DNA of 64,000 nucleotides from Centroscyllium fabricii. Taxonomy: Eukaryota. Location: the NCBI GenBank assembly GCA_051313645.2, contig JBNRSN020000007.1, forward strand, positions 87,792,001 to 87,856,000, given 5' to 3'. Numbering within the stretch: the stretch's first letter is position 1; each line of letters begins with the position of its first letter. The translations under genes were made by a program, and so were the position numbers. This document shows, piece after piece, positions 1 through 64,000 of this stretch. The notes below the pieces were generated by a model. The model made no database searches. It saw nothing but the letters and a program-made list of their open reading frames with translations, and was not told the origin of the DNA.

Positions 1-140
1 TGCATCCCAGGGATTGACTGCATCAGGTGAGAGGTGGGGTGGTTCCCAAAATCTGAACTCACAAAACCAATTTTCAGACGTCCATTACTAGCTTTCAAGT
101 CTTTTGGATGTTCATATGGTGGCTTGTGAAGCACATTAAT
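1..140 (-). CDS. OGT: OGT exon 13, partial ([12 protein letters not shown]...[19 protein letters not shown])
   Basis: ttgcag| acceptor at 140. Translation by hand gives the catalytic-domain [12 protein letters not shown] motif. Cut by the window edge. Confidence 0.96.
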
Positions 141-1020
141 CTGCAAAGAAAAACCGTGGCTGTTATAAACACATTCACCTGCTATACATACAGTGGGTGG
201 GGGGGCTAGAAGCAATCAGCGACTCATAAGCAACGTCACTTGAGGCCTAAATGCAGCTCCTTGGAAGCTATGTTTCGTGACTACCAATGAACCTAAGAGA
301 TGTAGAATATAATGGATGCCATCAGATCCAATAGGCAGCCTTTCTTTCATTATGATCCAAATAACCAATACATTTAAAACGGGTCATGTGAAATAATTAA
401 CAATAGCATGAATATGCCACTAACTCTTCTTGGGGGGCAGGGAGGAGAGAGAGAAAAGAAAGTTCCTAAAACAATAAACCAACCCAGTTTGAAAAGCACT
501 ACCATTGGTACTTTAGTGTGCAGGTTTTAACTGAACATTTTGAAACTGTAAGGTAGCAATTAAAACAAATTCCTGCTTTTGTGTTCTCTTCACACACCAG
601 TTCTCAAAACTACAACCTTCTGCACAATTCTAAGAACTGGCTTCTCACTCTTGCAAAGCTTCCTCCAAAAAAGGTAAATGCAATTTATTGCAATCATAGA
701 TCGGAGCGAATTTAGCACAGCAAGAAATGATAGACGGAAAGCTCAAATTTGAACTATCAATTTTAGCATTTTGTGTCAAATACTTTAGTCCTTTAGGTGA
801 GTTTTTGAAAAGGAAATATTGCCCTTACAAAGACTGAAACTGAATGAAATCGGTACCTGGTTCAGTAAAAGGGAATGCTTTAAGTAAACAAAATTGCTTA
901 TTTACAAAGGACAATAAAATTATACAGTATAACGCACAAACACACACAAATGACAGAAACTGAGACAAAAGGGCCAAACACCAGAGAGACACTAGGTGTG
1001 GTGAAACCATACCCTCACTA

Positions 1021-1353
<333 letters not shown>

Positions 1354-1434
1354 CTAGAGGGCAAAAGAATGTTGAAGTTAACTGTAATTAGTTGATATAC
1401 AAGTGTATTTTTAAAATTTTAATAAAATATTTTT

Positions 1435-3489
1435 TTTGTTTGTTCCTGGGATGTGGGCATCTCTAGCAAGGTCAGCATTTATTCCCCATCCCCAATTCCC
1501 CTCAAGAAGGTGGTGATGAGCTGCCTTCTTGAACCACTGCAGTCCTTGTGGTGAACATAATCCCACAGTGCTGTTAGGATGGGAGCTCCAGGATTTTGAC
1601 TCAGCGACAATAAAGGAACAGCGATATATTTCCAAGGCAGGATGGTGTGCAACTTGGAGGGGAACATGCAGGTGATGGTGTTTCCATGCGCCTGCTGCCC
1701 TTGTCCTTCTAGGTGGTAAAGGTAACAGGTTTGAGAGGTGCTGCCGAAGAAGCCTTGGCGAGTTGCTACAGTGCATCTTGTCGATGGTACACACTGCAGC
1801 CACGGTATGCCGGTGGTGGAGGGAGTGAATGTTTAAGGTGGTGGATGGGGTGTCAATCAAGCGGGCTGCTTTGTCCTGGATGGAGTCGAGCTTGAGTGTT
1901 GTTGGAGCTGCACTCAACCAGACAAGCGAGTATTCCATCACACTCCTGACTTGTAGATGGTGGAAAGGCTTTGGGTTGTCAGGATGCCAATGGTGACCCC
2001 CAGGATGTTGATGGTGGGGGATTAGACAATGGTAATGCTGTAGAATATCATAGGGCAGTGGTTAGACTCTCTCTTGTTGTAGATAGTCATTGCCTGGCAC
2101 TTGTGTGGCATGAATGTTTCTTGCTACTTATCAGCCCAAGCCTGAATGTCATTCAGGTCTCGTTGTATGCGGGCATGGACGGCTTCATTATCTGGGGAGT
2201 TGCGAATGGAACTGAACACTGCAATCATCAGCGAACATCCCCACTTCTGACCTTATGATGAAGGGAAGATCATTGATGAAGCAGCTGAAGATAGTTGGGC
2301 CTAGGACACTGCCCTGAGGTGGAGATGATTGACCTCCAACAACCACTTTCCTGCATATAAGTGCAGTATTGGAACAGTTAGGCTAGCGGCTCGGCTAGTT
2401 TTGGAGCGCAAGTCTTCAGCACGACAGCCGGGATGTTGTTGGGGCCCATAGCCTTTGTTCTATTCAGTGTGCTGAGCTACCAGGACTGTGCAGTGGTCAC
2501 TGCTACCAATGCGGTCATGGACATATGCACCTGCTACAGGTAGATTGAGGAGGATGAGGTCAACTAGGTTTTTCTCATGTTGGTTCTTTCAGAACTTGCC
2601 ACAGGCCCTGTCTGGCAGCTGTGTGTTTCAGGACTTGGCCAGCTCGGTCAGTAGCGGTGCTACCGAACCACTCTTGGTGATGGACATTGATGTCCCCCAC
2701 CCAGAGTACATTCTGTGCCCTTGCTACCTTCAGTGCTTCTTCCAAGTGGTGTTCAACATAGAGGAGTACTAATTCATCAGCTGAGGGAGGGTGGTAGGAG
2801 GTAATCAGCAAGAGGTTTCCTTGGCCATGCTTGATCTAAAGCCATGAGACTTCCTGTTGAGGACTCCCAGGGCCACTCCCACATGACTGTGTACCACTGT
2901 ACCACCACCTCTCGTGGGTCTGTCCTGCCAGTGGGACAGGACATACCCAGGGATGGTGATGGGAGTATGGGGCACTGGTTGAAAGGTATGATTATGACTA
3001 GGTCAGGCTGTTGCTCGACTAGTCTGTGACAGCTCTCCCAATTTTGACACAAGTCCCAGATGTTGGTGAGAAGGGCTTTGCAGGGTCAACTACTACTGGG
3101 TGTGCCATTGTCGGGTCCGAAGTTGATGCCGGATGATCCGTCCAGTTTTATGCTCATTATTGTTTTCTGAGTGGTTTGTTACAACTGAGTGGCCTATTAG
3201 GCCATTTCAGAGGGCAGTTAAGAGTCTGGAGTCACATATAGGCCAGACCAAGAAAGGACAGCAGATTTCCTTCCCTAAAGGATATTAGCGAACCAAATGG
3301 GTTTTTACGACAATCTGGTAGTTTCATGGTCACCATTACTGATACTAGCTTTTCATTCCAGATTTATTTAATTAACTGAATTTAAATTTCCCAGCTGCTA
3401 TGGTGGGATTTGAACTTGCGTCTCTGGATCATTAACCCAGGCCTCTGGATTACTAGTCCAGTAACATAGCCACTATGCCACCATTCCCC
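1435..3489 (-). mobile_element. Decayed, internally deleted non-LTR retrotransposon with a tRNA-like 5' segment
   Basis: APE endonuclease-like text (YHPPS...WVGDINVHH, 2575-2811) and ORF2 C-terminal text (1411-1941). A/B-box-like head at ~3400-3485. Clade uncertain. Confidence 0.75.
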
Positions 3490-3988
3490 AACATATCCGA
3501 CACATGATTTGAAATGAATGCAGATGAGGAAGCCCACGTTGATCATCTTAGCTCATCTGTCCACAAAGGTCTCCCCAATAAAGCCATCTAATAGGCAATT
3601 TACCCATCGCCAATTTTAACATTGCCCTCCTTCGTTCTGTCTGTTTACCTTTGAGCAATGCTTCTGCTGCTGGACCATTTTATACAAGGTGCCTAGTTAA
3701 TCACATACTTTACTATTTTGGCATTCAGTTTGCTTTAATTGCTGCTCCCAAATTCTTGAATATATTCAGTTTAAACAATAAAGGATAAGGTGTCTTCAAC
3801 TCTGCATCAAAGCCAGCCCAGATTGATGCAATAAAAATCTTACAGCCAGCAGCAAGTATTGAATCTGCCATTTTGATCTGATGTGGGCAGGCTAACACCT
3901 CAGCTTGCCCAGTAATGCCCTTTCCACATCACTAGTCCTTCCCTCAGCGTCACAAAAGATCTGAACTGTATTGACAAGTTTATTAGTA

Positions 3989-4372
3989 CAGGTTGTGCAC
4001 CGTTAATCCATTACCCGATAAGCCGGCAACTTCAGTCTTCCGGAAAAAAATTGCCCCGACTGCCCTGCGCATGCGCAAAATGCAGCCGCGATTGATGCTT
4101 CAGTGAATGATCTGAAGCGGGCGCATGCACAGATCATTTACAATGGCCGAAGTTTTTAATCATCTACGCATGCGCTGCTGAACCATCCCGGGCCGGAGCT
4201 TCCCGAGTCAGGCCGCGCCTTCCCGAACAATAAGTGCATGCGCAGACCACTCAAAATGGCCGCCGGCCTTCCGCGGCAGCCATTTTGAATGGTCTGCGCA
4301 TGCGCTCTGGGATTTTCACTTTCCCGGCACGGGCCTGGTCCCGCCCGTGCCAGATTAACGGTGCTCAACCTG
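3989..4372. mobile_element. Tc1/pogo (Tigger)-like MITE, family A
   Basis: TA-flanked TIRs CAGGTTG(T/A)GCACCGTTAATC. Internal GCGCATGCGC repeats. Confidence 0.88.
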
Positions 4373-4479
4373 TACAACCTTTTGTGAGCAAAAATAGGGA
4401 TTTTAATGGACTCCATATTTGGGGTAAAATTTTTCAGTCTCACTGAGAAAGTCATAAAATACCTAGTGTGTGAAATAGA

Positions 4480-4850
4480 AAAGTATCATATGCATAAACA
4501 GACACTGTTCTGAGGGAATTTGTTGAGCCAGAGTGAACACTGATCACACCCTAAAAGCATGTGGTTAGTGTGAGACAGTTAACAAAAAGGCAAATTGGGT
4601 ACTGGTTTGCGTCTGAAGGATACTGGAGTGTAGGAAAAGTGATCTAAAATGTGACGTTTTCAACTATATTGAATCCTGATAGGAGATAAGCTACACAGGC
4701 ACTGAACTAGACAATGGTAAGGCCAATTGTGGAGGACAGCATATGGTTTTGGTCAACCTACTTCAAGAGAATGAATGATGCATTAGAAAAAAAATCAGAG
4801 TAGGAGGATTCCAAGCTGTCGGGGACTAAGTTATGAAAAAAGGCAAAAGT
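4480..4850 (+). mobile_element. Old degraded CR1 fragment
   Basis: Degenerate VRP.LE...FWS.Y-type CR1 ORF2 C-terminal sequence. Confidence 0.55.
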
Positions 4851-6405
4851 GACGACCCTTGGAATTGGCAGCAGTAAATAAGGCATTTCACTTGGACAGT
4901 GCAAGACTATGGAGAAATTCAAAACTCTCCATTAAGCTGAGAAATTCAATAGGTTACCTAACCTAAGGATGCTCGATGTTGACATTAGTGCCTATAATAG
5001 AAACTATTCCATTTCTCTGCACCATCATCCCTCAGCTTAATGGGCATAAATTCAGAAGTTTAAAAAAAAGATTACTTAGCTTTTTATAGCCAATTTTCCA
5101 AAAGTAATTACACATACCAGAAGTAATATCACTAGGAATATCAGGATAGATGAATTGAAGTGACACCCATGTGACCATCACAAACTGCATCCAAGGCCCT
5201 ATGCTGTGAATTATGTTAGTTTGTGAATAGTATCGAGGCTTACATTGCCATCAGCTTTGGATTCAGACAAGGAACTACCTCCACATCTCATTCTTCATCG
5301 CTCCCACCTTTGCCCCAAATCTAAGTTTTGGACAGTAGCCATTATCCAAGGGAAGTGTATTGCACTGGATGATTCCAAATAAACTGTAGGACATTATGGT
5401 GGATAAACCTGTTGGACATGTCATTGCACTGCCTGACATTCAACAATATGGCTTTGTGACACATTCTTTACATATTTTGCACTCTAAATTATAGAGCTTG
5501 TGAATTGTGCATCTGTGAATATTTGAAAATCTGTGTTCGGATGCATTAGAAAATCTGTGTAAGGATGCATTATCAAAAGTGAATCATGCCTACACATTAT
5601 CTAACACTTCTTAGCAGATGATTATAGGAGCACTGCATGAGAGTGGGTGCAGGCCATATGTCCACTTTCTCAGCAGCACATGCAAAGATGAGGCCAATCC
5701 TAAATCAGGCAATAATCAGATACTTCACTGGCGGGGAAGGCGACAAGCTAACAAACATATATTCTGTCCTACAGTCCCACAGATTTTCACTTATTTAATC
5801 AAATATTTGTATTTTCCTACCCCTGGTCAGAACTGGACCACACTTCAAGTGTTAGTAACTCATGAGTGTGGAGTCTGAATCCTACAGCACAACTTATGTG
5901 CTTTTCTCTTAATTACTGTTTCCAGCTGCTTAATGGTGGTTATGATGCAGTTTAACCTGATCCCATTGTACCTACGAGAATGAGTGGTTAGAATGTGAAA
6001 CTCGGTACCATAAGAAGTAGTTGAGGCAACTAGCATAGATCTATTTAAAGGGAAGTTCGATAAACACGAGGGAGAAAGGAATAGAAAGGATATAAAGAAG
6101 GGCGAGAGGAGGTCTGTATGGAGTATAGGCTTCAGCATGAACCCGTTAGTAGTTACAACACAGAAACAGGCCTATGTATCTTTTGCACAACTAAACACAG
6201 AATGAAACAGCTTCACGAGATACTCTGAAGTTTTAGGGCACAATCATATCAGAAAAAAAGATAACTCCAGGGGCTAATGCAACCCCAGAGGGATTCTCTT
6301 CAGTGTAAAATACACTTATAGTTTGACCTGTAGGAAACTCCAAGCACCCAAAGTTACTGCTAGTGTAAAAGACCAAGTACTGTTCCACTGGACTCAGTGT
6401 ACCTA

Positions 6406-6582
<177 letters not shown>

Positions 6583-6679
6583 TCAACTCATTAATAATCA
6601 ATAACCCTTTTGCAACTATACCTACTCTCAGAATTTTGTGACGAATCGCATACTTAAAGCCACCTGACTTGCTAGTAAT

Positions 6680-7570
6680 TAGAGCAGGAATAGGCCATAT
6701 GGCCCATCGAGCCTGCTCCGCCATTCATGGCTGATCCTCAATCTCATGTCCACTTTCCCGTCTGATCCCCATATCCCTTGATTCTCCAAGTCCAAAAATC
6801 TACGATCTCAGCCTTGAATATACTCAACGAGTGAGCCTCCACAGCCCTCTCGGGTAGAGAATTCCAAAGATGCATAACCCTCAGTGAAGAAATTTCACCC
6901 CAGCTCAGTCCTAAATGGCCTACCCCTGATCCTGAGACTATGCCCCCTAGTTCTAGACAAACCAGTCGGGGGAAACAACCTCTCAGCAACTACCCTGTCA
7001 ACCCCCTTCAGAATCTTGTATGTTTCAATGAGATCGCCTCTCATTCTTCTGAACTCCAGGGTATAGGCCCATTCTACTTAATCTCTCCTCATAGGACAAC
7101 CCCCTCATCCCAGGAATCAATCTAGTGAACCCCCTCCAAGGTAAGTATATCGCTCCTTAGGTAGAAGCCAAAACTGTACTCAGTACTCCAGGTGTGGTCT
7201 CACCAAAACCCTGTATCATTGCAGCAAAACATTTTTACTCTTGTACTCCAACCCCCTTGCATCAAGGCCAACATACCATTTGTCTACCTACCTGCTTGCT
7301 GTACCTGCATGTTAACTTTCTGTGTTGTGTGTACAAAGACACCCAAATCCTTCTGAACACCAACAGTTAATAGTGTCTCACCATTTAAAAAAAATATTTT
7401 ACTATTCTCCCTACCAAAGTAAATAACCTCACATTTCCCCCATTACACTCCACCTGCCACCTTCTTGCCCACTCACTTAACCTGTCTTTATCCCTTTGCA
7501 GACTCTGTGTCCTCCTCACAGCTTACTTTCCCACCTAGCTTTGTATCGTCAGCAAACTTGGAGACATTAC
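6680..7570 (-). mobile_element. CR1 LINE 3' fragment
   Basis: KFADDT and LWNSLP motifs plus the CR1 3' hairpin tail. Confidence 0.88.
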
Positions 7571-7744
7571 AATGATGATAAAAGGAATCATTTTCCCAAT
7601 GTGCAAATTAGGACAGAATGCTGCAAATTCATTTTTCATCAACTACTAAGTCATAAGAACATTAAGAAATAGAAGCAGGAGTAGGCCCATACGGCCCTTC
7701 GAGCCTGCTCTACCATTCAACATGATCATGGCTAATTTTCATTA

Positions 7745-7930
<186 letters not shown>

Positions 7931-8904
7931 TCATACATCAGTCAGGATATCAACAGCAGCCGCCCTACAAATCAGCCCAAAGCAGGCTTCCAACTACGGA
8001 AAAGGCTGCTGGAAAATTTGAAATAAGACAGGTGATCAAAAAAAAAAATCAGAAGAATATATCAGTACCAGAAAACATCGGTGCTTTAGAAAAAGGAATA
8101 AAATATCAGGTTTCTGTCAAATACACTGTGCGCGTTTACAAGCTGCCTAATATCCAACTTTCTGACAGTACCCAGTTTCTGATATTCCAACAAAGCGCAG
8201 CAGGTATCTCGGTCATATTGTCAAATACCTCATCACATCAGCCATGCATGCATTTACCCTGCCAAAAGATGGCGATAAAGCGGATTAAGTTTTCCTTTAT
8301 ACAGGTACTGTATTCCTTCCATACCCAATTTCCCTTTCATAGTTTTTATCCAAGATGCTATTTGGCTGATGATATTCCACATTAACTGAACCAAAATTCC
8401 CAGATGAAATATTCTTTACTGAAGAAATATTCTTCACTGATGAATCACATTCTTTAGTCACATGTTTACATTACTGGCATCGACCGTAGCACGATTTAAT
8501 ACTTCTGTATATTTTGTTCTAGTGGTTTGCACACTCAAGCACTCATGCCAACTCTCCTACTGAACTACACTACTTTTACTGCAGCTACATAATACTTCAA
8601 ATAACTCCAAATGAGTCATCACAGTTCTCTACACCTCTATCCCTTTATTGAAAAAAAGTGCACATTACATCTTTGCCATTGTTTCTTACATTACCAAATG
8701 ATACATATGTTGGCTAAATGTTCACCAATGAATTGCAATTGGTCCAACACAATGTCGTGACTCCTGTTAAAATTCTGAATCCATAATGAACCACAAAGTC
8801 ACAGCCTCATGTAAATTTCTATTAAGTCAGCTAACTACCTGTTGGAATAGGACAAATATTTGATGCATCATGCAGGACACCTCATGCAAATAAGTGGGCA
8901 GTTA

Positions 8905-9006
<102 letters not shown>

Positions 9007-9257
9007 CTAGAATATCCAAAATAGCCTTATAACTCAGTTTTCATTTAAATATTTTGCAACATTTTATGAATTATAAACAGATGCATTTCAGCAAAAATTA
9101 CAAATTTTAAAAATCCAAGACCGAAACATTGACTGTTGAAATAATTGAGGTGAAGTGATTGTGACACACCTTCAGTCAATCAAACTCCCCAGAGAAATAG
9201 TAGAGGAATGTGAAACAGAATTTTATAAAATAATAAATCGCACCCACTTTTCATGTA

Positions 9258-9516
9258 CAGGGAACTCTTTTTTTTATCCGGCACCGATGGGGTGCCGGTT
9301 TATCAAAAAGCCCGGATTACAGAGAGGTATAGTAAAAGGTACGAGAGCCCCGTACAGGGCCACAGTTCCAGGCGTCCCTGTTGCATAGCTACAGGTGCAG
9401 GAACCACGGTTACACGGCCACTAATATGAAGTAAAACTTATCTGAACCTGCTCCTGAATTTTGCTGGTTAACAGAGATTTCCGGTTATTTAGTGCCGGTA
9501 AATCAAGAGTTTCCTG
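9258..9516. mobile_element. Tigger-like MITE, family B
   Basis: TA|CAGGGAACTCT...AGAGTTTCCTG|TA termini with sub-terminal CCGG motifs. Confidence 0.75.
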
Positions 9517-10021
9517 TAATATAATACTGCTATATTTTGAAGGGATGGGGGTTTCACGGAGAAAAAAAGTCAGCACCGCCCCCCCCGCTTGGGTTAATTG
9601 GTAAAGATGGCATGTAGTCGAGTCAGACAAGGAAAGTTCCAGCGTTGATAGCCAGTTTCGGTGGATTTTACTGATCTGTCAGGATGACACAAGGGTAACT
9701 ATAATTGCCCCATGAGCTCCAAACTAGAGTAGGTTTGAATCCCTAGTCAGTCCTGCTGAAAAGGGTTCGTGTGTGGATATCAAATGAGGAAAAGGGCAGG
9801 CTCAGTTGTGGTGCCACTCAAGTGTTAAACCGGCTGACACTCATTGCCTGACCTCACATGTAAACAATACCCACATGGGTGATGTAAGGGAAAAGTGCCT
9901 GGTGCCCATAGAAAGGTACCCAAGTACAAGTCACAGGAGGGGAGAAAAATCACAAGTCAGTGCATAAATCCTTAAATTATCTAAATGCAGAACCATTTAT
10001 TAAATTTCTAAGTCAGCATCA

Positions 10022-10240
<219 letters not shown>

Positions 10241-10592
10241 TCAGTAAATAACTACCTTTTAATTACACAAGCAGCTCCTTTTCACCACACAAAAAGCAGG
10301 AGCAACGGTCCGTGTGGATCAAAAGGGCTGTTTACCTATCCATATGCTTCCTTGCCTCCACCCATCTACCTTCATCATTTACCTTTCCAAATACATATCA
10401 CGTGCTTCTTTTCTCTACATTCAATCACAACTATTTCTGCTCACGGACACCAGGGTATCTCCCCACCCCCACTCATTTCATTCTTTACACAAGTGACTCA
10501 ATAAGGACACTGTACGCCGCTCAAATTATGAATTCAGAATTGTTAAATTGTTTACATACAATGTACACCCTGCAACACAGCCAATTCCCTCA

Positions 10593-10850
<258 letters not shown>

Positions 10851-11084
10851 TTAAAGCGTCAAGTAGATTGGCTAAGTGTTGTTTCAGTGTTGCTCACAGT
10901 GAGTGGGGCATACGCCATTTTTTGGATGACAAGAGCATTGTACCAAGTCGTGTATAAAGGTATTACATATAATACAGCTACAAGAAGTTAAATTTGATAT
11001 ATGTTGCTCATTTTCCCAATATTTCTGATCCATTCAATACCTGTTTTTTTGTCGATCCTGCTGTTTCACTACAAGATTAAAGCC

Positions 11085-12480
11085 TCTGGCATTAGTGGTA
11101 AAACACAGAGCTAGATTGAGAACTGGCTGTCAGGACGTAAGCAAAAAAGTAGTTATAGATGGATTTGGATCCGTTTGGAGACCAGTCACCAGTGGTATCT
11201 CGCAGGAATCAGTGTTGGGACCGTTGCTCTTTACTATTTTTATTAATGATCTGGTTGTAGGTGTTGGGGCACTATCTGCAAATTTGCAGATGATACCAAG
11301 ATCTCTGCACGTGTTAGGACTGCAGACAGTGCTCGACTGCTTTGGGTGGATCTTAAATGTGTTGGGAGGCTGGGCTCATGACTAGCAAATAATGTTTAAT
11401 TTGGGTAAGTGCAGTGTTATGCATGTGGGCAGGGCGAATGCTCAACATTCATACACCTTTCAGGGAATAGCATTAAAGGTAGAGAAAAAAAGGTACATGA
11501 GCAATGCGGTAATGCAATGGCTACAGCAAATGTGTTCGGGTGCATTCATAGGACAATTGACAACAAGTCGAGGCATTCTATTTTCTCCATGTGCAAGACC
11601 GTGGTCAGGCCTCACTAGGAATACTGTGTCCAGCTTTGGTCTCCTCACATGATGGGCGATATGGAGGCTTTGGAAAGGGTGCAGAGGGCCAGTGGACCAA
11701 TTCCCAGTATAAAGCATCTTGGTCATCAAGATAGGCTGAAAGAGTTGGGACTCTACACTTTAGAGAAGCATAGACTTCGGGGTGATCCGATTTGAGGCTT
11801 ATAAAGCGATGAAGGAATTTGAGGCTTATAAAGCGATGAAGGAAATAGATTGTGTTCCTGATGACAGTTTGCTCCATTGAAATGGGTTAGAGAGGATCAG
11901 GGGTCACTAAAGTCATGTAAGGCCAGATCTAGGTTAGATGTCAGGACGTGGTTCTTTCCCCAGAGAATAGTGGACCTCTGGAACAGGTTGCCGTCCCCTG
12001 TGGTGGACGCCGATTCTTTGAATTCACTCAAGCGAGAGCTGGACCCGTTTCTGGTTTGGGCAGACATCAACTCTTACAAAATGTAGGTATGTCAGGGAAT
12101 TCAGGGACAGAGTGATCTCCTGGACTAGTTTTGATCGCCTAGATGGGTCGGAGAGGAATTTCCCAGATTTTCCCCTCCAAATTGGCCTGGGTTTTTAATC
12201 TCCCACCCCACCGGTCTCGGTTTTGGGTAGGGTGGAGAGCAATGGTCCCTCCAACGTTTTTTTGGGTGCGTGCAGCCCATTCAGTTTCGCACATGCGCAA
12301 AATTTAACATTGGAAAAGTCTGCCCTGGACTGCATGGGACTGGCAGAACGCAGGTTAGAGGTTTGGAACATTGGTGGAGAGTGCATATATTGTGTGATAT
12401 ACAAGGTATCACATTTGTGTGGGACAGACTGGATGCACCAGAGGGTCTTTACCTATCCGTCATTGTTCATACATTCGTAG
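11085..12480 (+). mobile_element. CR1 LINE fragment (RT to 3' UTR), interrupted by a MITE
   Basis: [14 protein letters not shown] and FFPQRIVDLWNRLP. A 27-bp tandem duplication at ~11790-11843. Confidence 0.85.
12240..12373. mobile_element. hAT-type MITE
   Basis: TIRs CAATGGTCC/GGAACATTG. Perfect 8-bp TSD GTGGAGAG at 12232-12239 and 12374-12381. Confidence 0.8.
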
Positions 12481-13749
12481 ACCAGTCATTCCTTCAAATG
12501 TTGCAGTCCATTTTGCTTACATTGTTGCAAATCATAACCTATGATTAAGCCACCAAATTATGGAAAGTAACCATGCTTTTTACTTCCCTCTGCAAAAATT
12601 GTTGCTTTTTTCAAATTGCCATAAATTCATAGTCTACTATTTACAACAAACTTAAATAAAACCTATGAATAACAGAATCCAATTATTTTCCCTACGTTCC
12701 AGCAGGTCTCCCAAGTTGTTGCTCACCACTGGTCAGAGCATATGGTGTATCACATGGAGTATTTTATTCCATGTCATGCTTAATGTATTATTAGGCTACT
12801 GTTGTGAGTAACTTTATGACCCTACAAGGCCACACAATGTAATGGAACAATTGGAGCGTAATAGATCATAGGCTGGATCAGATCAGACTAACTTTTTTTG
12901 ATCCTGAAGTCAATCAAAAGATATTTTCTATTGGTGGAGCAGTTTCTCTGAATTCTGCAAAATAATGTTTTACATACGCTTTTGTTTAAAAAAGTGACAA
13001 ATTTTCTAATATTTCCTGCAGTCCTGCTGCAGCCTAAAGATAATGATTTGCCTGGTCCTGTAATACAGCAAATTTACAATTGATGTAATTGATACTAAAA
13101 AGATACAGGCCTCACAGATACAATATTTTTAACATTATTCACCTACCGTTTGCTGATGAGAATAACTGTTTCCCCCCAAATCTTATTTCCAGTCATTCCC
13201 GATAGTGGTGAATTTACAGTATTTACTTAAGGAGTGAGCCTTGGCTCAGTAGTAGCAATCTCACCGTGGAGTCAAAAGATTGAGAGTTAAAGCTCTACTC
13301 CAGAGACTTGAGCACATAATCCAGTCTGACATGCCAGTGCAGTACTGAGTGCTACACTTTTGTCATATTCCAGGCTTGACTGGCTGACCAAAGATGACAA
13401 CAAATGGCTCATGTCAGAAGCAAATCATCTCAAACTTCCTTCTTTGGCCCCAGTGCAAACATCACTCCTACTGAGCAACTCACACAAACAAAAAAAGCAT
13501 TACCCGAAACAACACTCTGTTTCTATGCAATTTAAACTGTGACAAAGTAAAATCTTCATGTCCCGTCTCCCCCCCGACACCCGACCAGCACTATCTGCTC
13601 CTCAGTGTGTGGTTTGTCATAGTATAATCTCAGAATTATAGTTATACAGGAGCAAAGGTGAAAACTACAACTCCCATTAATACCCTTCTTGTCAATTTAT
13701 CAACATAAGCTGGAAATTTCTAGCACCCAGGTAAAATTTCCAACTGAAG

Positions 13750-14624
13750 TATGGTTGATAGTGAGGAAGATAGCTGTAGACTGCAGGAAGATATCAATGG
13801 ACTGGTCAGGTGGGCAGAAAAGTGGCAAATGGATTTCAATCCAGGTAAGTGTGAGGTAATGCATTTGGGAAGGGCTAACAAGGCAAGGGAATACAGAATA
13901 AATGGTAAGATATGGAGAAATGTAGAGGAACAGAGGGACCTTGGAGTGCATGTGCGCAGATCCCTGAAGGTAGCAGGACAGGTAGATAAGGTGGTTAAGG
14001 CGGCATACTTCTGTTTATTAGCCGAGGTATAGAATACAAGAGCAGGAAGATTATGCTTGAACTGCATAAAACACAAGTTAGGCCACAGCTAGAGTACAGC
14101 GTACAGTTCTGGTCACCACATTACAGGAAAGATGTGATTGCACGAGAGAAGTTACAGGGGAGATTTACTAGGATCTTGCCAGAACTGGAAAACTTTAGCT
14201 ATGAGGAAAGATTTGATAGGCTGGGTTTTTTCTTTGGAACAGAGAATGCTGAGGGGAGATTTAATTAAGGTGTATAAAATTATATAGGACCTAGATAGAG
14301 TGGATAGGAAGCACCTGTTTCCCTTAGCAGAGAGTTTTCAATAACCAGTGGGCATAGATTTGAAGTAATTGGTAGAAGGATTAGAGGGGAGTGGAGGATA
14401 ACTTTTTTCACCCAGTGGGTGGAGGAGATCTGGAACACTGCTTGAAAGGGTGGTAAAGGCAGAAACCCTCATCACATCCAAAAACTATTTGCATATGCAC
14501 TTGAAGTGCCGTAACCTGCAAGGCTCTGGTCCAAGAGCTGGAATGTAGGATTTGGCTGGATAGCTTTTTTTCGACCGGTGCAGACACGATGGGCCAAATG
14601 GCTTCCTTCTGTGCCATAAATTTC
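13750..14624 (+). mobile_element. CR1 LINE 3' fragment
   Basis: WAEKWQMDFNPGKC and VRPQLEYSVQFWSP. Confidence 0.9.
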
Positions 14625-15335
14625 ATAGTCATACGAGTTTTACAGCACAGAAAGAGGCCCTTCGGCCCATCGCGTCCGTGCCAGCCATCAAGCCCTGTCT
14701 ATTCTAATCCCATTTTCCTGCATTTGGTCCGTAGCCTTGTATGCTATGGCATTTCAAAATGCTCATCCAAGTGCCTCCACCACCCTTTCAGGCAGTGAGT
14801 TCCAGATTCCAACCATCCTCTGGGTGAAAAAGTTATTCCTCAAATTCCCTCTAAACCTCCTGCCCCTTACCTTGAAACCATGTCCCCTTGTTGTTGACCC
14901 CTCTACCAAGGGAAAAAGTTCCTTTCTATTTACCCTATCTATGCCCCTCATAATTTTGTACACCTCAATCAGGTCCCCCCTCAGCCTTCTCTGCTCCAAG
15001 GAAAACAACCCCAGCCTGTTCAGTCTCTCTTCATAGCTGAAGCGCTCCAGCCCAGGTAACATCCTGGTGAATCTCCTCTGCACTCTCTCCAAAGCTATTA
15101 CATCCTTCCTATAGTGTGGTGACCAGGACTGCACACAGTACTCCAGCTGTGGCCTTACCAGCATTTTGTACAGCTCCATCATAACCTCCCTGCTCTTATA
15201 TTCTATGCCTCGGCTAACGAAGGCAAGTATCCCATATGCCTTTTTAACCACCTTATCTACTTGTCCTGCTGCCTTCAGGGATCTAATTACATGCACACCA
15301 AGGTCCCTCTGATCCTCTGTCTTTCCTAGGGTCTT
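14625..15335 (-). mobile_element. CR1 LINE 3' fragment, tail-to-tail with the previous copy
   Basis: ORF 14763..15380 contains VRPQLEYCVQSWSP and FFTQRMVGIWNSLP. Confidence 0.92.
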
Positions 15336-17569
15336 ACCACGATTCAATGAAGTCCCGGATAGAAGGGAAGCACTAAGCACAGGGAACTCATGAATGAGAG
15401 TGGGGGAGAATATCCATAATTATTCCATTGGTTATAAAATAATTTGGGACATCCTGAAGATATATGGCACTATATAAATGAAACTTTAATATAGGCACAC
15501 AACCAACTGAGCCATGGTGTTGCTCATCAAATTTCATAAGTACAGTTGTGCTATGTAAGTAGTATTTTCACCCCTGGGGGGAACCTTTGGAATCACTCAG
15601 AAGACGAAGGCAGGAGTGCAGGATGTAGCAGTACTAAATTAGCATCCCAGGGTCTTGCAATATTTTGATGGTGTTCCAGAAGTACTGTGGACAATGATTC
15701 TGGGAGTACAAGGGCCGATACTGGCATCTAGGATCATTGGGAGAGGGACCCTGGATCTGGGAGCACTGGAGGATTTATGAGCATAAGGATTCCAGCAGAA
15801 TCAACCCCAAACTGCCCTTGAACCCTATTTTATAGCAGCAAGTAAACCCCCATTGCACTTTGGCCCATCAGACTCTTCCACAAACCCACCACAGCCCTTT
15901 TCAGGATGTCAGACACCCCAACATTATTTACTCTCGTCAGTCCCCTCCTGTCTTGAAGCACTTCATGCATTATTAGTGATTTTGGCAACTTATACAATCT
16001 TTATTAAGCCTAAATTTCGATTCATAAAAATTTCCTCACCAAATGCTCAAAATATGCAGTTTCCAAGTTTTTGTATGACAAATTTATTTTTAAACCCTAA
16101 ATATGGTTTCCGGTGTCTCAGTATTTTAAAAAAACCACAGAATTTGGAGCTGGATGTGGGGAGTTATCTAGTCACAGACCTTCAAAGAAATTTTTTAATG
16201 AATAGACCTATTAAAAGAATAAATTTTCACAATTGCAAGTTTAAAATGAATTAGGTTCTTGTTAAAATATTTTAATATTTTAATGTTTTTATTTTGTTTA
16301 AAACATCATAAATTTAAGTCATCAAAGGACAAAAATGGTTTCATAAACTGTCTTGACTGATTCGGCTGGTTAATTTATTTTTGCTTATCTGACTGGTCAA
16401 TCGGGACTTTTTGTTTCAGTTAGTTATTAAGTTCGTATTGGCAGTTTTCTAGCCACTTAACTCACATTTGATTTGTACATTTCCTACCTTTTCAGTTCTG
16501 ATTTGATGTCATTTTGCTTTGAGCGAATCAACAAAGTATGATGGCAAAATGCATGCTAGATGCAAGTTTTTAAATCAGAGCTGTGTGTGTAGGCATATCC
16601 AAGAGATTGTGTATACAATAATTCATTGTTCGTAGTTTTTTTTTTTTTTAAATATCTCGACACATTGTCATTCATTCTCCCTCCCCTCGGCTTCCTCCCT
16701 CTCTCCTGCTCGTTTGTCCAACTCCTCCTCGCTTCCATCAATTTCCTCGCCCCGCCTAATCTGTCCCATTCCTGAGGCAGTCATTCTAAAAGTGCAGGTA
16801 AAAACAAAAAATGGAAGGCAACCGCGAGGAAGGGGGTGGGAAGGAAGAAGGGGAAGCAAGAAGATGTACTGTAATTACTATCCTGCCACTCAGTTGATGA
16901 TCAGTGGACTGGAGATTGAGGCCAGAATGAGCAGCGCTGTACAAGCAGTTAATAGGCAGGTTGAAAAGATTAAGACAATGACTCTAGATATAATATTCAT
17001 TACATTTTTATATCTCAATATTTTAAAGTACATTACTATTAACACTTACCATTCCAAAGAAAATCCTTGCCAATATTGGAGTTGCATTGGTGCATGGCCA
17101 GCTGGAGGCCAGTGCATGGAATTGCATGCAGACTTAAGCTTTCAATATAGCAGCTAATATGTTACTGGATAGGTTTTAAATAACGGTAGCTAAACCTCTC
17201 CCCATCACAGCACCAACAATACAGAAGCCAACATGTATTTCAGGTAAATCTACTGTAAAAATACAAAGACGACTGTTGACAAAGGGGATTTCAGGGCATT
17301 TTGAGACAGAATGTTGTGACCCACCCTTCAGAGGAAAAAAGCAGGGGAAGGAAAGGAAAAAGAAAATTGATGGAGGGGAAGGAAGGGGAGAAAAGGTGTG
17401 GAGCACATCAACAATTACATTGTCAAACCCTAATAGGATCAGTTGCGATGTGTCCACAGTTGTATAGCATACTAACACAATACTGTGAATAGCCACTTAG
17501 GGAATGTACTGGTAGGCTGCCATAACCTTCAGGTTAAAACATTTTTTTAAATGTATACATTTTTGCTTA

Positions 17570-17662
<93 letters not shown>

Positions 17663-18326
17663 TCAGTTATAATTCATCATAAAGTCCAATGAATAAAGAT
17701 GTTGCATTCCTACATATCTTAAGACAAAATATTAGAATGCTGATACCATTGCTGTTTGGGAAAAGGGAACTATTGGGAAGAAACAAACAGAAAAATTCTG
17801 ATATACACTGGGTTTAGATAGAGCACGAGGAACTGCACAACAATGACATCACATTTTTCAATAACTGAATTCCACTTTAAAATTCAAAATAATAGTCCTT
17901 TGTTAAAAATCTGCCCCTCCAGTTTTAACTATAGGCTTTGGATGGGTGTGAATTTATCCTGGGACATACACTGGACTGTGAAGCAGCACAAATTTTTAAA
18001 AATTTCAGTAGCAATACCAGTTACAGTAACAAACAATACCTTCTGCAATACTTACTGGGCAGGGGTGCAACAGCAAAGTTACTTTGAACAACTGATGAAG
18101 AAACACGTGGCTCATGGGAATACCCTCCAATTTCCCTACATCCAAGCAAGACACACTAAACCCTTACTTAGTTATCCACTCTTACAATCACCATCCCGCA
18201 CGAGAACATAGAAACATAGGAGCAGGAGTAGGCCATTCGGCCCTTCGAACCTGCTCCTTCATTCAATATGATCATGGCTGATCCTCTATCTCAATACCAT
18301 ATTCCTGCTCTCTCCCCATACTCCTT

Positions 18327-21300
18327 CATAGAATCATAGAAGATAGGAGCAGGAGTAGGCCATTCAGCCCTTCGAGCCTGCTCTGCCATTCAATGAGATC
18401 ATGGCTGATCTTTAGCAAGCTAGTACCCTGTCCCCGCCTTTTCTCCGTAACCTTTAATCCCTTTAGCTTGAAGAAATATATCCAATTCCCTCTTGAATAT
18501 GTTTAATGAACTGGCCTCCACCGCCCTCTGTGGCAGGGAATTCCACAGGCCCACCACTCTCTGAGTGAAGAAATTCTTCCTCATGTCTGTCCTAAATGGT
18601 TTACCCCTTATTCTTAGACCGTGGCCCCTGGTTCTGGACTCCCCCGCCATTGGAAACATTCTCTCTGAATCTAACCTGTCCAGACCTTTCAGAATTTTAT
18701 ACGTCTCAATGAGATCGCCTCTCAATCTTCTAAACTCCACCGAGTACAAGCCCAGACTACATAGTCTCTCCTCGTAGGTCATTCCTGCCATTCCAGGAAT
18801 CAGCCTGGTGAAACGCCGCTGCACTCCTTCCATGGCAAGAACACCCTTCCTCAGGCGAGGCGACCAGAACTGTACACAATACTCGAGGTGTGGTCTCACC
18901 AGTGCCTTGTACAGCTGTAGTAAGGTATCCTTATTCCTATACTCGAACCCTCTTGATATGAAGGCCAACACACCATTTGCCTTCCTAACCGCCTGCTGCA
19001 CCTGCGTGCTCGCCTTCAGCGACTGGTGCACAAGAACACCCAGGTCTCTTTGCACCTCCCCATCTCCCAATCTATTGCCATTTAAGTAATAATCTACCCT
19101 CCTGTTTTTGCCCCCAAAGTGGATAACCTCACATTTATCCACATTATAGTGCATCTGCCATCTATCTGCCCAGTCCCCCAACTTATCCAAATCGCCCTGT
19201 AACTTCCTGACACCCTCTTCAGAGCCCGCCCCCCTCCTAGTTTGGTGTCATCCGCAAATTTGGAGATATTACATTCAATTCCCTGATCCAGATCATTAAT
19301 ATATATTGTAAACAGCTGGGGTCCCAGGACAGACCCCTGTGGTACCCCACTAGTCACCGGCTGCCACTCAGAAAACGAGCCGTTAATTCCAACTCTGTTT
19401 TATATCTGCCAACCAGTTCTCTATCCACATCAAAACTTTGCCCCCAATCCCATGAGCCTTAATTTTACATGCTAATCTTTTATGTGGAACCTTATCGAAG
19501 GCTTTCTGGAAGTCAAGGTACACCACATCTACTGGCTCTCCCCCATCTATTTTCCGAGTTACTTCCTCAAAGAATTCCAATAGATTAGTTAAACACGATT
19601 TACCTTTTGTAAATCCATGTTGACTCTGTCCGATCTCATCCCTAATTGTCAAATGCTCCGAGATTACATCCTTGATAATGGATTCGAGCATTTTGCCCAC
19701 TACTGATGTAAGGCTTACTGGTCTATAATTCCCTGCTTTCTCTCTGCCCCCCTTTTTAAATAGTGGGGTAACAGTAGCCACCCTCCAATCCATGGGTACT
19801 GATCCAGAGTCTATCGAGTTCTGGAAAATGATCCTTAAAGCACCCGCTATTTCCAGGGCCACCTCTTTAAGTACCCTAGGATGTAGATTATCAGGCCCTG
19901 GGGATTTGTCGGCCTTCAATCCTTTCAACTTCCCCAAAACCATCTTAGAAATACTGATATCTGTCAGCTCCTCCCTTGCATTAGACCCTATGTTCGCTGC
20001 TATCCCTGGGAGGTTGCTTGTGTCCTCCTTTGTGAAGACAGAACCAAAATATGAATTTAGTTGGTCTGCCATTTCTTTATTCCCCATTATATATTCCCCT
20101 GAATCAGACTGCAAGGGACCGACTTGGGATTTTACCAATCTTTTCCTCTTGATGTACCTATAAAAGCTTTTGCAGTCAGTTTTTATGTTTGCTGCAAGCT
20201 TACATTCGTAATCTATCTTCCCCCTCCTGATTAATCTCTTTGTCTTCCTTTGCTGTACCCTGAACTGCTCCCAATCTTCCAGCCTGGTAGTTTTTTTGGC
20301 CAATTGATATGCCCATTTTTTGGATTTAATGTTGTCCCTTATTTCCCTTGTTATCCACGGTTGAGTCACCTTTCTAGGTTTATTCTTATGCCAAACCGGT
20401 ATGAACGAGTTCTGTATTTCTTCCATCCTATACTTGAATGCTTGCCATTGTCTATCCACATTCAATCCCCCCAGAAACACTGCCCAATCAATTTTACTTA
20501 ATTCCCCTCTCATACCTTCATAATTCCCCTTATTTAAATTAAGGACTTTAGTCTCTGAGTTGATCTTTTCACTTTCCATCTCAACTGAGAATTCGATCAT
20601 ATTATGATCGCTCCGACCCAAGGCTCTCGTACAACTAGATTGCTAATTAGTCCCTTCTCATTGCACAATACCCAGTCTAAGATGGCCTGATCCCGAGTTG
20701 GTTCCTCGACGTATTGGTCCAGGTAACCGTCCCGTAAACATTCTAGGAATTCATCCTCCTCAGTATTTTTACTAATTTGGCTAGTCCAATCAATATGTAG
20801 ATTAAAGTCGCCCATGACGACAGCTGTGCCCTTATTGCACGCTTCTCTAATTTCCCTTTTTATGCCGTCCCCCACCTCCATATTACTATTTGGAGGCCTG
20901 TATATAACTCCCACTAATGTTTTCCGCCCTTTACTATTTCTTAGTTCTACCCATATAGATTCCGTATCATCTGAGTTAATATCCTTCCTTTCAATTGCAT
21001 TTATCCCCTCTTTCACCAGCAATGCCACCCCACCTCCCTTTCTTTTGTGCCGATCCTTTCTGAATGTTGTATACCCCGGGATGTTGAGTTCCCAGCCTTG
21101 CCCACCCTGCAGCCATGTTTCCGTAATTCCAATCAACTCATATTGGCTTACCTCTATTTCAACAGCTAGTTCATCCACCTTGTTCCTAATGCTTCTTGCA
21201 TTAAGATACAAAGCCTTTAGGCTTGTTTTGATCACACTATTATGAATTAGTTTGGCCCTTTGTGTTTCTCTCCCTTGCTTATTGCTTCTCACCTTCCTAC

Positions 21301-21367
21301 CATTTATTTCTGGCTTCCTAGGACTTCCCTCTTTTCCACTACCTAGGTTCCCACCCCCCTCCCCTGC
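18327..21367 (-). mobile_element. Near-complete CR1 ORF2 (endonuclease + RT) with frameshifts, inserted into an older CR1 tail (18205-18326)
   Basis: EN motifs YLNARS, ITETWL, MGDFN and SDHN. RT motifs [30 protein letters not shown] and FADD. TTCTATGA-type 3' repeats. Confidence 0.95.
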
Positions 21368-21402
21368 ATCCTTGATGCCTTGTGTGTCTGGAAATCTATC
21401 TA

Positions 21403-21560
21403 CAGGTTGTGCACCACTAATTCGGCACCCCGGGGACCAGGTCGGACCACTGAAAATGTCGAACCACTGAAGGTTCGGGGTGCGCGCATGCGCAGATCAT
21501 TCAAAATGGCCGCTGTGCAGGCGCAGACAATTCAAAATGGCCACCACGCATGTCTCACAC
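21403..21560. mobile_element. Truncated family A-like MITE (one end only)
   Basis: TA|CAGGTTGTGCACC start and GCGCATGCGCAGATCATTCAAAATGG motif. Confidence 0.6.
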
Positions 21561-21844
21561 CCACTGTTGGGAGGTTTTTAATTTCTTTTGCCTGTTCATA
21601 GTCGGGAATAAAAGCAGCATGTCGGACACTAAAAACGCAGCCTAGATTTTGCAACAGAGAAGCTGCTTGGGCAGAAAGGCCTCAGAAGAGCCATGCTCAA
21701 AAAGTCAGAATGCAGGGGAGTTGATTTATTGAAGTCAAGCAAGATGAAGTGGGTTAGTGTAGCAGCTTCATTCTTTTATTACACAAAGGCCAATTGTGTA
21801 TTTGGAAATGAGTGAACCCGATCAGAACTATTGCACTAGAATAA

Positions 21845-22222
21845 GTTCACCACCCTGAGTGAAGAAATTTCTCCTCATCTCAGTCCTAAATGTCCTACCC
21901 CGTATCCGGAGACTGTGACCCCTCGTTCTAGACCCCCCCAGCCAGGAGAAACATCATCCCTGCATCCAGTCTGTCTAGCTGTCAGAATGTTGTACGTTTC
22001 AATGAGATCCCCTCGCACTCTTCTAAACTCTAGGGAATACAGGCCTAGTCGACCCAATCTCTCCTCATACGACAGTCCTACCATCCCAGGAATCAGTCTG
22101 GTGAACCTTCGCTGCTCTATGGGAAGTATATCCTTTCTTCTTGGGTAAGAAGACCAAAACTGCACACAGTACTCCAGGTGTGGTCTCACTAAGGCCCTGT
22201 ATAACTGTAATAAGACATCCTT
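21845..22222 (-). mobile_element. CR1 fragment
   Basis: [12 protein letters not shown]...[10 protein letters not shown]. Confidence 0.88.
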
Positions 22223-22670
22223 AATCTGAGCCTTACTGCATTCAATGTTGATTAATTATAGTATCTAAAAGATGGTACAAACACCCAATGGATCAGCCTG
22301 GGGTGGTACTGAGCCACACAAACTGAGGAAGTCCCAAGCTCATTCCCTGATCTACGTGGCGCTAGTTTATCTCACCGAAGGTACTGGTAGGGAATCTACA
22401 ACTGGTTTCAGTACCACAAACATTGGGGGAAGAAGGAAGAAAAACAAAGACACATACAGCATTTTTAACATGAAAAATGTCATGGTGTTTCAGACACATA
22501 TGGAATACGGACACTGATCTGGGAAAGGGAAGATTAGAATGGGCAAGCAAAAGCTTAGAGATGGGTTTTAAATTGTTTTAAGAGGCAGGCACAGAGAGCT
22601 TGGTATGAATTCCAAAAAAATAGGACCTAGACGACCAAAGTCTCTACTGCCAACAGTGGGATAAAAAGAG

Positions 22671-22848
22671 CAAGAAGTCACACAACCCCAGGTTATAGTC
22701 CAACAGTTTTATTTTAAATCACAAGCTTTCCGAGCGTCTGCCCCTTCGTCAGGCTCCGAAAGCTTGTGATTTAAAATAAAACTGTTGGACTATAACCTGG
22801 TGTTGTGTGACTTCTTGCATTTGTCCAACACCGGCACCTCCACATCAT
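22671..22848 (+). mobile_element. Short Penelope-like insertion with inverted arms
   Basis: Inverted repeat of ~60 bp, hammerhead core remnant, CCAACACCGGCACCTCCACATCAT tail, and 12-bp TSD GGATAAAAAGAG at 22659-22670 and 22849-22860. Confidence 0.78.
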
Positions 22849-23599
22849 GGATAAAAAGAGGAAGGAGCACACAAGATGCAGAATGGAAGGTTCTGTGGAG
22901 GGCAAAGAAATATAGGAGAGAAAAAGATTGTAGAGATAGGTGGGTGAGGCCATGGAGGGATTTAAAGACAAGGATTTGAAACTTGATGTATTGGGGTCGA
23001 GAGGCTGATGTACATCAGCAAGGAATGGGCGAGGGCGAACAGGACTTAGTGCAGGACAACTGAAGATTGAACAGCCAGGGATCAGACTCCTGAATGCCAC
23101 CAACCCAATCTCCGAGAAAGTGTACATATTTAAAGATCAGACAAGGACAAGATTAGGATTAGTGTTAAATTCCCCCTATGGTCAAATAACCTGCTGACAC
23201 ACAGCATCAGTAAGTATCCTTGGGAAAGGACATGGTAACATTTAAGAGAAACATTTTCACCAGATCTCAAGATGAATGGTAACTGCATCTTTTCCAGAGC
23301 TCTCGTATATTAAAATTGGACCCTTCAGCATTTAACAAAATGAATCCAGCAGCATTTAACAAAACTAATCCAGCAGCACAAACTCCTAAAATAAATTAAT
23401 ACTTTCTAATTCATTTTTTGCACTTTGGGAAGACAGATGGGGAGGGAACGAGAAGGGGGTGGCTCGTATCAAAAACAACTGGGGAAACTGGTTACAGAGT
23501 AGGGCTAGACCAACAAGCAAACATTTGAAAGCGAACACCAAAACAGCCAGTCACTACACACGAGCAATCTGCCTAGATGCAATAATCGTCACTGTAACT

Positions 23600-23970
23600 G
23601 TTTGTTCTTGACATGTGGGCATCACTGCTTATCCACAGTTTCTTTGAGGTGGTGGTCCTACCTGTAATGATTGTTCATGCAATCGAGTGACTGGTTATGC
23701 CACTTTATTGGGTATTGAATAAACTACTTTGTGGGGATGGAGCACTGTCCAGGAGCCAGGTTAGGTCATGGTGACAGTTCACTAATAGCCTTCAAGGGAG
23801 GGAACCTAAGTGGGTTTTATGATAATCTGGCAGATTTCATGGTCATGAATTCTGCTACATACTCACAAATGACCAGATTTATTGAATTCAATTTCACAAC
23901 TTTTCACGGTGAGACTTGACGTCACCTCTGGACTGCTGCTCCAGTACCACACTCACTACACTACCATACT
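23600..23970 (-). mobile_element. Degraded SINE-like element related to both ends of the 1435-3489 element
   Basis: Similar by eye to 1440-1530 and 3170-3485. Confidence 0.55.
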
Positions 23971-25007
23971 CAATAGAAAGGTAGCCAAATACAAGTTTCA
24001 CTTAATGATCTGATGCATAGAAGGTCATACTACCACAATCTTTAATAAGGACCCAATATTGAGAAGTCAGACAGTAAATGAATTTAAAGAAATTAAGGTG
24101 GTTTATGAGTATTTTCAGTACTATACCACATCGCTGATAAACTGTGGAGAGCTGGAAACCTGTTCCAGTAGCAACACCATGGTTTGGATCAGGAACTTTT
24201 AGTGCCATATCATTGCTTACCTATTCTGCCGCAGTGATGCATTTTTTTGACTTACTGATGTGACAGGACCGATGCATGAACAAAAGTCACAGCTTACACT
24301 GGATATAAAAATATCATGTACCAGCAATTACATCTCTATTGCATAATAAACGTTGTGAATTTACTCAGGCTTCCAAATCCCTCCCCTCATACCATCTACA
24401 ATACGCAACACATTATGACCTGCAAACTCTCCTAAAACACAAACAATTCCTACAAAATAAGTGCAGTCCATTCTGCTGCGCTCCTAACTTAATTCAACCA
24501 GTGAGCAGGCCAGATGCTTCCCCAAAGGAGGATAGAAAATGTTTGATAAAGTCACCCTCAGGCATGATAGACCATTTGTCTACTAAATGGATGTAGCAAA
24601 GAGAAAGCGAACTGGACAAGAAAAGTACATTTAACTCAAAATCAATACTTTTCTTTATTTTCAACATTAATAAGGCAAGTTCGAGATTGGTGCAAAGAAG
24701 CACTTTTGGAAGCAAAGAGTAATTAGTACCTAGAATAGTCTTCTGGGAAATGATAAACTCAAAAAACTCAAATCATTCAAGACACAGTTGGATATTGTGA
24801 TGTAGAGATGGTAGGTTTCTATTGAAGGATAAGCTCGATGGCCAAAATAGCCTACTCATCCGTACTTATCTTCCAGATCATCAAAACTGTCACTGAATGT
24901 AAACAAAAGCTTACAGCTTTTTTTGTGAGCAAAATGCACTCGTTACCCATCACATATCTGCATGGAGGGAATACTTAAGCATGCTGTGGAAAGGGCTGAT
25001 CACTTAC

Positions 25008-25124
25008 CTTTTCAAAGTGGTGGATAGCTAGCCAGATCTCTCCCTGGGCATTAAACACACACCCGAGGTTGCTCCAGGCAACAGCGAAGTTGGGCTGAGT
25101 TTCAATCGCTTTCAGGTAACAAGC
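25008..25124 (-). CDS. OGT: OGT exon 5 ([13 protein letters not shown]...IHHFEK)
   Basis: Translated by hand. aaag| acceptor after a long pyrimidine tract, |gtaagt donor, 117 nt. Confidence 0.96.
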
Positions 25125-28100
25125 CTTTATTAGTTTAATTGAAGCAAGAGGGGACCAGGAAGAAGGGACGGGAGATTTGTAACAAAGATTGAAAGAAGGG
25201 AAAAGAAAACTTTATTAGTGCTCATTCTCACACCAGGCAAAAGTGAACCTGCAGCAAAGGCTAGCGATGAATTTGCTCACTGGCCCCTTGAGAGCATGCG
25301 CAAAACCCTCAACCCACATGCAGCCAGCCATTTTTCAGTTATGAAATGTGGAATAATACATTTCTCGGTCTTCCATTTCAGCTTTCTCCACAATCAGATT
25401 TTTTAAACAAAAAGATAAAACTTCTGCACTGTCCCCTGCAGAAATCAATTGTAGAATCTGCCCACTTTCAGCATTTTTGTACCCATGAGTTTATGCAGCA
25501 GTTTTATTAGCAGATATTAACCTATTTCTTCAAATTTATTAGTGACTTGACCAGCTTAGGTTTCACAGAAAGTACTATTCAGTATACCAAGGGTTTTGAA
25601 AGGTTCTGATCGCACACATTAACAGCTGCCCGTGAGTTTCTTAAAACAAGGGTTTTTTACTATCTAAGAATCTGTTGCAGAACACACAACCTCAAATGAC
25701 TGTGCTGGACGAGGATAAAGGTCCCTGTAACGCAAAGCGCTATTGCCAATGCGCCATGCACGGCTCTGCAACACGTTGCAGTGGCGGCACCAGCAGTTCG
25801 CAGGCGCAGATTTGATTTTTTTTTTTTTTTTTTTAAAGAAACCGCAGCACAGCGCACGCGCAGACGCAAAACTGCAGTGTCGTAGATAGCTAGCTGAGAT
25901 TTTACCACAGGTATTCCGCAGCACTTCGTACCTCAGGCACAGCAACAAAGGAATCACTAGAGATACAGGTGCTAACTTGCCCAGGCTGCGAATGGACTAT
26001 ACAATGCCAATTTCACTGTACCCAAGAAGAAATAAATCAACATTGAAGCCAAATATTAAAACTAAAAATCACTATTTTAATCAATAAGATTTTAAAAACT
26101 TGAGCTAGAATTCACAGAAGTAGAAAATTTAAAAAAAGTGTACCACTACATTGCGGCAGCTGTACAAGGCCATGCTGCAGTGATTGTTCTTTTGATGTCA
26201 GTCAGGATTAACTGGCACCGGGGACAACCTGGGCATCTCATTCAGAACTAACCAAGGTAGATGCTCAGCCAGTCATCTACTGAATAACGCTGGCGCACGC
26301 AGGCGCATCGCTGCGCAGCCTATGTGCTACTGCAGGCTCACAGCGCATGATCAGGAGAGCAGAATGCTGCAAACCAAACAAAGAGGAAAGAAATTAACAA
26401 AATCAGTAGTTAGAAGCTTTACTGGTACTTTGTAGAGCTATTGCCAATTTTACTTTTAAAACTAGTTTTCCCTTAGACAGTGGCTACTACTTTAAAAACA
26501 TGTAACAAGTTGAACAATTTTTCTTCCAAATTACAGTTTTTTTTCCCATTTTTAAAAAGTAAATATAAATACTTATTTATTTAGATACTTTTTTGGAAGC
26601 CACGAGACAGAAGAACTCCGGCATGGAGGCAAATTGTTTGTGGCAGTGCTACAAACCCGTTACCATTATTTCATCTCATTTTCAGGGTAGTCGATGATGG
26701 GAAGAGCAGACGGTGTCACCCCTAGATCCTGGCCTCGAGCTCCGGTCAGCGAGGCACCTACAGGGGAGAGCTTTCACCCGCCTGAAACCTTCTATGTATA
26801 ATATCAATCATGAAAACGAAAAAGACAAATAAGAAAGACAAAATAGTTAGTAAAGAGTCCAACAACATATTCCTGGATTTGTTCTAAAATGCAATCTTCT
26901 GAAAGAAAAATAGATACAATTTCACATTTATATTCAAATGTAGTCAATGTGTTTAGCTTCAGTTCATGCATTTGAAGCGCTGCAATGTACAACTGCATCT
27001 GAATGACGTATTAGGACACGAGCTTTGTGAAACCAGATAAAAGTCACTGGTCCCCTCCGAAAGCTTCTAGTCACCCAACTGAAAAATGATTTTGTAAATT
27101 AAAAAAGTTTGTTTACACCTATCCGTTTGGAGAGGTTGTAAATAAATTTTGCCTATCCAAATTGGAAACACACCCTAGCACGAGAGTCTGGGTGGATTAT
27201 TCTCAGACCCCTTTATGTGCCAGGCAGCCTCAAATTCAAGGAAGAAAGGGCCTTCATATATTGTAAGAGCTAGTTCTAATTTAGAATCCAACAACACTGC
27301 AAATCTGCTGGTTTTGTCTTTTAAATGTACCGATCAGAGCTTTAAATGAAATCTCATTTTATACTTCATCGAACAAAACATCTAACTAACGCCTTCCACC
27401 GCTGAAATAAAGAAGTCAGCATCCAGGAGCAAGCGCAGTCTCACTTTATACAGGTTGAAGCTGCAGTGGAATGCACTGAAAGTTAGCTCTCCATTCAACA
27501 GCCTGTGGGCTGAGGCACTCTTTACCCAATTATCTTTCATCCCGTGTATCCTCCCTCTCCCCCCCGCCACCCGCCCCCCCCCCCCACATAAGCACACATA
27601 CACAAAGTCAAATGGACAGCTACGCTGCGCAGACACTCCACTTTGCAAGCGCGCGGGACTCAGAATGATAGGCTGAGACACTCTGGACGAGGTCCCCTTC
27701 TCCTCCCATTCTTTGCCCCTCACTGGCTTTGCATAAGGTGGCTTTTAATTCTCCAAAAGGTTATACTTGTATGTATATAGATATATATTAAAATGAGAAT
27801 TTGAAGTATGGGTAATAAACTCCACTTTAAATCCAGGACTAAGCCACATCAGAAAGAAATTCAACTGCTAGAAGCCACCTTATTAACTGAGCAAATCTGG
27901 TACATCGGTTCATTTCTCAAGACCAAACCAGCACTGAAGAAACAAAGCTGTAACTCAAAATTTGGGATCTTGAATGGTGATTTGGGGCATTGCTAATGCA
28001 GCCTTTCTTCCCATTAATGTTGACTGTCTGTGTAAGGGGTGCATGTGGTGAAAGATGCTGACATCGGTCTCCAGAGGACTGCACTAAGTCAGACTATTTC

Positions 28101-28424
28101 AGCCAATCCTGTTCAGGAATTGTCTTTACTTAGCCATGGGAGTCTTACTTTAATACAGGTTGAGCACCGTTAATCGGGCACGGGCGGGACCAGACCCGTG
28201 CCGGGAAATGGAAAAAACCGGGAGAACGAGTTTGGACACTGCGCATGCGCACCATGCAAAATGGCAGCGCGCATGCGCGCAACATTGGTATTGGCTGGCG
28301 CGCGCATGCGCAGATCGTCCAATATTGGCCGCCGCGAAGTTTTTTGATGGGCTCAGGCTTTTGTGGCGTTCCGTTTAGGTTTTAGGGCTGTCGGGCAGCA
28401 GTGAAAGGCCGGTCTTGCGGGGGG

Positions 28425-28582
28425 AGGCAGGAGGGTGGCGCGGGTCGGGGGGGGGGGAAGGAGGGTGGCGCGGGTCGGGGGGGGGGGGGGGGGGGGGGAG
28501 GAGGGTGGCGCGGGTCGGGAAGGAGGAAGGCGCGGGTCGGGTCGGTGGGGGGAAAGGAGGGTGACGCGGGTCGGCGGGGGGG
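28425..28582 (+). repeat. G-rich minisatellite (GGAGGGTGGCGCGGGTCGGG-like units), potential G-quadruplex
   Basis: About five degenerate units separated by G runs. Confidence 0.85.
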
Positions 28583-28614
28583 CAATTTATCAATCCCCTG
28601 TTTTGCTTTCAATT

Positions 28615-28818
28615 GTAAGAGGTCACACGGCGCCAGGCTGTGGTCCAACGGTTTTAGTTGGGGTCACGGGCTTTCGGAGCGCCGCTTCCCCGTCAGGTGA
28701 TGGGGGAGCGGCGCTCCGAAGGCCCGTGATTTCGAGTGGGACTTTTGGACTACAGCCTGGTGCTGTGTGGCTTCTTACAATTGTCCATCCCAGTACAACA
28801 CCAGCACCTCCACATCAT
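28615..28818 (+). mobile_element. Penelope-like inverted insert, A>G hypermutated
   Basis: Aligns by eye to 22671-22848 and 42480-42774 with the same 3' tail. TTCAATT occurs on both flanks. Confidence 0.78.
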
Positions 28819-29231
28819 GGCTTCAATTACAGTTATCGATAAAATAACCGGCGGCCGTATTGAATTATCTGCGCATGCGGTAACCTTCCGGCGACGCATG
28901 CGCAGATCATTCAAAACACCCGCAGCTGTTTTGAATGATCTGCGCATGCGCTCGGCGCATGCGCAGATCATTCGTTGAAGCCACGATGGCGGCTGCCATT
29001 TTGCGCATGCGCAGTGCAGTCGGGGCAATTTGTGCCGGCAGACTGAAGCTGCCGGCTATTCGGTTACCGGATTAACGGTGCTCAACCTGTACTACACTTG
29101 TTCAGTCAGAATGCTCCAGTCATCTCTGGTGCCAAGGGATACAGCAGATTATTTTTCTTGGTTGCTCTCCAGTCAATGCATCTACCAGTCAGGATAATGG
29201 ATTGCTATCATGAATGATCTGTGAAAGTTTA

Positions 29232-29399
<168 letters not shown>

Positions 29400-29468
29400 T
29401 CAGTTAACTAGTTTTCATTATGAATATAATTTAAAAAATCTTACTATGAATCTCAATTGAATTAGATA

Positions 29469-29741
29469 CAGGTACACAACCCCTTATCCGAAACCCTTGG
29501 GACCAGATGTTTTTCGGATTTCGGTATTTTGCTATTTTCACAGTGAAATTAAACTCAAAATCACAAAAAATATCAGAGAGCAGCAGACTGGTAGAAGCGC
29601 TGAGACACAACTGACGCCTCAAACCTGCGTGGATCAAGCGTCAGCCCATGTTTGGCGTAACTCGGGTCAGGTCGTGCACACGAGTGACGCTCCACGAAAA
29701 AACTTTGGTTTTCAGATTTCGGTTAAGGGGTTGTGTACCTG
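29469..29741. mobile_element. Tigger-like MITE, family C
   Basis: TA|CAGGTACACAACCCCTTA...TAAGGGGTTGTGTACCTG|TA. Confidence 0.87.
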
Positions 29742-31160
29742 TACCGATAATTACATCGCCAATTTTTCTCTGCGCATTCAACCAATTTGCTGCCAAAACG
29801 TACACGCTCAACCATTCTTCCTGGCAAGCCGTCTGTTCGTCACCTTCTATATATTTTTTTTTCCTGTGTCTTAAATTGGTCATTCACAACCCTGATCCTG
29901 TGTCTTGCCCACTACTGCTGTAGCTTATCTGAAAGTATTATTCCAAGTTACGTCCTCCATCCTAAATATTTCACATCAAAAAAAGCCCTCAGATGTCTTT
30001 CCAGGGATGGAAGGCCATAGCTATTTAACTTGTTCCACATATCTCTTTTGACATTGAAACTAGCCTTGTTGCTATCCTGCAATCCCTCAAGGTGGCTGGC
30101 GTATTGCATGCTCTCTTTTCACTATGCCGAAAACACATATCCTTTGCTTGGGACAACAGCTACTGGAAAAGAAGTACGTGGAGACCGTTTGAGAATACAT
30201 TCTCATATAACCAGGATTTAGTGTCTACCATAACTGGATTAGGCATGTCATCTTGGAGCCAACTTGACAACAGAAAGACCCTATTAAACTTCTCTTATTT
30301 CCCCGACCTGCCAAACAGGAAAGCAAGTACAGGTTTGAACCTTCACTAGAAGGATGGAGACTAGATTACCTCGAGAGCGCCGAACTGTTGTTGTGGCGGT
30401 CCCACATTTTCAACTTGTGGAATCATTATTCAACATGGCAATCGCCGTTTCTGTGCTTTGGTCAAGGGCATGAAGGCACTCACACAATTTACAGCAATTT
30501 GTACTGCTCATCATGCAGATCTGGAGGTGCCTCGTATCTTCTGTTCCTCTAGTGAAGGCTCAAACCTGCACTTGCCACCTCCTGGTTAGTAAATTTCCCC
30601 ATTCACTAACCAGGAGGATAGGGAGAAGATAAATTGGATCGTTATGGGGTCGAGTTTGCTTCAAAATGACATGCTCACTTATGGAAGATTGGAACTGAGC
30701 CAAACCTCCATGGCAGACTTGAAAATGATACCTGCGCAAAGCAGGTACTCTGGAGCATTGTTGATGACTGACTGGGCAGCTTAGCTCGTTAATAGGATCT
30801 GAAAGGATGAACTAGCGGTTGGGATTTTTCCCCACTCAGTGCTAGATAATCCTGTCAGAAACTGTGCTATAGGTAGAGCAGTCCTAGATGGGCATGAAGT
30901 GGGAAGTTTACCAATGCTGTGTTCACCAACTGAAGCCATTTCCAGCACAAGGTTGCATCAAAGAGACTGAAAATAAGTATGTCCAAAGTAGAATAATAAA
31001 TTGACAGTAACAGAATTTAATTCAGAAAGCAAAATAAAAGCCATGCAAGGTGGCGTTGCAGGTTACTAAATTTACATGACAAATTGGAATGGGAGTGGTT
31101 AACCAAATATCTTTACACCTGGAAACTGGGGTTTTACAGTAAGACCAAAAATGTCTGCTA

Positions 31161-31463
<303 letters not shown>

Positions 31464-31609
31464 TTAAACACCGATTTTTTCTTCTTCTTCCTCTTAAAGT
31501 CAAATGCAGCGACGCCCACATCCCAGGAACAAATAAAAATAAAGTCTATTTACTCTGAAAGCAGGTTGTTAAACTATCTGTGCTCATTTTGACATCATTA
31601 CAATTTTTT

Positions 31610-32018
31610 AAAATTCGTTTATGTGATGTGGGTGTCGCTGGCAAGGCCAGCATTTATTGCCCATCCCTAATTGTCCTAAGATGGTGGTGAGCCACCTTCT
31701 TGAACCGCTGTAGTCTGTGTGGTGAAGGTACTCCCACAGTGCTGTTGGGGAGGGAGTTCCAGGATTTTGACCCAGTGACGATGAAGGATCGGCGATATAC
31801 TTCTAAGTCAGGATGTGTGTGACTTGGAGGGGAACTTGGAGGTGGTGGTGTTCCCATGCGCCTGCTGCCCCTGTCCTTCTAGGTGGAAGAAGTCGCGGGT
31901 TTGGGAGGTGCTCCCGAAGAAGCCTTGGCGAGTTGCTGCAGTGCATCTTGTAGATGGTGCACACTGCAGCCACGGTACGCCGGTTATGGAGGGAGTAAAT
32001 GTTTAAGGTGGTGGATGA
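31610..32018 (-). mobile_element. 3' fragment of the same LINE family as 1435-1940
   Basis: TTLNIYSLHNRRTVAAVCTIYKMHCSNSPRLL, nearly the same as the 1411..1941 ORF. Confidence 0.85.
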
Positions 32019-32107
32019 TACAATGATACAACTAAACATTTTAAAAGGGAGTTTGTTGCATTCCCAATTGAAGAGGCTTATAAAGTGGATATACATTCTG
32101 TTCATTA

Positions 32108-32323
<216 letters not shown>

Positions 32324-32354
32324 TCACCATGTCAACAGTCTCTTGGCAATGCAC

Positions 32355-33120
32355 CTGTGGGATTAACATCAACAACATGGATTTATAGAGTGCCTTTAAT
32401 GTAGGAAAATGTCCCAAGTCAGTTCACAGGTGGTTATCAAACAAAATTTGACATGAGCCACTTAAGATGACATTAGGATACTCTTATTTCTCTCTTCATG
32501 GATGTTGCCTGAACTGCTGAGGTTTTCCAGCATTTTCTGCTGTTATTTAGGATAGAGGACCAAAAGCTTGATCTAAGCAGTAGGTTTCAAGGAGGAGAGA
32601 GGTAGTGAGGTTTAAGATGGGAATTCCAGCACTTAGGGACCAAGCAGCTGACAGCATGGACGCCAATGGCAAAGCGATAAAAATCAGGGACGCGCAAGAT
32701 GCCAGACTGGAGGAACCCAGAGATCTCGGGGTTGTAGGGCAGGAGGAGGTTAGAGATAGGGAGGGGTGAGACCATAGAACAAGAATGAGAATTTTAACAA
32801 TTGAACCAAGGGCCAATGAAGGTCAGCGAGCACAGGGGTGATGGGTGAACAGGGCTTGGTGTGAGTTAGGATACAGGCAGCAGAGTTTTAGATTAACTCA
32901 AGTTTATGGAGGGTGGAAGATGGGAGGCCGGCCAGGAGAGCGTTGGAATAGTCAAGTCTAGAGGTAGCAAAGGCATGGATAAGGGTTTCAGCAGCAGATG
33001 CACTGAGGCAGGGGCGGAGTCGGGCCATGCTACGGAGGTGGAAGAAGGCGATCTTGGTGATGGCGCATATATGTGGTTGGAAGCTCATCTCAGGGTCAAA
33101 TACGACACCAAGGTTGCACA
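32355..33120 (-). mobile_element. L2 LINE 3' fragment
   Basis: NLGVVFDPEMSF...LIHAFATSRLDYSNALLAGLP. Confidence 0.85.
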
Positions 33121-33153
33121 TAAATTACCAACATCTAACAGTGTCTTGGAAAT

Positions 33154-33520
33154 GGACGACACGGTGGCACAGTGGTTAGTACTGCTGCCTCGCAATAAGG
33201 ACCTTCTGGGTTCGAATCCTGCTTGGCCCGGGACCCCTCTGCGTGGAGTTTGCATGTTCTTTCCGTGTTCCTGTGGGTTTCCTCCGGGTACTCCGGTTTC
33301 CTCCCACCACCCAAAGACATGCAGGTTAGGTGAATTGGAGATGCTACAAAATTGCCCATGAGTATGTGTGTGAGATATAGCTCTTAGAGTTGGGGGTGCC
33401 GGGCGATATGGGGAGAGGGTAGGAGGGGGATGCTGGGTTTTGGATGATCAGCCATGATCTCACTGAATGGCGGAGCAGGCTCGAAGGGCCGAATGGCCTA
33501 CTCCTGCTCCTATTTTCTGT
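33154..33520 (+). mobile_element. tRNA-derived SINE (V-SINE/HE1-like) with a CR1 3' tail
   Basis: A box TGGCACAGTGG, B box GGTTCGAATCC, V-domain-like GTGGAGTTTGCATGTTCT, CR1 tail GGCTCGAAGGGCCGAATGGCCTACTCC. Confidence 0.85.
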
Positions 33521-36099
33521 GCAATCTGTGAAATAACATTCTCCTCATAATCACCCAGCAAGTTTTGTACGGCAATGCACACCTCACAGCATGGACAAGG
33601 AGGTATCCACGAGATCTGGAATATCTTTACAGGCTGAGTGAGTTTGCCAAACCAATGTAAAATTGGGGCAATCTGTGTTGTTGGTCCATGCCGCAGTGAA
33701 CTAGGTTGAGACTGGTCAAATTCATTTAACGCAAGTCCCGCCTGACAAGAGTTGCTGTACCCTATCAACCGAAGGAGAAATCTTTGGCTTAGTAGCAGTA
33801 TTCCTGTCTCTGAGTCAGAAGGTGCAAGGTCCGAACCGCACTCCAGACAGTTCCAGCGAGTTGAGATCTGGCTCTTAGTTCTGGGTGGATATCTAGTGGG
33901 GATGCTCGCATCCTGTGGACGTGGGTGCAAGTGACCACCTCCTTATATGGATTGTGGGAGCCCATAAAACCCTCCCACGGAACAGGACCAACTGCCCTAT
34001 CTGCTGGTATAAAGATGGTTATGGTCGTGAAAGGAACATTTACACCTATGAATCTTTCCACTACGTCACACTATTTTCTAAAGGGAAGAGTGAGATGCTA
34101 TTAAAAATTTGCATCTCATCAGTGTGGACGGAATTCAAATTCAGTTCCAAAGCTGAAAGGCAAATATCTAAACCATCTGCACCACCCAGTCTTTTCATAA
34201 ACAGTTAGTGACATTTGGAATCCTACCTTAAACTGAAGGCAGGGAAGTCATTCACGGCTAACATTTATATGAAGAATAGTTTTATTGTAATAAAACAAGT
34301 CAACTTTTTCTGTTACATGGGATTACTTGATTTGTCAACGTTTTGGGAATTGTAATCAGTTTGTTTCTATGTGAAAACCGCAAAGCAAAAAGAAGAGGTT
34401 TGAACTGTACGCACAGAACTAGAAGACAATTAGGAATCTAGCAAACCTTAAGTGAGAGTAGATACATGAAAGAAACGAATCTTTTTCCTAGAATGCGAGA
34501 TTTTACGCTGAATAAACCCCCACCAAAACTTTATAAAGCTATTTAAACTGTTTAAAGAGCTGGTCAACTAAGAAAAAGAATTATATATAAACTGTAGAAT
34601 TTCCAGTTCTGTGAAGACCAAATGGACTACCATCTGTGTGATTCAACTAGTTAGACTGCGATGTTACTGAGTTCCTCATGCTGTCCTCAGATATCAGTCA
34701 GGGGAAAACATCTCTTAAGTGTTACTTGCTGTTCACCTGCCTCAGATCAAAGAGTCCAGAACAGTGCAAATGGTATCTGGATAATTCTGCTGGTTGGAAG
34801 GGTCAAGAGTACCTGTTATAGTACTAAGCCATACAGACTGTGCATATAAATGGGCTGCACCTGATACATCTAGAAGAAAAACATAAAGGAACCTTCTTTT
34901 AAGTTAACATGGCTGAAAAAATAAAGTTTTAGGGTGTGTTTAAAAGGCAGCTGCCAGTCTTAAACCAGTAGCAATTCCATGCAGGCAGTACCCAATTTAT
35001 ACTGCCTGGCTTCTTTGCAATCGTGCCGAGAAAGCTCAACACATGCACAATTACAGGCATAGACAGAGCTCCAGTCCATTTGGTTAAAATTTAAATGTTT
35101 GAGTGTAGATGGAAGCGCCTTTATGCTCTAGGTATTTACATGAACTCTGTCTAATTTAAGGAGCGCGCCCTGCTGTTTTAAGCCAGGATTGAGGTGGCGG
35201 CACTGGAATTGTACTCCATGCAATGTAAACTGCCTTCTTCAGGGAGATCTAGCACCACTTCATTTCAGAACCAGACACCGAAGTTATACTGCAATTTTAT
35301 CATTGGTTCCACTTCACAGCAACAGTAAAGTTGCACTATAAACACGCCTTTATTATGGTTAGTGTTAGCATTCTTGTCAGTCAAGGTCACTCAATTCAAC
35401 TGTCCCAGAACTGTGATATCTAAATGTCAACTCCTTTTCCACATAATCATTCCACTCTCCTGTTGTCGGAGTCTGAACACAGCTTCTGAACAAGATCCAG
35501 CTTTGACAACAATGCCAAATTGCATGTTAATACCACTCACATATAATGGTGTAAATGGGCAAGTGCCCATTTTATGCTAGTGGTAATTACCAGAGTAATA
35601 CTACACGCAATTCAGCCAATTTATTCTGTACTTTTTGTTGAGGGTCTGTTAAATGGGTAACTTGTTAAAGTTCGATACAAAAGGCCTTTTCTCATTTCAC
35701 AATTAACGTTTGAATGAACGGTCTAGAGGCCACTTTAATAAGATGGCATTTCCCGTGAATACAAACAAAAGTTGCTGAGAATTTTGTGTTAGTTCTGGAA
35801 TTTTCAAGAGGGCTAGATTTGCAAAGGTGGCAGAGGACTTGAATTGGGTCAAAGGGGCAAGCAACCCTTCTGGGTGGGGCTATTACTAAACAGAAGAGAA
35901 ACAAAAGGAAATTTGTCCCTAGAGTGTAAAGGGCACACCTGGTAAAACAAAATAACTGGTCATGTGCAAGGACAAATCAGACTGAAGCAAAAATGTTTAC
36001 AGACTAAAAGGAGAGTAGGGATAGCGATCAGGCTCAGCTAAAGGCAATAGAAAATGCCATCAAAGTAGCCAAAAGGTAATTGCAGAAGTAGACAGCGGA

Positions 36100-37050
36100 T
36101 AACAGCAGTAACAATAATAAAATCATTTTTAGCTAGGTTAGGAGTCAGAGGGCGATTGAGGATGCCGTGGGCCGTTGAAGGAACCCTCAGGGCAGTTTCA
36201 GGTGAACCCCCGAGGATATGGCAGAGGTTTTACATGGCTACATCGAATCAATCTTCACTCCAGTAGACAATGCTCAATTACCAGTAATACAATGTTCAGT
36301 TTACTCTAAAGCTGCAAATGTCAAAGTGGACACATATATAATGCTGGAGCGAATAAGGGGTCTCAAAATAAATCAGGCTGCTGGTCTCGTCAGAATTTAA
36401 CCAAGAATACTCAAAAATGGGGGCCTGTGCTCAATTAGCCATTTTCTTATATATTTAACAGCTCGCCAGTGTCAAAGATTGTTCCTGTGGACTGGAGAGA
36501 TGCTCATGTTGAACAAATATTCAAAAAGGGTAACAAGTCAAAGCCTGTAAATTATTGGTTGAAATAAAAACAAAAAATGCTGGAAATACTCAGCAGGTCA
36601 GGCAGCACCTGTAGAGAAACAAACATTTCAGGTCGCTGACTTTTTGTCTGAATTATAGGTTGACATTGTCTACTTGGATTTTTCAAAAACCCTTTGACAA
36701 GATGCCACACCATAGGCTACTTTATAGGACATAGTCCTGGGGCACTGAAGGGCAAACCTTGGTTGGATAAGATTTTACTCTTATAGACAGGAGGTTGTTA
36801 TTAACGGTAGTGATAGGATGCGGAGGCCGGTTACTCGTAAGGTCCCACAGGAATCAGTGATAGGATCGTTGCTCTTCGCAACTAGGATCTAGATGAAGAT
36901 GTTGGGAAAACTGTGCGCAATTTTACAATTGGCACATTTCTAAGTGTTCGAAACTTGGATGAGAGAAACAACTACAATCAGAGCTGGAATCAATGGCGGA
37001 ATGAGCCTGCATCTGGCAGCTGTAATTTAATATAGATAAATGTAAGTGGT
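36100..37050 (+). mobile_element. Old CR1 RT remnants
   Basis: Degenerate YLDFSK..DK and VPQESV.G motifs. Confidence 0.65.
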
Positions 37051-37054
37051 ACAG

Positions 37055-38315
37055 AGGCCTAGGTGTTCCATTGCAGTCAGAATCAGGGGAATCTATAATG
37101 GGGAACAAAGAAATGGGGGACCAATTAAATGCATACTTCACAAAGTATGTCACAAATAACCTCCCAGGGATGTCGGGGAACATAGGATCTAACGAGAGGG
37201 AGGAATTGAATGAAATCAGTATTTGTAGGGAAATGGTTTTGGGGAAATTGACGGGATTGAAGGCCGATAAATCCCCAGTGCCTAATAATCTACATCCTAG
37301 GGTATTTAAGGAAGTGGCCCTAGAAATAGTAGATGCATTGCTGGTCATCTTCCAAAATTCGATAGATTCTGGAACAGTACCCATCGATTGGAGGGTAGCT
37401 AATGCAACCCCACTATTAAAATAGGTGGTAGAGAGAAAGCGGGGAATTAAGCCTGACATCGGTAGTGGGGAAAATGCTAGAGTCCATTATAAAAGATGTA
37501 ATAGCAGAGCACTTGGAAAACAGTGACAGGATCGGACAAAGTCAACATGGATTTACAAAAGGTAAACTATGCTTGATTAAGCTACCGGAATTTTTTGAGG
37601 ATTAACTGGTAGAATAGATAAGGGAGAACCAATGGATGTGGTGTATTTGGACTTTCAAAAGGCTTTCGATAAGGTCCCGCATAAGAGATTAGCGTGTAAA
37701 GTTAAGGCACATGGGATTGGGGGCAAGGTATTGACTTGGATAGAGAACTGGTTGGCAGACAGGAAGCAGAGTTGTAATAAACGGGTCTTTTCCCGAGTGG
37801 CAGGCAGTGACTACTGGGGTACCGCAGGGATCAGTCCTAGGACCCCAGCTATTCACAATATATATTAATGATCTAGACGAGGAAACTAGATGTAATATCT
37901 CCAAGTTTGGAGACGACACAAAGCTGGGTTGGTGTGTGTGCTGTGAGGAGGATGCCGAGAAACTCCAGTATGATTTGGACAGGTTGGGTGATTGGGCAGA
38001 TGCAGTATAATGTGGATAAAGGCAAGGTTGGTGGCAAAAACAGGAAGGCAGATTATCTGAACGGCAATAGATTGGGAGAAGGGGTAGTGCAATGAAACCT
38101 GGGTGTCCTTGTACACCAGTCGCTGAAGGTAAGCATGCAGGTGCAGCAGGCGGTTAAGACGACAAATGGCATGTTGGCCTTTGTAGCGATAGGGTTAGAG
38201 TACAGGAGCAAGGATGTCTTTCTGCAGTTGTACAGGGCCTTGGTGAGACCACACCTTGAGTATTGTGCTCGAAGGGCCGAATGGCCTACTCCTGCTCCTA
38301 TCTTCTATGTTTCTA
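37055..38315 (+). mobile_element. CR1 ORF2 fragment with an internal deletion before the tail
   Basis: DVVYLDFQKAFDKVPH and [17 protein letters not shown] is joined directly to the 3' tail. Confidence 0.92.
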
Positions 38316-38699
38316 ATCCAACATAGACACTTATAAAGAAATAAAAAGGACAAACAGGAAAATACTAACTGGTCCACAGAACCTGTCCCATACGGTCATG
38401 GTACAATTAAATACAGGTATAATGAATTACCAGCACCCCTCCCACCCTACCAGCAGCGACATCATCTCCTGACAGCAGCAAAGAAGAATTGAAAGAAAAT
38501 CCTAAGCCAATTCAGAGAGGTGAAATCTGGGAAATTTCTCAACACCCCCCAAAGGTGATCAGGTGTTCCAGGAGACCACGGTGACTAAGGCACATTGTCG
38601 AATACCCCACTTACCTTGTCCAGGACATGACATTAGTTGCAGCCAGGAACCCAACCCTTTTAAACATTTGCAGCGAATCTGCATTTACTGCACAAGCCA

Positions 38700-39172
38700 G
38701 CAATTCAGTACCCTGTCCCTGCTTTCTCCCCATATCCCTTTAGCCGAAAGAAATATATCCAACTCCTTCTTGAATATACTTAATGAATAGTCCTCTACGG
38801 CCTCCTGTGGTAGAGAATTCCACAGGTTCACCACACTCTGGGTGAAGAAATTCCTCATCTCTGTCCTAAATGGCTTACCCCTTATCCTTAGACTGTGACC
38901 CCAGTTCTGGAATCTCCGCCATCGGGAACATCCTTCCTGCATCTAGTCTGTCCAGTCCTGTTAGAATTTTATAAGTTTCAATGAGATCCCCGCTCATTCT
39001 TCTAAACTCCAGTGAGTACAAGCCCAATCGACCCAATCTCTCCTTATACGTCATTCCTGCCATCCCAGGGATCAGCCTGGTGAATCTTCGCTGCACTCCT
39101 TCCATGGCAAGAACATCCTTCCTTAGATAAGGCGACCAAAACTGCACACAATATTCAAGATGTGGTCTCACC
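38700..39172 (-). mobile_element. CR1 3' fragment
   Basis: [18 protein letters not shown] and FFTQSVVNLWNSLP. Confidence 0.9.
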
Positions 39173-39595
39173 CTGGTCTTTCATTTCTGGACCCTGGGTT
39201 CAAATCCAGTTCCAGCTCAAGGGACAAAAGTCTATTGTCTGTGTGAAGATATTGAGTAATCACAACACAGTTCTTAATGGACGGGGGAGGGGGGGGGGGG
39301 ACACGACACACAGCACAAAACTATACTAAACTGACAACTTTGCTCAGAAAGGCCACTGGTGGTTTGGGAAATATAAATACCACAGTGTTGTCATAATGAA
39401 CGCTCTTCTTAGATTTAGGCATACCTTCAATCTGCATCTGACCATGTTTACCTGACATGCTAATAAACTAAAGATTTTTCTAGCACAAAGAATGTGTTGA
39501 GTGCCCCAGCCCCCCAAAATTAATGTGATTATGACTTTCCTAATCCACTTTAAAATACCCTGATACGTTAAGGGGAAATGTGTAGCTGCATCTAA

Positions 39596-40040
39596 GAAAG
39601 AAAGACCTGCATTTATATAGCACCTTTCACAACCACCTGACGTCTCAAAGCGCTTTACAGCCAATAAAGTACTTTCAGAGTGTAGTCACCGTCGTAACAT
39701 AGGAAACACGGCAGCCAATTTGCGCATAGCAAGGTCCCACAAACAGCAATGTGATAATGACCATATAATCTGTTTTTGCTAGGTTGATTGAGGGATAAAA
39801 TATTGGCCAGGACACCAGGGATAATTCCCCTGTTCTTCTTTCAAATAGTGCCATGGGATCTTTTATGTCCACCTGAGAAAGCAGACAGGGCCTCGGTTTA
39901 ATGTCTCATCCGCAAGACAGCACCTTCAACAGTGCAGCACTCCCTCAGCACTACACTAGCGTGTCAGCCTAGATTTTTGTGCTCAAGTACCTGGAGCGGG
40001 ACTTGAACCCACAACCATCTGACTCAAAGACGGGAGTGCA
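39596..40040 (-). mobile_element. Deu-domain (SacSINE1/AmnSINE-like) SINE with an L2-type tail
   Basis: tRNA-like head (GGGTTCAAGTCC on the - strand), Deu-like core ATAGTGCCATGGGATCTTTTA, tail GCTATATAAATGCAGGTCTTTCTTTCTT. Family name recalled, not searched. Confidence 0.7.
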
Positions 40041-41499
40041 ACTAGTTACAAACAACCCTTAATTATTCTTCTCAGTCAAGTTTTCCAGAATTCTAATTAT
40101 GTGACTAGGATAGACAAGCATTTAGGTCAGTAGGACAACCAATGAGGATTTTGGCAGTGAATAGCTGAGCTGCACAAGATGTCCCAGGTTTTTTCCCTGG
40201 TCTCTTGAGTTAGCGGATCGGAGTCAAGAGCACATTTGGGGTGCTACAGCTGACGGCAGCATCCCTCGGTTATACAAGGGAACATTGGCATGGGTTGGTA
40301 GCCCAATCCCCAGCCAACATTCACTGCTGGAAGTGCAGGTGTATGGATGTTAGGAGAGATCTAGTGAGCGCAACTGTGATGCATCCTATGCTTAAACATG
40401 CCTACAGTTATGGTCAAGACTCTTGCATGGCCTTTGTCATTAGAAAGGCTCCCAAAGAGAGACAAACACCCATGGAATCGTATCCTGGCAAAAAATGAAA
40501 GCCTTCAGCAGAGAAGAAAATTATTTGCAACATTGGAATCCACTACTACATTCAGCAAGCCTAACACTAAAATTTAACCTCTGAAGGAGTTCATCCCAAC
40601 TATATCATATGATTTTATAATGACATCTCTGCCTCAATCCATTTTTTCCAAACCTACTTCCTCAGGAAACCTCTTCACTTTAGTACATATTTCATCTCCG
40701 CTACATTTACCCACATGTATTAAATTGACAAAACTCTTCCCAAGTTTACTGATAGATTTATTCCATTTACCCCCTTCCTACCAGCAACATTATTCTGCTG
40801 TGCAGACTCAATTTACCAACCTATTTGTGTACTCTCATATGGCAGGGCTATCTATTTTATTTGACCAGACAGTAAGCTATTTCAAAGTGGGTGGGTGATT
40901 TGTGAGCAGAATGTCAGCATGTTTACCATCTTGGCAAACTGACATTTTGACACAAATCAGCCAATCTGTAACATTAAAATTTTGCCAAATATCTTTTGAG
41001 ACTTTTCAGAAAAGCTATGGTATGTACAAACCCACATCGACCTATCCCTGTAGAAACCTTCAAAAAATGTTGTACAAGAAAGACATTTAAATTGATCTGT
41101 GTTGTGCATCTCTGCCCTAAAAAAATCATGCTTTTGTAATATTGATCTCATCGTAGCCTATCAGCCAGCCTGCAGATTTCACTACCTTTTTTTTTTTAAA
41201 CATCAGCTTTTTTCCCTTCCACTGACTAGGTTTATTTACATACCAATGTCCTATATCATGCTGGGAAACGAGATCTAGAATAAGGGGAACACTAATCTGG
41301 AAAGAGTCCCCATACTCACATTAACTATGAATACGTGTATGATAGCTATACATTAGTCATTTTAAAAATGAGCTGCCTTCATGCAATGTTTCTCATGCGC
41401 TCTCCCCTGGTAACTTCCTAGAACTTGCACTGATCTGCATTGACGCCATTTCTCCTTCACTCTCCCCCTCTGAAGTGTAGCTCAGATTTCAGGCTAATG

Positions 41500-42330
41500 A
41501 TCAAATAATGCCGGCCCGGCTCACTCTGAGAAAGGTTATTTCATTACTCAATAGGGCCTACACCCATTACAGTGCCCTCTTGACTTTCTCACCTGTGCTG
41601 TCAGCCACACCGCCGACCGACGCCGCCATGCTCCCGTTCGGGGTGTCGTTCACTCCGGGCCGCTTTTCTCTTTCTGGGGTGGGGGAGGCTTTAACCGCGC
41701 TTCGCCGTCCCAATCGGTGGCTGTGCCCCGAGGCCTGGAGCCGCGATGCTCTGTGACGGTCCTGGCCTTTTCCCCGCGATCCGTTAGGGCGACCTCACAT
41801 CCACTGTTTACCCAATTCTCGGCCGCAGTCCTCGTTACCGGCTGCACTGTGCTGGTGTGCTGGCGCCCGGTCTCTCGCTCCGCGGTCCCGGTCTCTCCTC
41901 CTCTGGCGGGCAGATGGCGGCCGGAATAGAGAACACCAATCCGAACTACTTTCACACCAAAGAGTCCCCATACTCACATGACAATAACCCCATTTCACTC
42001 ACACAAACTTCGGCACTGACGCTTTATTATCTGAAGATTTTGGTTTCATTATTACCTTTCCACTAAGTAAATCCTTCAGTTTTTCAAATTAGGGTTTAAT
42101 TTCAAATTTCGTAACTTTTCGCGGAAGAACTTAAGCCTTGAAGCGTGAATGCTCCATCTCGCTCATCACTGCTTCGCAGTACAGTATCGATGCGCGGCAG
42201 CATTGCGACGACTTTGGGAGCCGCATGCGCAGTAAAAGCGATTGTGGGGAAAGGTTGAGAACATTCACGTGACTGTCCGGTGAGCCGACCGCAGCCATTT
42301 TAGTGACGAAGACAATTAACTGCGGGCCCT
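41500..42330 (-). promoter_or_regulatory. CpG-island-like OGT promoter / 5' UTR
   Basis: High CpG density in non-repeat DNA around exon 1. YY1-like CAGATGGCGG at ~41911 and GCCATTTT at 42294-42301, E-box TCACGTGA at 42265-42272, NRF1-like CCGCATGCGCA at 42221-42231, ETS-like GCGGAAG at 42121. The TSS cannot be placed from sequence. Confidence 0.75.
41593..41629 (-). CDS. OGT: OGT exon 1 coding part (MAASVGGVADST)
   Basis: gggagcATGG start, 37 nt, donor CAG|gtgaga. Resembles human MASSVGNVADST. Confidence 0.93.
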
Positions 42331-42479
42331 GTGTTGATGAAACAAGGACCAAACCATAACGGATACAATAAAACGGTGTTTTATGTTGAAATTGTATATG
42401 TTTATGAAAATAACAGGCACCAAGACAGGTGGATAAGGTGGTTAGAAAGGCATATGGGATACCTGCCTTCATTAGCCGA

Positions 42480-42774
42480 AAGTCACACAACACCAGGTTT
42501 AAAGTCCAACGTTTTATTTTAAATCACAAGCTTTCGGAGCTTTTGGAGTTAAGGTATGCTAATATGCTTGTGTGCTCTAGGGTTGGATGTATGGGATCAA
42601 ATTTCTCCCCTCCCCCATGTGTGTGATCTTTGACTTTAGTTTCTCTTTCACCTGACGAAGGGGCAAAAGCTCCGAAAGCTTGTGATTTAAAATAAAACGT
42701 TGGACTTTAAACCTGGTGTTGTGTGACTTTTTGCATTTGTCCACCCCAGTCCAACACCGGCACCTCCGCATTAT
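42480..42774 (+). mobile_element. Short Penelope-like insertion with inverted arms
   Basis: 12-bp TSD TTCATTAGCCGA at 42468-42479 and 42775-42786. Inverted arms of ~60 bp. Intact hammerhead motif. Confidence 0.8.
42648..42685 (+). ncRNA. Minimal type I hammerhead ribozyme motif (Penelope-type)
   Basis: TCAC-CTGACGA-A-GGGGC-AAAA-GCTCC-GAAA-GCTT-GTGA gives helix I TCAC/GTGA, the CUGANGA and GAAA core, a 5-bp helix II and a palindromic AAGCTT helix III. Confidence 0.7.
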
Positions 42775-43494
42775 TTCATTAGCCGAGGCATAGAATATAA
42801 GAACAGGGAGGTTATGATGGAGCTGTACAAAACGCTGGTAAGACCACAGCTGGAGTACTGGTCGCCACACCAGAGGAAGGATGTGATTGCTTTGGAGAGG
42901 GTGCAGAGGAGATTCACCAGGATGTTACGTGGGTTGGAGCACTTCAGCTACGAAGACTGGACAGGCTGGGGTTGTTTTCCTTAGAGCGGAGAAGGCGGAG
43001 GGGGAACCTGATTGAGGTGTACAACATTCTGAGGGGCATAAATAGGGTAGATAGAAAGGAACTTTTTCACTTAGAGGGGTCAATAACCAGGGGGCATAGT
43101 TTCAAGTTAAGGGGCAGGAGGTTTAGAGGTGATTTGAGGAGGAAGGTTTTCACCCAGAGGGTGGCTGGAGTCTGAAACTCGCTGCCTGGAAGGGTGGTGG
43201 AGGCAGGAACCCTCACAATATTCAAGAGGCATTTGGATGAGCACTTGAAATGGCATAGCATACAAGGCTATGGACCAAGTGCTGGAAAATGGGATTAGAA
43301 TAGGAATAGAAAGGGTTTGATGGCCGGCGCGGACACGATGGGCCGAAGCGCCTCTTTCTGTGCTGTAAAACTCGATGACTCATGGCTCTTTAAATATCTC
43401 AGTGTGGCAGGGCTGGGCGTGTAAACGCACAGCCACTGCCTGGAGTTAATTGAAGAATATAGAAAGGATATTGAGGCTTTAGAGGGGGTCCAAA

Positions 43495-43765
43495 GATGTG
43501 CGGGTTAGGTTGATTGGCCATGATAAATTGACCCTTAGTGTTAGGGGGATTGAATATGTGGGGTTACGGGGATAGGGTGGGATATGTGGGGTTACGGGGA
43601 TAGGGTGGGATATGTGTCGGTGCAGGCTCAATGGGGATCGAGGGATATGGGGAGAGGGCAGAGGCGGGATACTGGGTTTGAATGATCAGCCATGATCTCA
43701 TTGAATGGCGGAGCAGGCTCGAAGGGCCGAATGGTCTACTCCTGCTCCTATCTTCTATGTTTCTA
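43495..43765 (+). mobile_element. SINE 3' part with CR1 tail and a 28-bp tandem duplication
   Basis: CCAAAGATGTGCGGGTTAGG V-domain end, then (ATATGTGGGGTTACGGGGATAGGGTGGG)x2. Confidence 0.75.
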
Positions 43766-44244
43766 TAACATAGATTAACTGGGATGCAGCCCGGTATGAG
43801 GAAAGATAAATAAGAAAATTGGGTCTTTTTCGTTATGGGGTGATACAATGGAATGTTTGAAATTATGAAAGAATGGGACAGGGTAGATAGAAGCAGAATA
43901 ATTGAGGGGTCAGGAGGAGCCTTGGATATGAGATTAAATGTAAGCAATTTGGAACAGAGCAAGCTAAATTTCTTCACAGAGTTGCGAGGCTGTGAATTCA
44001 CTTCTAGGGTTAGTGGTTGAGACAGTAACCTGACAATGTCCCCAGATTGACTGCTGGTGCTGCTGTAATTTGTTCAGAAGTGCAGTGGAAACAGTAAATT
44101 TAATAGGTGGAGAAAAGAAAAGGGATATGGAAACAAGGTGGGTAAATGTGTTTAGAACTGTTTACTTACATGGATGGTAAATGCTAATATGGAGTGGTTG
44201 AGTCAAATGGCTCATTTCCATGTAACTTCGACGTATGTGGTAGA

Positions 44245-45590
44245 CTTGTTAACAGACAGAAAACAAATAGTAGGGATAAACGGGTCTTTTTCAGGATGGC
44301 AGGCTATGACTAGTGGGATACCGCAAGGATCAGTTCTTGAGCCCCAGCTTTTCACAATCTATTATCAATGATTTGGATGAGGGGACTAAATGTAACATTT
44401 CCAAATTTGCTGATGATACAAAGCCCGGTGGCAGATGTGAAGAGGCTTCAAGGGGATCTTGACAGGCTCCGTGAGTGGGCGAGAATATGGCAGATGGACT
44501 ATAATGTGGATAAATGTGAATTTATCCACTTTGGTAGAAAAAAACAAAGGCAGTGTATTTCCTAAATGGTGAACGATTGGGGAATGCAGATGCTCAAAGG
44601 GACCTGGGTGTCCTTGCACATGAGTCACTGAAAGTGAATGTGCAGAAAGCCATTCGGAAGGCAAATGGTATGCTGGCCTTCATTACAAGAGGGTTTGAAT
44701 ACAGGAGTAAAGACGTCTTGCTCCAATTATATAGGGTCTTGGTGAGACCACACCTGGAGTAGAGTGTACAATTTTGGTCTCCTCACCTAAGTAAGGATAT
44801 ACTTGCCATTGACGAAGTGCAACGAAGGTTCACGAGATTGACTGCTGGGATGGCAGGACAGTCGTATGAGAAGAGATCGAATAAACTGGGCCTGTGTTCT
44901 CTTGAATTCAGAAGAATGAGAGGGGATCTCATTGAAACACAGAAGATAGGAGCAGGAGTAGGCTATTCGGCCCTTTGAGCCTGCTCTGCCATTTTGATGA
45001 GATCATGGCTGATCATCCAAACCCAGCACCCCCCTCCTGCATATCCCCCGACACCCCCAACTCTAAAAACTATATTTCACACACATAATCATGGGCAATT
45101 TTTAGTATCTCCAATTCACCTACCCTGCATGTTTTTGGGTGGTGGGAGGAAACCGGAGTACCCGGAGGAAACCCACACGAACATGGGGAGAACATGCAAA
45201 CTCCACGCAGAGGTGTCCTGGGCCAAGCAAGATTCGAACCTAGAAGCTCCTTATTGCGAGGCAGCAGTGCTAACCACTGCGCCACTGTGTCATCATCCAA
45301 AATTATCACAGGGCTTGATAGGGTGGATGCTGGGAGAATGTTTCCCTTGGCTGGCGAGTCCAGAACCAGGGGCCACAGCCTCAGGATAAAGGGTTGGCCA
45401 TTCAGGACTGAGAAGAAGACACTTCTTCACACAGAGGGTGGTGAATCTTTGGAATCCTCTACCCCAGAGGGCTGTGGAGGTTCAGTCATTGGGTATATTC
45501 AAAACAGAATTCTGACTAGTAAGGGCATCAAGGTATAGGGCCGTGAATGGCAGAGCAGGCTCGAATGGCCTACTCCTACTTCTTATGTTC
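44245..45590 (+). mobile_element. CR1 fragment interrupted by a SINE
   Basis: SGIPQGSVL and VRPHLE. Resumes after 45295. Confidence 0.88.
44937..45296 (-). mobile_element. tRNA-derived SINE, same family as 33154-33520
   Basis: Nearly identical to the 33154-33520 copy in reverse orientation. Confidence 0.87.
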
Positions 45591-45673
45591 TAACAGCAAA
45601 TGCAGATGTTAGTCATCGGGTAATGGTATAAGTTTATAATTGTAATTAAAAGGTATTGCATCTATAAAGCATA

Positions 45674-45981
45674 TGATATCCCTGTGGTAAACCGTTTACC
45701 ACTAATATTGTATTGTATATAGTTACCTCCTGTCCACCAGGGGTTTACCTGGGATAATACTGTATTGTATATAATTACCTCTTGTCCACCTGGGACCTAC
45801 CTGTGATGCCTCAGCCAGCTCCGCCTCCTGGCTCCACCCACGGACAGGTATAAAGGTGGCAGCCCTGCTGACCTCGTGGCATTCCAGGACCTGATAGTGA
45901 CAAGACCTATACTCCAGTTCTTTGTTAATAAAAGCCTCAATTGCTTTACTTCTCCGACTCACAGTAATTGATCATGCATCA
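45674..45981 (+). mobile_element. Gypsy 5' LTR
   Basis: TGAT...ATCA termini, TATAAA at 45849-45854, AATAAA at 45927-45932, internal ~38-bp direct repeats. Lies directly before gag. Confidence 0.72.
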
Positions 45982-46003
45982 ATTTTATTAACAAAATTTA
46001 ACG

Positions 46004-48996
46004 ATGGACAAAATACTGAGACCTGATCGCCTGGAGTTAGAACCGCAGGCGGCGGACACACCACAGAACTTCGCACACTGGCTCAAGTGTTTTGAACTTT
46101 TTTTAGAAGCTTCCGGTGAAACAATCACCTCGGACGCACGTAAATTGGTGGTCCTGCAATCCCGGGTAAGCCCGGCCATCTATACGTTGATCGAGGGCGA
46201 AACCTCCTACGAAGGCGCTCTAACCATCCTCAAGGACCAGTTCGCGGCCCCAGTGAACGAAGTCTACACGAGACACCTCCTGCTGTGCCGAAAGCAGCAG
46301 ACCGGCGAATCTGTTGCGGACTTCATTAGAGCACTGTGGGTGCTCGGACGGACCAGCAACTGCAAGGCAGTAACGGCCCAGACCTGCGTTGATGACCTGA
46401 TCTGCGATGCCCTCGTTGCGGGTGTAAAATCAAGCTACACCCGCCAGCGGCTACTCAAACAGAACGGCCTCGACCTAAAAAAAGTGCCAGCTCTTGCGCA
46501 CTCGCTGGATGTAGCGCACCGGAACATGGAAGCCTTTGACCAGCCAACAACCTTGTGGGCAGCACGGGCGCAGCCATCATGGACGGAAGGACCAAATCCC
46601 GCCGTGCCTCCCCCGCTAACGTCTGCAGCCATACCCAGCGCCCAGAAATGCTACTTCTGTGGCCACTCCAAGCACCCCAGGTAGCGCTGCCCGGAAAGAG
46701 AGGCACCATGCTCCAGTTGCAGGAAAAAGGGGCACTACACCAGTGTCTGCAAGGCCAGACCCTCCCCCAACCCCAGCAGTGCCATGTGTAGCCCAGCGGA
46801 GTGGCCATCTTGCAGCGGCCATCTTGCCCAGCTGCGTGGAGAGCAAGCGGGTGGCCATCTTGGGTCTCCCCCGGCCGCGTGTGATCCGTGGGCGCCGCCA
46901 TCTTTGATTTCGCCGATTGCGCCCACCTCCCCCGCTTCCACACCAGAGGACTTCGACCTGTTGCTGCCTCAACTGGCCTCCATCACCCTGGATCAATCTA
47001 GGCCCCACCAGCTCGCCAGGTCCACGATGGACATCCACGTAAACAGCCGCACCACAACTGCCTTTTCGACTCGGGGAGCACCGAAAGCTTTATTCACCTG
47101 GACACAGTGTGGAGGCTTTCACTCACGGTCCTCCCGGCGCGCCAGCGGATCTCCCTGGCCTCTAAAACCCAAACAGCGGATGTCGGCGGATACTGCGTCG
47201 TTACGTTGTTTGTGCGGGGCACAGTCTGTAACAATTTTAAACTTTTCATCCTCCCTCACCTCTGCGCTGCCGTTCTGCTTGGGCTAGACTTTCAGAGCCA
47301 CCTCGACAGCATCACAATGAAGTACGGTGGGCCCCTCCCCCCCCCTCACTGTTTGTAGCCAGCAGTTTTTAAAACACCAGCCACGCACTGTTTGCAGCCA
47401 CTCGACCCTTAAGATCGCCCCTCCTCCACTGTTCGCTACTCTCACTAAGAGCAGGCACTGCAGTATGGGGCATAGATGTTTTATTAAATGAGATTCAGCG
47501 GCTCCTGAAGAAGGGGGTCATTGAGGCTCGCAACAGCCCCGGAGAGCCCAGGTTGCAGTCGTCAAGACCGGCGAGAAGCACTGCCTGGTCATCGACTACA
47601 GCCAGACCATAAACCGCTTTACGTAGCTGGACGCAAATCCCCTACCTCGCATTTCTGACATGGTCAACCAGATTGCGCAGTACCGGGTGTTCTCCACGAT
47701 TGACTTAAAGTCTGCGTACCACCAGCTCCTCATCCGCCCCGAAGACCACCAGTACACCGCCTTTGAGGCGAACGGCCGTCTTTACCGTTTCCTCAGGGTC
47801 CCCTTCGGCGTCACCAACAGTGTTTCGGTCTTCCAATGGGAGATGGACCGTATGGTGGACCGAAACGGGCTGCTGGCTACATTACCCTACTTGGATAATG
47901 TCACCATCTGCGGCCATGACACACAGGACCATGACGCCAATCTGCCAAATTTCTCCGGACGGCCCAACTCCTTAACCTCACATACAAGGAGAAATGCGTT
48001 TTCCATACCACCCGCCTCGCCATCCTGGGCTGTGTCGTGGAAAATGGGGTCAACGGCCCTGAACCTGAATGCATGCGCCCCCTCATATAGCTCCCCCTCC
48101 CCCACAGCCCCAAGTCCCTGAAAAGGTGCCTGGGCTTTTTCTCGTACTACGCCCAGTGGGTCCCCAATTACGCTGACAAAGCCCGCCCCCTCATTAAATC
48201 TACCTCTTTCCCCCTGGCGGACGAGGCTCGCGTAGCCTTCGAGAGCATCAAGTCTGACATCGCCCAGGCGACCATGCATGCCGTGGACGAATCCACCCCG
48301 TTCCAGGTGGAAAGCGATGCCTCTGACTTCGCCCTGGCCGCTACCCTCAATCAGGCGGGGAGACCAGTGGCCTCCTTTTCCCGCACCCTCCAAGGCCCTG
48401 AAATCAGACACTCCTCGGTGGAAAAGGAAGCCCAGGATATCATGGAAGCGGTGCGGCACTGGAGACATTACCTGGCCGGTAAAAGATTTACCCTGCTCAC
48501 TGACCAGCGTTCAGTGGTTTTCATGTTTAATAATAAACAGCAGGGCAAGATCAAAAATGGTAAGATCCTGAGGTGGAGAATTGAGCTGTCCACCTACAAT
48601 TACGACATCTTGTACCGGCCCGGTAAACTCAATGAGCCCCCGGATGCTCTATCCCGAGGAACCTGTGCCAGCGCACAAGTGGCTAGATTGCAATCACTCC
48701 ACAATGACCTCTGCCACCCGGGAGTCACCCGTCTCTTCCATTTCGTCAAGTCCCGCAACCTGCATTACTCCATTTCGGAAGTCCGGGCCGTTACCAGGAG
48801 CTGCACGACCTGCGCTGAGTGCAAACCGCACTTCTATAGGCCAGACAGAGCTAACCTGATAAAGGCCACCCGTCCCTTTGAGCGCCGACTTCAAAGGGCC
48901 CCTCCCCTCCTCCGACTGCAATGTGTATTTCCTCACCGTCATTGATGAGTACTCACGTTTCCCCTTCGCTATCCCTTGTCCAGACATGACCTCGGC
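46004..48996 (+). mobile_element. Ty3/Gypsy gag-pol, decayed and 3'-truncated within integrase
   Basis: gag with CYFCGHSKHPR*RC zinc knuckle, protease FDSGS (~47065), RT IDLKSAYHQ / PFGVTN / YLDN, RNase H ESDASD...EKEA...TDQ, integrase HHCC then DFKGP / VIDEYSRF. Domain order is PR-RT-RH-IN. Confidence 0.95.
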
Positions 48997-50729
48997 CCAT
49001 CTGCTGCTGAAACTCTCATCATGCTTTTATTACCTCCACTCGACTATTCCAAAGCTCCTTAAAACCTACCTCTTTGACCAAGCTTTTGGACTCCTGTCTT
49101 AGTATCTCTTTATGTGGTTTGGTGCCAATATTTGCTGGCAAGGGCTGAAGGGCCTCTTTCTGTGCTGTATAATTCTATGATTCTATAAATCCTGGAGTAG
49201 GGGCTTGAACCCACAAAACATATGGATTCAGAGCCAAGACATCGACTGAACCAAACCACCACTTGTTGCATTTTAAGCTATTTAATTTGGTTACTGAAGT
49301 CCAATCACATGCAAATGTTCCTGTCCTGAGGCTTCCTTCCCAGAATCACGCCTCAGTGAGTGACAAGATCATTTCTGAAGAGGAGCCTGAAACATAGCTG
49401 AATGGGAATCAAGGAAACAATGAGAAATATGCAGACAAAAAGGGAGAATGTGTGAAGCAGAGTGAAGGACATACAGAAGAGTGAAATAGAGGACAAAGTA
49501 CACTTGCAGAACAAGGGAGAAAAGGTCAGATAACAAGAAAGCATATGGGAGCTGGTGAGAATGGATTGAAGACCAATAGAAATGGTTACAGGAAGAGACA
49601 ATCTTGAGCACAGCCACAGGAATTATAACTTCATACATTTCAATACAGCTTGAAAAATCATAAACCCAGGGTGGCCTGACCCTTGTAGCCTCACAGTTGA
49701 CCCTTGAAAAATAATGACTTGCTGCATTTACTGCTTTCCCAGAGCGAGCACATCTTCGTTCTGTGCCCAACTAAATCCCTTCAGTCTGTCTTGCATCATG
49801 CTCACAGCTCTGTGCCAGGAGTGCAAATTTATAAAATCAACCCTCTAATGTTCATTTTGTGAGGTACAAACAGGACTCATTACATTTAACTGTGTACCTG
49901 TAATTGGTGAAGTCCATTACAAAGTAATTATATGTTCTGAGGAAGTTTCTAGAAATATGTAATTGGGTAAAAAATACATGATTGGGATGGTCTGATGCAC
50001 TGTGTCTTCATGCATTCAGAGCAATGCTGTGTGTTAGCCCCAAGGTCACAAGGCAATGCGGTGTATCTTGAATAAAACCTTGCAATAATATTACATAGGG
50101 TGCATTCACAACACAACTAGCATCGCTTTATCCTCGCACCGAAGTTGGAGTTTTTGTAGCAACGCAGCTGAATCCAGATTTAGCAATCTCAATGTAACCT
50201 GGTTCCAAACTTTATGAATAACTAACAGGTTACTTAGTGTCAATTCACATCTATTTCCTTATGACATTTTGTTCTGAACTATTTAGCTACGCTGTTTTCA
50301 CTACTTCTTACCCAGATGAACAAACATGAATTTATATGGTTGGCACAACAATGAGATAATGAAGTAAAGTCATGAAACACAACAGAGGTTAAAAACAACC
50401 TGGAGTGACAGTATAAATGAGCTAGAAGAGGAACAGGAATGAAAATAGACAGTATTGTAAAGCAACTGGAGCAAATCAAATTAAAACTGTCAGCTGCAAT
50501 CGGAAGGCCGTATTTTTTTCATGTTTGCTGAGAACTAGCCGCATAGAGATAGGAATAAAAAGAACAGCAAATACTGGAAATCTGACAGAAAACAAGCTTC
50601 TGGAAATGCAGAATCAGCATCCGACAGGGAAAAATGGGTTCATGTTTCAGGTAGGACCCTTTAGCTGAACAGTTAAAGGTTAACTTATTTTGCTGACTGA
50701 CATGGAATCAAAATTTTAAAGTGCAGGAG

Positions 50730-52200
50730 GCAGCCCATTTAAGGAGTTAGGCGATATCTTGAAAAACAAGACCTCAAGGGTGGTAATCTCTGGATTGCTT
50801 CCTGTGTGCCACACCCTGGACAGGTTAAAGAGAGCAATATTATTAAGGTCAATGTATAGCTGTAGAGATGGTGCAGGAGGGAAGGATTCATAATTCTTGT
50901 GACATTGAATTAAATTGAATTCTGGAACAAGGGAAGGATATACCGAAGGGACAGTCTTCATTTGAACTAAGACAGCACCAGTGTCCTTGTAGAGAAAGTA
51001 AATAGAGTACTTGGGGAGGATTTAAATTAATATGGCAGGAGGCTGGGGAATGACTAAGTGTGCGACTAAAGAGGGAGAGCATGATTAATAAAGCCATTAG
51101 AATACATAGCTGAAATAAACAAAAGGAAAATGGGGGGGGAGTAGAAAGAGAAACAAATAAGCAGTTGTACAAGCAGGCAATGGATAGCAAGAAATTAAAT
51201 GAGAATACCAGCACAAAGAATAAGGGTCAATATTCCAGAAAATTGGAGTCAGGATTGAGTGGTATATGTGTGAATGTAAAACAGGAGAGTTAGAACTTTT
51301 ACTAACTATGGAGGGATGTGATATAGTAGCTATAATGGCTACACTTCACCTGGGGAAGGAGCTGCGTTCCGAAAGCTTGTGATTTCAAATAAAACTGTTG
51401 GACTATAACCTGGTGTGTGACTTCTCACAGCTATAATGGAGATATGGCTTGAGGTTGAACAGGTTAGGAAACTTAATACTGTATTCCTAGTTATAACATT
51501 TTTAGGAGAGCTAGGGAGGGGAAAAAAGGATCAAATGGCATTTTTAGTGAAGGATTCTATAACCGCACTGGAACACAAAGATGTCCTAGGGGATTGCAAT
51601 AAGACAATGTTAAGAAATAGGAAGTAAAATGGTACAATTCTTGGTCAGCAAACTTTGGAGATGAGATGGAGGGTGAAAACTGCAGACAGATATGCAAGAA
51701 CAACAGGGCAATAATGGGGGATTTAACTATCTCAATACCCTAGAATAAAGCCAATGCGTGTTGTAATGGAATACTTTTTAGAATTAATCCAAGACTGCTA
51801 CCTGGATCAGTATATTTCTATTCCAACAAGGAAAAAAGCATTGCTTTATTTAGTTCTGGAGAATTTAAGCGAGGCAAATAACTGATGTAAGAGTAAGAGA
51901 ACAATGGGAAATTAGTGACCACAACATATTTAGATTCAATGTAAGACTAGAAAAGGATAATGACAAGTCAAACGTAAGAGTGCAATAAATGAAAAAAGAC
52001 GAAGCTCAGTAAGATAAAAAAAAGGGTCTGGTCCAAATTAATTGGAAAAATTAGCAAACAGATCAATGGTTTGGAGTGGAAGTCTTCAAATGTGAGATGG
52101 ATAAAGTCCAAAATAAATATATACCTTAGTAGAATTCCATGCATAAATAGAGATTAAAATTAAACAAAGTAAGAGACATACAATAAAATTAGGGATAACA
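50730..52200 (+). mobile_element. Old CR1 (ORF1 end and endonuclease) remnant
   Basis: Degenerate VVISGLLP, IMGDFNY and ISDHN motifs. Confidence 0.65.
51339..51428 (+). mobile_element. Very short Penelope-like insertion (single arm)
   Basis: 11-bp TSD AGCTATAATGG at 51328-51338 and 51429-51439. Degenerate hammerhead TCACCTGGGGAAGGAGCTGCGTTCCGAAAGCTTGTGA. Confidence 0.75.
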
Positions 52201-52219
52201 ATATTAAAGATAATAAACA

Positions 52220-52730
52220 ACCACTTACATTCATATAGCACCTTTAATGTTTAACGTAGGAAAGTGTCCCAAGGCTTCCCAGAAGTGTAATCAGTCAAAA
52301 ATTGACATCAAGCCAAAGAAGGAGCTATTAGGATGGGTGACTAAAAACTACATTTTAAAGAAGATCTTAAACAACGAGAGGCGATGGGTTGAAGGAGGGA
52401 ATTTTAGAGCTTGGGGCTGGATGGCGGAAGGCATTGGCACCAATGGTGAAGCGAGGGGAGTGGGTAGTCCAGAGATCTCAGAGGGTTGGAGGAGGTTGCA
52501 GAGGTGGGGATAGGCAAGACTATGAAGGAATTTGAACATGAGGAATTTAATTTTAAATTGAAGGTGTGGGGGCCTAGGACCCAATGTGGGTCAGAAAGCA
52601 TGGATGATGAATGATCGGGACTTGTGTGGGTTAGGATACAGGCAGCAGAGCTTTGGATAAGGTCTAGTTTATGGAGGATGGGTGGCCAGCAAGGATACTA
52701 TTGGAATAGTTGTCTTGAGGTGAAGTAAAG
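52220..52730 (-). mobile_element. L2 3' fragment
   Basis: Similar to 32355-32980. Confidence 0.72.
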
Positions 52731-53407
52731 GGCTTAAGTCTGGACTGGTAGATAAAATGTGCACAAGAATGTACTAGGGCTTCAACCTTTCACTATATTT
52801 GTAAATGACTTGGATGAAAGGAAGAGAGAGCCATATATCTAAGTTTGCTGAAGACACCAAGTTAGGTGGTACAGTAATTAGTGTAGACAGGAGCAGAAAG
52901 TTGCAAAGGGACATTGATGGATTAAGTGAGTGGGCAAAACTGTGGCAGATGTTCAATGTGGGGAAAGTGTGAGGTCATCCACTGTGGACTTAAAGATCGA
53001 TCAGGGTATTTCCTAAATGGCGAGAAACTATTAACTGCGGAGGAACAGAGAGATTTAGGGGTCTAAGTACAGAGATCACTAAAAGCTAATGGAGAGGTAC
53101 AAAAAATAATTAAAACAGCTCAAGGAATGTTGGCCTTTATTTCAAGAGGGTTGGCCAAGTCCCATTCACCCATCACCTCTGCTCGCGGACTGACATGGGC
53201 TCCCGGTCTGTCAGTGCCTCAATTTTAAAGTCGTCATCCTTTTTTCAAATCGTTCCATGGCCTCACCCCTCCCTATCTTGAACCTCCTCCAGCCATACAA
53301 CCCTCCGGAGATCTATGCACCTCTTGCACATACCAGATTTTAATTGCTCCACCATTGGCAGCTGTCTCTTCAGCTGCCTAGGCCTTAAACCCCACCCCTC
53401 TCCAGAC

Positions 53408-56400
53408 CATAGAAACATAGGAGCAGGAGGCCATTCGGCCCCTCGAGCCTGTTCTGCCATTTAATGAGATCATGGCTGATCATCCAAATTCAGTACACTG
53501 TCCCTGCTTTCTCCCCATATCCCTTTAGCCTTAAGACATATATCTAACTCCTTCTTGAATATATTTAATGAATTGGCCTCAACTGCCTGTGTGGTAAAGA
53601 ATTCCACAGGTTCACCACACTCTGGGTGAAGAAATTCCTCATAATCTCTGTCCTAAAAACCCCTTATCCTTAGACTGTGACCCCTGGTTCTGGACTTCCC
53701 CGCCATTGGGAACATCCTTCCTGCATCTAGTTTGTCTCGTCCTGTTAGAATTTTATAAGTTTCAATGAGATCCCCTCTCATTCTTCTAAACTCCAGTGAA
53801 TATAAGCCTAATCGACCCAATCTCTCCTCGTATGTCATTCCTGCCATCCCAGGTATCAGTCTGGTGAATCTTCGCTGCACTCTCTCCATGGCAAGAACAT
53901 CCTTCCTCAGATAAGGCGACCAAAACTACACACAATACTCAAGGTGTGGTCTCACCAAGGCCCTGTTCAACTGCAGCAAGACATCCTTGCTCCTGTACTC
54001 AAACCCTCTCGCTATGAAGGCCAACATACCATTTGCCTTCTTAACCGCCTGTTGCACCTGCATGCTTACCTTCAGCAACTGATGCACAAGGACACCCAGG
54101 TCTCGTTGCGCTTTCCCTTTTCCTAAACTATTGCCGTTCAGATAATAATCTGTCTTTCTGTTTTTTGCCACCGAAGTGGATAACCTCGCATTTATCCACA
54201 TTATAGTGCATTTGCCATGCATCTGCCCAATCACCCAAACTGTCCAAATCATGCTGGAGTTTCTCGGCATCCTCCTCACAGCACACACACCCACCCAGCT
54301 TTGTGTCATCTGCAAACCTGGAGATAGTACATCTAGTTCCCTCGTCAAGATCATTTATATGCATTGTGAATAGCTGGGGTCCTAGCACCGATCCCTGCGG
54401 TACCCCACTAGTCACTGCCTGCCACTTGGAAAAAGACCCATTTATTCCAACTCTTTGCTTCCTGTCTGCCAACCAGTTCTCTATCCAAGACAGTACCTTA
54501 CCCCCAATCCCATGTGCTTTAACTTTGCATGCTAATCTCTTATGCAGGACCTTATCGAAAGCCTTCTGAAAGTCCAAATACACCACATCCACTGGTTCTC
54601 CCTTATCTATTCTACCAGTTACATCCTCAAAAAATTCCAGTAGATTAGGTAGCATGATTTACCTTTTGTAAATCCATGTTGACTTTGTCCGATCCTGTCA
54701 CTGTTTTCCAAGTTCTCTGCTATTACATCTTTTATAATGGACTCTCGCATTTTCCCCACTACCGATGTCAGGCTTTCCCCGTTTTCTCTCTACCACCTTT
54801 TTTGAATAGTGGGGTTACATTAGCTATCCTCCAATTCATGGGAACTGTTCCAGAGTCTATAGAATTTTGGAAGACCACCAGCGATGCATCTACTATTTCT
54901 AGGGCCACTTCCTGAAGTACCCGAGGATGTAGATTATCAGGTCCTGGGGATTTATCGGCCTTCAATCCCGTCAATTTTCCGAACACCATTTCTCTAAAGA
55001 GGGTGGATGAAGGGAGTACTGTGGACGTAGTGTATATGGACTTTAGCAAAGCTTTTGATAAAGTCCCACATAGGAGACTAATAACAAAGGTTAGAGCGCA
55101 CGGGATACAGGGTAACTTGGCACAGTGGATCGAAAATTGGCTGGGGGATAGGAGACAAAGGGTAATGGTAGAGGGCTGCTTCTGTGACTGGAAACCAGTA
55201 ACCAGTGGCGTCCCCCAAGGATCGGTTTTGGGACCCTTACTGTTTCTAGTATACATCAACGATTTGGATATGGGAGTAGGGGGTACGATCAGCAAATTCG
55301 CTGATGATACGAAAATCGGAAGGGTGGTAAACAACGATGAGGATAGTAAGGGGCTTCAGGAGGATATAGATATAATGGTAAATTGGGCAGAAAAATGGCA
55401 AATGGAGTTCAACCCAGAGAAATGCGAGGTCATTCAATTCGGTAGACCAAATGGGGTAAGGGAATATACCATGAACAACAAAACGTTAAATAGGACCGAG
55501 GAGCAGAGGGACCTGGGGGTACAGGTGCACAGCTCCCTGAAGGTTGCTGGACACGTTAACAAGGTGGTTAAGAAGGCATACGGAATTCTCGCCTTTATTA
55601 ACCAGGGCATAGTATACAAAAGTAGGGAGGTAATGTTAAACCTGTATAACACACTGGTGAGACCTCAGCTGGAGTACTGTGTGCAGTTCTGGTCACCGCA
55701 CTACAGGAAGGATGTGGCTGCCCTGGAGAGGGTGCAGAGAAGGTTTACCAGGATGATACCTGGTCTGGCGGACCTATGCTACGAGGAAAGGCTGGACAGG
55801 CTGGGGTTGTTTGCCTTGGAAAAAAGAAGGTGGAGGGGTGACATGATTGAGGTGTACAAGATCATGAGGGGACACGATAGGGTAGACAAAGGGGCATTGT
55901 TTCCCCTGGTGGGAGAGTCAAGCACTAGGGGACATAGATTCAAGATCAGGGGGGGGAGGTTTAGGGGGGAGGTAAGGAGAAATTTCTTTACCCAGAGGGT
56001 GGTGGAAGACTGGAACTCCCTGCCTGTGAGGGTGGTGGAGGCAGGAACCATCACAACATTTAAAAAATACTTGGACCAGCACATGAAGGACCATAACATA
56101 CAGGGTTATGGGCCAGGTGCGGGCAACTGGGGTTAGAACAGTGAGGAGTTTTTCTGGGCCGGTGCGGACTGGATGGGCCGAATGGCCCTTATCCGCACTG
56201 TAAAATTTCTATGATTCTATGATTCTATGATGAAATACTGATTTCATTCAATTCCTCCCTCTCATTAGACCGTATGTTCCTGACATCTCTGGGAGGTTAT
56301 TTGTGTCCTCCTTTGTGAAGACAGAACCAAAGTAGGTATTTAATTGGTCAGCCATTTCTTTGTTCCCCATTATAAATTCCCCTGATTCTGACTGCAAGGG

Positions 56401-56943
56401 ACCTGCGCTTGACTTCACCAATCTTTTTCTCTTCACATATCTACAGAAGCTTTCACAGTACAATCAGTTTTTATGTTCCCTGCAAGCTTACTCTCAATCT
56501 ATTTTCCCCTCTTAATTAATCCTTCTGTTCTCCTTTGCTGAATTCTAAACTGCTCACAATCCTTGCTGCTTTTTCTGGCCAAATTATATGTCCTCTCCTT
56601 GGATCTTATGTTATCCCTAATTTCCCTTGTTAGCCACGGTTGAGTCACCTTTTTTGTTTTATTTTTATGCCAAACAGGGATGAACAAATTCTGCAGTTCA
56701 TCCATGCAATCTTTAAATGTTTGCCATTGCCTATCCACCGTCAACCATTTAAGTAACGTTCCCCAATCCATCCTAGCCAACTCGTGCCTCATACCATCAC
56801 AGTTTCCTTTATTTAAATGCAGGACCCTAGTCTCTGAGTCAACTACTTCACTCTCCATTTTAATAAAGAATTCCAGCATATGATGATCACTCCTCCCCAA
56901 GGGGCCTCGCACAAGATTGCTAATTAATCCTTTCTTATTACAC
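53408..56943 (-). mobile_element. CR1 ORF2 fragment split by a younger CR1
   Basis: ORFs 53653..55334 and 56248..56912 are collinear with the 18327-21367 copy. Confidence 0.92.
54996..56232 (+). mobile_element. Young 5'-truncated CR1 with an uninterrupted 377-codon RT/C-terminal ORF
   Basis: ORF 55003..56136 has [21 protein letters not shown] and FADD. (ATTCTATG)n tail. Confidence 0.95.
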
Positions 56944-58235
56944 CTGTCTACTTAACTCTCTTCCTTTAAGATGCTCTCTAAAACCGACCTCTTTCTAATA
57001 TCTCATGTAGCTCAGTGTCAAATTTTGTTAGATAACGTTCCTGTGAAGTGCCTTGGGACATTTTACTACGTTAAAGGCGCTATATAAATGCAAGTTGTTA
57101 TTGTTGAATACAAAGGAGTGGAAGTTATGTTACAGCTGTAGAGCGCTCTGGTTAGACCCCATTTAGAATACTGTGTTCAGTTCTGGGCACCTCACCTCAG
57201 GAAGGCTTTATTGGTCTTGATGGGGGGATGCAGCACAGATTCACCAGAATGATACCGGGGCTAAAAGGGTTAAATTATGAGGACAGATTGCATAGATTAG
57301 GCTTGTATTTCCTTGAATATAGCAGATTAAGGGATAAACTAATTGAGGTGTTTAAAACGAGTTGATAAGGTAGCGATAAACTACTCTGGTGAGGGAGTCC
57401 AGAACAAGAGGGCAGAGCATTAAAATTAGAGCTAGGCCATTCAGGGATGATGTCAGATAGCACCTCTTCAGACGAAGGGTAGTGGAAATCTAGAACTCTC
57501 TCCCCCAAAAATCTGTTGAGGCTAAGTCAATGGAAAATTTCAAAACTTGAGATTGATAGATTTTTGTTAGGCAAGGGTATTAAGGATTCCGGAACCAAGA
57601 CAGTTAGATGGAGTTAAGATACGGATCAGCCATGATTTAATTTAATTAAATGGTAGAACAGAATCGAGGGGCTGAATGTCCTACCCCTGTTCCTATGAAT
57701 GGCATGGTAAAGTTCAGAAGTTATATATAATTTACAACCTACCCTGGTTGTAAACAGAGGATAGAGAGGAGACAATAAGAGATAGAGTTCAAAGTAAAAG
57801 TCAGAGGTCCCGTGTTGGGCTGGGCTGAAGTTAACTTGTCGATAGGGTGGAGTCAGCTTGGAGCATCGATGAACTGATGTCCAGGTTTTGAGACAGTGTG
57901 GAGGGCGAATAAGTCCAGGAGCTGATTGATGGGCTGATTATTAGTGGGTGCACTGCTGAAGGTTTTCCATAGAAATTGGAGAGCAGAGAAGGTGTGGAGA
58001 GTTGACAATGAGTCAGCATAGGTTGAATCAGGGGACCCCCCCAGAGGTGAATAGTGGTCTCGATGATCAGTAGTGTACACCAGCAAATCCAGTATACAGA
58101 TGGGGGAATAAATGTAATCAGCGGCAAAGCCAAGGTCATTTGGAGGCAGTGGTGTAGAATCCAGAGCAGGATGGGAACCAACAGGAACATATCAGAGCGA
58201 GCTCAGCATAATGAAAAGTTCCCAAAGCTGAGCAG

Positions 58236-58356
58236 CAATGTACCCCGTTATTTTTTTTGGGGTGCACGTCCCCTTTAAGGGGCTGCGCGTCCCAATTTAA
58301 CATCTGCGCGGGACCAGTAGAGAGCTGTGCAGCCACACAGCTTAGACGGAAAATTG
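58236..58356. mobile_element. Degenerate copy of the hAT-type MITE at 12240
   Basis: CAATGTACCC...GGAAAATTG ends and a similar interior. No clear TSD. Confidence 0.45.
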
Positions 58357-58489
58357 ATTGGTTGAAAACTCAGGACATCGGAGCAGGCCAGGCACTAGAA
58401 CAGAGACGGGCCAGCAGAGAATACGGTCTCTGCAGAAAACGGCAGCGAAGGTGGAGGTCACTATAAGCTCCAGAAGCCAGTGGAAAAAA

Positions 58490-60015
58490 TGACTTTCTTT
58501 ATCAAAGTCGTTGCCTCCAAAATCTACGCCCATCTTTCCTGCAACTTCCTGTTTAAATTCTCCCCATCTGGGTTTCACCTGGCTACAGCAGAGATGGTCC
58601 GAATCAAAGTCACAAATGACATCCTCTATGACTATGACCATAATGCAATTTCCTTCCTCAACTTTTCTGCAGTCTTTGACACAATCAACCACACCATCCT
58701 CCTCCAATGTCTCTCCTCTGTTGTCCAACTCAGTGGGACTAACCTCACATGGTACCATTCTTGCATATCAAATCGTAGCAAGAGCATCTCCAACAATGGC
58801 TTCTCCTCCCACCGCATTATCTCTGGAGTCTCCCAAGGATCTATGCTTGGCCTCCACCTTTTCCTTATCTAAATAATGCCCTTGGTGGCATCATTGGAAG
58901 ATATGTGGTCACCTTCCACTTATAGGACGATGACAACCAGCTCTTCCTCTCCTCCATCTCTCTTGACCCCTTCACTGCCTGTGTTAGACTGCTTGTATGA
59001 CATCCAGTCCTGAATAAGTTGCAGTTTCCTCCAGCATTGGGAAGATGCCATTGTCTTTGGCCCCTGCCACAAACTCTGTACCCTTGCTACTGACACCCCT
59101 TCCCTGGCCATGGTTTGCAACTTTGGTGTCCTATTTGACCCCGAACTGAGCTTCCGACCCCATTTCCTCTCCATCACAAAGGCCACCTATTTCCTTCTCT
59201 CAGGCCCTGCCTCAGTCAATCTGCTGCTGAATCTCTCATCCACACCATAACTATTCCAAAGCTCTATTGTCCAGCCTATCGTCCATGCTCCATCTTCAGT
59301 TCATCTAAAATTCTGCCACCTGCATCCTATCCCGCACCAAGTCCCATTTACCAGTCACTCCTGTTCTTGTTGAACAACATTGGCTCCCAGTTATCCAGCC
59401 TCACCCCCACCTCCAAACTCTCCATTATTCCAACTCTGGCTTCTTGCACAACCATCCCTAAGCTCTATTGTTGCAGTCACTCGTCACCTCTGTACTCAAT
59501 TCCTCCAATATCCTACTTGGAAGTTTCCCATCCTCTACAAACTCGAACTTGGCCAAAACTGAATTGACAGTGTCATGTTCCACTCAGTCATAAACCTTGT
59601 CCTCACTAACTTACATTGGCTCTTTGTCTCCTCATGTATTGAATTCCTTAACCTCAAATCCATCCAGGGCCTCACTCCATTCTGTTTCTGCCTCCTCCTT
59701 CTCAAACTAGTTCCCCATCTAGTCTTCTGCCTCTGGTCTTTAAACATATCCTTCTACCTTTTACTACTGATTGCAGAGATTTTAGGGGCTTCAGCTCAGT
59801 TCTCTGCAATTCCCTCCCTAAATCCCTCCATATGACCTCTTCTACCCGACTTTCAAAAATCTTAAAATCCATCTTTTCAACGAGCTTTCGGTCACCCTTC
59901 TATCTCACCCAGCATAGCTCTCGGTCCATTCCTTTTATCCCTTCCTTATTTTTTTCCTCCTTCCATTTTCCTTTGTAAATTGTCATTAAAGCTGCTGTAT
60001 GAATGCAAGTTGTTG
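58490..60015 (+). mobile_element. Degraded L2 LINE (RT to 3' end)
   Basis: SAVFDTINHTILL and GVSQGSMLG. GCTGTATGAATGCAAGTTGTTG tail. Confidence 0.78.
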
Positions 60016-60439
60016 TGTTGCAGTCCAGTTCTTTCAAAGGAAGTGGCAGCAGTGAAGTTCAGACAAAAAGTAAACTTCCAAGTGCTGTGAGTTGGAGAGG
60101 GGTCGATCAAGCTGCAAAACTGAGCAATATCATACCAAAGTTAAACAGGTAACATCCTTCCTCATTTACTACAACCTCCACAATAGAATCACTAAAATAA
60201 TACAGAAAACGGAGGTGGACAATTGGAAATTAATTTGAGGTAAGCCTGGAGCACAGAAGCATTTGTCAGTTTTGACAATCCCATTACATCTATAAAACCA
60301 CATTCTTCATGTCCCAGTTTCAAATGCTCACCTGTCGATACTGTTGCAGAAGCTGGTGTACAGCCAGCAATGCACATGATGGAACAGTTTAATACCAAAG
60401 GTAAGTCGATGATTTTGTACTTTTCGGTTTATAAAAGTT

Positions 60440-62367
60440 AAAAGATTCAGTTGCAATATTTATTAACCGAAGAATCCCAAAATCTGTACTGAACAACGTC
60501 TGAGGAACAGATATGAAACTAGAAAAGTCTGCCCTCAATATAAACAATCTGTAAACATGTAAATATGTTATTTGCTTCCAAAAGGCAGAAATAAAAACTA
60601 AGAGCAATGAACACTGCACAAGTATTACCTTTACCTGAGATTTACAACAATGTTCATAACATACAAAATATACTAAACAGCTTTCCAGCCATTTAAGTGT
60701 AAAATTTTGGTTCTCAAAATCCTGACATTTCAATACAAAACTGCATTCCAAACTGTAGTTTTAGTTGGTCATTTACAACACACATAAGATGTTACAAAAT
60801 TGTGACATGCACATCACAAAATTTAACAGATATAGTCAAATTCCTTTGTCTGATCATAATCATCAAAACACTAACCATGATATATTTTTTGCCAAAATTT
60901 CCCCCTCACCCAAAGGCACTGACCTATTGGTACAGTTTTATGGATAGCAACCATACTCCAGTACTTAACCAAGCGGCAGTTCTTCATAGTAAGCCCAGTC
61001 AGTAACTGGTAGCAGGATATTTGACTCCAGAGACCATCATGGTCAATCCAGTTCTCACCCAGTGGCCACACATGTGGTTTCCAGTGGGTGTCACTGGATA
61101 GAGAGCGGAGCAGGAATTCCTAGCTCGTGACACTGAGATCAGCTAAGTACAGATTGGGAAAGATGATGGGGCCACCTAGTTGTTAAGGTTTAGAACTGCA
61201 CAAGGTAGCGTCTTTACCCACCAAACCACTGGGATACTATCATGATATAGAAACAGAAATCAAATTAAGGACACATTTATACAAGAAGGATCTATACATT
61301 TTCAGAAGAGAAATATTCAGTTATTCATTCAAGACTGGTACAAATGGAAACTGTTAGCTAAAATTTCTCACTGTTTATGATGGCACGTTTTCGGAGAGTA
61401 TACTAAGTACTTGAAATTACTTATGGTCTTAAGTATTTTTTTCTTCCATTTTTCAACACTTTTTTGCATTTTGAATCTGGGAGGGACAGCTGAAGGGTCG
61501 CTCTTTTGTCTCCCTATCGTTTTTCCATTTTCATTCACTTTCTACTTCCTTGTTGACTGCACCCACAAATTAACATAAAATTGGGCAGATGAATATCCAT
61601 CCTCCCCAAAATAGGTGGGAATCTTAATTCATCCACTGGTCCATCAGCTCAAAGTGCAATATTCTCTGTTCAGCATCGAACTGGGTCGAGCTTTGATCAG
61701 TTGCCCATGCTTTTTAGCAAGATATCGTGACAAATTTAAAAAAATCAGATGACCTAAATTGCCAGACCAATAACAATAGAGAGCTATAGGCAATGAAATA
61801 AAATCAGCAGGATCACTATTTGGGGTCTGTGCCTCTTCAAATCTGGATACAAATAAACATTTCCTGAAAAAGTAACAGAACTAATATTTGTTTTTTCACC
61901 TGTTCAGAATAGCCTTTTAAAGCTGTGATATTGAAGTCTATGATACACAATCACTGATAGTGCGCATTCTTTAGGGCTGCCTCATGACCAGAACACAAAT
62001 TCCCAAACTTCTTTTACACAGAACTTTTGTACAGCTTCCAGGAGCAGCCTTGTATACAGAATCTAATGTATTTTGTATGAAGCAGTTTGTTACTGGATTT
62101 TGCATTTGCTCTCCATTTTATACAGGATTACTATCCATCTGTACCACCATAAAAGTGTATTGTGGGAATATGGCAAATAAATTACTCATGCTCTGCTCAA
62201 ATAATCCAATGTGAAGTCCTGTGATGTCACAGTAGCATCAGTCAATAAAATCCGCCTCCATCTCAGGGATTATCCACAACTGAGTTGGTGCCTCCCACTC
62301 TTGCCAACCACAACAGATTTTACTGTTATGATCAGCTCTTTATATCCGATTCTGTATCACATTGTGT
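60440..62367 (-). other. TAF1: Probable TAF1 3' UTR; candidate AATAAA at 60459-60464
   Basis: AT-rich, repeat-poor DNA downstream of the stop codon. The true 3' end is uncertain. Confidence 0.4.
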
Positions 62368-62590
62368 TCAGCTCTCTGTATCCGATTCTATATCACTGTC
62401 CCCTCCAATGGAGTGGAATTCCTCACTGTCCTCCTCGTCTTCACTCAGTTGAACCTCATTAAGAACACTTGGTCCATGCCTCTGTTCCTCATCTTCTTCC
62501 TCCTCTGACAGCTCGTAATCACCTCCTCCACTGCTGAAGGTTGTATCACGAGTGTTGGACTTCAGCTCAGTTTCTTCATAGCTCTCATAG
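62368..62590 (-). CDS. TAF1: TAF1 (TFIID subunit 1) last coding exon
   Basis: ccccag| acceptor. [20 protein letters not shown]...[28 protein letters not shown] matches the acidic TAF1 C-terminus. TAF1 lies upstream of OGT on the same strand in mammals. Confidence 0.92.
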
Positions 62591-63000
62591 CTGGGGAAAG
62601 AATTGCATTCACTGTTCAGTGAAAAATGATTTAATTGAACCATGAAGCAACCAGAGTAATGTTGGACCCAATGAAACGACATAATACTTACACTTATACA
62701 GTGCCTTTCAAGATGAAACGTAGAGCACGTCACAAAATGAATTAGTGTCGGAATTTGTTATATACCACTTTCTGGTCAAACAGCACGGTCACTACATATC
62801 CTCCAGTGCCTTCACAGTTACTTCTGATATACCCCAAAACTCCCATCCTTGGACCCTTCCTATTCAATATCTACATGCTACCCCTCAGCAATGTCATGCA
62901 CAAGTATGTCAGCTTCCACATGAATACCAAGGTGGACTTCAGGATAGTTGCTGTACCAGATGATTGCATGCTGAACATCAAGTTACATTGAAACTTACTA

Positions 63001-63733
63001 CAGGTTGAGCACCGTTAATCCGGCACGGGCGGGACCAGGCCCGTACCGGGAAAATGAAAATCCCGAACGAGTGAAGTGTCGGTGAGCGCATGCGCAGACC
63101 ATTCAAAATGGCCACCGCGAAAGGCTGGTGGCCATTTTGAGTGGTCTGTGCATGCGCTTGTCGTTCGGGGAGGCCCGGGATCGGCTCCGAGAGGCCCGGC
63201 GAGGTTGGCTCGGAGGCGCGAGGCTGTGCTCCGAGAGGCTGGGCTGGGTTCGGAGAGGTTGGGCGGTGCTCGGAGAGGCGAGGCTGAGCTCGGAGAGGCT
63301 GAGCGGGGCTCGGAGAGGCTGGGCGGGGCTCGGAGAGGCGAGGCTGGGCTTGGAGAGGCTGGATGGGGCTTGGAGAGGCTGGACGGGGCTCGGAGAGGCG
63401 AGGCTCGGTGAGGCGAGGCTGCGCTCGGAGAGGCGAGGCTGGGCTGGGAGAGGCTGGGCGAGGCTCGGAGAGGTGAGGCTGGGCTGGGCTCGGAGAGGCT
63501 GGGCGGGGCTGGGTTCGGAGAGGCGAGGCTGGGCGGGGCTGGGTTCGGAGAGGCTGGGCTCAGAGGGCCAGTGAATGATCTGCGCATGCGCTCACCGTTT
63601 GGCGGCGCATGCGCAGATCAGTCACCGAAGCATCAATTGCGGCGGCCATTATGCGCGGCGCAGTCGGGGAAATTATTGCCGGACGTTTGAAGCTGCCGGT
63701 TGTTTGGGTAACGGATTACTGGTGCTCAACCTG
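63001..63733. mobile_element. Family A MITE in the last TAF1 intron, with a G-rich minisatellite
   Basis: TA|CAGGTTGAGCACC...GGTGCTCAACCTG|TA. Confidence 0.9.
63180..63570 (+). repeat. Minisatellite of GGCTCGGAGAGGC(GA/TG)-type units
   Basis: Many degenerate 20-25 bp units. Explains the low-complexity ORFs at this position. Confidence 0.88.
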
Positions 63734-64000
63734 TATTACTCAAAGTTGAACACTAATCTAGGAAATTTACACTGATCAGAAAAGAACTGGGTCTAGTGAA
63801 ATAATTGAGATGTCTTTATCCTGGCTAATTTCTGAGTTTTGTTTAAATGTTATCTGTATATGAGAACATCTGCAACTACAGTACAACACTGAAAAATAAA
63901 AAGCAAATGATAGTATATTTTAATTGAACAAATATTAGTTGATCTGTGGCATTGCTTACAATCTTTTTCAAGTACAATGTTTTTATGCCTTTGTTACCTC

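Follow-up and report, generated by a model that had tools for sequence, protein, structure and literature searches.

Clustered A-to-G changes carried through reverse transcription were described for avian retroviruses, in which ADAR hypermutation of an inverted repeat in the viral RNA affected nearly 50% of the adenines (Hajjar and Linial 1995; Felder 1994; reviewed in the accessible part of PMC12925331). In cellular transcripts, ADAR avoids a 5' G, favours a 3' G and prefers A.C mismatches (accessible sections of PMC3091650). How far A-to-I editing becomes an inherited DNA change has been debated mostly from correlations, according to the available portion of PMC10209271. The studies on the "DNA editing" of vertebrate retrotransposons took a different direction: the main text of PMC4866542, as far as accessible, does not deal with ADAR and selects against A-to-G alignments, and the available text of PMC2873906 treats A-to-G clusters as RNA-level events. 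A full-text literature search returned no paper in which ADAR edits had become fixed in the DNA of chromosomal non-LTR repeats or of a DNA transposon; since most subscription papers and supplements lay outside its scope, this absence is not proven.

Class II transposons are thought to move as DNA only, and those of the pogo/Tigger group present a TA target, short terminal inverted repeats (TIRs) and non-autonomous derivatives. Penelope-like elements extend both strands of their target from two start sites of the reverse transcriptase (RT), which lie one 30-40-nt tail apart (accessible part of PMC11167929), and their minimal hammerhead architecture is described in PMC4209133, in the sections available. 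Here we describe a hairpin in a 64,000-nucleotide stretch of DNA from Centroscyllium fabricii (called the window below), whose genome measures 7.2 Gb and has repeats that look shark-like. From the sequence comparisons presented here, its A>G changes are likely ADAR edits of read-through RNA that were likely written into germline DNA by a LINE RT, and the edited hairpin was then amplified about 2,600-fold by a pogo/Tigger DNA transposon.

The hairpin and its host transposon

The features of the locus are collected in Table 1. The insert is intronic, located between exons near 31355 and 25091 of an OGT-like gene whose TPR and catalytic exons are spread over about 41-31430 of the minus strand. 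Read as RNA, the plus strand of the insert forms a continuous hairpin in which the mismatches are G.U pairs (-160.7 kcal/mol, z=-18.6); the minus strand reaches -117.9 kcal/mol and contains internal loops. The hammerhead on the minus, OGT-sense strand reads as the original prediction had claimed, with CUGACGG at the core and CCC in place of the CUU cleavage triplet, and its loss is real and probably incidental. An Rfam scan of the focal hairpin gave no hammerhead match and only two matches to miRNA precursors, both sub-threshold, which we take as generic hairpin matches.

Table 1. Features of the focal locus and of its unedited relatives, in positions of the window
Feature	Position	Strand	Remarks
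Sister hairpin without edits, same Penelope-like family	22670..22850	+	others at 42479-42774 and 51345-51440
Non-autonomous pogo/Tigger DNA transposon hosting the hairpin	28154..29091	.	TA target at both ends, ~25-bp terminal inverted repeats
G-rich tandem repeat in the transposon	28407..28580	+	length variable
Target-site duplication (11 bp), left copy	28604..28614	+	overlaps the arm start; Penelope-like insertion
Inverted-arm insert	28610-28819		two 85-nt arms, 4-nt loop, ~36-nt tail
Left arm, inverted tail-less Penelope-like pseudo-LTR	28610..28694	-	13 A>G on the plus strand vs precursor
Minimal type-I hammerhead remnant	28664..28700	-	core and cleavage triplet mutated; read by eye
Right arm, sense pseudo-LTR	28699..28783	+	10 A>G on the plus strand vs precursor
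Unpaired Penelope "tail", ~36 nt	28784..28819	+	A>G at 0/9 adenines
Target-site duplication, right copy	28818..28828	+	

The surrounding transposon was matched in 30/30 loci fetched with a pattern from the left arm and in 30/30 fetched with a pattern from the right flank (677 matches). A 3,959-bp relative (L224) has the same TIRs, the same edited hairpin and an open reading frame with CENP-B_N, HTH_Tnp_Tc5 and DDE_1 domains (DDE_1 at E=2e-44, DD32D spacing counted by eye). Because of the TA ends, the TIRs and this transposase frame, the host of the hairpin is assigned to the pogo/Tigger DNA transposons. The open transposase of L224, of about 605 aa, occupies 3511-5400 on the minus strand, and its edited hairpin (5931-6143) is found some 530 nt upstream of the ATG; this hairpin, whose left pseudo-LTR points into the transposase gene, could provide a promoter or form part of the 5' UTR. 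The G-rich repeat extends over hundreds of bases in some late copies (L085, L093, L094, L119), and the window holds more pieces of the same pogo/Tigger family, in which the hairpin is absent, at 3975-4374, 21400-21511 and 62995-63748.

The Penelope-like family behind the insert

The unit from which the arms derive consists of a pseudo-LTR, a minimal hammerhead (read by eye) and a tail of 30-40 nt, and is often inverted. Its copies are often hairpins, of which the centre and the target duplication are individual and only one arm bears the tail; such paired inverted copies fit a Penelope-like element extending both target strands from two start sites. The genome contains at least 71,379 unedited arm matches of this family. 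In L205 and L187, an ORF with a GIY-YIG-like sequence ends about 360 nt upstream of the unit; a homologous 153-aa piece, candidate for the endonuclease, had no Pfam match, and its nearest Atlas clusters include GIY-YIG in 31% and 18% of their members. Two other Penelope-like ORFs likewise went unrecognised by Pfam. The idea that the Penelope tail is a required priming site was rejected, since the edited strand is equally often antisense to the tail-bearing copy.

Substitutions in the focal hairpin

When compared with seven unedited precursors at the same site (L121-L127), the focal hairpin exhibits A>G at 23/50 arm adenines, all on the plus strand and between positions 28615 and 28770, which agrees with the roughly 20 changes first counted by hand. 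The accompanying T>C changes, originally put at about five, number eight, each at a T opposite a G, and do restore pairing; a possible ninth is a CpG site polymorphic among the precursors. Over the whole series, T>C affected 8/19 T opposite a G vs 0/30 T paired with A (Fisher p=1.7e-4). The unpaired 3' tail is free of A>G, as had been noticed (0/9, p=0.009). In an alignment with 54 other loci of the family, it is the A>G changes in both arms that set the focal hairpin apart.

The left-arm pattern has 2,641 exact matches in the genome, and 98 of the first 100 matches listed carry the edited form, which rules out a single locally mutated copy. The original prediction was wrong on this point: the edits arose in transposon ancestors, in no fewer than two steps and probably in three, before the amplification. 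Edited arms are also found at high depth in short-read contigs from two public runs of two studies (X3 and X6, of which X3 may be the source sample); together with the 2,641 matches, they exclude the artefact of assembly or base-calling that had been considered at the outset. The G-rich variant is thus a multi-copy subfamily. The prediction had held that a separate subfamily of this kind would speak against editing, and the variant does prove to be multi-copy; the editing reading nevertheless stands, because a single unit is present in both arms with opposite alleles and an unedited precursor exists at the same site.

A fossil series at one transposon site

A pattern for the insertion site retrieved 17 places, comprising 5 empty sites, 7 unedited hairpins and 5 early-edited ones, and the target-site sequence is single in the 5 empty-site transposon copies. 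Patterns for the early states gave 192 and 168 matches. The aligned copies were distributed by stage into 5 empty, 7 unedited, 26 first-round, 2 second-round and 51 late ones, and the steps between them were read from column majorities after leaving out L131 and L133 (mis-oriented), L064, L065, L082 and L090 (partly deleted) and L165 (other locus); L115 and L121 are truncated copies. From the unedited to the first-round state, A>G occurred at 19/50 arm adenines and T>C at 0/52 (p=1.5e-7), with 0/9 A>G in the tail and 5 other arm changes. The neighbours of this round taken alone present no clear bias (5' G 3/11 vs 16/39; 3' G 3/12). The passage to the second round, known from two copies, is a burst of T>C at 7 sites, all T opposite a new G. 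Finally, the late copies gained 4 more A>G, each before a G (p=0.023 for this all-NAG context, four sites only), and 1 more T>C opposite a new G. Five late copies that have the latest flank alleles are without one third-round edit, probably through reversion.

The order of these stages is also found in the sequence surrounding the hairpin. In a tree of the left flank built without the hairpin, first-round copies form one group (86/88) and the later ones are nested inside it (99/98), for the 35 of 96 staged copies that were long enough and with a midpoint root and rough support values. The within-group distance falls from 7% to 3% and then 1.5% along the series. The flanks and target duplication are retained through all stages, 4-kb autonomous full-length copies with an open ORF carry the changes of every stage, and when late long copies are compared with unedited ones, only the 250-nt segment holding the hairpin has an excess of A>G (24 vs 0-6 per segment). 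Along the same series the pattern matches rise from 7 to about 170 and about 2,600, the longest run identical to an unedited copy drops from 57 to 22 and 13 nt, and the folding energy of the DNA hairpin, about -86 kcal/mol at first, becomes weaker, at about -57 and -76 kcal/mol. Two contigs of the public runs X10 and X11 belong here: the one labelled organism C has the first-round left arm (depth 5.2), and in the one labelled organism D an unedited right arm with its tail is joined to the flank of the transposon. Being single contigs, they only hint that the early states may be common to other species.

Transposon copies at rest behave differently from the master branches. Their changes are mainly CpG decay, with A>G at 1/1689 of the A-T pairs and, once a single ancestral site had been left out of the count, T>C at 3/1298 of the T opposite a G. 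Since the resting copies present neither bias, the changes came as bursts on master branches and not through an ongoing DNA process; repair of the hairpin DNA as such a process is ruled out, and the originally proposed deamination of hairpin DNA followed by arm-to-arm conversion finds no support. More than one private A>G was seen in none of the 77 first-round and late copies, and no founder copy inside a LINE retrocopy was found among these 77 copies of the transposon lineage.

Edited hairpins at other loci and in LINE retrocopies

Search patterns that forced two A>G changes gave 47 and 22 matches, from which 52 loci were fetched. Of these, 7 were set aside because they had no more than 4 A>G, 4 as duplicates, 5 because they belong to the transposon lineage and 4 as surplus members of sets with a shared donor, which left 32 independent loci. 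These present A>G at 486/1068 arm adenines, T>C at 10/1131 and A>G at 1/142 in the tails, a pooled editing rate that is biased upward by the two forced changes and by the exclusion of the 7 weakly changed loci; the 54 unedited control loci have 18/2163 A>G in their arms. With the forced sites removed, adenines were edited in 38/183 cases after a 5' G vs 366/771 after other neighbours (21% vs 47%), and in 123/237 cases before a 3' G vs 281/717 otherwise (52% vs 39%), although the recurrence of sites across copies overstates the p-values for these neighbours. The bias matches the preferences of ADAR. The depletion of 5' G and the confinement to the arms both turned out as the original prediction expected, and together with the LINE retrocopy family described below they support its proposal that an ADAR-hyperedited hairpin RNA was reverse-transcribed into the genome. 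Exons of ADAR-family deaminases (PF02137; ADAR1/2 or ADAD/ADAT) occur on 5 contigs.

In loci that retain both arms, the changes usually fall on one strand only, even if 460-1,350 nt separate the arms, and L173 has 83 G.T vs 3 A.C mismatches; in L206, L216 and L223 one arm alone is clearly edited. Edited loci are rare, 47 as a lower bound vs the 71,379 unedited arm matches. Some of them (L207, L219, L221) retain the left arm only. In L195, an adjoining non-Penelope repeat at 1560-1750 seems very poor in A and rich in G, on the strand that is also edited in the arm, and in L215, around 1730-1800, a lone edited left arm is found beside a SINE-like start.

A LINE RT downstream of the hairpin is encoded on the edited strand in 18/20 loci with a match, or 15/17 after families were collapsed, vs 8/18 unedited controls (p=0.012 for the collapsed comparison); among 36 edited loci, 13 had no LINE RT match within 250 nt and 2 had a downstream LINE RT on the opposite strand. 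Three sets of loci have the same hairpin insertion site at different places in the genome, and their shared sequence ends at the LINE 3' tail. For one of them, family B, a search by flank junctions, blind to editing, gave 22 copies, of which 19 reach the common LINE 3' tail and 7 start inside the arms. A simple-repeat tail at the LINE 3' end, variable 5' truncation and unrelated outer flanks mark these copies as LINE retrocopies, and two further locus pairs present the same pattern. Leaving out L245 and L251 as duplicates and 4 copies with at most 2 arm adenines, 16 copies with at least 13 arm adenines remained, among them the one unedited full copy, L255, which served as the reference; the other 15 of the 16 are all edited, in 15 different patterns, with 4-25 A>G each relative to L255 and a median pattern overlap of 0.33. 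Pooled over the family, A>G affected 196/519 arm adenines and 4/1091 in the upstream flank, and T>C 2/544. This is what would be predicted for independently edited RNA molecules followed by target-primed reverse transcription. Four members (L248, L242, L241, L238) also have 12-36 A>G among the 110 adenines of the LINE body downstream of the hairpin; fixed editing is therefore not confined to Penelope hairpins. Many edited hairpins still keep the target duplication at their edges.

A scenario and its alternatives

These data can be arranged in the following scenario. A Penelope-like inverted pair inserted into the transposon with an 11-bp duplication, and both empty and unedited filled copies survive. 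On one branch, the plus-strand A>G of the first round then appeared in the arms with no T>C and an unchanged tail, presumably through ADAR acting on plus-strand RNA; a transposon copy bearing these edits may have become fixed in DNA by being retro-copied as a passenger, to be remobilised later by transposase. The conversion of 7, then 1 more, T opposite new G and the 4 further A>G before G would reflect a second RNA passage on the minus strand and a third on the plus strand. At other loci, hairpin-bearing LINE retrocopies of one donor structure, each edited differently, provide the model for such a passage. That the first round passed through RNA is very likely in our judgement. A minus-strand passage is a likely origin of the T>C round, because the sites involved are A.C mismatches on that strand, which ADAR prefers, and adjacent mismatches were not co-converted. 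We lean towards a third, plus-strand passage, judged from four sites. The passenger route proposed for the transposon lineage itself is borrowed from what is seen at the other loci.

A LINE passenger seems a reasonably probable route for the focal lineage, and the reading closest to it keeps the same ADAR editing and dispenses with the passenger: edited RNA or its cDNA would have been the template when the transposon underwent gap repair or gene conversion, for instance following excision or with priming by the Penelope RT. The constancy of flanks and target duplication across stages, the full-length 4-kb autonomous copies that bear every stage's changes with their ORF open, and the repeated rounds in one lineage are all easily accommodated in this way. 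We nevertheless hold such in-place write-back to be rather unlikely: no positive sign of it was seen, private edit clusters are absent from the 77 resting copies, and elsewhere in the genome the passenger route can be seen directly. A further reading, which we consider unlikely, accepts ADAR for the first round and ascribes the T>C changes to a DNA process, either mismatch repair or template switching from arm to arm in a hairpin left single-stranded during gap repair of the transposon. The restoration of Watson-Crick pairs by 8/8 T>C speaks for it, as do the TIRs of the transposon, which vary in a manner suggesting end-to-end homogenisation. Against it are the direction of change on the main line (8 T>C vs 0 G>A), site 154, which changed while its neighbours 152 and 155 were not co-converted, and the lack of any such correction in resting copies. 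The lack of change at TpG sites, which G.T glycosylases prefer, also speaks against it.

Doing without an RNA intermediate is harder still. Adenine might be deaminated at the DNA level, in hairpins or in RNA:DNA hybrids, by ADAR during Penelope insertion or by an unknown enzyme; ADARs do deaminate dA in hybrids in vitro (accessible part of PMC12925331), and the target duplication at the edges of many edited hairpins also speaks for this reading. The duplication is, however, simply inherited from the donor, the tails, which would likewise be in the hybrid, are unedited (1/142), the site is known with unedited precursors, edit patterns vary between sibling LINE retrocopies, and the strand tracks LINE orientation. 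Editing at the first insertion through RNA:cDNA hybrids is ruled out by the unedited tails and the existing precursor, and family B largely refutes DNA-level deamination in general, which we regard as very improbable. It is scarcely credible that the changes originated in the ordinary divergence of a subfamily, in GC-biased conversion or in selection for an RNA hairpin with a function, even though the variant is multi-copy, its plus strand folds more stably in late than in unedited copies (-159 vs -132 to -137 kcal/mol) and Rfam gives a weak miRNA-like match below the gathering score. Opposite alleles of one unit on two arms, a first step made of 19 A>G and 0 T>C, and the same one-strand pattern at dozens of unrelated loci are at odds with such an origin, and the fossil series, the 32 loci and family B refute it.

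Returning to ADAR editing of RNA, two or three successive masters that each went through RNA would need a high rate or selection. Tentatively, and with less than even confidence, we propose that the transposon lineage cycled repeatedly through RNA, being edited by ADAR on the plus, the minus and again the plus strand, and that each edited version founded the next larger burst because editing had removed its homology with the 71,000-arm Penelope family and made the DNA palindrome weaker. In this reading, a host enzyme directed against double-stranded RNA would be a source of heritable mutations by which a transposon escapes silencing more easily, and edited hairpins would count RNA passages in the history of the genome. 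Escape from silencing is a possible cause of the rise in copy number; young families are also larger for other reasons.

The one-strand A>G clusters are real and recurrent in this genome and are well supported as fossilised A-to-I editing; their most striking aspect is the repeated appearance in a DNA transposon lineage. RNA editing thus likely leaves heritable mutations in this animal. They can be read copy by copy here: the reference is unedited, the retrocopies differ in their edits and the intermediates are dated. The 15/16 edited copies of family B suggest that, in the germline or early embryo, RNA capable of retrotransposition is a substrate of ADAR. As a passage counter, the edit mark suggests an RNA step in the ancestry of a class II transposon. 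Finally, the asymmetry of G.T vs A.C mismatches in inverted repeats offers a genome-only screen applicable to any assembly.

Comparison with known systems

The Penelope-like component resembles the Penelope/Poseidon-like elements by its pseudo-LTR, its minimal hammerhead and arms that end with or without a tail of about 36 nt (accessible parts of PMC11167929 and PMC4209133), and differs in the editing of inverted insertions, which is absent from the description in the available text of PMC11167929. The host shares with pogo/Tigger transposons the TA target, the short TIRs, the CENP-B-type DNA-binding domains and DDE_1, and is distinguished by a passenger hairpin with RNA-editing marks that were probably acquired in its own lineage. 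Compared with the A-to-I hyper-editing of inverted repeats in transcripts, we find the same confinement to duplexes, avoidance of a 5' G, favouring of a 3' G and preference for A.C (PMC3091650, in the sections available), but editing is normally transient in RNA and here the changes are fixed in DNA. The APOBEC "DNA editing" of vertebrate LTR retrotransposons likewise left fossil clusters of deaminase changes in genomic retroelement copies, recognised when the copies are compared with one another; those changes are G>A, arise on cDNA and are not tied to a duplex (available text of PMC4866542 and PMC2873906). The avian retroviral hypermutation is similar in its clustered A>G in an inverted repeat, carried through reverse transcription (PMC12925331, in the part accessible), whereas the edits described here are chromosomal and inherited, occur in non-LTR retrocopies, recur across the genome and were amplified by a DNA transposon.
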